This document shows, piece after piece, positions 1 to 64,000 of a stretch of 64,000 nucleotides of DNA. The notes beneath the pieces are model-generated. The model was not told where the DNA came from and ran no database searches. It worked only from the letters and a program-made list of their open reading frames with translations. A program made the position numbers and the translations under genes. Numbering within the stretch: position 1 is the first letter of the stretch; every line of letters starts with the position of its first letter. This DNA comes from Octopus vulgaris (lineage: Eukaryota). Where the stretch lies: NCBI GenBank assembly GCA_951406725.2, contig OX597817.1:37014001-37078000 (forward strand), written 5' to 3'.

Positions 1-1395
1 CACACACGCGCATATGTGTATATATGCATATCCATTTATATATATGTGTGTGTGTATAAATGCAAACGTACTCACTCATATAATATATACAGTTCTCTCT
101 CTCTCTCCGAATAAAAATCTTCCAAAATCTGTCTTGCTCTTCTCCCTACCTTTCTTTATGCAAAACGCGGCGTATATCTAAATGTATACGCACATACATT
201 CTCATGTATTGTATGACTATCCGTATATTGTACAAAACAATGTAGTATCTAAAAATTAATAATCATCTAAATATATAATCGAATAATTATAGAAGTGTAC
301 AAAAATATATATATATATATATATATACTGATTATGCATATAAACACAAATAGACAAAAAATATTCTTTTACGATATTGTTTTGTGTAACTGATTAATTC
401 CAAATTAGCCATTAGATATGAAAACTATGCTATCCTTCTATAAGTAACATAAGGCAAACACCACAATATCAGACACATGAATATCTATGCATTTACAAAC
501 TTGAAACGCGTTGCTACGTCTTAGAGAATAACTATAGTAATATTCACATCTGCAAAAGCAGAACTTATCAGAGTTTTTTAACCATCACCCCTTTTCACTT
601 ACTAAAACATTTTCAACGCCTCATCACAATTCCATTCTTAATATACATACGTAATATCATACCAGAATAATTCAGAACTGAGTACGAATTTGACACGTCT
701 CGTTACTAAACACAGTACAACTGAATACACTATGCATAGGGGATAATATATATTCGGTTTTGTTTTACTTATTTGTTCTTCGAAGTCTATTATTATTGAG
801 ATGACTTCGTTGGTATTGCCGTTGCAAATGTTTTTACTGCGGCTGATAAACAGTTTATCATAATATTTAACTAAAAGTTAAAGACCGATAAAAAATTTGT
901 ACAGATGCATCCGACGCCATCTACCTGCCTTTTGTCTCTCTTACCCATATAACATCTTCCACTAGCCCTCAGGGGGTCGGTACTGCTTAGTTTAAGAAGC
1001 ACTGTATTAAACTCTGTATAAAGCATTTTTTTTGTTTTTGCTGTAGTTTCAGCTCATAGCTGCAGCCATGCTGATGCACCGGCGTTTAAAAAGTTTCTTA
1101 TTCTTTACTTTACTAGAGGTAATAGCTTGTCCTATACTTTTCCTGGTGTAATAACTTGTCCAAGTTTATAATCTTAAGAATATTACTTTTTATGCTCGAA
1201 TTTTTCCATATATATATGTCCTGCTGTCCATTTCTTGTTGTTTACGTATTTCACTCGTTTTTTCTTTGTTCATTTTTCATGTTCCACGTTTTTCATGCAC
1301 CGTTGGTGACATCCTATATATATATATCATATGTAACATATGGCATAATTATAAACGGGGCAATTTTTAGCCATTTCTCCGCCAAGTGATAAACA

Positions 1396-1439
1396 ACCTT
1401 AATCGATTTCGCGAACCTCATTGTGTTCTCATCAGAGGT
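1396..1439 (-). ncRNA. Candidate minimal type I hammerhead ribozyme
   Basis: ACCT-CTGATGA-GAAC(acaatgag)GTTC-gc-GAA-ATCGAT-T-a-AGGT: intact core and palindromic stem III, but extra bases at two junctions. Confidence 0.45.
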
Positions 1440-2828
1440 GTTCACATCATTCTGACAGTCCCATGAAATACATAACAAATATTAAAATGTTCAATATATA
1501 AATATGATATTTGAATTAAGAAAATAAGTATTTTGATTTTTAGCAAGGAAATAATTGATTATATAGTTCCAATGCCTTAATTGTCCCTATTTATTCTTAA
1601 CCCCAGTGTATATAAAGAAAGCCAGGTCAGTTTTAAAAACATAGCCAGGTTAATGACGTCAAAAGCGAGAACCGAGAAAAATAATAGATTGTAATAAATA
1701 TATATTCATTCAGACATTAATAAATCTAACGCAGAGCTTTAGTTTATTGGACATCATAGAAGCATTGACCATCATAGTAGAACATATAATTCAAACCTGC
1801 CCCTAATTGTTATGATAATTAAATAGTCAGAGGGCGATTTTGTCTTAGCTGTAAATCTATGCAAAACACACACATGCATGAATTATGTATGTGTGTGTAT
1901 GTATGTATGTATATATGTATGTGTGTGTGTGTATGTATGTATATATGTGTGTGTATTCGTGTCTGCAAAAAACACCGTTTAGAAAGACAGTATTAAACGG
2001 AAAATTAAATTAACTTCAGTGAAATTAAAATGTTATTCCACTTGAAATTAAATTATATATCGTAGTTTTCTTCTTGAATTTTATTTGCTTAATTTTCTGC
2101 TTTTAAACGACATTTTTTTGGTTTTTGTATTCTTCTTCGAGGCTTGATCTCCTTCAGGAAAAAGGAATAAAGAACTTTTATTCTGTTTTTTTCTTTTTTA
2201 AGAAATAAAAGCTTTGAACTCTTTCTCGTTGCTATGATACCACAGTTATTTTTCGCCCCAAATAATTAACTACAGAAAAGTACACTACCGCTAGACTGTG
2301 ATTTAAATAATATATACTGTAATAGCACGTTTTCAGAATTTGAATATTTAACAAATTCTAAAGCAAATAAATTAACACCTGATAAAATTGGTTTCACTCC
2401 AATTTGCTAGAATAATAGCCGAAAATATTAAAAGAATGCGAGCAATTTGTAAACCAGTAGCAGCAGCCACAATAAAATTATCAAGATGAAAGGAATAGCG
2501 GAAGTACAAAATGGAGAAGGACAATAAAACTAACATAAAACACATAAAAACGGCCCATAATTCAACTCTGTGAAGAAAAACAATAGAACACATGAACACA
2601 ATCGCAGTATTTTTCCTACACGTACTCACTCACACAAACATGAATACACGCAAACGCACTAATGCATACATATACAGAAACATACATAGAAGTAACTCGA
2701 CGTACGGAGGCGCGAATCAACAGGTACAACTATATTTATGTAAGGCAACCTTCTTGAAGCAATGTACATTCATAGTTTTGTGCTGTAGATGAGGTGTAAC
2801 TAACATAAACTATCACATGGAAGCAACC

Positions 2829-2859
<31 letters not shown>

Positions 2860-2912
2860 GGGGGGGGGAAGTCAAGATAGAAAATACTAAAATCATTTTA
2901 TAAAAAACTTTT

Positions 2913-2948
2913 CAGTACCGGTTTCAGCCGTTGAGACTTTTTCAACTG
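2913..2948 (-). ncRNA. Minimal type I hammerhead ribozyme, U3-A8 core variant
   Basis: CAG-TTGAAAA-AGTC(tcaac)GGCT-GAA-ACCGGT-A-CTG: stems I and II pair, stem III is palindromic, GUA cleavage triplet. Confidence 0.7.
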
Positions 2949-3065
2949 TCAGTATGAAAAACAATTAAATTCTGGAAAAATTAGAAGAGTTTTTTAAAAT
3001 AATATTTGCATAGTGTTCAAATACAAGTGGCATTTTCCTTGTTTCTGCCAGTCTCTATCTTCCTC

Positions 3066-3788
<723 letters not shown>

Positions 3789-3844
3789 AAAAAATGAAGT
3801 TCGAAAATGCTGCTGTATTATACAATTTTTAATTTTTATATATA

Positions 3845-3890
3845 CATTATAACATGTTTCAGTTCCTGAAATGAACCTTATCAAAAACAG
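3845..3890 (-). ncRNA. Minimal hammerhead-like motif at the PLE 3' end, U3-A8 variant
   Basis: TTGATAA-GGTTC(atttcag)GAACT-GAA-ACATGT-T; stem I pairs poorly. Confidence 0.55.
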
Positions 3891-4266
3891 TTATATATAA
3901 AAAAAGAGACAGCTCATGCCGTCAAACACAAGAAATTCATTTATAATACACAACGGAGTCAGACATCTTAGAGTTCATGTATAGTTGATATATAGTTCAT
4001 GTATAGTTGATATATAGTTTGAAGTATATGTTCAAAGTGTTCGATGCAGTGGCCCACGGTGGCGATACGTATTCAATACAAAAAACAGATCAAAGTGGTG
4101 GAAAGCGGTCAATACAGAAGATTGATGTTTCCGAAAGAGCGAGGAATTCATTTTTACCTTAAGCAATTGTGATGACCCATGGTGGAAGTTCGCTGGGTGG
4201 TTCTAGTGATTTTTTGTGAAATGCTTGGTTTTATAATGCCTGTTAGGTGGTCAATCTAGCGTAGCG

Positions 4267-4601
4267 TGACGTCATCAATGTTTTGACCAATCGTTTCGTT
4301 AGGTGGCTTTAATCAAGTGGAACGGGACGTCATCATTATTTTGACCAATCGCTGCATTATAACTCCCTCTTGTTTGTTTCCTGTCTTGACCAGTCGCTTC
4401 GTTAGTCAAGCATAGCGGGATGTCATCCAGATTCTGCCCAATCACGACTTATAGCTACATTAGATCTGCCCCCTGTCTGTACTTGTTAGGTGACTATTCA
4501 AGCAGAAAAGGACGTCATCAATATTCTGACTAATGACTGTCCCCTGTTTGTATCCTGTCCATTCTAGCAGAGCTAGACGTCATCAACTTGTTGACCAATC
4601 A
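4267..4601. promoter_or_regulatory. Array of five CRE-like/CCAAT composite motifs (GACGTCATC-N7-TGACCAATC)
   Basis: Copies start at 4267, 4325, 4418, 4510 and 4575, each with a 7-nt spacer. Confidence 0.65.
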
Positions 4602-4768
4602 GAATCGGGTCTGACCCTTAGCTGTATCGTATGTATCAGGGTCAGATTTGCACGAAATAATTTTGTTCCCTTTTTTACTAAGGCATATTTCCGTCAGAGT
4701 GAGTGTCTGTTTGAAGTAGCGGCCGTGGTGAAATTTGGTTCTCCTTTTCGGAGGACTTATCTTTTGTT

Positions 4769-6678
4769 TTAGTATTCCTGGCCCAGGGTGTTTAAACTTG
4801 ATCTAAATTTTTTTATGAAATATAGTTCTTTATTTTGGCGTTGTGTGAAGGTTGCGTTGTCACTGAATTTATAGAGCGGGTTAGTTGTAAATTTCGGATT
4901 TACATTTCCAGCACATCTATCTATGTGTCCGCTGACCGGTATTTTGCGGTAATCAGGGTTTCTAATTTGTGATTTATGCACCGCCATCCTGTTACGTAAG
5001 CTATTTTTTGTATGGCCTATATACTGCCTATTGCAGCCTGCGCATGTTATGACGTAAATTAAGTTTTCTGATGCGCAGGTGAAGTTTGTTCTAATGGTGA
5101 ACTGGTGGCCTTGTTCCAGTATAAATTCTGATCCTTCTTTCAAGATGACACAGATTCCGCAGTTGGGCCTTCCACATTTTCTAACTGCTGGTTTTGTGGT
5201 TGATGTTGAGTGCAGTGTAGCTTGGGTTAAAATCCTTTTCAAGGATTTTGGTTGCCGTTTACTTTTAATGATGGTGTGTGTTTCGAGGATCCGGTTCATC
5301 TTTGGGTCTCCCTTTAGTAGGGCTGTGCTTTGTAGTATGGTGTTGAAGGCCTCATTGTTGAGTGGGTTGTGTGTAGAGATGTAGGGAAGGGTTTTTAATT
5401 GTTCTTTCTTTTTTGGTTTTGTTTGTCTCAGGTCTTCTATACTTAATTTAAGTACCCGTTGGATTGCACTGTCTATTAGGGGCTGTGGATAGTTTCTATT
5501 TGTGAGTGTGGTTCTAAGTTCCTGGAGACGTGTGTGTCGGGTGTTTGTGTCTGATGTTATGGTGCAAATCCTTCTAGCTAAACAAAAAGGGACATTCATT
5601 CTAGTGTGTCGTGGGTGGCATGAATCAAAGGGTAGGTACTGTTTAGAGTCTGTCGGTTTATAGTAGATATCTGTCTCTATTTTGTTGCCGGTTATCTTAA
5701 TGAGGATGTCTAAAAATGGTAATTCTTTTTCGTTGTGGTCCATCGTGAATTGTATATTGTCATTTATTCCATTTAATAGAATTTTAAATTCCTCAAGTTT
5801 CTCTATGCCTTTGTCCCAGATGATGAAACAGTCATCGAGGTATATTTTCCAGTTGTTATGGATATAGGTGGCGAAGGTGTTTCCATATTTCTCGAGTGTC
5901 ATCCGGTATAGTATTTTCTCGAGGTATCCCATCACTAGGTTGGCAAAAGATGGTGCAGTACGCGTGCCCATCGCTGTTCCCGATCTTTGCCTGTAGAAAT
6001 CATTGTCAAAAATAAAATAATTGTTCTCTAAAATGAATCTAAGTCCTTCTATTATAAGGTCTTTGTTTATGCGAGTTGGGAGTTCAAAGGGGTAGTTATT
6101 CAGCCAGAAGGTGATTGCTTCTATTCCTAGGTTGTGAGGGATGTTAGAATAAAGATTAACTACGTCGAATGATACTAGAAGGGTTTTCTCATTGACTGTT
6201 TTAGGGAGGTGGTTGAGCATATCTATATCGTCTCTTACGTAGCTTTTGATGTGTTTTAGGCAAGGTTTAAGAAGTGTGTCTAAGAAATTGCTGAGGCGGT
6301 GAGTTTCACATGCTGGCCCTGCTATTATCGGTCTTAGTTTAAGATCATTTGGTGAAGGGATTTTGATGAGTGTGTCGGTGGATGTTTTGCACGTTTCTCT
6401 AATGGTTTGGCTTTTGTGTACCTTAGGGATACCATAGAACAAACTCGATTTGCATTTGAAGTTAGTGATGTATTCATACTCCTTGTTCGTGAGTCCTTCT
6501 TGGTATGTGTTGATTAATGTCCTAAGGTTATGCATTATTTTTTGCTGGTTATACTGTTGGGCCCTTTCATAATACGTTTCATCTCTTAATAGGGATAGCA
6601 CTAAATTTTTATAATTGGTTGTATTCATTATTACTATCGCGTTGCCCTTATCTGCCTCCTTAATTGTTATTGTTTTGT

Positions 6679-6679
<1 letters not shown>
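4769..6679 (-). CDS. Penelope-like retroelement polyprotein (reverse transcriptase + C-terminal GIY-YIG endonuclease), 5'-truncated, Neptune-like
   Basis: 619-aa ORF from the Met at 6628. The frame stays open upstream to about 6679 and encodes IKEADKGNAIVIM. RT motifs: LRPII, SFDVVNLYSNIP, GTAMG, YLDD, LPFLDI, YYKPTD..YL....CHP. Linker CxxxxCxxC (CGRPNCGIC). Endonuclease NLIYVITCAGCNRQYIG with CxxC between the GIY and YIG motifs. Confidence 0.95.
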
Positions 6680-6763
<84 letters not shown>

Positions 6764-7644
6764 AAAGAGCTATATACATGTATACACAGGCGCTTATGTA
6801 TATAGGATCAAAAGCGTAAATCCGATAAAATATATTTTGGTTTGGACGAGGGTTTCGAATGAATCATATATTTAATCCTTTCGTATTTATGGTGTAGCTA
6901 AAGTTTCCCTAAACATATCAATCTTCCGCCATTTTCCTTGAGTTTTTCCCAATATTCTTCATTCGCTGCCTGTCGTTTCCCTATTAATCATGTTCATCCC
7001 AGAATCTCACTTCTGTCATCTAGTTGGGTTCATATTTAACAAGGCTTAGATTTCGTCTATAAATTTATTCCAGCAACATCGCCATCGCAACAGTCTCATA
7101 AAATCATCACTTAGTCTTGTATTAATCATTTTTTATTATCTGGTTCTTTACATGATCTTGTGATCACATTCCTTATACTTTTCCTAATACTGCATCTTCC
7201 AAAGATAGAATTTTACGGTAAGTTATAAGGGTCTTTCGTGGGGATTGACGCGCACAAAGTATAATTTTTTTTTCATGGTAATTTAGATTTTTTTTACCTT
7301 GTTATGTGTCAACAAACGACTGATCTCCATTATATATTTTATCGCGCAAACTGCTTCTTATGTTTATTTTTTCTACTGTGACTCCAAACAGATTGTGTAA
7401 TTACGTACAACAATACCTCCCGTGTACTTGAAGTGATTCGTTATTTTTATTACTTCCTTTGCATATTGATGTTGAGTGGATTGATTTAATTGATACTCAA
7501 TTTTAGCTTTAAAAAAAGGGAATAATTACAGCTTGTCTTATTAAACTATCCAATAAGAGTAGCATTTCTTCTCGTGATCTTGTAATCTTCACACGACAAT
7601 CAGCATTAACTTTACAGTAAAGGGTTAATAGGAGGCAAATGAAA

Positions 7645-7760
7645 ATAGGGATACCGTTATTCTATGTTTTGTTGATTTACAGACTTCTTTTGATAGTATA
7701 TCACAAAAAGCATTGTCAAAAGTAATGAGAAAATAGTGTATTCTTTAGAAATATACAGAT
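7645..7760 (+). pseudogene. RTE-like LINE reverse transcriptase fragment
   Basis: Translates as ILCFVDLQTSFDSISQKALSKVMRK*, resembling the FVDLxKAFDS motif. Confidence 0.5.
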
Positions 7761-8442
7761 ATGCACGAAGGAATCTTGCATCAACAGGAGATTTGAAATC
7801 CTGAATCACGCATAAGTTAGCTGCTGAATATCGATAATGCCAGGAGCCTTCTGCAGTCTATTGATTGAATTTTCACTTGAAGTTCCAAGTGTAATCTTCA
7901 TTATTTTTATGTTTCCGGTGAGGTGTATCACAATGAAGGAAATCTTATATCATATAATTTCTGTTTCTGATCCACGTATATTCTGTTATTCCCGATTTTT
8001 TCCTATTTTCTGTCATTAGAGATTTTCTGAGTTACCATTTTTGTCCCTAATGATAGCTTTGTCGTATATTTATACGTTATATATGAAATATATATGTAAA
8101 TAGGCGCAGGAGTGGCTGTGTGGTAAGTAGCTTGTTTACCAGCCATATGGTTCCGGGTTCAGTCCCACTGCGTGGCACCTTGGTCAGGTGTCTACTACTA
8201 TAGCTTCGGGCAGACTAAGTCCTTGTGAGTGGATTTTTTATTAGACAGAAACTGAAAGAAGCCTGTCGTAAGATAAATATATGTATGTGTGTATGTGTGT
8301 GAGCATATATGTATCTGTGTTAGCCCCCCCCCCCAACATCGCTTGACAATCAATGCTGGTGTGTTTACGTCCCCGTAACTTAGCGATTCAGCAAATGAGA
8401 CTAATAGAATAAGTACTAAGCTTACAAAGAATAAGTCCTGGG

Positions 8443-9292
<850 letters not shown>

Positions 9293-9467
9293 CCGACACG
9301 TTTTTCTGCAAAATATGGATATTTTATCCTGTTCATCCTGTATTATTAGCATTATCCTGCGTTTGAGAAGAAAATTATTTCCTTATCTGTATCTTTCAAT
9401 ACATCTCAACGTTTTCTAAAGCAAATTTCTTTTGTTGACTTTCAACGTAAGTTGAATTTATTATATA

Positions 9468-9961
9468 CTAGCAGTATCGCCCGGCGTTGCTCGGGTTTGT
9501 AAGGGAAATAACTATATAAGCATTTTTAGAGAGTTACTTCCCTTATAAATTCGGGCTTTCTTAGCCATTTTTGTTTTGGTGTCTTCAAGCCATGAAGTCG
9601 TTGTTCTAAAAGAACGCTGGTTTCCTTCACAACGCATTACGACGTTGATTTCTTTACACTCCCTTCCCCACAGCTTCACGAGGGAGGGAAGGGGGAGAAG
9701 CAAACAGGTGCAGCTGTGAGCGTGGACGCCAACTCCGCCGCCATCGACATACGATGCATTTTATGCATTAAAATGGAATAAAAAATGATGTTAAATTATT
9801 TTTAAAATCGTAGACGCGCGCTAATAGTCAGACGGGCTCGATATGAATCACGACTATAAGATACCCGAATTTGGTTAAACTGCACCGCAAAATGTGGGAG
9901 GAGTTAGGAATCTAAATCGAAGGGGACAGACACTCACACAACTAGAGTTTTATATATATAG

Positions 9962-9962
<1 letters not shown>
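9468..9962 (-). mobile_element. Non-autonomous Helitron
   Basis: On the minus strand: 5'-TC start, GC-rich hairpin CCCGAGCAACGCCGGG (9480-9495) 8 nt before a terminal CTAG, inserted between A and T. Confidence 0.8.
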
Positions 9963-10023
<61 letters not shown>

Positions 10024-10476
10024 ATAGATTCATTATTCTGAAGAATATTATTGCGAATGACTTGGAAGTTACGGCCAGCTCACCCGGGACTGTATATGTT
10101 TGTATGTACATATAAGTATTTGTGCATTTTTACTCTCTGCACTAGGGCAGCGGAGTAATTTTTTCGCTGCTTGAAAAAAGATATTGCACGTAATATTTGT
10201 AATTGTCCTCCCAACAGCATACGAACTTTACAAACATTGCCCTTTACTAATAATTTATACACATTCCAATATGTTATTATGTTAATACAAATAAGACCTT
10301 AGTCATAGCGGTTGCGACACACAAAATACCATACACGCACTTCCATATGTTTACATCCTATACCATATATACAAAGGAAGTTAGTTATGCATGTTCATAT
10401 ATATACATGTGTGTGTGTCTGTGTTTTTGTGTCTGTGTGTGCCTATGTGTCTGTATCTATATGTTTATGTTAAAAA

Positions 10477-10800
10477 GGAGCTCTCCGTCGGTTGCGACGA
10501 CGAGGGTCCCAGCTGATACGATCAAAGGAACAGCCTGCTCGTGAAATTAACGTGTAAGTGTCTGAGCACTCCACAAACACGTGTACCCTTAACGTACTTC
10601 TCGGGGAGATTCAGCGTGGCACAGTGTGTGACAAGGCGTGCCCTTTGAAATACAGGTACTATTCATTTTTGCCAGCTGAGTGGACTGGAGCAACGTGAAA
10701 TAAAGTGTCTTGCTCAAGGACACAACGCGCCACCGGGAATTGAACTCACGACCTTACGATCATGAGCCGAATGCTCCTAACCACTAAGCCACGCGCCTTC
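10477..10800 (-). mobile_element. tRNA-derived SINE, family D
   Basis: Head GGCGCGTGGCTTAGTGG..GAGTTCAATTCCC, then GTGTCCTTGAGCAAGACACTT; second copy at 63532-63855. Confidence 0.85.
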
Positions 10801-13039
10801 ACATATGTTTATGTACCGATTATGGACATACATATGTTTATACCGAGATGCACGCATACACACACATATATATGTATATATGTGCATATGTGTGCGCGTG
10901 TGTATGTATATATATATATATACGTGTATATATATATATATACATGTATATATATATTATAGAGAGAGATGTATGTGTGTGTAGGCACTGCTTTCTTTTC
11001 TTCTCTATTTGCGCATGTGCGTGTGTTTCTATCGTTATCTGTATGCTTCGTGCTGGTTTCTATAGGCCAATGTTCCTCCTTGTTCGTGCTTAGGCTTGCG
11101 TTACTGCGTATGTCTGTTTGCCAAAGATTGTACATGACTGTTTGTAGTTCGTGTGTTCGTAAAGAAGGCTTTTCTGTAAAAATATGTTTATGGAAATAAG
11201 TTATATTCATGACTTTAAAACACGGAAAATATTTCGAAATAAGGCATTATTACTGAGATTATTATCTTTTATACGATTTCTATATGATACAAATGAATAT
11301 TTTTCTCTTTTGAATTTCGATTTTTTTCTCTCGGCAGACATTGAAAACATACCTCATGAAATATAATGTAAGATTTTAGCATACAAAAGAAGAAAAAACT
11401 CCAACTTTAAACAGTTGCAGATACAATTGGCTTAATGATATTATGCTTACAAATTGTAGGTCACTTTCTGCCCTACATAGTTACTCTTATGTAAATTTTA
11501 ATGACAGTCATTGAATGATTACTTTTGAAGAGATGTAATGCAAACATTTTATAAAGAGATAGTGTTGAATAGATTAGCTCCTGCAGCTGCATTAATCATA
11601 AACGTGGTACAAACGTCTTTAAATACGATCGAACAAAATGGCCTCTATGTGAATGATCAACCTGCTAGAAACTACACCACATCTCTCGGAGATTACACTT
11701 CATTGTTTTATATATAGAAAAGAGAAAGACCGGCATAAAATAGTCTTCCATAAAACCTTCCCCTCTCCAGAAAAAAAAAACATGTATGTTCGATTATGTG
11801 TGAGCTGGCCCCGAATAAAAAGAAACACTTTGAAGATATATGAGAAAAGTGAGTAGCCACCATGAAGATATCCAAATCTATAATCTAAACTGCCCGTATT
11901 TCAGTAAATAGATTAATTTAAATAGCCTTGTATGCATCATACTTAAGGTAACTACATCATGACAGACAAAATTTACTGCTGCGATTGTACGAATATGTCT
12001 CTCATGGACGTGCTGTGCTTAAAAGCATTATATATATCGGAGCCCGAAGAAAATCATCTCAAAAGTGGCTAGTGAGAACGCAAGATGCATTTTTTCCTTA
12101 ATAATAATGAAGTCTTAGGGCACTTATTGAAAATAAGTTTGGGGAAATGACAGCAGAACACTCTGGGGCCTATTACAGAAAAATGTTGGGCTAATACGTT
12201 CTGCAAAGCGAGAAATATTTCTTGAATAAATTTATTTTCAATTCTTTTTATATAAATTTTTATTATTCAATTACTTGCATAAATTATTCACTTAATTGCA
12301 AAGATTATTGAAATGGTTTCAAAGTTTATTAAGTAGGTAGAAAAATCCTGTATAAAAAATCAAAGTGATAAAGGATTATCAATTTGTCAAAATGTCGCGA
12401 TGCCAAAAGGCTGGAGACTAATAGTCTAGACAAAAAAGTAGAGATATCATATGAACTGGAGGTGTGCTATCAGCCAGCCGAATAGCTACACTTGCGATAA
12501 AGTTTCGAGGCACATTTTTTTTTAATTATTAAAACAGCATCAGTGTTAATCGTAATTGAGTTGTAGGCTTTACGAGACAAGTGGTTATGCCTTGTTCTGC
12601 GGATTTTGGCACATTATTTCAATGTTAACAATTTAACGCCTACTGTGGCGTGAAATGTATTATAATTAGACTTTCAAATACATATTTCAGCTGTGAGTTT
12701 AAACCTGGTACTATTATTAATGGCTGCGAAGCATGCTGACATGCTAGTACAAATATACATGAAAATATGTACACGTATGCAAAGATACTAACGTATGACT
12801 CTGGCTCTATTATTATAGTTCCTCGTGTATAAGTATGTTCTCATACTAAATATGAATTTTCTTTCACTTTATTGAGTTCTCTTCTAATACTCTTCACACT
12901 AGTAATTATCTTTTTGTAGGACTACGATATATTAAGTCTATTTAATATCATCATTATTATTGTTGTTATTGAGGTTAAATTTTATTTACTGTCGTAGAGT
13001 GTAGACGATTATTTTTCGCTTCTTGTGTAATTCTTCTTC

Positions 13040-13710
13040 ATGTCCTTTTTGTACTTCTTCCGCATTTTCCCTTTTTCCTCTGCTCTCAATACTCCCTCGG
13101 TAGCAAGATTTCCTTACTTTGTGCTAGGTATCTCATTAAGGTCTCGAGTTCGATACCCACACAGTCTTCCACACTTATCCGTCCCTTTCCTCCATTTGTT
13201 CTCTTCGTGTATAAGCGATCAGTGTCTGCACGTGGATGATGGACTCCATTCATCGTTAGGAGCTTTCTTGACTTCCTGTCCATCTCCTTCAGCTCCTCCT
13301 TTGTCCACTTCAGGATTCCAGAGCCATACCGAACTACTGCGACTGCGTGCAACTTTATTGCCCAAATTATGTTTCTGGCATTCAGCTTTGAAGCCAATAT
13401 TTTTCTTACTCGCCGCAGGTACTCTCTTTTTGTCTTTTCCTTCATGTCCTGGTGTTTGATTCCGTCTGTCTTAAGTATTCTCAGGTATATATAACTGGAT
13501 TGAGGTTGAATTGCTTTCATCATTTCACCACTTGGCAACCATGTGCCTTCTTCCCTGGCAAGCTTTTCTCGTCTCATCACCATCGTAGCACATTTTGAGA
13601 GTCCAAACTCCATCTTAATATCATGGGAGAAAATCCGCACAGACTGGACTAGGCTGTCCAGTACTGCCTCAGTTTTTTTTAATTGCTTCAGGTCGTCCAT
13701 GTATAGCATT
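13040..13710 (-). pseudogene. Dong/R4-clade non-LTR retrotransposon RT fragment
   Basis: LYMDDLK..IKMEFGLSKCA..YLRRVRKILASKLN..HHPRADTDRLY..R..GGKG; abuts (TTA)n at 13717-13779. Confidence 0.85.
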
Positions 13711-13716
13711 TATAAC

Positions 13717-13771
<55 letters not shown>

Positions 13772-13782
13772 CATTATTAAGT

Positions 13783-13990
13783 CGGCGAGCTGGCAGAATC
13801 ATGAGCCCGCTGGACAAAATTCTTAGCGGTATTTCGCCCATCGCAATATTCTGAGTTGAAATTCCGCCGAGGTTAGCTTATACTTTAATCATTTCGGGTC
13901 GATGAAATAAGTACAATTGAAACACTGGGTCGATTTAATAGACTAGTCCCCTCCCTACGAATTTGAGACCCTGTGCCTCCAGTAGAAAAG

Positions 13991-13993
<3 letters not shown>
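13783..13993 (+). mobile_element. tRNA-derived SINE, family B (Nin-like central domain)
   Basis: GGCGAGCTGGCAGAATC head; CTTT.ATC..TTCGGGTCGAT.AAATAAGTAC core; multiple copies. Confidence 0.8.
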
Positions 13994-14028
<35 letters not shown>

Positions 14029-14326
14029 CATGCCAGTCCCAGAACTATTCAATCAGTGCTACCTTATCCAATTTCCTTTATTTTTAGTTGGTAAGTCGTG
14101 AGTTGAAGGAAAATTGACAGCTATCTCTGGCAAGTCCAGTGACCATATACAAGCTTTTTGTCGGCTCGTTATAAAACTTGATATAAAAAACTTGGTGTCT
14201 TAATTACTGTTTGAACAGCGTTAGAGGCGACACGATGTTCAATTGAAATTAGCTCGGGCCTGGTGAAGAGAGCTATTTTTAGTTTTCATGCGATTTATAA
14301 TTAAATCTATTCATTGATATGTCTTT

Positions 14327-14418
<92 letters not shown>

Positions 14419-15133
14419 GTGAGCGTATTTGTGTGTTTACGTATATGAGTGCAGATGTCTACGTATTCAAATCCATGTAATGATTTCATGCAGATACTGT
14501 CTGAATAACACTGAACATCAGTGCTTGTGAAGTAAATTTATGAATGAGAAATTAAACAGTTATTTAAGTACGCACGACGCTCTGTACGAATTTGACCACA
14601 AACCTACTTTGATCTTCGTAATCTTTACACTTATCATTGAACTAAATTAAAGCATTACTCCCGTCATATTACTGGTGTTCAAATCTCATTCAGTTCGATT
14701 TTAACTCTTATCTTTCATCTTTCATATAATGTGGCCGATTTCGTTTCCACGTACTTTTGCAACAGCCAAAGTAATGAATGAGTGTTTAATGTGAAACGGA
14801 AGTCACGTTACTGTTTCGGATTGCACATAGTCTATTATAATATGGTATTTAGTTTGAAGCAACAGCTTCCAATTTTATGCGTCCACAAATATATGAAGTG
14901 GTATAGTCTATTAATTACACCTCGGAATATGTCTGGTAATTATATTATAATGAATACAATGTATTGTCAACCTTTATATAATTTGAAATCAGAAACCAGA
15001 AGGAAGTAAGTACAGAAGGACAGATATTTAGCCGGGTACCCGATATTACAACTACTTCACATTTAAAATCATTTAGAAAACAGAAAAATAAATATATTAA
15101 ATGCCTTAACATTTGTTGTTCTCTTTATCAATT

Positions 15134-15192
<59 letters not shown>

Positions 15193-15194
<2 letters not shown>

Positions 15195-15493
15195 AGGCGC
15201 AATGGCCCAGTGGTTAGGGCAGCGGACTCGCGGTTGTAGAATCGCGGTTTCGATTCCCAGACCGGGCGTTGTGAGTGTTTATTGAGCGAAAACACCTAAA
15301 GCTCCACGAGGCTCCGGCAGGGGATGGTGGCGATCCCTGCTGTACTCTTTCGCCACAACTTTCTCTCACTCTTTCTTCTGTTGGCCTGCTCGCTTAGCCA
15401 GTGGGGTGGCGTCATTTGGAGGCTAAACCAATGTGAAGCGCATTGTGACCAGCGATGTGTAGCAACATCTGATAGCCTGGTCGGTCACGGTGA
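15193..15493 (+). mobile_element. tRNA-derived SINE, family C
   Basis: GGAGGCGCAATGGCCCAGTGGTTAGGGCAGCGGACTCG..GGTTTCGATTCCC head; four clear copies in the window. Confidence 0.85.
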
Positions 15494-16451
15494 TATATAT
15501 ATATATATATATATTCGTTTTCTTCTTGACGGTTTAGTTCCGTGTTATCCCTTTCTTGCTATGATTTGTTTTCCTTGAACTTTAGCCGTAGAAATAATGG
15601 TTTTCTTCTTCGTATAATATCGATAACACTAAATTACTGGCAAGAAGACAATATATATATGGTGAGAATCTCATCAATATCTGCTGATGGATATCTTTAT
15701 TCCATGATTGTGTAGCGATGTCACATCACAAAGACATGCCACAGCGAAAACGGATAAAGTTACCATTGCACTTGATTAACTTCCATTGTCTCATTTTCAT
15801 TCATTTTCTTACCTTAAATAATGTTAATAGAAACTCTTCTCGTTTTACAAATCATTCTTCCGGGTATTTATTTCAACAATACAGTCAGCTGTTATGCATA
15901 TAATAACCTTATCGAATCCTAACACGAACGAAAATGGATTTTGTTTAATTAGGTGGAAATTCTTCAAACAACACTGTATGATTGATATGTAATCATACAA
16001 CATATGATGATATGTTATTACAAAATGCATAACGTTGTATTTCCATATCACAATGTACATGAGTGATCGCTAATTTCGTAAAACTACTAGAGTATGAGTC
16101 GTTTTTACTCGGTTTCATTGTAAACAATGAGATATAGCAGAAACGAATCGTGAAATACAAATGCAAAAATAAATGTCTATTGCCCCAAAATACGCTTGCC
16201 AACTTCTGTGAAAAACATCGCTGAAAAAGGCTATATTTTGTGATGTTGAACTCGCTCCAGTTATCTGAAAACGGAAAAGGATCGAAACAAAATCTATTCT
16301 CTACTCTAGACACAAGGCCCGAAATTTTGGGGGAGGAAGCCAGTCGATTAAACACGGGAGCTTTGAACAAATGTTTAGACGAGATATTATCTCTCTCTCT
16401 CTCTCTCTCTCCACTACAGCAGCTTCTAGATTTCTATTCTTACATATTAGT

Positions 16452-16720
16452 GGAGGCGCAATGGCCCGGTTTCGATTCCAAAACCGGGCATTGTGTGTGT
16501 TTATTGAGCGAAAACACCTAAAAGCTCCACGAGACTCCGGCAGGGGGTGGTGGCGACCCCTATTGTACTCTTTCGCCCCAACTTTCTCTCACTCTTTCTT
16601 CCTGTTTCTTGAGTAACGCTACGATGGACTGGCGTCCCGTCCAGCTGGGGGGGGGGGGGGGCACATACGGGAAACCGGGAAACGGGGCCCATGAGCCTGG
16701 CTAGGCTTGAAAAGGGCGCA
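16452..16720 (+). mobile_element. SINE family C with a deletion in the head
   Basis: GGAGGCGCAATGGCCC is joined directly to GGTTTCGATTCC. Confidence 0.8.
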
Positions 16721-16881
16721 TAAATAATAAATAATTTTTAGATATTGACGAAGGAAACTTATGATGATTATGTGATAAACGCAGAATAAGTTCCTGTAAT
16801 TTCATAAGTTTTTCTGTCTCCCTCCTTATTTGTGGCTGAATAAATTAATTCAAGTGATATATATATATATATATATATATA

Positions 16882-17165
16882 TAATAAAATAAAATAAAAT
16901 ACAAAATGAGACAAGAACACAAAACATCAGGAGAGCTAGATGATACAAAAAGGGACAATTAAACATCCAGATAGACGATACAAACAAACAAGGACGGGTC
17001 ATTCGAAGCCTTTTATCCTCAGTCAAGAACCGGATCATCCTCGCAATTTCGGCTAATTAATCTTGAGATTGCTCCAATCTGGCCAACCCCTAGGAAAAAC
17101 TAAGCTAAGAGTGTTAGATTCCTTAGAAAAAAGCATCGAATGTATACGAAAACAAGGACAAGAAT

Positions 17166-17170
<5 letters not shown>
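16882..17170 (-). mobile_element. Short (TA)n-flanked non-coding element carrying a permuted HHR (probable PLE terminus or retrozyme-like element)
   Basis: (TA)n on both sides; an inverted, diverged copy of its end lies at 17207-17253. Confidence 0.6.
17007..17072 (-). ncRNA. Non-circularly permuted hammerhead ribozyme candidate
   Basis: GCAAT-C-TCAAGA-ttaatt-AGCC-GAA-ATTGC-(14 nt)-TCTTGA-CTGAGGA-taaaa-GGCT; all three stems are Watson-Crick. Confidence 0.75.
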
Positions 17171-17209
<39 letters not shown>

Positions 17210-17247
17210 GTCTTCCAAATGTTTTGCGTTCTTGTCCCAGTTTGTAT

Positions 17248-17320
<73 letters not shown>

Positions 17321-17632
17321 GCGAGCGCCCGTACCTTTTGGTCTTATATGTAAGTATATATATATATTATGTATATATGTATGTATGTATGTATGCGTAA
17401 GTAATTTCATATTCAGCAATACACTTTGTTGTATGCTGTTCACAGTATTCGGTTACCAGATGTCATCAACAGTATGAAGGTGTATGCATCTGGACTTACT
17501 TCAGGATTTCTTTTGTGACCGTAGAGTTTATAAAAATATGGGATATAAAAAGGGGACTTCACGAGATTCATTATTATTCATTATTATTCACAGCACATAT
17601 TATTTAAAAGCATGTTACTTATAATAACGCTG

Positions 17633-17859
17633 TCTTTTTGCCGAACCGCTAAGTTAAGTGGCGTAAGCAACCCTAGTTGTCAAAAGGTTGCAGAGAACAA
17701 GCAGTAACTCAAAGACATACACATATACGATGGACTTCTTTCGGTTTCTATCTATCAACTCTATTGACAAGGCTTCAGTCGGCCTTTGGTTATAGTAAAA
17801 GACACTTGTCCAAGGTGCCACGCAGTGGGAAGTAAACTTCTTATCACTCAGTTACGCCT
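17633..17859 (-). mobile_element. SINE family A, degenerate
   Basis: Reverse complement of the family A body. Confidence 0.7.
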
Positions 17860-18344
17860 CTTTGTATAAAGATATGTGCACAAACACATTTATCTTTAAA
17901 GATAGACTGATAGATATGTTTTAATATATATGTTTGTACGTATAACTGCGTGTGTGTCTATATATTGGTATATATCTGTGTATGTCTGAGTATTTAGAAA
18001 GAAAGATGTACAGAGAAAATAAGTGTAAAGCAGACAGTGAGTTAAAAGCTTAAGAAAAAGAAACGGTGGAGAATTAAAGTAATGATGATAAAAAGTAAAG
18101 AAAAATGGACAAATATAGTCAGATGTAAGAGCGAAGCTAAAACTCTTGCGCAGAATATTATTCGTGTTAATTCTATTATTAGAACATGAATTACTCATTA
18201 AAAGATAATTCAAGCCAGGATCATGCTTCTTTAATATGCATAATACAAAATTCTAATAGCTCTGATAATATTTGTGCAAATCTTGGGTTTTGTTATGGAT
18301 TTTAGTTTTGTTCTATTCATTTAGAAATTAATTAAATACAGGCT

Positions 18345-18510
18345 GAAACTGATGAGTTGATAAAATCGTTACAGCATCAGAAGGAGTACTTCGAACTATT
18401 TCTTCCGGCTCTTTATTTCTCAGTTCAAATACTAACCATGTCAACTTTGCTTTTAATCCTTTCGGGGTCCATAAAATAAAGTACCTGTCAAGTACTTTGG
18501 TCAATGCAAT
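18345..18510 (+). mobile_element. SINE family B, degenerate
   Basis: GTCAACTTTGCTTTTAATCCTTTCGGGGTCCATAAAATAAAGTACC core. Confidence 0.6.
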
Positions 18511-19238
18511 CAATTTGGTGTTGTGCCAAATATGAAAATATTCTTAAAATATTGTGTGTTTTAGTTGTTTCTCCGAGTTTGATTTTCAATTGAAATTCGT
18601 CAATGTTGCATTTGCTTGCGATGTTCCATCTTCGACAAAATAGTAACTCGATTTTATAATCTCTGCTCTTCTCACAATATTTGCAGCCTAATATTTTCAA
18701 TATACTTTTATGGCCTCGTTCAAATATTTGACCAATATTTGAAGAACCTGTATGCTTCTTTTCTAATAGTGGTTACTTGAAGGGAATATGGCTTAACAAG
18801 GAATTGAAACCGAGTCATGTATTCAGATTGTTGTATGCTTACTGTAGCCAGACATTAGTGCTCTAACTGTGATTCCTTTCCCTAAAGTAAATGTAACCTA
18901 GTAGCAAGTTGTTTAAGTTATTGTTCCCCTCTTGACATAATTTGCCATTATCTTTGGAAACTACATGATAATAAACATATAGCACCTAACTTTCCAAAAC
19001 AGCAGGATTCCAGTATATTATGCTTTTGATCATGTTTTTTTTTCCACTGGAAAACAAGAGAGAGCAGACGAAAGAGTGAAAGAAGGACAGATAGAGAAAT
19101 GGGGAGAAATTGTTTGTAGTTAAAATATCAATCATTTGGGAAAAGGGAGCATTGATAACAGACTGCAAATCATTTTAGCACTGCTTCATCCGAGACCGAC
19201 GTGTTTATTCGATCAGGCAAGCAATGCATTTGGTCTAT

Positions 19239-19344
19239 CACGCACTTCACGTGATCTATGTATCTGGCAAATCGGACACTTTGTCAATCACGTGACTTGT
19301 CCATCAGGAAAGCCACGTTATTTGTCTGTCTGACAAGTCACGTG
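19239..19344. promoter_or_regulatory. E-box cluster (candidate bHLH enhancer)
   Basis: TCACGTGA at 19247, TCACGTGAC at 19288, CACGTT at 19314, GTCACGTG at 19337, CACGCA at 19239. Confidence 0.5.
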
Positions 19345-20960
19345 TTTTGCTCTTTTAATAGCTATATTGTTAAAAGCTCATTCATACGTGATAGTTTTGG
19401 AAGTAGGAAGAAAAATATAATTTGTGTAATGCAACATACGTCAATAATAATGGCATCATTTGAATATATCTATCGAATAATGTTTGAGGACTATCACTAA
19501 AGTGTCAACGTATGTAACCTGCTATTTCAAACAACTCTGAAAATAACCAAGAGTGCATCTCATTTACACATATGCCACACATGAACATTTCCTCGTATTG
19601 ACCCCACAAAATACCAAACAAATACGTTTTCAGTTGTATAGAAAGTATCTATAGAAATGTTAATTTTGTTTGACTGAAAGCTTTTGTATGAAAAGAGTTA
19701 AGGTCTACTTTTGATGATAATTTTACTGACACTAATGAAAACAATATAAAAATTGATCCTAGTGAGATATTACTCTAAGATATAAGATTTGTAGCTAGGC
19801 AACCAAGATCGCGCGCTTCGCTCAAAGCTGCATCATTCCCATTTCTGAAAATGTTTTTGGTTATAATATACATCAATAATTCTAAGTACGAATTGACATA
19901 TTCTAATGGAGATTTTCACCTGATAGCTGACTGATTATTCAGAAAATTGATATGAAAGTGGAATAAGAAAAGGGGGGAAATGTAATCAATATAGCACGTA
20001 GGCAAATATTGATCAAAATGTGAAATAAGGAGCAACTGAGCCAAACAGCCAGACATATTGCGACTGTCAATTTAACATTATTGTTGATACCATCCACGTT
20101 ACATTTATAATTGTTATCATCTTCATCTCCTCTTTCTTCTATTCTTCCTCCGATTCCTTTCATTATAATCATCTCCGTCGCCCTCTTTATTATATTCCCC
20201 TTCATCAGGATCAATATCGTAATTATTGATGTTTTTATTTATTACTTTCTTTTCTTATATCATATAGAATTTTATAAATCTCGTAAAACGTGTATACAAG
20301 TAACTGATTTTAGGTATACTCTGAAAGAATGCAGCAGGTTTAAATATTATTTCCATTTTGTTGAATAAAACTATGTATATAGATGTTAGGCGTCGACATG
20401 TTTTATAGAAACAATTTTATGCAAGCCTAGTGGTAACATTCTCAAGCAGCTGCATCAGTGATAAATACATTTCTTTTTACATACCACAAAACATTACATT
20501 AATCACGTCTCTACTTATTTCTTGTATTTGCAGCTCCCTTCTGCTGGATATGCTTGCATACCATTTTAATAAATATTTATTGCAACTGCCGATATATAAC
20601 ACTTTGTACCACAAGTCGACCGCTGGTGACCTCGACAAGCACCTTTCCGATTAATGGATTCTGGACAGTTCTTAGTAGGTAGGGTATAAGATAATTGGCC
20701 ATCCACTATTTTACATCAGCCAACTGTCAATGTGGCCTCTCCGGTAGATTTTCTTATCTGTTAGTTAAGAGGACAAACAGCATCCAAGACGGGATTACTG
20801 GGTCTGGAACGAGACTTACGCACACAAATCCGGGACAGGTCCTACATCTTGCAACAGAGTAGACTCAAGTAAAGGCGTCGACGCTGCCGAAGGTGGTGTT
20901 ACACATAGAAGCTCTATAAGGTGATGTTAAACCAAGAAACTACCACTCAAATAAACTATT

Positions 20961-21215
20961 GAGAGGGATTTGGTTGACGGAAACTGTTTGAAATCCTACC
21001 TTATAAATATGCGCGTATGTGTGATTGTGTATGCGTTATTGTGTTTGTTTTCATTCAATGCGTGTTGGTTTGCTCTGTAACCAGCGGTTCGGCAAAATAA
21101 CCGATAGAATATGTAATATGCTTACAAAGAATAAGTCTTGAGGTCGATTATTCGACTAAAGTTAGTGCTCCATCATAGCCGCAGTCAAATGACTGAAACA
21201 ACTAAAAGAATAAAA
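20961..21215 (+). mobile_element. SINE family A, 5'-truncated
   Basis: GGATTTGGTTGACGGAAACTG..GCAGTCAAATGACTGAAAC. Confidence 0.75.
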
Positions 21216-21251
<36 letters not shown>

Positions 21252-22684
21252 TAACATTCATTTACAATAAGATAACATTCAATACTCCCAGACAGAAACG
21301 GATATTTATAACAAAAGCTTGCAAAGCTGATGCACATTTAAAGTCATACGAGTATGTTTTCTGAGTAAATCATCCGAGTCCTTGTGAGAATTTTCTTACA
21401 TACTTCAACTGACAACAATCCTGCTCCACACCAATATGAAACGTAATGTTAAAGAAGATGATAAATCATTTATAAGAGTTATGTTATATGAAATTAGTTA
21501 CTGACATTTGATGTGTTCAGTATCTCCTTTTCTTCAAATATAGTTTCGTGTTCTACTATGTCAAATGCTGTTGTTATTATTATTATTGTTAATGATAATA
21601 ATGATAACAAAACAATAACCAAAATAATATCATTATGGCATTATCGTTATTTATGAGAATTTCTACTGCACCGACAGGTGCACACATACATCGCGTGATT
21701 GAGGTGGGGTGCACAAATATGTTTCTACGCTACATCTGTTTCGCTTCTTCGCGAGTTTGCTTTATTTTGGTGTATATTTTAGTGTTTATTGTTAACATTA
21801 TTTTTAGCCTTGTCTCTTGTCTTAGATAGGCGTATTCATATAGAACTTCTTTTTTAGGCCTATAATTTTTTGTCTTGTTCTAACAATTAGATTCTTATTT
21901 CTGTCTCGTACCTGGGGCAGAATGTGGTTAAAAATCTATTTTTGCATTTTCCCTTGTTTGATGAAAGTAAAGTATTTCTGAAGTTAGTTTATTTTTCGTC
22001 ATGTTTGCATATACACAAAATGGCTACATCATAAAGGTGCGTTAAATATGAAAAACAGCAAAAAGAAAAGAAAGTCAACTACACAAATATAATTGTACAA
22101 GACAATTTTACAAGACATATTCTGGAAGAAAATCTATGATATTTCTATAGACAAAGGCACTAATATGAAATATACTATCGACATGTTTAGTTGCAACAAC
22201 GACAACAACTTTCATCTCACACACATCCACATACGTTTTGCTAAACAGAAGAACGGTGTTAATAGCAATGGTATTGGTTTTCTAACATTAACAATCACAA
22301 GCAGATTTTAGACTTGAAACAAACTTATGTGGAGAAAGAGATGTGCTAGCGGTTCGCCATATGCTAACACTACTACTTAGTATAAGTCCAGTGAAAGAAA
22401 ATGACGTCAACGACGTGTATTACTTAATAAAGCTTACTAAAATATTTATCCGGAAATGAGCAAGGCAAAAACTGACAAGCATTAACTAAAAAAATTACTT
22501 CCAATATAACATATATATATCACCGTGATCGCCCTAACCACTGAGCCATTCCGCCTCCACAAACACACACACACACATATATATATAAATATATTATATT
22601 ATATATATGTTACATTGAAACCATTTGAAACCAATATCTATCACATTATGATAAATATATATGATAGATATTCAGTTTCAAATG

Positions 22685-22870
22685 TTGGCGCATGACCAGC
22701 AGTTTCTTGGGGGAGGGTAATTCGATTACAGCAATCCCAGTGCTCAACTGGTTCTTATATTATCGGCCCCGAAAAGATGAAATGTAAAGTCAGCCCCGAT
22801 GGAATTTGAATTCAGAACGTAAAGATGGACGAAACGCCGAAGAGCACTCTTTTCAGCGTGCTAACGATTC
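22685..22870 (-). mobile_element. SINE family B, degenerate
   Basis: Reverse complement of the family B head and core. Confidence 0.7.
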
Positions 22871-23101
22871 CACCTTATAATTTGATATATATTAACTCTT
22901 TATGTCAGCTGAGTAAATCGGTTAATCCCTACTATTATTTTGTTGTATGCAGCAAAATACACAAAGCCACTTAAACAAGAGAATACAAAACTATATTAGA
23001 TGCCTCAACTCCACATGAAAATGAGTCTTACGAAGATAACCACTGGGAAACTGCAAATCATTTCTCCACCTTTTCTATGTAAATATATAAATATATATAT
23101 A

Positions 23102-23326
23102 TTTCTTTATTGCCCATAGGGGGCTAAACATAGCGGGGACAAACAAGGACAGACAGAGGGTTTCAGTCGATTACATCGACTCTAGTGCGCAACTGATACC
23201 TAATCGACCCCGAAAGCATGAAAGGCGAAGTCGACATTGGCGAAGTTTGAACTCAGAACGTAACGCTAGACCAAATACCGCTAAGCATTTCACCCGGCGT
23301 GCTAACGATTCTGCCAGCTCGCCGCC
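23102..23326 (-). mobile_element. SINE family B
   Basis: Colinear with 37411-37639. Confidence 0.85.
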
Positions 23327-23762
23327 TAAATATATAAATATATATATAATATACAGCGTAAATGTAAGTAGTGATCCTTTAGTTAACATTTGGCTTTGTT
23401 ATATATAACGGTACAAAAGAGTGAACATTAACCAATACCCACCTAAACACACATACACACATGTATATATACTCGCACGCCCTCGTGTACATAACGGATG
23501 TTTGTCTGTGTAGACGGTGAAATATTTTTTCCATATATTTGCCTTCGTGAAATATTCTGATCTGTTTCACTTTGTCTATATCAATCAGGCAGGCTAATGT
23601 CATGGCTGAAAATATGTTGAATTATATTTAAATATTAATGGAGCACTTTATCATTGCTTGCCTTAAACTAGACATATCGAACGGGATGTGCTACTTTTAA
23701 TACAGTTCTTTGAATTTTCTCTCTCCATTTCTCTCTTTCTCTCTCCCTAGATGCGTATTTAT

Positions 23763-23855
<93 letters not shown>

Positions 23856-24020
23856 ATATATATATATATAAAGTTGTTTTATGCCAAATTGTACATAAAA
23901 ACTATTTAACAATAAACTAAAAGATTGTTCGATACTTTTTAGTAGAATCCATATCTATTAATATTTATAAGAGAAACTGTCTTCGTCGTTTTGGCTTGCT
24001 CGTTTGCTCGTCTTCGTTAT

Positions 24021-24064
24021 ACAGTCTGATGAGGGTGACCACACCGAAACTTCAAAGCCGCTGT
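24021..24064 (+). ncRNA. Type I hammerhead ribozyme remnant with a mutated cleavage triplet
   Basis: ACAGT-CTGATGA-g-GGTG(acca)CACC-GAA-ACTT(ca)AAG-CC-GCTGT; GCC in place of GUC. Confidence 0.7.
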
Positions 24065-24096
24065 CAGATATTTCATTGTACAAGTTTACATGTGTT

Positions 24097-24180
<84 letters not shown>

Positions 24181-24699
24181 GCCATATATACATATATGTA
24201 TATACTCGAGTACGAAATTTACAATATAAATATCAGAAAATATGTTTCAGGTGTAAATTATTACACTCAGATCAACAGATCTGAGTGAATTATAGATACA
24301 CCTGAATGTTTTTGAATGCGGAATTACGTAATTTATGGACACTAACTGAGGCATTTATTCTCTAAGCACTTCTGATTTTCTCCGCCATCAAACAAATCAT
24401 GCTGTAAGTTTACATAATGAATCGTTCATTAATGTATTTGAGACTACACTAAAGTCAATACTTCTCAGATCTGATTATGGCCGATAAATGTCGCGTATTC
24501 GTGCTGAGGAAAAGAAACGAAGATTTTAGTAGTCATTGACTAATATTGGCTTTTTAATCGGCGCGTAATTGTCACTTATCATGATAACGATCATGTAACT
24601 ACAGGTTTGTATAGCCAGTTTCGGCATATTTATGTTCGTTGTTCTTCTGTCTCGTATGCTCTTAACATCACGACTGAGGGATTGTAGGAGCACCACTTT

Positions 24700-24765
<66 letters not shown>

Positions 24766-24859
24766 CATACATACACACATATACATACATGCGTGCGTGT
24801 ATACACATGTATATATACATGTGTGTGTGTGACCTGGATCGCGCGTAAATTCCAAAAAT

Positions 24860-25251
24860 GAGCGGTTATGTAGTAAGTAAATTGCTTACCAGCCACATGG
24901 TTTCGGGTTCAGTCCCACTGCGTAGCACCTAGTGCAAGTGGCTTCTACTATAGTCAAGAGCCGACCAAAGCCTTGTGAGTGAATTTGGTAGACGGAAACT
25001 GAAAGAAGCCCGTCGTATATATGTATATATATATATATATGTGTGTTTGTCTGTCTGTGTTTCCCCCCCACACACACACACATCGGTTGATACCGATGGT
25101 GGTGTGTTTACGCCCCCGTAACCTAGCAGTTCGGCAAAAGAGCCCGATAGAATAAGTACTAGGCTTACAAAGGATAAGTCCCGGGGTTGATTTGCTCGAC
25201 TAAAGGTGGTGCTCCAGCATGGCCATAGTCAAATAACTGAAACAAGTAAGA

Positions 25252-25252
<1 letters not shown>
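24860..25252 (+). mobile_element. SINE family A
   Basis: Colinear with 8103-8518. Confidence 0.85.
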
Positions 25253-25297
<45 letters not shown>

Positions 25298-26282
25298 TTT
25301 ACAGAGAGAGAGAGAGAGAGACTTGTAACTACACAGAGATGAATAGAATTCAATATAAAATAATAACTACATGTATGCGTGTGTGTGCGTGTGTGTGTGT
25401 GTGTGCCGTTTGAATTTACAAACGAAGAAAAGGCACTAAGTAAATTTATGTACATTATTAGAAGCTGATGGTCGATACACATGAATATGGTATCATACAT
25501 ATTTATATGCATGAACGTATGTATCATACGTATATGCATGGATGTATGCAACTTTATTCACGATTATAACGACATGAAAACCGACAATTTCGGAAAAAGC
25601 CCTTTTTAAATTTGTACATTTGTTCCGTTCCGAATTTCATGGACACTCCTTTGCCATTTCAACCACTGTAAATGCACATAAGCACTGATTGGTCTCTCAG
25701 AAAATTGTATCAGAAGTTATCATTATGAAGTCAGTTGTTGATGCATAACTAAGCAAACATTTAATCATTTTTTTTGCCCAGTAAATTTATCTCTCACTTA
25801 GAAAATCATGCTTTTATGTTGCCATTGATCTTCCCACTAACCTTCAAGACACACACACACTCGCACACGTACACACATTTGTAATAAAGTATTTTTCTCT
25901 ATGGTATCAGACTCCATTATGTAAATATGCTAAAATGTACAGATAATTTAATTATTGTTTTTTCTTTTTATTGGAAACGAGTGCTACGAAACCTGGTAGA
26001 TTTAAATGAAAAGCTTTGATCTACAATAACAATCGGTCTCTGCTGCAAACATGTTTGCGTAACCAGTATTTAAGTGTGTGTGTGTGTGTGTGTGTGTAAA
26101 TATAGAGACAGAAATTATAACGCTAAAACAACTATTGACATACTGTTCTTTCCTATCACATACTTATATTCTACTTTCGCTATCACATTGTTTCTATATT
26201 CCATCTATAATTCCCAAACGTATCACCAATCATTCATCATCACACGCGCGCGCGCATACGCACACTCACAGACACGTCTATA

Positions 26283-26329
<47 letters not shown>

Positions 26330-28097
26330 TAGTTTATGATATGTGTGTAACGTATGACGGATTTGGGGGTTGTCGTTTAAATGTGTACTTATTTGTTCTG
26401 AAAGAATGAATTTTGCTATTTTCATAAGCCTTTGTAGTAAACGTTGCGGGAATGGTGAGAGCAATGTCTCTGTTTGTTAAATTGATGGAAGTCGACAGCT
26501 ACTAGGAAATTAACGAAACGACAGAGAAGTCACGGGAGCCGGTATTCCCAGAAGAGAAGACTTGATGTCGTTTTAGGAATGGAACCTCGTCTGCTTCTTG
26601 AAATTGGGTGAACTCATTATGAATTATAAGTGGGCCAGGATTGGTTGACTGCATGTGGTAGAAATGAGCCAGAGGAAGACATTATAAATTTTGGTAGAAA
26701 AAGCAGAGTGGTGAAGAAAGGGTTTGTATGTGGGCCAGAGATTGGAGCATGTCTATGAATATTTTTCTACCAATAGAGAGAAAAATATGGTCTTGATCAA
26801 TGTTTGACCATTATTGGGGACTTATCCCAGATGTCTACATCACTTGATCCATCTCAGAGAAACAAGTAGCCAGTCTGTTTATATACGCATTAAAGTTAGT
26901 CTCTCCAATTCCCAGGAGCCGCTAATTTGCATACCACAATGTTTATTACCTCATTTAATAATATACGCCTGAGAACCGGGAACCCAATCAATAATATCAA
27001 GATATATGTGAAACTACGTAGAAGTCTTTCAAACATGTCAAAGTTACCTATTTCTTAGTAGTTTGAAAGAAAAATTGAAGAACAACCTTAATCGATTTTC
27101 GATTCCTGTTGCGGTGCCATCATTGGTGTCTTCATAACTTCACTAATCCAAGAGAAACAAATTGCTAATCCATTTGCATTAACAACAACTTTCTGATGTG
27201 TTATATAAATGTGAGTGTGTATGCATTGAGTACGTATGTATACAAATGTGTTTTTGTTTGTGCATACTCATGTTGTTGTTTCATCACAGATAAGCCTCGG
27301 CACAACATTCCATCTGTGATCATCCATATTTATTCAATATTTAAGATGGATTCGATCACTGTGGCATTTCTTTTCTAAAATCAACAGCCTGTAAGCCTCA
27401 CCCAGCCTTGAAGTTGGCTGTTATTTCTAGTCTGCCGTACAACACTACAGAGTCTGTCACATCGTCTCGTATGTATGTGTGTATCCAAGTTTGAATGTAT
27501 GTACATTCGTAAATATATTACTAACACCATATAAACTAATCAGGAAATAGATTCAACTAAACATTAAAAAATGTCCATTGAAGAATTCAAGGCAATTTTT
27601 ATACTTTTGCTGTGACAAAAAATAAAAACGAAAACCAATACTTCGACATGATTATCAAAAGCTTATACATCAAAGAATTTTCTAGAAGGTATTTACTATA
27701 CTCTATATAATCCGCTACTGACTGGTCAGTAGTTTTCTTTTTTTTTTTTTCACCTTTTTCAAACTTTGATATATTGAAACAGAGAAATTTGTCGATAACG
27801 TAGCAATTAGTTACAGAAAAGATATAAAGTAAGCGATGGATAGTTAGGATTTTTTTGACGGAAATAAAGAGCTATGTTTGTTTATCTCTCTAATTCTTTT
27901 TTTTTTTCTATGTCTTCTATTCTCTTTCAAACTCTCTAGCTAGATGGATATATAAATAAATATATAAATAGAGAGATAGATAGGTTTGTAAACTTATGTA
28001 TATGCACGTATGCACACATACACATAAGCGTGTATAATAGGAATACATATATGTATTTATATATATATATATGTATTTATATAACAACACAGTAGCG

Positions 28098-28986
28098 TAC
28101 AAAGTCTGATCAATAAGTATTTGGACTGTTGCCATAGTAATGAAGTTAAAGCACGCAGAGTGAAACCACTTCGCAAAGATTGACCTTGAACTTTGCTGTG
28201 CATGTGCAATAAGTTTTAGTGTTCTAGCTCACTTCCTCTGTTTACAGCAGTGTTTGGAAGGAACGTATATAGTGTGTGATCGTCGCATTGATCATAATAG
28301 AGTAAGTTGCCATGGCAATACCTGCTCAGAGGCCTGCGCAAAGTTACAGAAAGCATATGGAGAGGAGTGTATGAGCCACACACAAGTGTACGAGTGGTTC
28401 AGACGTTTCCAAGATGGCCGAAAATTGTCGATTTTGACGAAAGTTCAGGGATACCCGCAACCAGCAGTACTGAGAAAAACATCGCGAATATGCGTGCGTC
28501 TTTGAGGGGAAATCGTCGAATCATCATCCGTGAGTTATCAGAGGATGTGCAGATTAGTTACAGTTCAGTTCAGTCTATTATCACTGAAGATTTGGGTATG
28601 AGAGGCATGTCTGCCAAGTTTGTGCCAAAACTGCTTTCAGCTGACCAAAATTACACTGGGCTTTCAGTTGTACAAAATCTTGATTGTGTCGAGAACGATG
28701 AACATTTTTGAAAACTTTGCATAGGCCCCTGAGCAGGTACCACCAAGCTTTTGACAAAATTTGATGGAGACTCTCTGCTCAACTTTCTGTTATGGTTAAT
28801 GCGAAGATCACACGCTACATACCTTCCTTCTAAGCACTGCTGTAAACAGTGAAAGTAAGCTAGAGCGTTAAAACTTAGTGCGCATGCACAGAAGTGTTCA
28901 AGGTGGTCAATCTGTGCCAAGCGGCTTCACTTTGCGTGCTTTAGCGTCGTTACCATGGTAACAGTCATATTTATTGATCAGACCAC

Positions 28987-28989
<3 letters not shown>
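28098..28989 (+). mobile_element. Internally deleted mariner-family DNA transposon with imperfect inverted termini of about 200 bp and TA target duplication
   Basis: TA at 28098 and 28988; GTCTGATCAATAA..TTATTGATCAGAC ends; frameshifted N-terminal transposase (LQKAYGEECMSHTQVYEWFRRFQDG; RRIIIRELSE..LGMRGMSAKFVPKLLS); no DDD domain. Confidence 0.9.
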
Positions 28990-29065
<76 letters not shown>

Positions 29066-29674
29066 GTGTGTAAAGACATGCTATATGTGCACGTAAAAAC
29101 AGGTGTCTGTAGGTGTACAAAACCGAATCAGGAGATATTAGTAGAGTCGGCGCCACAGAAATCTGCATGTATTTTTAAAGTTTCAGGATTCAGGGATAGC
29201 TATGCTGTTGGGAGAAGCCTTTTTGACATTTGAGATTAGTAATTTTCGGAGAAGAGAACATGTTTTCGTTTTTCTTCGGCGTCAGTCCACAGAAGTAAGA
29301 AAAATGAAGAAATTGATAATGAAAAGAAATGGCTAACAATTCCCTCCCATGCACTCACAGCAACTTAATATTGCTATTCTCTCTCATTCGTCATTTGTTC
29401 TCCGTTTTCATGGACAAAGACATAGGACAATTCTTCATTCTTCTCTAAGAACTTTGAGAGAAACATCGATAGATCTTCCTCTAACTACGTGAGTGGTTTG
29501 GGAATTTCTTGCTTTACCTACATACATATGTAATACCCATTCATCCACCCCAACATCCATCCATCATCCATCTCTCTCTCTCTCTCTCTCTTGATATATA
29601 TATATATATATATATATACGATAGATCGGTAGCCACTACACACATTTTTTTCTCTCCTTGTTTCTTTTTGTGTT

Positions 29675-29712
29675 CCTTTCTGTGGAAGAGCGTAGGCTCG
29701 AAACGTTAAAGG
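29675..29712 (+). ncRNA. Degenerate minimal type I hammerhead motif
   Basis: CCTTT-CTGTGGA-a-GAGC(gtag)GCTC-GAA-ACGT-T-AAAGG. Confidence 0.6.
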
Positions 29713-29855
29713 CATTTTCATTTCCCGAGCGTTATACTAATATATCTGTTTGTTTTCTACACCACCTGACTTCGTCTTTTGTTGTTTTCGTGAATTCTCC
29801 CTCTATATATATATAATTATATATATATAGCTGAAATTAACAGAGAAACAACAGT

Positions 29856-29891
29856 CTTTTACGTTTCGAGCCTACGCTCTTCAATAGAAAA
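29856..29891 (-). ncRNA. Degenerate minimal type I hammerhead motif, same family as 29675-29712
   Basis: TTTT-CTATTGA-a-GAGC(gtag)GCTC-GAA-ACGT-A-AAAG. Confidence 0.6.
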
Positions 29892-30025
29892 TTGAATGTG
29901 AGAAAATAAGCAGAGAGAATAAAAATAATTGTGGATTTAGTGGTTGTCGCCAAAGGATATAAAATATGAATACATATACAATCATCCATATGAATACATA
30001 TACAATCATCCATATGAATATACAT

Positions 30026-30061
<36 letters not shown>

Positions 30062-30537
30062 TCGGGTTTAGGTCAGATCCGGAAAATCCTGCTATGGATG
30101 CGGATGCCATTGTAACCCAGTACTGCCTGTTTCATTGTCGCGTGGTTGGCGACTAAACTGGCTCCTTCAACCGGCTTGCCAAGCTGAGGAGGATATTGTG
30201 GACACTCTGCAGGACATAAAACAAGACATGCCAAAACAAAAAAACAGATGAGTTCAATATAAGCCAACGGTCGGCACGTAGTATGCTTTCAAGATGGTGT
30301 CGATGTCCGCGACTGATATAAGGTAGAGTGATAAATATGTTTGTACTTGTGTGTATTCTATATGAGTAGAAATACTGTACATTCTTCATATCATTTTTCT
30401 TTTCTTTTCGAACTAATGAATAGATAAACTATTTTGTAAGATTGAAAATATTCTCTCTCGTTTCTTCATTCAAAAGTATATTCATTATTTATCATTCTCG
30501 CTCAGTCTTTCGATCTGTTTATTCATTTCCCCCATTC

Positions 30538-30597
<60 letters not shown>

Positions 30598-30728
30598 ATA
30601 TATATGCACGTCCAGATTTCTAAGTGGTGAATATATCTCCCACCATCGAAAGCAATTTTGCTCTGGATGTAAAATTAGCTTATCTAAAAATTGAAAAGAA
30701 TTTGGTACTGAGTTGATATTCTGGTGTG

Positions 30729-30852
30729 ATCGACTTTATTTTTCGACCTTTCGGGGTCGATAAAATAAATACCAGTGGAGTACTGGAATCGATGTAATCG
30801 ATCTAATCCTACCCCAAAATTTCAGGCCTCATGCTTGTTGTAGAAAGGATTA

Positions 30853-30907
<55 letters not shown>

Positions 30908-30955
30908 GACTGTGACCTGGCAGAATCGTTAGCACGCCGGACAAAATACCTAACA
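30729..30955 (+). mobile_element. SINE family B 3' part, (TTA)n, then a second family B head
   Basis: Core and tail at 30729-30850; CTGGCAGAATCGTTAGCACGCCGG at 30917-30940. Confidence 0.7.
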
Positions 30956-30969
30956 GAATTCATCCTTTG

Positions 30970-31230
30970 TATTTCTCCCTTTCTTTTAGATAAGCATTGG
31001 TATCTGTTGGTATTGATTAGAAAGCATATTTTTCTTGGTGATCTCTGACAATTAAATGCGGCCTATTGGCCTTAGTTTCTCTATCTCTGTGTATTAGCAT
31101 ATCCTAGGGTATGGTCGCTTTCCCATTTTCTCTGACCTTTTCTCGGGTGTGCATATGCCATCTTTTTCCTGTTGTTATTCTATACTGTTGGCATATATTC
31201 TAGAATATATAGGTCCCAGCTCTGTCATAT
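30970..31230 (-). pseudogene. Dong/R4-clade fragment (region after the zinc knuckle and start of the restriction-like endonuclease)
   Basis: DRAGTYIF*NICQQY..KRWHMHTREKVRENGKATIP*D..RDRETKANRPHLIV. Confidence 0.7.
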
Positions 31231-31234
31231 TGTT

Positions 31235-31696
31235 GCTGTTGTTGTTATGCATTTGCACAGCTTCTAACGTTGGAAATGTACTACCCCTTATTTTTCGAGC
31301 ACCATCTAGATTATTCGAGCGGTTCCAAGCAGTGCTATTTTCTGCAACTGCTCCACACTTATTGCAGCCACTATTTGTTCCTTGTACTTCTCAAGATTTT
31401 TATCAATGTCCCCAGGGCTCCAACAGTTATTGGTACTACTACCACCTTTTTCATCGACTACAACTGTTTAGTCTCCCAAGCTAACCTGTCATGTATATCG
31501 ACTTTTCTTTCTTTCTTATCGTATACCTTGTTCTCATCTGGGCATGCTATATCTATAATCCAGCATCGTTTGCTTTCTTTCTCAGTTAACACTACCTGGT
31601 TTCCTATTCTTTATTTCATGAGCGCACTGAATCATAAAATCCCATTGTATCTTTGCATCATAATTTTCGATGATGTCATCGTGTTTATGCTCGTAC

Positions 31697-31697
<1 letters not shown>
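31235..31697 (-). pseudogene. Dong/R4-clade C-terminus (restriction-like endonuclease) and short 3' UTR
   Basis: CWIIDIACPDENKVYDKKE..KVVVVPITVGALG..LQKIALLGTARII; (TTA)n at the 5' junction. Confidence 0.8.
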
Positions 31698-31732
<35 letters not shown>

Positions 31733-32331
31733 CGTCGTCGTCGTCATTATAATAAACTTTTCTAGTCTCTGCATATCTATCTTTGTTGATTCCGAATGAG
31801 GATTTATATAATTAAAATTGCTTTCCTTTGACACGTATAGAATAGCAACGGCATAATCTGTGCAAAGTTTTACTTGTTCTTTTTGACTGTCTGCTTCTCT
31901 TACCATATGTGGAAGTCAAGAAGTTGTTTTCTTTTGTCTGCTTTCGAAAGCCACATCTCTCCGATCACGAAACAACTAATCTGCAAAGCACAATATGAAA
32001 ATAATGCCATAAATACATAGGTAAATAAAGAGAAACATTATTATATCTTATTAATGATGAAAAATATTTGCTCTAATCTAATATGAATGTCAAACGAGCG
32101 CCATATTTTTTTCCTGATTAAAATCTATGAACAGTGTTATCGAAGCTGGCATGTATCAGTACAGCTACTACTCTTTAGTTATTTATTTAGACATGCGAAA
32201 TTACATTAAAAGTTGGCATCTGTGTCAAACTTCCAGTTGATAATCATAAAGTAGAGAAAAAATAACAATATGGTTGATGTCATGTTTAAGTCTTTTTATG
32301 ACAATCGTACAGCACCTACTGCAATTACTGC

Positions 32332-32387
<56 letters not shown>

Positions 32388-32420
32388 CATTATTATTGTT
32401 ATTATTATTATTATTATTAC

Positions 32421-32628
32421 GACGAGCTGGAAATATGGTTAACCGCGCCGGAGATGTTTAGCGACACCGGCTTTTTACGTTCTGAGTTCAAATTCCACTT
32501 TGATGAAAAGCAAAGTCGACTTTGCATTTCATCCTTCGGGAAATAAGTACCAGTTGTGTGCTGGAGTCAATATAGTCGACTATCCCTTCCCCCAAATTCC
32601 AGGCCTTTTGCCTATGGTAGAATGGATT
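32421..32628 (+). mobile_element. SINE family B between (TTA)n tracts
   Basis: Head, core and tail are all recognisable. Confidence 0.75.
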
Positions 32629-32638
32629 ATTATTATTA

Positions 32639-32697
<59 letters not shown>

Positions 32698-33066
32698 TCC
32701 GTCTTTCTTCAAATTTCTTCCGTTTCTCGCCGAGTGTTTTCCGTACACCTAAGGCAGAGAAGCTCATTGTATGTATTCCCAGATTACACACGCAAATTCA
32801 GAGGTAAATTATGTATTTAAAAAATTAATAAATAAATAAATTCATGAATGGATGTTGTTTTCATAGCGATAATGCAGTACATGAGTCGTTCCAGTTAACA
32901 CAATTTTTTGCACTTCCTGTAGGATGGTAAGCCTGGTATCATTTTCAAATAGGTTTCAGTACCTTTTGTTATCATTCCTAGAGATCCTACAATAACTGGT
33001 ACTGTAGTCGCCTTGAGATGCCACATTTTTTTCAATTCAATTTCTATTAGCAAGTCTTTATATTTC
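32698..33066 (-). pseudogene. Dong/R4-clade 3' end running into (TAA)n
   Basis: KYKDLLIEIE..MWHLKATTVPVIVGSLGMITKGT; the 3' UTR ends in the (TAA)n tract at 32627-32697. Confidence 0.8.
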
Positions 33067-33898
33067 TAAAAAAAAGAGACGGGTATTTATAGATTTAATG
33101 CTTTTTAACTCGGCTATTATTATTATTATTATTATTATTGTTGTTGTTGTTGTTACATATCAGCATGCATCTATCTAAAGGCTTCGTTTGAGGCAACCAC
33201 AGGTATTTAAAAATTGTGCTCTCGTACAAACAGTTTTCGGCTGGATTCCTTCTCTGTACAACAATGTGCGCTCGCTAGTCAGCATACAGCTATAAAATAC
33301 ACGATTGTAGGTAACGGCCATAGTAATGTATCCCCCCACACACACACACACACACACATGCACTATAAGAAGCATTAAACTTAGAATCACTGACAGCTGG
33401 GGAACTGCTGATAATTAAACGTTTCAACTAATTGTGAATTCATTACCAGAACAATTTTCTTGTACATACTTCAAATTACACGCAGTATTTTTTATTTTTA
33501 TAAGACAACGCTTCAGCATCTGCGCAAATATTCCAGCAAGACTGTAATTATCAAACTAAATACACTGACAGTAATGATGTTGAATGAAGCAAGTATGCGC
33601 CCAATGATTCAAAAATATCTACTGTGACACGATTTCCGGCTTTTTATATAGTTAAGTGCCATCCTCCATTTCCCCCAACAACGCAAGTGAAATAACGATT
33701 AATAATAAGAAAAAAAGAGATACGGGTATTTATAGATTTAATGCTTTTTACCTTGCCTATTTATGTTATTCGGGTTTTTTTAAAATCATATTTATAGATT
33801 TATATGGTAGGGGCGCTCCTTTAAAATTTGGTAGAAATACCATTTTTAAAATGTATTCATATATTATACAAGACACATGCAAATTATATATATACAAG

Positions 33899-33944
<46 letters not shown>

Positions 33945-33975
33945 TATGCATACATACATAATGCATATATGTACA

Positions 33976-34012
<37 letters not shown>

Positions 34013-37000
34013 GTATATATACACATATATACACATGCATACACATATATATACACGTATTAATATGTTGGTATACGCATATATAAATATATTATTCCTG
34101 CGTGTATAATTTTCCATGTGAAAGAATATATTTCGATTTATATACTTGAGTATATGTGTGTGTTTATGTGTGTCTATGCGTGCGTGCGTACACAGTGTGA
34201 CAGCGTGGGCGCATACGAGGAATTTGATAAAGGAAAACTAACAATCTGAATTGAGGAAGAGATAAAATGAAAAAAGACCTTACTCGTATGAATGAGGTAA
34301 AATATAAGTGGAATGCGAGTGATATTTATTTTTATTGTGCTTGTTTTTTATGGTTATATGTTTCCATTATCGGAATGGATTATATACTATTAGAGTAACG
34401 TCTTTGCGAACATAGGATAACACACAGAGAGTGGAATAAATGATAATGACGATGATGTTATATGATGGTGATGATGACGACCATCATGATGATGATGATG
34501 ATGAGATGTGTGTGGGTGAAAGAGAGATACGCACTGGACTGCCAGCAACCACTATAAAATCGTTTCTCAACAAATATATTGAATTCTCTGTTTCGTCGAG
34601 ATAGTGATATCTAGTGCATAACATAGACATACACGCACTCACACACATGCACGCACTCAGATATACATATATTGTGAGCGCGTATGAGTTTGTATGATTA
34701 GATGATTTGCAATTTTTTTTTTCTTAGACATCACAGCTAAAACAAACAGATGATCCAATCTGTTTATTACGAATTACATCAATGTGTAAATATTCATCAA
34801 TATCTAGATATCTGAGTAAGGGATTATGTCTATTTATAGCTATCTGTTTATCCAGAATCGCGCAAAAACACACAGAAAAGTTCATATACATGTATATACA
34901 TATACAAAAATATAGATATATATACATCTATACATACACAAACTTGCTTACACAGGCACGCGCACATACAGAAATTGTATGGTTTTCAGTTAATTACAAA
35001 AATAATTTTAATTTAATTAAAGATATGAAATAGAGGAGATGGGAGAGACATTTAAAATATGAACAGATACCAAAATATAATTTGTGATTTAATAATCTTT
35101 CTCTCAACATCAAAGAGCTTGGTATGGAGCATGGAAACGGATTCCGCTGATTCCAATGATTCATTGGGAGTGCACAATAGTCCTTCCAGAATAATCAGCA
35201 AAAGTAGAATATAGTAGTCCTCTCTTGTATACGGAAAAATATGAAACATGCCGAGGCAATCTCGTCTGTTCTTTTTTTTTTTGGTTATATAAAGAGGGAC
35301 CGAGATGCGTTCGCATCGGTTTAAAGTTTCTCCAGGAAAAAGGCTTGAAAACTGAAGTTAAGGGGTTTAAATTTATGCAAGGTCATATAATATGTGTGTT
35401 GTGCAAAAATCTCTAGTACCACACACATACAAGTACACATACACACGCATGCACACACACACGCGCGCGCGAACACTCACATATGTGTATTTGTGTATAG
35501 TTTTTATACAAACGTTGCTAGTAACTTCGAAGTTTCAGCTCTGTAGCCTTTATATGGATTGATGAAAACTAAGTAGGGAAAAATTCTGTATAACCCGCCT
35601 ATCAACATTTTCCTTGCAGAAATAAAATATGTTCTTTTACTGCAAGTTATAGAGTAATCATTCACTTTAATGACTGACTGTTTTTATGTGTAAGTATAAT
35701 AATAACAAACATCAATGTGTGTGTGTATGTATGTGTATGTGTGTAATGAAAATACAACTGTTTTCCAGTTTTTTATATTCATTTACTAAAGACTTGTTGT
35801 ATTTTTGTATGAATTGCTCGGAGTTTGTTTATAGCAGTAAAGTTCCAGAATCGGTCCTCAGAGATACGCATATTATTTTCTTCAGTATAAAGCACCTTTG
35901 GAATGTGAACATATGTTGTTCTTTATGACAGACAGGTCCAATGTGTCCGTTTAAATTTTAATTCGAACTTTGTTTTGGGGCGTTAGAATATGCCGTATTT
36001 ACATGTATATATGTAACAACATTTTTTAATTGAATTTTAAGTAAAAAAAAAATGTACGATGTCACTTGTACAGGAATCAAGTCTGAACGTGAAACAATAT
36101 ATACCAAGGATTGACTCTAAATTAGAGATTCCACTTATACACGAATGCGATTCATACAAGAATAAATACTGTATTACTTTTAGCAGACGTTTACTTTTAT
36201 TGTTCCTAGTATATATTGTCTGTGTGTCTACTTTGGTATCGCGGTGTTACGTACATTGCCTTCGTCATTTAACGTCTGTTTTTTATGAGAAATTTTTTTA
36301 TTGTATAGATGTATTATGCATACATATTTTCTCATCTAGCTGTGTTATGCATTGTTTCAAACAGATAATTGTAATTGCTCCTCGTCGTAAGGATATGCTG
36401 AATGATAAACCAGCAGGGTAGTATCACACTTCTATGGCTAATACGATATTTAGTTACAACTTATACACTAACAATCAAATTAATATATTATGTTGTGAGA
36501 TTTATAAATTCCTTTGCAGTTATATATATATATATATATATATATATCTTTATAAGCGTACCTTTTGAAATAAATTGCATTTATTAAACTATATCCTTGT
36601 GGTAATTCATAACAATTACGTATATTGTCTGGTGAAAAGGAAATATGAATAAAGCAAAGCGTCTCTAATTTGCTTTCACATTGCTAAATTATAATTCAAT
36701 AAAATCACGCACACATTCACAGTCAGCAAGAAACATCATAAAAATTCTTACTTTTAAATATTTGATAAAATGTCAAAAGTATTTACATCTAGTTAAGGTT
36801 TCTTGTTTTTATATTTTATCTTGTTTGTATATTATATCTCAAGTATTGAGTTGGCCTACAAGATACATCTGCATCAACGTCTTGACAGACACACTTTTCT
36901 TCTTTCATGAATCGAAGAATGCACATATAATTTATTACATTTGTCGTTCTTGCTTTCAATCCTATCAGGATTAAATTTGAAGTTCATCCTATCAGGCTGA

Positions 37001-37410
37001 ATGAAATGTCTTCTCGTAATAGAGTGGTTTTTCATCCGCCAATTTTGCCCACTTTACTAATACATATTAGTCTTATGCTTATTCGAAAGTAAACAGGATT
37101 TGGGAATTAGAGAGATCGACACAGAATTTATATAAGTACCCAGTTAGTTCTGGTTTTCAATCGGATGTGATTACCGTTAGGAATATTTCATTCTGCTGAT
37201 CTCTCTCTAGACTTTTTAACTTCACATGTCCTCTAATATGATCGTGTGATACTGTATCCATTGAAGAAATATGTATTTGGATAGTAGCAACAACATTTCT
37301 TACAAGATATAAACTTCCTGAGTTCCGAGTTCACAACTAGTCTCAAACATAAAGAAGGTGGTTCGCTTAACTTTTTTAATTCAAACTTTACTAGCCAAAT
37401 ATATTACCTA

Positions 37411-37639
37411 TTTCTTTACTACCCACAAGGAGCTAAACACAGAGAGGACAAACAAGGACAGACAAACGGATTAAGTCGATTATATCAACCCCAGTGCGTA
37501 ACCGGTACTTATTTAATCGACCCCGAAAGGATGAAAGGCAAAGTCGACCTCGGCAGAATTTGAACTGAGAACGTAGCGGCAGACAAAATACCTCCAAGCA
37601 TTGCGCCCGGCGTGCTAACGTTTCTGCCAGCTTGCCGCC
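37411..37639 (-). mobile_element. SINE family B
   Basis: Well-preserved copy. Confidence 0.85.
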
Positions 37640-37724
37640 TAGCCAAATATATTATCGACGAGAAAAACACAAGCGCAGCAGTTTCACGACGCCACGTAAC
37701 ACTCATAGTGATGATCTATCCAAA

Positions 37725-38114
37725 GGAGGAGCCTAAACGTGGTTTTCAGTTTGCTAGAAATAGCAACCTCATCTTTGTCACACTGCATTCTACTGTCCTC
37801 GATATGTCACATGGTTTTAAAATTCCAGGAGACTCAATAAAGAGCGTTTGGTTATTGCTGGAACGTATTGGATCCTACTTTATTGGATTGGGTACAACTT
37901 GGGTCTAAACGTCAATACCAACAGAGAGGAGGAACCTAAACGTGGTTCTCATTTTCCCAGAAATAGCAACCTCATCTTTACTTCACAGCATTCTACTGTC
38001 CTAGAGATGTCACATGGTCTATAAAATGCCAGGAGACTCCATAAAAGGTGTTTGGTTATTGCTAGAACGCATTTGATCCTACTTTATTGGATTGGGTACA
38101 ACTTGGATCTAAAC
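37725..38114 (+). repeat. Two diverged tandem copies of a unit of about 203 bp
   Basis: 37725-37910 and 37928-38114 both run GGAGGA.CCTAAACGTGG..TTGGATTGGGTACAACTTGG.TCTAAAC. Confidence 0.9.
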
Positions 38115-38648
38115 CACAATAACCACAATAACAACATAGCATATAATAAAACCAAGTATAAAGCGCCTTTGTGGTCACTCAAGAAATACCAGTCGTATTC
38201 CTTCATATCACACTATGCGATCTCAAAGGAAGTAGAATATTTTAAGAATACATTGGACTATGTAGTTCTAGATATACACAAAGGAGAGATGGTAACCGTC
38301 TGCTCTGACATTGATCATAATCAAAGTGAATTGATTTAACACGATTTATGACGAATCATCAACAAAATATTCTCATTTTTCAGTAAGGGATGAAGAGAGT
38401 AAATACCTGATGAATGGAATATTCCATATAAGATATAAACAGCCTCTTAATATTAACATTTGATGATTTCTAATCTCAGTTCTTTCCATATCATTTCTAC
38501 TTCTGCGTACATTTTGATTAATTTTACAAATGTTTGCAAAGCAAATCAGGTTGGTTTCATTATGAATGAGTTTAGGTTTATCCATTCATAAAACTGATTA
38601 GTGAGTCATTAATTTAACAAGCATAAAGCATGAATGACAGAGAGAGAA

Positions 38649-38684
<36 letters not shown>

Positions 38685-38695
38685 ATATACAGAGA

Positions 38696-38736
<41 letters not shown>

Positions 38737-41272
38737 TGAGCCAAGACTTACGATGAAGCTTGAAATCCAAACCGTTCCTGAGTTCTTAGTTATCTTTATG
38801 CTGAGATGTTTATGAATGTAATCCTTTAACCTAGATGAAAAGTTATTCCTTGAACTAATTTTTGTCAATAACGGATTGAGTGTATTTCATTTATATATAT
38901 TCATTCGTTTTTTGTAAAGTTAATTCGCTGACGTAAGCAGCTATCTTTTTCAATGGGATTACTTGTGCAAGAACTGGTACGATTTCTTAGTTATTTAGTC
39001 AGTCGTTCATTTAGGCAATAATTCAAGCGTGTGTTCTAATATTTACTATTATTCTTCAGTTATCACATACCTAGCATAATGAATAAACATAAATTTGTTG
39101 GAGTGTAGATTTCCCAGTTGTATTAGCAGACCGCTGTTTATTTTGTGTAATTTGAGACTGTCATCTGCTCAAGATCTTTTAATAAAACATATCTTATCTC
39201 TTCGAATCTGCCTGCATGTTTGATGTGAAGTGTTGGCGAATATTTTAACTGCATCACTTAATTTATTATTAGAACTGATATTTCATGGAGCATAGTGTCT
39301 TTGAATTCGTTTGTGCTATTTTTTGGCAATAATCGTCAATTAATTGTTCTGAATGCCAGTCTTTAGTTGTGACATGGCTTTTTGCGAAACAGTTGTTCCT
39401 TTATGAGTAATTGGTTAATTTATTTTAACCCATATATTGGCAAGCAAAACCACCGCTCTTCTTGAGTAATTGTTTCCCTGCATCCACAAAACAAAGAAGT
39501 TAAAAGAAATGACCTAAATAGACTACACAGGCTAGAAACGCCAAACTCTTAGAAATTTGTCGATAATATGGCTGAAACAAAATACCTGAGAAATCGTTCT
39601 GTATAAAATATTCATTGCAATACAGTCCTACATATGTAATACAATACTCAATTGAGATTGTTTAAACCTTTTGTAGATAAAACTTCTAAAGAGAGTTGAT
39701 CGGAATTCCTCAACTCCCTACAGGGTTAAATGTTGCACTCACCAATGTGCAACAGCACTCTTTAATTGCAGAATATTCATGGTGCATACCCCAGCGAGTC
39801 GTTTCTCCCAATCATAGAATTTTAAAGCTCTGTGGAGACATTGGAACATTGCAGGCTAGTCATACTCCGAAGCATCGATGTAAAAAAAAAATAAAGTAAA
39901 AGGAATGAGCAGTTGATTCTTCGATATATCAAAGAGTTGGTTAAATATAAGTTCCCATATATTGGACAGAGGAACATAACTGAGTTGATTTCTGCCATTA
40001 AGATGGTCTGTTTTAATAGTTATCCGACTGTAGAATAAACAATGAATTGAAATGATCCATATTCCCTTTAAGTCACAATAAAAATATTTTTTAACCACGA
40101 GGGAAATTTTACATTTTCACTCGATCAACTACAAATAAAACCAAACTATACTCAGATTATACCCTACCCTAATAAATATAGGAAGCATATTGGATAATGT
40201 GCTCTGATGAATATTGGAAAGACTTAAAACAGGATAGTCAGTGCAGGAAAGTATTTGAACTTGGACCTGCTAAATCAGAGGAGAGATAGAGCTAAAAGCA
40301 ACACCTCCGATATAGCTTAGCCTCGTTTCCAACCGAACTGCTTGTATTCGACTTACACTTTAAGAAGCTATTTAATAAGATGCTGATAAAATGGTTTCCT
40401 TCTATCGTGTTAAGTAAAACCGAATAAATGTTAACGTGTCAGATCACATTCCCAAGATAGAAAGACCGCTCTGTTTGTTTATAGAAGACACGATAAATAT
40501 TTTTTTTAGTAAAAGGTGGTTCCATCTGAGATAGGCGAAACTTGCACGGTGTTTACAGACAATTGGAAACATGAAAATATTCAGTTCCTAACACTGCAAA
40601 GGACTTGGCAAATAAAGTTAAAATCAAATAGTTCTATTTGTGTGTGAAGGTATCTACCATCTCTGCCATATTGGTGTTGATTTTAGTATTGTTCATGTGG
40701 TTATTTTTGTGTCTGACCATAAAATTATTATTAGCTTCAAGGATGGAACCTAAGCCTAGATTGTTTATGGTATTTGTACTGAACACAAATAAAACGAAGG
40801 TTGAATTTATTATTCTTTCTTCTGTGATAGAAAATCTTAGTACCAGTAATACACTGCGTGGTTTAGCATGGAGAGATTTGGCATCTTGCTCAAAGAAAAA
40901 TATCATGGGTATTTTATATATATATATATATATGTACGTGTGTATGTACAGAGAAAAAAGTGAGAGAAGAGTATGGTATGATCTAAAATGATAGTGTTAC
41001 GTCTCCAAGGGAACATTTTGTAGAAAAGTACACAAAATCTAATTTGTTGGTCTTAGTTTTAAAGATATATTCTCACAAAGCATGAACGTCATCACCCCTC
41101 CATCGTAACCCCACCCCTACACATTCCCATCACACCATCTCGATGCATCCCATTCCACCCCATCCCATCCCACACATTCCACTTCCACATACATCTGTTT
41201 GTTGTTTACACCCCCATTTTCGTCCTTTGTGTTATTTTTTCTAAATTCCAAATATATATATATATATGTACA

Positions 41273-41351
<79 letters not shown>

Positions 41352-41366
41352 GGGTATGTATATATG

Positions 41367-41406
<40 letters not shown>

Positions 41407-41552
41407 TACATGGGTATGTATATATATATGTATATATATAGGTACATGGGTATGTATATATATATGTATATATATAGGTACATGGGTATGTATATATATA
41501 TGTATATATATGCATGTATATATGTATATGTATTTATATATGTGTAGGAGTA

Positions 41553-41598
<46 letters not shown>

Positions 41599-42083
41599 GC
41601 ATGCATACATATGTGCGTATATGTCTCTGTATACATATATGCGTAAGAGTGTGTATGTATTTGTATTTATATATTGTGACTCATACACACGCAAACAACT
41701 TCCCTTTAACTGATAACAACTTTTTCTTGTGGTAAATTATTTATATAATTTTTATTGATATTTAATACGTGTTTCTCTTATGCTTAATATCTAAAAAGAT
41801 ATTAATTCGTTTCAAATCAGGCGAAGATCTTTTACGCAATCTATTAGAAATTTACAAAAATAGAATTCCTGTTTTACCATTCATTACGAAATACTCCTGA
41901 ATCATCCAGTGTCTGTCTAACAACCTTATCTATCCATCTGTGTCTATGTGAGTGAGTGTGTGTGTGAGAGAGAGAGAGTATTTATATACGGGTGATTTTT
42001 ATATATATAATATATACAATAAATATAAATGTAGCTGTTCTCGTCCTTGGTAGTGTACACACACACACATATGTATATTTGTG

Positions 42084-42133
<50 letters not shown>

Positions 42134-42136
<3 letters not shown>

Positions 42137-42440
42137 AGGCACATGGCCTCGTGGTTAGAGCAGCGGACTCACGACCGAAGGATCGCGTGTTCGAATCTCA
42201 GACCGGGCGATGCGTGTGTTTATGAGAGAAACACCTAAGCTCCAGGCGGCTCCGGCAGAAGGCAATGGCGAAACTCTACTGACTCTTTTGCGACAACTTT
42301 CTCTCACTCTCACCTCCTGCATCTTGCAGCTCACTTGCGACGGACAGGCGTCCCGTCCAGGAGGGGAATCTATACGCGACGAAAACCGGAAAACCGGCCC
42401 TATGAGCCAGGCGTGGCTCGAGAAGGAACAAACAAAACAA
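42134..42440 (+). mobile_element. SINE family C
   Basis: Colinear with the copies at 15193 and 16452. Confidence 0.8.
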
Positions 42441-42689
42441 TATAATATATATATAAAGTGATATTTTCAAAAATGATTTCAAAGGGATATGTAATACTAG
42501 CGGTTACCGTTTCTTTGCACTTAAATCAGTTTCATAAGCTGGCTTCATCTTTAATTTGAATGGCAGTAAGAAATGATCCTGATGATACTACACCGACATT
42601 AACACCAGCATGCACATCTAACAACGTACTTGAAACGTGCGTGGGTCCAGTAAAAGAATGCTGTAAATAACTGCTTAATAATATGCTAG

Positions 42690-43090
42690 ATGCGGTGCAG
42701 GAGTGGCTGTGTGGTAAGTACCTTGCTTATGAACCACATGGCTCCGGGTTCATTCCCACTGCGTGGCATCTTGGGCAAGAGTTTACTACTATAACCTCGG
42801 GCCGACCAAAGCCTTGTGAGTGGATTTAGTAGACGGAAACTGAAAGAAGCCCGTCGTATATATGTATGTAAGTGTGTGTAGGTTTGTGTGTGTTTGTGTT
42901 TGTCCCCAACATCGCTTGACAACCGATGGTGATGTGTTTACGTCCCTGGAACTTAGCGGTTCGGCAAAAGAGACCGATAGAATAAGTACTAGGCTTACAA
43001 AGAATAAGTCCTGGGAGCGATTTGCTCAACTAAAGGCGGTGCTCCAGCATGACCGCAGTCAAATGACTGAAACACGTAAAAGAGTAAAAG
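42690..43090 (+). mobile_element. SINE family A
   Basis: Colinear with 8103-8518. Confidence 0.85.
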
Positions 43091-44066
43091 AGATGTGGAA
43101 CATCTCCGTTCTCCTGACTACTATTAATATTAATATATATATATATGTACATATAATAGTTGACCTTTTCCGTCGTGGTCGACGGTATTGCTGAGACTAA
43201 GACTAACTCAAAAAACTGTATTGTCTGAGTTGTTGTTTCCTGAAGCATGCGCGTGTAGCGCCAGGTATGACTTATCACTCTCCGATTATGAATACTGCAC
43301 GAAAGAAAGATGAGTCGATGGGTTTGCAACATCTGCATCTATGGATTTTCTGTAACGGTTTATTCCCTCAGCCCTTTTTGAAAATTTCAGTTAAAAAATT
43401 GGGTTTTATTCTAGGGTTGAAAGAAGATGTTATTTGAGGAAATTTGAGATATATGTGGTTATCGCTACATATATGTAAACCCACTGTACTTCCTGCTGAA
43501 TATCAATCATGTCAGCTACACAATTCTTTCCTGGCTAAGTATAAGAACAAATCTGAACACTTTAAAATTGCAGCTTTCTACTTCTAAGTCTTGAACTTAT
43601 TGGTGTTGACTTAAGTTTACTTAATAATTGAGAAGATACCTAGAATAACATTTTATTTCAAGAACCCATGTCTCTTGACATTTGAATCTTCCTGAATAAG
43701 ATATTTTTACGAGCAAATTATTTCAAAATATATTTAGTTTGTTCATTCTATCAGTATACTAGTATACCTGATGTTACTATTGTTATTTTTGTTGCTGTAA
43801 ACGCTTGTCTATAGTATTTACAACGTTTTTTTAATATACAAGTGATCTATGCATGAAAATACTATTGTTTATCAGTTTTAATAGACAAGAGTTAAAATAT
43901 ATGTGAAGCAAGTTGAATTTACAACTCAGCAGTGGTCCTGAAATACACTTCCAACTTTAATTTGCAATCACCATTAGAAATGTATGGAAGCCACTACTTA
44001 ACCACTTTCCCAATCTTATAAACATAAGAATTCATAACTATTTCAGTTATACTTGTTGAAAGCTTA

Positions 44067-44270
44067 GGGCGGTGAATTAGAATATTCGGGAGAGGGCTGT
44101 TTATGATGGTTATTCACGCGTTTTAAATATCTGAATTCAAATGACATCAGATTCGACTTTATCTTTTATCTTTCCTTAGTAAATAGTATAAGTACCAGTT
44201 AAATACTATGGTCGATATTATTGATTCTTTCTTCCCTCTAAATGTGTGACCGCGTACCAATATTATAAAT
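44067..44270 (+). mobile_element. SINE family B, old copy
   Basis: TTCGACTTTATCTTTTATC..TAAGTACCAGTT..GGTCGAT. Confidence 0.55.
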
Positions 44271-44494
44271 CAATATCTATTGAATTTTGGATGAGCACAA
44301 CAGAGTAAAGAAAAGCATTTCCAACTAGGTTTCGATTTCTGTTGAAAATTTTCTGGTGAAATTACATTCTCGAAATGAAGATAATTCAACGTCACATCTT
44401 TAGAGTTTTTTTCTTTCTTTCTTTTTTTTTCTTTTATTATTTTTCATTAAAAACTTGAAAATGTGAAATGTTTATTTTTGGAAGCTGCTTGTAT

Positions 44495-44530
44495 TTCTAA
44501 CGATGTCTTACTTTCTATTTCAGGTAAGTA
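44495..44530 (+). other. Candidate recursive splice site (branch point, polypyrimidine tract, CAG|GTAAGT)
   Basis: TTCTAAC-gatg-TCTTACTTTCTATTT-CAG|GTAAGTA. Confidence 0.6.
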
Positions 44531-45364
44531 CCAACTCTCAGTATGTTATGTGATCTTCACTGATGTTTCCAAGTATATATCAATTCTTCGAACAAGAAAG
44601 CTGCTTGGTTGGTCCATCTTCTTATATTTCAAATATTCTTACATTTTTTATAAGAATATGCTTTATTTCAATTTAGAATTTTATACGTGTGTATTTTATT
44701 ATATATTTCAATTTTTTTAGTGTTCATTTACATATATTACATACATACATGTACGTTCTTTCAGATCTAAGAAAAAGATATATAAATGGTAATCGATAAT
44801 TAGCACCTCATTGATATATATATATATATATATATTCTTGCTGTGGTTTCCAGTTTTACAGTATATTTCTACTATTGCTTCAATTTGCCATGGATGTCAA
44901 TTACAATTTATCTATACTTTAACTAGCACCAAAACATGCTATTGCATTTTCTATAGTATAATACTTTTCTACTTACTCCAATTGATTTTTTCAATTTCCT
45001 AAATTTTTACTCTTCTGTTATCTTTCACCCGAACTACTACTGACTCATGTGCTCTGAATGATACCTTTTGTCTACACTTAACACTATATGCATACTATTA
45101 TTATCCCTTATCCTCTTTTCATTCTCCCTGACCCACAGCTACTTTCTTTCACCAAACACGATATTCAATGCGTCGAACTCAATCCTAATAATCTGTAACA
45201 CTTATGTCACATTCTTGCACACTGAACTACCCACACAGCTTTTCTGTTCTTCTGTTCTCTTTCATTTTCCCATTGTATACTGAGAGCATGCCCTCACCAT
45301 CACTTTCTCCTTCTCTCCTTCCCTTACATTTTTAAATGTTTACCCACCTCAAATGAAGTGTCTT

Positions 45365-45525
45365 GTCTTCCAAGCACTTGATGACATCAGTAATGTATGT
45401 ACTATGGAACAAAGCATCCAGTACACTCCGTCAAATGGTTGACGTTAGGAAGGGCATCCGGCTATAGAAACCATGCAAGGCAGGCATGTAGGATGAGAAA
45501 ATAGGACGTTAAATGATGATGATTA
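45365..45525 (+). mobile_element. 3' tail fragment of a SINE/LINE ending in (GAT)n, RTE-tail-like
   Basis: GTTGACGTTAGGAAGGGCATCCGGC..GGACGTTAAATGATGATGAT. Confidence 0.5.
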
Positions 45526-45813
45526 TACACTTTCACTTACTCCCATAATACATCATTCCTCCGACGATTTACGTCACTTCAAGTAAAACAATGGAAAGAA
45601 TAGAAATTTATCACTATTTATGATGCAAACAATCTTGGATCGGTTTGCTAAATCATAACATTACAGTTTCTGTGTCAAAAGGAATAAGCATTCTACACTG
45701 ATGTGGCGTTGATAAAAACTTGCCATAAGAATTTCGTCTTCAGCTCACCGACAGAAAAAACTGTATGTTACCCAGTCTCGTTTTTGATGTTAATGTTATA
45801 AATGTTAAATGTA

Positions 45814-46027
45814 GGCGTAGGGGTGGCTGTGTGGTAAGTAGCTTGCTTACCAACCACTTAGCTACGGGTTCAGTCCCATTGCGTGGCACCTTGGTCAAGT
45901 GTCTTCTACTATAGCCTCGGGCCGACCAAAGCCCTGTGAGTGGATTTGGTAGACAGAAACTGAAAGAAGCCCGTCGTGTATATATATATGTAAATAAACT
46001 CAATCTGTTTCTTAAACGAGGGACATA

Positions 46028-46066
<39 letters not shown>

Positions 46067-46255
46067 TAAGTAATTAAGGGTTTAGCAACGATTTGCCTCA
46101 CCACACACCGAATTTAGAAATAGCAGTCAAAGCAGTCAAACCCTTAATTACTTAGTATTACTTAAACTTTCCTCGAAAGGGGCTTTTACATGCCGAAATC
46201 TACTTGGTGAAATTAATGATTATTCCAAATTAATTAATTTCACCCTATATTATTA

Positions 46256-46350
<95 letters not shown>

Positions 46351-46532
46351 TCCCCCGAACATCGCTTGTCAACCGATGCTGGTGTGTTTACGTCCCGTAA
46401 CTTAACGGTTCGGCAAAAGAGAACGAAAGAATAAGTACTAGGCTTCCAAAGAATAAGTCCTGTGGTCGATTTGCTCGACTAAGGGTGGTGCTCCAGCATG
46501 GCCACAGTCAAATCATTGAAACAGGCAAAAAA
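45814..46532 (+). mobile_element. SINE family A split by insertions in its internal microsatellite
   Basis: 5' half at 45814-45977, 3' half at about 46340-46532. Confidence 0.8.
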
Positions 46533-47148
46533 GTATTGTTACTAAAAGCACACTTTTCTATATTTTCTAAAGTCCTAATTATCCTACAATTGCATAGCCT
46601 TCCATGAAACCCTTCATCCGCAATTCTAACACAGCAAAATTATGCAAATAGATTGAATAATTCATTTCCGACTACTTTTATGAATGCTGTCTGAAGCTAC
46701 ATTTCTGTCCATCGCTTCCTTGCTCCTCATCAAGTAAGCGATACTCTTGATGAGGAGGAAATAAGTTTTGACCGACTTCAAACTGGTCTCTTTACCTGGC
46801 TATAAAAGAAACAAGTTTAAAGATTAATCATGTTATCTACTATTTTTAATGATGCTAAAACAATATTTAGTAAGAAAAAAATATATATAAAAAGAAACGG
46901 ACACGACTCACTGTTGAAAACGGGTTTCTCTCCGCTTCACTTGAAATCCGTCAGTCAAGGTGAAATATGTGTGGATGGAGAGGGAGACAGAGAGAGAAAG
47001 AAAGAAAGTGAGACATAGATTCAGAAAAAAAAAAGAAAAATGGTAACGAACTGCTACATTCTGTAACTTCTAAAGAGGAAAAAAATGAACTCATTACGTG
47101 TATAAATAAACATAACGTATTTATACACACATTGTGTGCGTGCGTATC

Positions 47149-47184
<36 letters not shown>

Positions 47185-47193
<9 letters not shown>

Positions 47194-47363
47194 AACATCG
47201 CTTGACAACCGATACTGGTGTGTTTACGTCACCGTAACGTATCAGTTACGATAAAATGAGTACTAAGCTTACAAGGAATAAGTCCTGGGGTCGATTTGCT
47301 TGACTAGAGGCGGTGCCCCAGCATGGTCGCAGTCAAACGACTGAAAGGAGTAAAAGAATAAAA

Positions 47364-47365
<2 letters not shown>
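47185..47365 (+). mobile_element. SINE family A, 3' half
   Basis: CAACATCGCTTGACAACCGAT..GCAGTCAAACGACTGAAA. Confidence 0.8.
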
Positions 47366-47397
<32 letters not shown>

Positions 47398-47479
47398 AAA
47401 TGAAGAAAATGCTGACAAAATCAATTTAATCGCTGAAGGGAGAGTGTATTTAATTTTAGGTTCGAAAGTTCTTTTACAC

Positions 47480-47678
47480 TGGCTAAGCGAGCAGGCCAAT
47501 CAGAAAAATAGTTTTTAGAGAAAGAGTGGTGAAAGAGTGGATCACCACCCCTGCCGGAGCCTCGTGGAGCTTTTAGGTGTTTTCGCTCAATAAACACACA
47601 CAACGCCCGGTCTGGGAATCGAAACCGCGATCCTACGACCGCGAGTCCGCTGCCCTAACAACTAGGCCATTGCGCCTC
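47480..47678 (-). mobile_element. SINE family C
   Basis: Reverse complement of the family C head and body. Confidence 0.8.
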
Positions 47679-47689
47679 CACCCCCACTT

Positions 47690-47799
<110 letters not shown>

Positions 47800-48102
47800 A
47801 GGATTTATTATGTGCATTAGATGTTTCAATATTTTCATTCTGGTTCCCGAATTTTAAACCTGTATTTGTATATGAACAAGTGTGTGTATGTGTGTGCGTG
47901 CTAGAAAATTGTTATAATGTACGTTAGACATATAAATCTCACTATTGTGTGCATAACATTTCCTGACAAGTGATGATGCCTTCAGAGCATTTCCTGATTA
48001 ACGATGTTTCAATTGTTCTCCTTTTTGTCACATCTGAGTAATTTATAAGTCCTTCTGGTCACCACCTTCTCTCTTCCACCCTTTCCTCTATTTCATACAC
48101 TA

Positions 48103-48153
<51 letters not shown>

Positions 48154-48470
48154 CAGTTTCAGTCACCTTCTCTCTTCCCCCTCTCCACATTCTATTTCCC
48201 CTAGTCGTCTTCTTTTTGTTGTTCCAGTAGTAAAAATGCTAAGAGAATGACATAAACTAGACTTCATAGGTATGTTGTATGTCCTGTGCTTTTTTCCGCA
48301 ATTATTTTCTCATCCTCAAGACTTTCTTGTATTATTCTTTACTTATTACACACCAATGCATCTTAGCTTATATCGTTCTCTATTATTTTTACAGCATTTC
48401 TGTTTAATAAACTAGATTTCTGTCTACCTCAATCATTTTCTGCCTCACACACTCTCGTTCGCTTCATCAG

Positions 48471-48519
<49 letters not shown>

Positions 48520-48633
48520 GAAAGTTCTTTTACTAAATAACTGTTCTTTGAATTTGATTACCTCTGTAGGCGATAATAATATTTATGTATGAACGAATGT
48601 ATGTGTATTCATAAGCATGCGAGTGTCTGTATA

Positions 48634-48681
<48 letters not shown>

Positions 48682-49016
48682 AGAGAGAGAGAGAGGGGGT
48701 AGGATTTGTATGAACAACTAGCTCAATCTTAATCTCGATCAATCATATCTTTTCGGCGCCTCTACTAGATTTAACTCTCATTTCTTGTTCCCTGTATATA
48801 TATATATATATATATATAGTGCACTACGTAGATAAATCACTTTTCACGCACTTAATACTTCATATAGATTCATTACGCAAATTTTCATCCCATATCTCAT
48901 CTTTCATCACCTCCATCCGACATTATGTCTTTTAAATTCTTTATTTTCACAATTCATTATATTTAAGAAACTCGTACATACTTTTCTACGAAAATTATTA
49001 AAGGAAAATGACAATA

Positions 49017-49058
<42 letters not shown>

Positions 49059-49629
49059 CGTATGTATGTATGCTTCCTCACTCTTCCATCATTTTCAGTT
49101 TTTCTTCCTCAACTTTTCTCTTTCGTTCTCTTCTCTTCTCACTCTCAGCCTCATTCTCTCTTCTCACCTTCTCACTCCATTCTCTTTCTTGCTCGTATTG
49201 TCCCTTTCTCTTCCCAATCAGTTTCCATGTCTCCCGACCCTACCAGTTACACGCAGTATCATCCATTTGATTCTCTACTTATATTACTACTATCCCACTT
49301 TTCAATTGTCGTTTTATACCAAGCCGGCAATTAAGGAAGCCTCGTGGGTTTCATCTCATTCCTACTTCCTTTAGTTCTCTACCGCATATTGTACTTTACT
49401 GTGACAAAGGGTAAAGAAGAAACATTGAATCCTTTTCCATCTCTTTTCATTTGACTTAAGTGTTTTCACAGTGTACCTCATGTAATTAAAATTATTTCGC
49501 TTTACATTTCTTCTCTTTGTCCATCACGTCTTTACTTACCTGATTCCTATAAATTTTATGAAATATGTGAATTTGTGCGTGCGTGTCTATTGTATTATAT
49601 ATACATATACCCACTCACTGAACTATCAC

Positions 49630-49729
<100 letters not shown>

Positions 49730-49764
49730 CAGATAGATAGATATATGTACATATACATGCATAT

Positions 49765-50104
49765 ATGGGTACAGGGCACACAAAAAAAACTGGACAAAAT
49801 GAGATATGAGAACATAGAAAACAAAAACATAGAAAACGAACATTTTTTCCGAACAAGGAAAGAAACAAACAGAGAAACGAGACAGGCAACATAAAAAACA
49901 TTCCTTTCATCAGTTGTCCCCTGTTTTATCTACTCCGTGTTTCGAAGGTAGGGACAAGACACGACTTAATTACAACATTCCTTCTCGTAAAGCAAATTAA
50001 ATAAAATTAGGGATTTTTTGCGGAGGGTTAAAGTGGTGACAAAACAAGACAGTAAAAACAAACGGTAAGGGATGTTAAACCAAGACGAGGTGAAGTGGTG
50101 AATG
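49765..50104 (-). mobile_element. Short microsatellite-associated element carrying a permuted HHR
   Basis: Begins ATATATGGGTACAGG, as does the related terminus at about 59051-59160; a similar terminus lies in opposite orientation at about 1218-1315. Confidence 0.55.
49903..49963 (-). ncRNA. Non-circularly permuted hammerhead ribozyme candidate
   Basis: CGTGT-C-TTGTCCCT-a-CCTTC-GAA-ACACG-(about 14 nt)-GGGGACAA-CTGATGA-AAGG. Confidence 0.78.
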
Positions 50105-50249
50105 GTAAATTAGATTGCATTAATTACGAGCCTTGAGAAGAGACAGGCAAAAGCACGTCTTTAGGAAGGAAGTGGAAGAAAGAAAGATAGATAGATAGCA
50201 GTTGGTCAAGTGAGTGTGTGTGTGTGTGTGTGTGTGTGCGTGTGAGAGA

Positions 50250-50282
<33 letters not shown>

Positions 50283-51742
50283 GGAATGGTGAAGAGGAGA
50301 GGAGAAGAATAGAGAAAGGGTGAGAGAGAAAAATCCAAGGAAAATAGGGATGAATACATCCAATCTTTCACTGGCTCCACTGTTAGAAACTCAATTTTGC
50401 AGAGAAAACCTTACAAATCGCATGGGTATCTATTAAATTTATAATAGTGAGTAGAAAATGGAGACATATATAACAATTGCCTATTCAAAAATTAGAATTT
50501 TTAATTTATCAGCATAATACTATATCATATTATATTCTTATAATAATATAACATAATATAATAAATATTATATATAAATTACATACAAATGTTTCCGTTC
50601 ATGCCCATAATAAAATTATAAAAATCTATTGTTTTTTGGGCAATAATCTCCTTAGTGTAATTTTTTGTATGTGGGGTTCACAGATCCAAGAAAAGACTGA
50701 ACTTAAATATATTTGTTTACAAGCGTGAGCGTAAATAATTAAAAACAAACACAAGAATAAGAAATAAACTTATATAACGGTCATAAAATATAGTTGTATT
50801 CTATTAAGTATTTTAATCTAAATATATCTTAGCGCATTATTTTATTTAAATACCAGGAAGAATTTCTTTTTAATATTTAAGAAAAAAACCATGGCTAAAT
50901 AAGAAATATCCCTTTCATTCATTCATATTATTAAAAAAATATATGTTTTAATAATAACAATGCGCTATTTATCTATAGGTAAATAGCAAAATAATATATC
51001 TAAAATACTATATCATCTCTAGTCAAATATGAAACAGTATTGTAAATTAGATTGCATTAATTATTTATAATAATCCTTACTAAAAATCAACGATTAGTAC
51101 TTAAACATAATGTAGTTTATATAAGAAAGAAACTTTCTAAAAAAATATCGTAATAACATTATAACCGTAGAAATTAAATAAAAGCTGAATTAATAATAAG
51201 GTCTTCATAAAATCCTTTTGACAATTATTCATTTCCATACTAAAATTACTGCTAAAATTATATTAAAATTCAAATTACTTACTTAGGTTTTTTAGAGGAA
51301 AAATCTCATCGTAATGTTTATATGGATTAATACTTATGGAAGAATCGAAAGGACGTAATTTCACAAAAGTAATTTACAAAGTATGTTTTGAATATAGAGT
51401 AGAATAAATTTGATTTATGCAAGAATAATTTTAATCTATACTATTTTTTTACATAAATAAATAGGAATTTCTTATTTTCAGGGGAAATAATTCACTTTAA
51501 ACTAATATGATTTTAGTTCAATGCTTCCATAATATTATACTAAGAATATATAATATTTAGAATTGGCACTAGTATCAGATTTGATATAAATTAATATAAT
51601 TACATTTAAGATAATTTAATATAGAATAACTTTAAAACTTCCTAAAGATTTCAATATCATTATCATAATTACTCTTTTCCTAGACTAAAATTACTTATTC
51701 TGTTATAGGCATATAACATATAGTAATACTTATAATGCACAT

Positions 51743-51777
<35 letters not shown>

Positions 51778-52055
51778 ACTATAGACACACATACATGCAT
51801 ACGTAGATACATATACGCATATATACACATTTCAATTTTTAAAATTTAAAACCTGCTAACTATTTAAAATAATTATAGCTAATATAAAGTTATAATATAT
51901 AATGGAATTTAAATAAAAGTTATAAGATAATTTACTCACAATATACTTTTAGATTACTTAATAAAATATTGACAATAAGTAAATGATTCCAATCGATTCA
52001 CTAAATAAGAATAATATTATACATACGTATACATACACTCATATATATACATACA

Positions 52056-52117
<62 letters not shown>

Positions 52118-52150
52118 TATACATATAAACACGTACACACATACACACAT

Positions 52151-52365
52151 AGGAGGAACTACAACCGTGTTTCGTGGTCTGCTACCACAACAGCTCCTTT
52201 ATAGGATCCAGCTAGCTCAAGACATCATCAGGAGGAACCACGTCCAATTTCGTCCACTCCTCTACCATCTTGGTGTGGCGCCCCATCCTTTCGGAGGTGT
52301 CCAGCTCTACTCATGTCCTCTCTTCTCTCTCTCTGTTTCCTGGCCTCTTCGATGTATCGAGTGTC

Positions 52366-52366
<1 letters not shown>
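52151..52366 (-). mobile_element. Short microsatellite-flanked element carrying a permuted HHR
   Basis: GC-richer island between TA/CA tracts. Confidence 0.5.
52220..52267 (-). ncRNA. Non-circularly permuted hammerhead ribozyme candidate
   Basis: TGGT-A-GAGGAG-t-GGAC-GAA-ATTG-(7 nt)-TTCCTC-CTGATGA-t-GTCT; stem III is mostly G-U pairs. Confidence 0.6.
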
Positions 52367-52398
<32 letters not shown>

Positions 52399-52447
52399 CA
52401 TTCATATATATATATATTATATATATATATATATATTTACATATACA

Positions 52448-52493
<46 letters not shown>

Positions 52494-52769
52494 CATTCAT
52501 ATATATATATATTTACATATACATTCATATATATATATATATATATATACATACATACATATACATACATATATACATATACATACATGGATACATCTAC
52601 ACACACACACATATATATATGTATGTATACTAAAGATTCTAAAAATTATATAACAATATTACATTTATTATCTAAAGTAGATGATACTTTAATACCCAAT
52701 AATCCTCCAAATAATCAATTCAGTTTAATTATATTTTCTCAACACATATTTTGAGGATTGTTTACTAGA

Positions 52770-53125
52770 TGGACATTCTCATGTCTGTCGTTAAGAAGTT
52801 TCCTTTTATTTTTTAATGTTAAAATTTGATATATTTCCTCGACACATTAGTTACATCTATTATCAGCAATTTTATAAGATCTAGCATGACTATTTGTCAT
52901 TTAAGGATATATAATTTATTATTATCGTTTGACTTCCTTATAAATTTAGCTCATTTTTGTTTCTAAAAGTATATTTATGGTTTCCAATACGTCGTTTAAT
53001 ACAATTTTCAGTTGACCCAATGTAAAAATAGCTATTTACTTCAGATTCTACCCGAAATCTCTATATAAGGTTATTTTGAATAGAAATAATTTTGAACTAA
53101 CATTTATCCTTAAACTTACAACCAT
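52770..53125 (-). pseudogene. Decayed GIY-YIG endonuclease of a second PLE lineage
   Basis: NNLI*RFRVESEVNSYFYIGSTENCIKRRIGNHKYTFRNK; upstream GCKFKDKC; C-terminal RHEN; not in the ORF track. Confidence 0.75.
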
Positions 53126-53789
53126 AGTGTATGTATTGGAATAACATAGAATAACATATATTCGAATAAGTGGCGTTGCAAGCTGGTCTAAGTGTTCACA
53201 CACCATTTGTCAACAAGTGAGATATATTATCCGTGACAAAACGCAGTGAGTAGCTTGTTCCCCAGTTTGAACGTGCATCATGCATATTCGGACTGATTGC
53301 AATTTCACTAATCACTGTTTAGCGTTCCTCTTCATTTACATATCATAAGTACAACTACATGTAAAGAAAAGAGAACTCAGAACACTGTAATTATTTATAA
53401 TTGGAATTGGGTGAGTCAATAGAGCACGATGGCAAACAGTTTCATCCCTGTACGGGAATTATCAGATGAATCAAGGAACGAAGCTACCTGTATATGAATG
53501 AAGTCACTGGTCCTTTGGGCTATTTAACATTTCAATTCATTTAATATGATCAATCTCTGTCTTATTTATCAAATTGGTGTTTATAATATCCAATCCCTCT
53601 CTCTCCTCTCTTTCTTTCTTTCTTTATTACTCTCTCTCTCTCTTTCTCTCTTTATACATACATAAATATACACACACACACACACACACATATATATATC
53701 TATATATATATATAGTTGACATTTATAGAAAAACAAAAGACGAACGCAGGTATATGAATAACAAGCAAACTGCTTGTTATTCATACAAG

Positions 53790-56070
53790 AAAACAGCGTC
53801 TCTATGTTGTTTTTTTGCAAATGAAGAGAACATTTTGGGATTGAGTTTTATTTTCTCAGTGGCCCAACTCTCCTCACCTGCTCTTTGGCTGTTAATGATG
53901 GTCATCATGCCTTTTTGGAAGTCTTGTTTTTTCGATTCGAGTGATGCAATGGCAGTCGAATGGGTGCGTTGCTGCTGGCAGTATTTAAGTTGGTTGATTT
54001 CCTTGTTAATTGTTTTTTTTGATAATTGCTCTTCTGTTTCTGGGATTTTGCACTTATATTTGTATACTGATCTTAATGGAGTGTTTGCGCATATATTTGT
54101 CACACTATCTACAAATGTCTGCCATGATGTGTTTATGTTGGAGGGTGTGCCCAATCAACTTGTGAAAGATCATTATTGATCGCATCCCAGTCTTATTTAT
54201 GAAGATCCATAGTGTCAAATGGATGGACTGGAGTGATGTCACTGGATTTGATCTGTGGGTGGTAGAATCTCAGATCGCATAGAACCAGTCATTGTCTGAG
54301 AATAGTAGTGTTTTCCCGATGCAATATTGAGGATAGTGTCAGTGTGGTTACTGAACACTAGGTCCAAGGTGTTTTTGCGACACGTTGTTCGTTCACGAAC
54401 AAGTTGTGTCAGGAAAGACTCATCCATGAAATCGAAAAGCAACACGATTGCTTCCTTATGAGGTAGAAAAACTTGGTTTCAAGCTGTTTGTGGACCAATC
54501 AATACTGGGAAGGTTGAAGTCCCCTATCATTAATATGCTGCCTGCATGACCTTGATGGATGAAACTCTTAATACTGTTGAGGCATTCCTTGTAGCGTAGG
54601 AAAGGAGTTATAGGTGGTCTATCGAGCCAAACTACTATTAAATTGTTGGCTTTACTACAAACAGAAGCTGTTGCACAGTAGCCGTTGGTAAATACGTCCA
54701 CTGCTTCAGCTGAAAAAGAATCGTGCACGAAAATGGCGGTCCCACCCTTTCTTCTGCCGACACGATCTACACGGATGGTTGTAAATTTTTTCACTCTCAC
54801 CTAAGCTTCCAAGTGGAGATTATTGAGATGGGTCTCTGTGAGGATGGAAAAAGAAATATGGTGTGGATGGTCATTAATCCAGTCCTAAATAAATTGGATC
54901 TTCCATGTTTGGAATGACTAATGCCTTGTGTATTGAGCAGAAGTGTTGAGGTGATAGTGGTGACTGATTTTGACTGTTTTGATGATTTACTTGTTAATGG
55001 CGGTAATGGTGGTGGTGGTGGGGGTGTCTTTGTGTGATGGCTAGAATGTTCTTTTGTAGCTCATTTACAAGATTCATTATGGCTAAAAAAGAATTCTGTT
55101 TGGAGAACTGGAAATGCTTGTGGTTGTGGGTTTTATGTTGGTTAGGGGTCCCGTTTATATTTTTATTTGTACGGCAAGTCTCCGGTTGATGGGTAAATAA
55201 CCAGTTATGCTGCAGACATTTACTGTTACGCTGGGAATAGCGGCAGACTCTAGGGTTCCGTGTAATATGAGTGTTTTTTTCAAATTTGATTTTGTATTTG
55301 GTGAGGGTAATGGCAATGGTGGCAGTGGCGTTGTTTTAGATTGTTCACTTTGACGGCAGCGGCTGTTGTGAGTAGGAATTGAGTGTCTAGTTCCTGGTAT
55401 TCGAAATCAGTGTCAGTGCACAGCCTCTAACGTAGAGAATAGCGGCATATTTTGGGGTTTCGTGTGCAGGCTGTGAGACGCATAGATTTTAATTTGTGTA
55501 CATTTGTGTTTGGCAAATTCATTAAGGGGTCTTCAAGTAAGCATTTCGTTGGTTTGGGATGGCAGTAAGTTGAAGCTGTGTCTGTTGCTGTTTTGGGGGT
55601 AGTTGTTGTTGTGATTCTTGTTGCTAAAATTGTTGCTGTTGTTGAAGATTTGATGGGTGGGTAACAAACTCTGGTTGAAAGCTGGAATCTGAGAGGTTTA
55701 AGTAAGTCATCGATTGTGGTTGAACTAAGGAGTGTTAAAGTTTGTGACTGGGTCAGTTGTTCCTGCTGTGGTTGTTGTTGCTGTGCCTGAGGTGATTGTT
55801 ATTGTTTTTGCTGAGGTGGTCGTAGTTGTTGCTGTGATGGTTGTTGTTGTTGTTGTGATTGTTGTTATTGTTGTCCTGGTGGTTGCTGGTGTTGCCGTGG
55901 TTGTTGTTGTTGTTGGTGTTGACCAGTATTTGAAGAAAAAACAGATTTTATATGCTTTATAAGCTAGAGAGTTTTGTTGACTTTCAGCGCTGTGGTGAAC
56001 ACAAGTAAAGCGTTTATAGGAAGTAAGAAGATAACGTAAGAAAGAAAAGCAGAAATAAAGACGATACAAT
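53790..56070 (-). mobile_element. Degenerate CR1/L2-group LINE: ORF1 (Thr-rich tract, CCCH-like repeats) plus APE endonuclease, with RT missing
   Basis: RVDRVGRRKGGTAIFV, DRPP, ILMIGDFNLPSIDW, LTQLV..T..NTLDLVFSN; ORF1 repeats RNPKICRYS and RNPRVCRYS..C..H. Confidence 0.8.
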
Positions 56071-56699
56071 GTTTTATTCAGGCATATAATTCATGTATGT
56101 CTCCTACACACTGACATATATAAGAACAAATAAATACACATTCGGCATTCATAATAGATTCGCGTGCACGTACGCACACATGCACACACATACACACATT
56201 ATCTGACAGTATATATACATATGTATATATTTCTAAGTGTGCATGTACATTTATTTGTGCGTGAGTATATGCTCATGTGTGTGTATATATATGCATACAT
56301 ATAAATACAATCGTCCAATAAGCGATTCATTGCTTTTGGGAATATAGACAATATAAACTAGTTCTTGTATGTATGTATTTTTTTATTTTATTATATTTCA
56401 ATCTATTTTTCATCGTATGTACACCATCGTGCATTTCTAACCGATATGCAATAAAGTGACAAGTCGTTTTTGTTTGAATCAGGTCAGTTCCGGGGATTTG
56501 TGAATATGTGCCATCTTTTGAGTGTGTCTCTTTGTAGATATAGGTATTGGTATTTTTGTACTCATGTACTGAATATTCTTATCAGTTTACTTCATTAATA
56601 TAAGTGTCCAATCGCATTTTTTATGTATATGTATAATAAATGCCAGATAGGTATTATGGATACTTGTCTGTATCCATAAGTTTATTCTGTAAATCTGAC

Positions 56700-58300
56700 A
56701 TGAATCATCGTTAAAATGTCTCCTAAATAGTTACTATATCATTAAAGGATTGCATTTACTGGATACGAGTCGGCTTTATCTTTTCGTGCAAAACACCAGC
56801 ATTTAGAAACTTTCGTGCAACCCGTGGCTGTCTAGCCCAGTGCGCTTCTGCCTTTAGATACAAATTAATATCTATAACCTGGATACAAAGATTGTAAATT
56901 CCTCATTATTTCACAAGAAAAGTTCCTTTTCTCCACTTATTTCTGCAGAACATTCGAATTCAAGGACAAGTTGTCTTCTACAACAGTGCAAGACTTATAC
57001 ATCCAGTGCCATAGAACAGTATCAGGTGCATTGTATTTGTACAGAGCTACTGTTTTTATTGTAATATTCCCTAACTACACAGTTTCTTTTAAAGGTATCG
57101 TTATAATCTGTTTCAGGGTATGACCGTTTCGACTATATTTCCTACAAATAACACGGTAAATAGTTTTTGGCAACAATGTCAACTAGCATGGAATCGTAGT
57201 AGCTTGCACACATTTTGGTGCAGCTAGGGATATTGTGAATGATATATTTCATATGGTAAGATATATTTGACATATTTCATAACAACATGAAAGTTTCGAA
57301 GAACATTTATCTTAACGGTCAGGTGTTTTAAAAGCTTTCTCCCGTTCTTGAATAGCAAATGCAGAGTATCTACAAAAGATATTGTGGTGATTAATCTTCC
57401 TGTCAACATTGTTATCCTCTGGATGATTTTAGGATTTGTACATATGCATAGCACTGTTGATTTGGTGAAAGTTTCTCCTCCAAGTTTCTGCTTCAGTGCG
57501 TTAGTCAATCTTACTATAGGCCAGATGGAATACCTCTAAACTCAGAGAACCTATTCCAGAATATTCCACTTGCACTCAAACTATTATTATACATCATTTC
57601 TTCCGTTGTTGCTCAGTGGGAGTTAGCTAAGTGATAAAACGCAGTTCTTTAAGGCCGTTTTAATTAAACTTATTCTTTTGTCCAAATCCGCCAGTTTAAG
57701 ACTGGTTTTATCCATGATATTCTTGATGTATTAACCAGTGGTGATTAGAAACACTTTTCTGTTGATGTCTAATGTTGTGCATTATTCCAAGTGTCCAGTC
57801 TAGTGTCCCAAATGTTCCTAGTATCAGTGGCACCGCAGTTGTACTGTGTGATATGTTGTTGGATGCAGGCAGCTCTAACTTCCATACACTCTTTAGCGGC
57901 TTTATTCTCAACACCAAAGTATGCAATATTCTCGTCAATTCTGAGATAGCTTTAGCACTCATCGCTGGCGATAGTGGTGATAAACCTTTGATATCAATAT
58001 ACCTCTTAAATTCAAACAAATTTCCTCAATTGATTTTCAAATATGAGAATTTATCTTAACCAAATTCAAATACTATGTCCCCTGGGAATGTTCTCACCAG
58101 CTTTGATTCTCACATGCTGGTAATTCTCTGAACACAACTTAAGCTCACAACCAAGAACTTGAAGGTGACATGAATTTTCTTTTCCTCTGCTCATCTTACA
58201 ATTAACAGCGATGACAAGAAATTCACGGTCACAACGAAACATAATAAACAAAAAGCTGTTAATCTGTGACAAGATTAACACAGATTAACAACCAATCGAT
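56700..58300 (-). pseudogene. Highly decayed APE-type LINE ORF2 remnant
   Basis: Weak motifs only: GTLDWTL, VSNHH (SDH-like), TIPLK, KGRSA. Confidence 0.35.
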
Positions 58301-58570
58301 AAGCTGATTTGTTCGTTACTATAGCAGCTGCTACAATTCTTAGTCATAACTCTCTAGAACATGTAGTTAGTATTTTAATGACATCATCTGCTGTAGAAGA
58401 AAACGTGTCAACGCGTAGAAAGATTCTCTTTGCTCATGAATCGTTTGCTTTTGTAAAGTCTTGCGGAGATTTTTACCAGGGCAGTTTGTTATCTGTATAT
58501 GCTATATACGTATGCTTATATATATATATAGGCATAGAAATATAGATACGTGAATATATATAAACATACG

Positions 58571-58933
58571 TAGCTTGCTTACTAACCACATAATTCCGGG
58601 TTCAGTCCCACTGCCTGGCATCTTGGGCAAGTGTCTTCTACTATAGCCTCGGGCCAACCAAAGCCTTGTGAGTGGATTTGGTAGACAGAAACTGAAAGAA
58701 GCCCGTCGTATATATGTATATATATATATATATGTGCGTGTTTGTGTTTGTCCCACTAACATTGTTTGACAACCGATGCTGGTGTGTTTACGTCCCCGTC
58801 ACCTAGCGGTTCGGCAAAATAGACCGATAGAATAAGTACTGGGCTTACAAAGAATAAGTCTCGGGGTCGAATTGCTCGATTAAAGGCGGTGCTCCAGCAT
58901 GGCCACAGTCAAAATGACTGAAACAAGTAAAAA
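58571..58933 (+). mobile_element. SINE family A
   Basis: Colinear with 8103-8518, lacking about the first 25 nt. Confidence 0.85.
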
Positions 58934-58945
58934 GAAAAAGAAAAA

Positions 58946-58987
<42 letters not shown>

Positions 58988-59164
58988 ACTTACTTGGAAA
59001 TGGATGCCCAGGGTTCAATCAGATAATAATATAAATAATATATATATGCATATATGGGTACAGGACGTCACCAACAGTAAACAACATGAAATACGAAAAC
59101 GAGTGAGTTCAATACGCAAACAACAAGAAAAGACAAATGGAGAGCAGGACAAGTAACACAAAGT

Positions 59165-59484
59165 AACACAAACAGTTTATAATAACAGTTTCTTTTTATT
59201 TATTTAACAGGTTTTATATGGTTACCATTTTTTGAATACACATTGCAATACGTTTACCCGACTCATTGTGAACTCGTAATAGCACCCCTGGTGATATGTG
59301 TGCAAATGAGTTGGTGATGCGTTCCTTCAAAGAATTTGTCTGTTATCTTTCCGCGATTATCCATGCCTTTCAAATGCCACGTAAAGAAATCAAGAGGCGT
59401 CAGATCAGAGGATCTAGGGAATCTTATAAACCGTTTCTTATAGAAAAACAAATTTTTCCTATATATGGAAACTTTTGAATCACC

Positions 59485-59487
<3 letters not shown>
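59165..59487 (-). mobile_element. Tc1/mariner-superfamily remnant
   Basis: CAGGGTGATTCAAAAGT terminus beside (TA)n; FPRSSDLTPLDFFTW resembles WPPRSPDLTPLDFFLW. Confidence 0.7.
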
Positions 59488-59560
<73 letters not shown>

Positions 59561-59596
59561 GTGTGTGTATATGTGTGTGTGTATTTGTGTGTCTCT

Positions 59597-59785
59597 GTTT
59601 GTCCCCCACCATCGCTTCACACCGATGTTGGTGTATTTCCTTCCCCGGAACTTAGCGGTTCGGCCTAAGAAACCAATAGAATAAGCACTAGGCTGACAAA
59701 GAATAAGTCTTGCTGTCCATTTATTGGACTAAAGTCGGTGCTCCAGCATGGCCGGAGTCAAATGACTGAAAGAAGCGAAAGAAAG
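59597..59785 (+). mobile_element. SINE family A, 3' half
   Basis: Shared 3' region. Confidence 0.75.
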
Positions 59786-59794
59786 ATTAAAAAA

Positions 59795-59833
<39 letters not shown>

Positions 59834-60578
59834 TATATATGTGTGTGTGTGTGTGTGTTCAGGCACTTATATTCGTATGTATAAATGTAAGTTTACACAT
59901 ATATGTACATTGTATCTATTTAACTTTTTGTGTTCGTTTTTCAGTCTAGATTTTCAATTTTCTAGTAATATACATACCTAAACAGGAACTAATCTAATAG
60001 ATTGGAATTTTAAAAGCATCAACTGGATGGTTCCATGTGCTGCTCTATATATGAACGCAAATACATACATACATACATATGCACATACACACACATATAT
60101 ACATCCATGCATATATATATATATATGCATATTTATTTACGTATGTATGCATATGTGTGTGTGTGCGTGTGCAAACAGGACGCGTTCATTTGTATTCGTA
60201 TGTGTATATATTTGCATGCCTACATGTCTGTAGAGATATTTGCTACCGGCTAAATTTCTGGAATCTTGTACACAATTTTCTAGTTCCATTAAAGACTTGT
60301 AATTGGAATTTTCTAATTAGCTCTGTCCTTTCTAGTTTACTAAAGCTCAGTTTTTTAACATTGATTCAGTCTATATTACTTATGGGTCTCCATACGCCAA
60401 CAGTTTATCAGTGTGTATCTATGTGGCTTCCTATATTTGTTTGCGTGTCTTTCTCTATAAGTATGTGCGTGTGTGTTCATGCGTGCGCATTTTTGTGTGA
60501 GTATGTGTGAGAGTATTATACAGGCATACGTATACACCCACACGGGCGCATACAGACATACATACATACACACACATG

Positions 60579-60610
<32 letters not shown>

Positions 60611-60760
60611 CAAATATATGTACACAATTATGAATTTATATCTACCAGTCCATCTAAGTATGTGTCCATGTACATATATGCATATATATATATGTATATA
60701 TGTATATATGCATATAGATATCTATGTATATATGTGTGTGTGTGTGTGTGTATATATATA

Positions 60761-60805
<45 letters not shown>

Positions 60806-60965
60806 GCATTTATATATATATATGCATATGTTTATGTATATATGCATATATACATATTGATTATATAATATGTATATGCATATGCATGTATACATGTGTG
60901 TGTTTTCTCTTTGTTCTTCACTTAGCCATACTAATCACATACACAAATATACATGACTATAAATA

Positions 60966-60984
60966 CAGATAGATAGATAGATAC

Positions 60985-61074
<90 letters not shown>
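60966..61074. repeat. (AGAT)n microsatellite; one example of dozens of (TA)n, (CA)n, (GA)n, (TTA)n and (AGAT)n tracts
   Basis: Directly visible. Confidence 0.95.
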
Positions 61075-61076
<2 letters not shown>

Positions 61077-61421
61077 ACCGGCCGAGAGACAGATATAAAG
61101 ACAGACATTAATATATGGATGTCTGAAAAGAGAGAAAAAAGGAAAAGTATGAAATAAGACTAGGTAAAAGATTTATTTACCGCGAAAAAATTGCTCTGTA
61201 AGAAAATATACCCCAAACTAATCGAAAACAGCATTACTTTTGTAATCTGTTCGCAAGTAAAAGTACTGTTGAATTGTATCATTATCTTAAACGCAGTTAT
61301 CTTGAATATGGTCCCGAAGGTATTGCGTAGACTCAACAGCATCGCATGGCTTGAATGAAATCTAGAATGCAGACAGCACTTCTATTTTTATGAGTAGTTG
61401 TAGGTGGTCCATTTATGTACG

Positions 61422-61469
<48 letters not shown>

Positions 61470-63531
61470 TTCGTACATACAACGTACCTATGTGTATGGA
61501 TGTACATAAGAAAAACCACTACATAAAGGAGGATATATGTTATTTTTTTATCAACTGAATATACAACTGGAATTACATCAACGCCCGAGAGATTGTTGAG
61601 TGCCTTGGCAAGAAATTCTAACTCCTTGTATAAGTCGTACAAATAGTCTCAACAAATATTATAACACGCACACACAACCACACAAATACACCCGCATGCG
61701 TATGCACGTACACGGATGTGCATGCCCAGTATTTTATACATATAGAAATATGCATGTGTGAGTTTGTGTGTGTGTATGGAGATTAGATATGGTGCGTTAA
61801 CAGAGTATCGTTTTATGGCTACATTGTACTGTATCATATATCTATAGTTTTATAAGCTAACACGCATGATTTATAGTCGAACTCGCTGCCAGGAAAGTAT
61901 TATATACACAACTGGTCCATCGAAATCGGTGAAACCTTTAATAATATTGAGATGGTAAATGATATGTTCCTGGGTAATTAAGGAGGCTGTGCAGTTACCG
62001 GAGAAATCGCAATGTGTGGATTAAAAGCAATTCAAATCTTCTGTTTTATGCTCACATAAATATTTGAATAGATAATAACAATGATATGTGTTCATGGTGT
62101 TGGTTATAGAATTTTTCAATGGGGCATTATAGCAATAAAACAAAATATTGTTAATGCACCAGTAGTTTAATCATCACACGATATTGTCGACATGATAATA
62201 TTTCTTTCACTGTAATGCTTGGATTATATTTTGTATAAAGTATTGCTTCTTTTGCATGTGATTCCCGTACCGTGTAACCTTTATCATCGAAAATATATTG
62301 TCCGCAATATGATAAGGTTTATAAGTAGTCAGTTAGTCAAAATATGTTGAAAATGCCGTAGCTTTTCTTCACATTGTTAGAAAAACTTACTATCTGAATT
62401 CGTCATAACTGCTTTGGAATTAGTTGGCGTGAGCTACAAGAAATCATTCTGATAATCTCAATTCTTTAAAATAAATCCGCTTAGTGATTCTAGATACCTG
62501 AACAGAGAACTTTAAGTTGAAAATTATGCTCGGTCAGCTTATACTGATCTAGCATTTTATATAGTTGACTATTGTATATTGTAAGTAACTTTACGAATGG
62601 ACATTAACATTAAGGCATCCACGAACGAATTTATAGACAGTTTAAGATGTAACATGCTTTGAATATCTAGGATTATTCACGATCATGAAATATCATTGCT
62701 TAATTTCATATAAATTCATGATTCAATATGACAGATACGAGAGCATAGAAAGTAACCGAAACGTATATTCAACATCAATGACCGTTGTATAAGATACAGC
62801 ACCAAAATGTAAAAGTATCTTTTGGTGAGCGAAAACCGTGGAAGGTCTTCGACTCCTGTTTAAAATACATTTCTCTTTATTGCTTTCCAAAAAAGAATAA
62901 TGAACCAACGTTCAATAACTGACACAATTTAACAAAGTATTCATTACCCATTCGCCGTTGCACTTAGCAAAGTCCTCTGTACATTGTATATTAACTCAAA
63001 GCAAGCCATGTACCGTCACTTAACTCCCGATAAAATATTTGTTGCGATTCTTTCTCTCCTAAAATTGCATCTGTTTGAAACAGCCCACTAATATTTCCCT
63101 TCAGCTACTGATGTTGAAACTCAAAGTAAATATTACCTTGTGAGTAGAATTTTGTAACCTCATCATGCTTATATATATATATATATATATAGAGATTTAT
63201 ATGAGGCACAAAAGTAATGGATATTTATACATTTTATTCCAGCTTACACATTTTCCCCTTAAATTTATGAACTGGAATTAAAGGAATAAATATCTATTAT
63301 TTTACGTCTTTTCTATAATACTCTGTAACATCACACCAATTTTACTCGGTGACTAAATTTTGGATTTACAAAGTGGACTGCTGACAGTCTGTTAAAGTAT
63401 GGATTACGTCGATTTCTACATCAAGCAGAAATCAATCTAGTTAGCCAAGTTTGTTTTCTTGACAATGAACTTCTAAAGTATTTGCCCGGATCTTTAATTT
63501 CCTTTTCATTTGATACATTATATATATATAA

Positions 63532-63854
63532 AGGAGCACTCTGTCGGTTACGACGACGAGGGTCCCAGCTGATACGATCAACAGAACAGCCTGCTCGTGA
63601 AATTAACGTGCAAGTGACTGAGCAATCTACATACACACGTACCCCCAACGTAGTTCTCAGGGAGATTCAGCGTGACACAGAATGTGACAAAGCCGGCGCT
63701 TTGAAATACAGGTACAACTCATTTTTACCAGCTGAGCGGACTAGAGCAACGTGAAATAAAGTGTCTTGCTCAAGGACACGACATGTCGCCGGGAATCGAA
63801 CTCACGACCTTACAATCGTGAGCCGAATGCCCTAACCACTAAGGCACGCGCCTT

Positions 63855-63855
<1 letters not shown>
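63532..63855 (-). mobile_element. tRNA-derived SINE, family D
   Basis: Colinear with 10477-10800. Confidence 0.85.
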
Positions 63856-63902
<47 letters not shown>

Positions 63903-63919
63903 CACACACACACACACAC

Positions 63920-63957
<38 letters not shown>

Positions 63958-64000
63958 TTGCATGTATATATGTATATACACCTGTGGGTATATGCTTTTA

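Follow-up and report, generated by a model that had tools for sequence, protein, structure and literature searches.

Core of a candidate hammerhead ribozyme with a divided stem II in a decayed octopus repeat, and related folds in Naiad Penelope-like elements

A combination of family consensus letters, metagenomic relatives and published element sequences was used to characterize the minus-strand motif at 52220-52267 of the window, by which we mean the whole 64,000-nt stretch of Octopus vulgaris DNA analysed here. The reading that we regard as quite probable is that these 48 nt are the core of a decayed hammerhead of about 95 nt, placed at the 3′ end of an abundant Naiad-type Penelope-like family; the carrier would be either an autonomous Naiad or a non-autonomous derivative. 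The copy in the window is a decayed member of a very high-copy dispersed repeat, and is most likely a dead insertion in which the core and stem I are intact and the pairing of stem II and most of stem III has been lost. In the predicted intact fold, about 95 nt long, stem II takes its partner strand from upstream, away from CUGAUGA. Judged from sequence comparison, this split-stem-II arrangement is probably an overlooked Naiad ribozyme and a permutation beyond the six orders of Eckert 2023 (PMC10085705). Any importance would lie with the family and not with the worn window copy.

The window copy and its repeat family

Re-reading of 52267-52220 on the minus strand returned the letters given in a preliminary description, which had called the motif a reversed-order hammerhead. 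This holds for block order and core: CUGANGA, GAAA and UH are in register, the triplet is GUA with A52263 as H17, the blocks run S-G-C (Table 1), and no majority change was seen at core positions in four runs. The pair table likewise agrees with the 6-bp stem I that had been claimed (five Watson–Crick pairs and one G-U) and with a cut predicted directly after 52263. With a descriptor open to all six block orders, two matches were obtained in the window, this motif and 49961-49904, both of them S-G-C; 100 block-wise dinucleotide shuffles gave 0.08 S-G-C matches per window at the loose setting, and none of the 100 gave a match when stems I, II and III were held to at least 6, 4 and 4 bp. The motif is not a canonical type I, II or III hammerhead, as it has neither the circular order C-G-S nor an Rfam match; searches of Rfam with the window, the locus and three metagenomic relatives (L003, L004 and L005, described below) gave only weak or microsatellite-driven hits.

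Table 1. Coordinates of the features on the window (minus strand, read 5′ to 3′ from high to low positions)
Feature	Position	Strand	Basis or remark
Decayed repeat copy, about 215 nt, 52% GC, between TA-rich microsatellites	52151..52365	-	GC and contig placement
Family 3′ end	52151-52155	-	unrelated AT-rich loose ends
P1 5′ strand, GACA, pairing with the strand after A9	52298..52301	-	4/4 Watson–Crick; same in L003 and L005
P2 hairpin, set between P1 and the partner strand of stem II; arm of the putative four-way junction	52284..52297	-	4/5 pairs
P3 5′ strand, the detached 10.x strand of stem II, damaged	52280..52283	-	2/4 pairs
P4 5′ strand, of the helix linking the far ends of stems I and II	52272..52278	-	5/7 pairs
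Block S: 52267-52264 for stem III, A52263 as H17, 52262-52257 for stem I; cut predicted at 52263/52262	52257..52267	-	
Block G: stem II strand 52255-52252, G12-A13-A14-A15.1 52251-52248, stem III strand 52248-52245	52245..52255	-	
P4 3′ strand (the 7-nt linker of the preliminary description)	52238..52244	-	pair probability 0.82-0.91 in L005
Block C lacking its stem II strand: 52237-52232 for stem I, CUGAUGA at 52231-52225	52225..52237	-	no majority change listed in four runs
P1 3′ strand, UGUC, earlier taken as stem II	52221..52224	-	pair table
3′ tail: CUGUUGU, hairpin 52188-52174, GAAAC; hammerhead-like, core not intact in the family	52169..52193	-	
Second split-stem-II motif, unrelated helix sequences, another family	17010..17111	-	full descriptor fits
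Third S-G-C motif, plain 4-bp stem II possible	49904..49984	-	in a degenerate tandem repeat of about 79 nt

The copy stands out by its GC content, 0.52 inside against 0.16 and 0.12 in the flanks, in a window that is AT-rich and microsatellite-rich, as in animal genomes. Its 5′ boundary at 52365 was placed solely by reading the sequence; the 3′ end of the family was set at 52151-52155 because unrelated AT-rich loose ends begin there. At 80% likeness, 1890, 696 and 1376 contigs from three DNA runs, together with 387 of the 12.9 million reads of an RNA run, were placed on 52135-52368. The runs come from three organisms, possibly related species, and each shares at most 30% of the stretch's words, so the placed contigs and reads portray the family and not the window locus. 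A search of the 64-kb window for a further copy of the family found none. TA-rich flanks and AT-rich, unrelated 3′ junctions agree with dispersed, 5′-truncated copies inserted into (TA)n, a pattern that is not specific to Naiads. As for the partial tandem (pLTR) arrangement, the window holds a single short copy, and joints occur only as isolated cases in placed reads and contigs. Subfamilies with a common ribozyme domain and another 3′ tail from about 52202 (52188-52202) were seen in the runs of at least two organisms.

Family letters bear directly on the weakest part of the motif. The preliminary description had ranked it as the weakest of three such motifs because of the G-U pairs in stem III, and the copy indeed has one Watson–Crick and three G-U pairs there. 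When family consensus letters were consulted, as had been proposed, position 52247 was found changed in all 179 RNA reads and in 94-99.7% of contig depth, 52246 in 173 of 179 reads and 59-97% of depth, and 52267 in 63 of 68 reads. These majority letters replace the three G-U pairs, and all four pairs of stem III are therefore Watson–Crick in the family.

Stem II and the linkers as first drawn did not survive the same comparison. The 4-bp stem II (three Watson–Crick pairs and one G-U after one extra U) requires A at 52253; on the RNA strand the family has C instead, in 105 of 129 reads and 91-99% of contig depth, and the loose ends carry three extra letters between stem I and GAAA. It follows that the compact stem II and the 1-nt I-II linker are private to the window copy, whose block G strand of stem II has suffered a 3-nt deletion, the source of the short linker, and a C-to-A change. 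The supposed 7-nt III-I linker belongs to a conserved helix, P4, of which it forms one strand: at positions 52273 and 52274 alike, 60 of 68 reads have letters that pair, and with these 52278-52272 is fully complementary to it. Nor is the fold confined to 48 nt, since the conserved part extends upstream to 52301. In P2, 55 of 68 reads pair at 52285, the mismatched position of the window copy, and loose ends of the family display a strand complementary to the 5′ strand of P3. A CUGAAGA in family reads at about 52301 was considered as a second core and rejected, being the complementary strand of a P1 extension.

Folded alone by a nested prediction, the window copy does not adopt the hammerhead, and its stem III shows zero predicted pairing. 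Duplex energies are +2.4 kcal/mol for stem III and +2.5 for P3, compared with -1.8 to -2.1 and -9.2 to -12.5, respectively, in L003 and L005. The descriptor for the split fold does not fit the copy. It is probably inactive, and we would give detectable cleavage only a small chance. These values also weigh on a simpler reading, in which the 48 nt are a self-contained plain SGC hammerhead with an ordinary stem II and the window copy is active. All core letters are present, a 4-bp stem II can be drawn, and natural stems II may begin with a mismatch or an extra base (PMC3088659 and PMC4209133, in the parts available); that stem II nevertheless depends on a letter private to this copy, stem III is unstable, and with one extra base allowed only one consecutive pair of direct stem II can be formed in L003 and in L005, and none in the motif at 17 kb. 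A weak direct stem II is possible in the window lineage (a U-C mismatch, then G-C, U-G and C-G) and is not possible in the Naiads Plae and Amil or in the 17-kb motif. The self-contained reading is thus put forward as highly improbable.

At least 68 placed RNA reads span the predicted cut. No site at which many molecules start or end was seen in the RNA run (X23), which tells little, as the library is fragmented and derives mostly from old copies.

Downstream of the core, a second, decayed hammerhead had been suspected around a hairpin. The hairpin itself, GUGGU/ACCAC at 52188-52174 followed by GAAAC, is present; the hammerhead is not supported. The core position reads CUGUUGU family-wide with no variant listed at 52190, A occurs at 52187 in just 1-6%, and L003 retains the hairpin region with no GAAA after it. 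Given the family core and the L003 sequence, the hairpin more plausibly belongs to the 3′ tail, possibly as the remnant of an ancient hammerhead.

Relatives with an intact predicted fold

To place the motif outside this family, a 21-letter pattern was searched and matched five metagenome contigs, of which L003, L004 and L005 are homologous and two (L001 and L002) are chance matches. Identity is 74-79% over 56-127 nt. L003 and L004 have 107 nt in common and then diverge in the style of a dispersed repeat, with fragments of Ras and PWWP in their flanks. Stem I has 6 pairs and stem III 4 in both L003 and L005, which are independent, eukaryote-like contigs; the remaining helices count P3 6/6, P1 4, P2 5/5 and P4 8/9 in L003, and P3 5/5, P1 4, P2 5/5 and P4 7/7 in L005. 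P1 is longer in relatives and has other letters, and all four pairs of stem III are Watson–Crick, with compensatory changes relative to the window family. Pair counts were not drawn from the three-sequence MAFFT alignment, which misplaces the deletion of the window copy.

In both L003 and L005 the strand before GAAA pairs upstream, forming P3, and the strand after A9 pairs elsewhere upstream, forming P1. The P2 hairpin sits between the P1 and P3 strands with no spare base, and P4 ties P3 and stem I together at their far ends. The helix under G12 that starts with G-C11.1 is supplied by P3 in L003, in L005 and in the 17-kb motif, and A9 would be held by a four-way junction of P1 and P2. The latter motif belongs to another family and has unrelated helix sequences; with stem I 6/6, stem III 5/5, six pairs in P3, five in P2, 5/6 in P1 and 8/9 in P4 it is better preserved than the motif at 52220-52267, and in P4 it is similar to the published octopus Naiads.

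The full descriptor of this fold fits 2 of 40 loci, L003 and L005 (L004 is cut off), against 0.01 per shuffled window. IMG/VR gave no matches with the long pattern and 24 with the short one, and GTDB gave 11; the descriptor fits 0 of the 11 prokaryote and 0 of the 24 viral matches. Because none of them forms the fold, these 35 matches serve, together with L001 and L002, as negative controls.

By nested folding, L003 prefers P1, P2 and P3 over P4 and stem III, and L005 prefers P1, P4 and stem III over P3, in a method that cannot score the pseudoknotted state. The joint between P4 and stem III has zero linker on one strand in the family, in L005 and in Naiad_Plae, and is hard to fit to the known three-dimensional fold within one molecule; the accessible text of Eckert 2023 reports the same difficulty for a direct joint (PMC10085705). 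Since this joint is hard to place in a monomer, the same ribozyme might act only as a dimer or in trans, with P4 and stem III as a rod whose foot strands find their pairing partner in the head loop of a second copy, as in tandem pLTRs. L005 does fold into such a rod (probabilities 0.82-0.92), and many metazoan Penelope hammerheads need two copies (PMC4209133, in the part available). On the other side, natural SGC ribozymes, some with a direct joint of the P4-III type, and CSG ribozymes were reported to cleave co-transcriptionally as single constructs (PMC10085705, accessible text), and stem III is here a stable helix, unlike the short palindrome of dimer-type motifs. We consider obligatory dimer or trans action unlikely, though less so than the self-contained 48-nt hammerhead.

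As a separate observation, a ubiquitin C-terminal hydrolase frame on L005 (361-936, minus strand) runs directly into the ribozyme motif, an arrangement to be explained by insertion at the end of a gene or by a mobile element that bears the protease.

Naiad elements, known permutations and a proposed mechanism

Naiads were described by Craig 2021 as lacking a canonical hammerhead and as targeting (TA)n; eight carry an 'HHR_half_core' with GAAA 35-50 nt away on either side (PMC8557442, in the parts available). Their success without hammerheads has been used there to argue that ribozymes may merely parasitize such elements. The half cores resemble the window family in their 3′ UTR position, the 35-50 nt between GAAA and CUGANGA and the (TA)n target; its authors, in contrast to the present reading, drew no fold, and left several fitting elements, Plae, Amil and Obim among them, unflagged.

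The Craig 2021 consensus file was compared by eye, a comparison that covered unbroken CUGANGA matches and several 3′ ends and carries no covariation statistic. The motifs of the window family matched the 3′ UTR of Naiad_Plae just past the stop codon. Stems I and II of Naiad_Plae are letter-identical to those of the window family, blocks S and G share 25 of 26 letters with the family letters, and P1, P2 and P4 form 5, 8 and 8 Watson–Crick pairs despite wholly different letters. At least 10 of the 54 consensus sequences end in the split fold, with differing sequences, 36 others having been read only in part: one Clytia element, Amil, Aacu, Anas, Movir-2, Plae, EuTe, Obim, Ovul and a worn Esco. 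Their hosts include a hydrozoan, three Acropora, a box jelly, a clam shrimp, two octopuses and a squid, although independent cases are fewer than entries, as the three Acropora are near-identical and so are the two Octopus. Bfor also fits, with a stem I of just 2 bp. CUGANGA matches in ostracod, spider and crab Naiads did not fit the fold when compared by eye. Within the fitting motifs G is absent from H17, where A, C or U occurs; N7 is variable, as is the base that follows A9 (U, C or A), and at position 11.1 a C forms a pair with an upstream G (U in the squid consensus Esco).

Seven nematode Naiads (one Pristionchus element, Nbra-1 to -3, Hcon, Hpol and probably Asuum) have, again by eye, a plain C-S-G hammerhead that includes a I-II helix. 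These nematode motifs are clean and have a long stem III (PMC8557442 File S5). Taken together, it seems likely that Naiads of ctenophores, cnidarians, an acanthocephalan, nematodes, crustaceans and cephalopods carry a working hammerhead that is always non-circularly permuted, C-S-G in nematodes and the four-piece split-stem-II form elsewhere.

The spread of the fold also bears on whether it is catalytic. A structured 3′ end signal for the reverse transcriptase that merely looks like a hammerhead would agree with RNA reads that lack a cleavage signal and with the break in the direct link from A9 to stem II, which the accessible text of Eckert 2023 treats as essential and took as unbreakable (PMC10085705). 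It would not account for CUGANGA, GAAA and UH in exact register with stems I and III over several phyla while all helices change, for variation at N7 and H17 that obeys hammerhead rules, or for the unbroken CSG form in nematode Naiads, a type reported in the same text to cleave. A non-catalytic signal accordingly strikes us as very unlikely.

Rather more weight, while still on the doubtful side, is given to a carrier other than a Naiad, namely a retrozyme-like or SINE-like repeat or another retroelement that captured the ribozyme module. A Naiad frame is marked by an N-terminal GIY-YIG, a CxC motif and a C-terminal reverse transcriptase with a DKA motif. No reverse transcriptase or other coding sequence has been seen joined to the window family, the window copy being short and without a coding part, and the 44-aa frame upstream of it has no Pfam match. 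Subfamilies exchange 3′ tails at about 52202, the ubiquitin-hydrolase frame precedes the motif in L005, the published octopus Naiads carry the fold in letters other than those of the window family, and animal retrozymes have been argued to be non-autonomous Penelope derivatives (bioRxiv 2026.07.22.740005, accessible part). Against this stand blocks S and G, which nearly match those of Naiad_Plae, and insertion at TA repeats as in Naiads. Such a carrier would change the element that bears the ribozyme and not the ribozyme.

Among known systems, S-G-C is a non-circular permutation known from metatranscriptomes: the accessible text of Eckert 2023 lists 583 type-SGC and 2 type-CSG sequences, both of the latter from metagenomes and none of the total from the genome of a known organism (PMC10085705). 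Type-SGC ribozymes (HRIMA-1 and variants) share with the window family the S-G-C order, the core letters, a short I-II linker and an extra helix on the other sides of stems I and II that is sometimes joined directly to stem III; from its connectivity, P4 would be the equivalent of Eckert's I-II helix. In type-SGC, by contrast, CUGANGA runs on directly into its stem II strand, whereas in the window family that strand lies upstream and P1 follows A9 in a four-way junction. For this reason the window motif is classed as a variant of type-SGC and not as a member, and the motifs of the window family were not found in the text of the Eckert 2023 supplement, figures apart. The seven nematode motifs have the order of type-CSG and its I-II helix; relative to that type the window motif is a circular permutation, but with block C split. 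Penelope hammerheads (PMC4209133, accessible part) resemble the window family in a core near the 3′ end of the element, in high-copy dispersal and in the proposed role in RNA processing; they differ in having C-G-S order, a three-way junction and a short palindromic stem III, against a pseudoknotted fold with a stable stem III here.

The preferred reading, a split-stem-II hammerhead of Naiad type, suggests the following mechanism. The proposed order, 5′ to 3′, is P1a, P2 hairpin, stem II partner, P4a, block S with the cut, block G, P4b, the stem I strand with CUGAUGA, and P1b. If the ends of a type-SGC ribozyme with a I-II helix were joined and the ring reopened between A9 and G10.1, the window order would result, and reopening the same ring before the I-II helix would give the nematode form, as far as connectivity in the accessible text of PMC10085705 indicates. 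The conserved G-C11.1 pair would be retained with its G supplied from upstream, and P1 and P2 would clamp A9 and close the new gap in a four-way junction with stem II and the core G-A pairs. The intact RNA would cut after NUH and so free unit-length element RNA from tandem or read-through transcripts, leaving a 5′-OH and a 2′,3′-cyclic phosphate kept together by the surrounding helices. Ends held in this way may be ligated and copied by the reverse transcriptase of the element, with circles as possible templates, by analogy with PMC4209133 (accessible part). The family 3′ end lies 110 nt past the predicted cut, a distance compatible with uncut or re-joined RNA as the template.

Permuted hammerheads are described neither for Naiads nor for animal genomes in the literature searched, in which subscription journals are thinly covered; the accessible parts of bioRxiv 2026.07.22.740005, a 2026 viral ribozyme paper, a fungal genome paper and a 2025 review mention none in animals or Naiads. 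If the reading is correct, these would be the first non-circularly permuted ribozymes found in an animal genome, with copies numbering many thousands, and would move permuted ribozymes from unassigned metatranscriptome contigs into animal genomes. Their architecture would lie outside the six orders thought possible, CUGANGA would, contrary to assumption, not need to run straight into stem II, and the question of how Naiads, reported as hammerhead-less, relate to ribozymes would be answered. Because standard descriptors and Rfam miss the fold, invertebrate ribozyme counts may be far too low.

Other motifs and elements in the window

Two other element remains in the window are not linked to the motif. 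An uninterrupted 636-aa Penelope-like frame at 4772-6679 (minus strand), truncated 5′ at a TA repeat, encodes a reverse transcriptase and then GIY-YIG; with the endonuclease at its C end it does not have the Naiad order, and in its 3′ region (4200-4640) several short repeats and no hammerhead core were found. The other is a set of LINE-like fragments at 53.8-54.8 kb.

No intact canonical type I hammerhead was returned by a strict scan of the 64-kb window. Canonical-order cores with CUGAUGA or UUGAAGA, a hairpin and GAAA were observed at 24026-24075 (plus strand), 1435-1390 (minus) and 29850-29895 (minus); they fail the strict scan and are probably worn minimal hammerheads of other Penelope-like families.

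The region 49840-49990 (minus strand), around the third S-G-C motif of Table 1, offers a stem I of 8 bp and a stem III of 6 bp, and 1 of 500 shuffles scores as high. The split-stem-II descriptor fits 49984-49904 loosely, and the motif could be a plain SGC, a CSG across repeat units or a split-stem-II form. Finally, a CUGAGGA at 30130-30200 (plus strand) is preceded by a stretch like a decayed G block, and is possibly a fourth reversed-order remnant.
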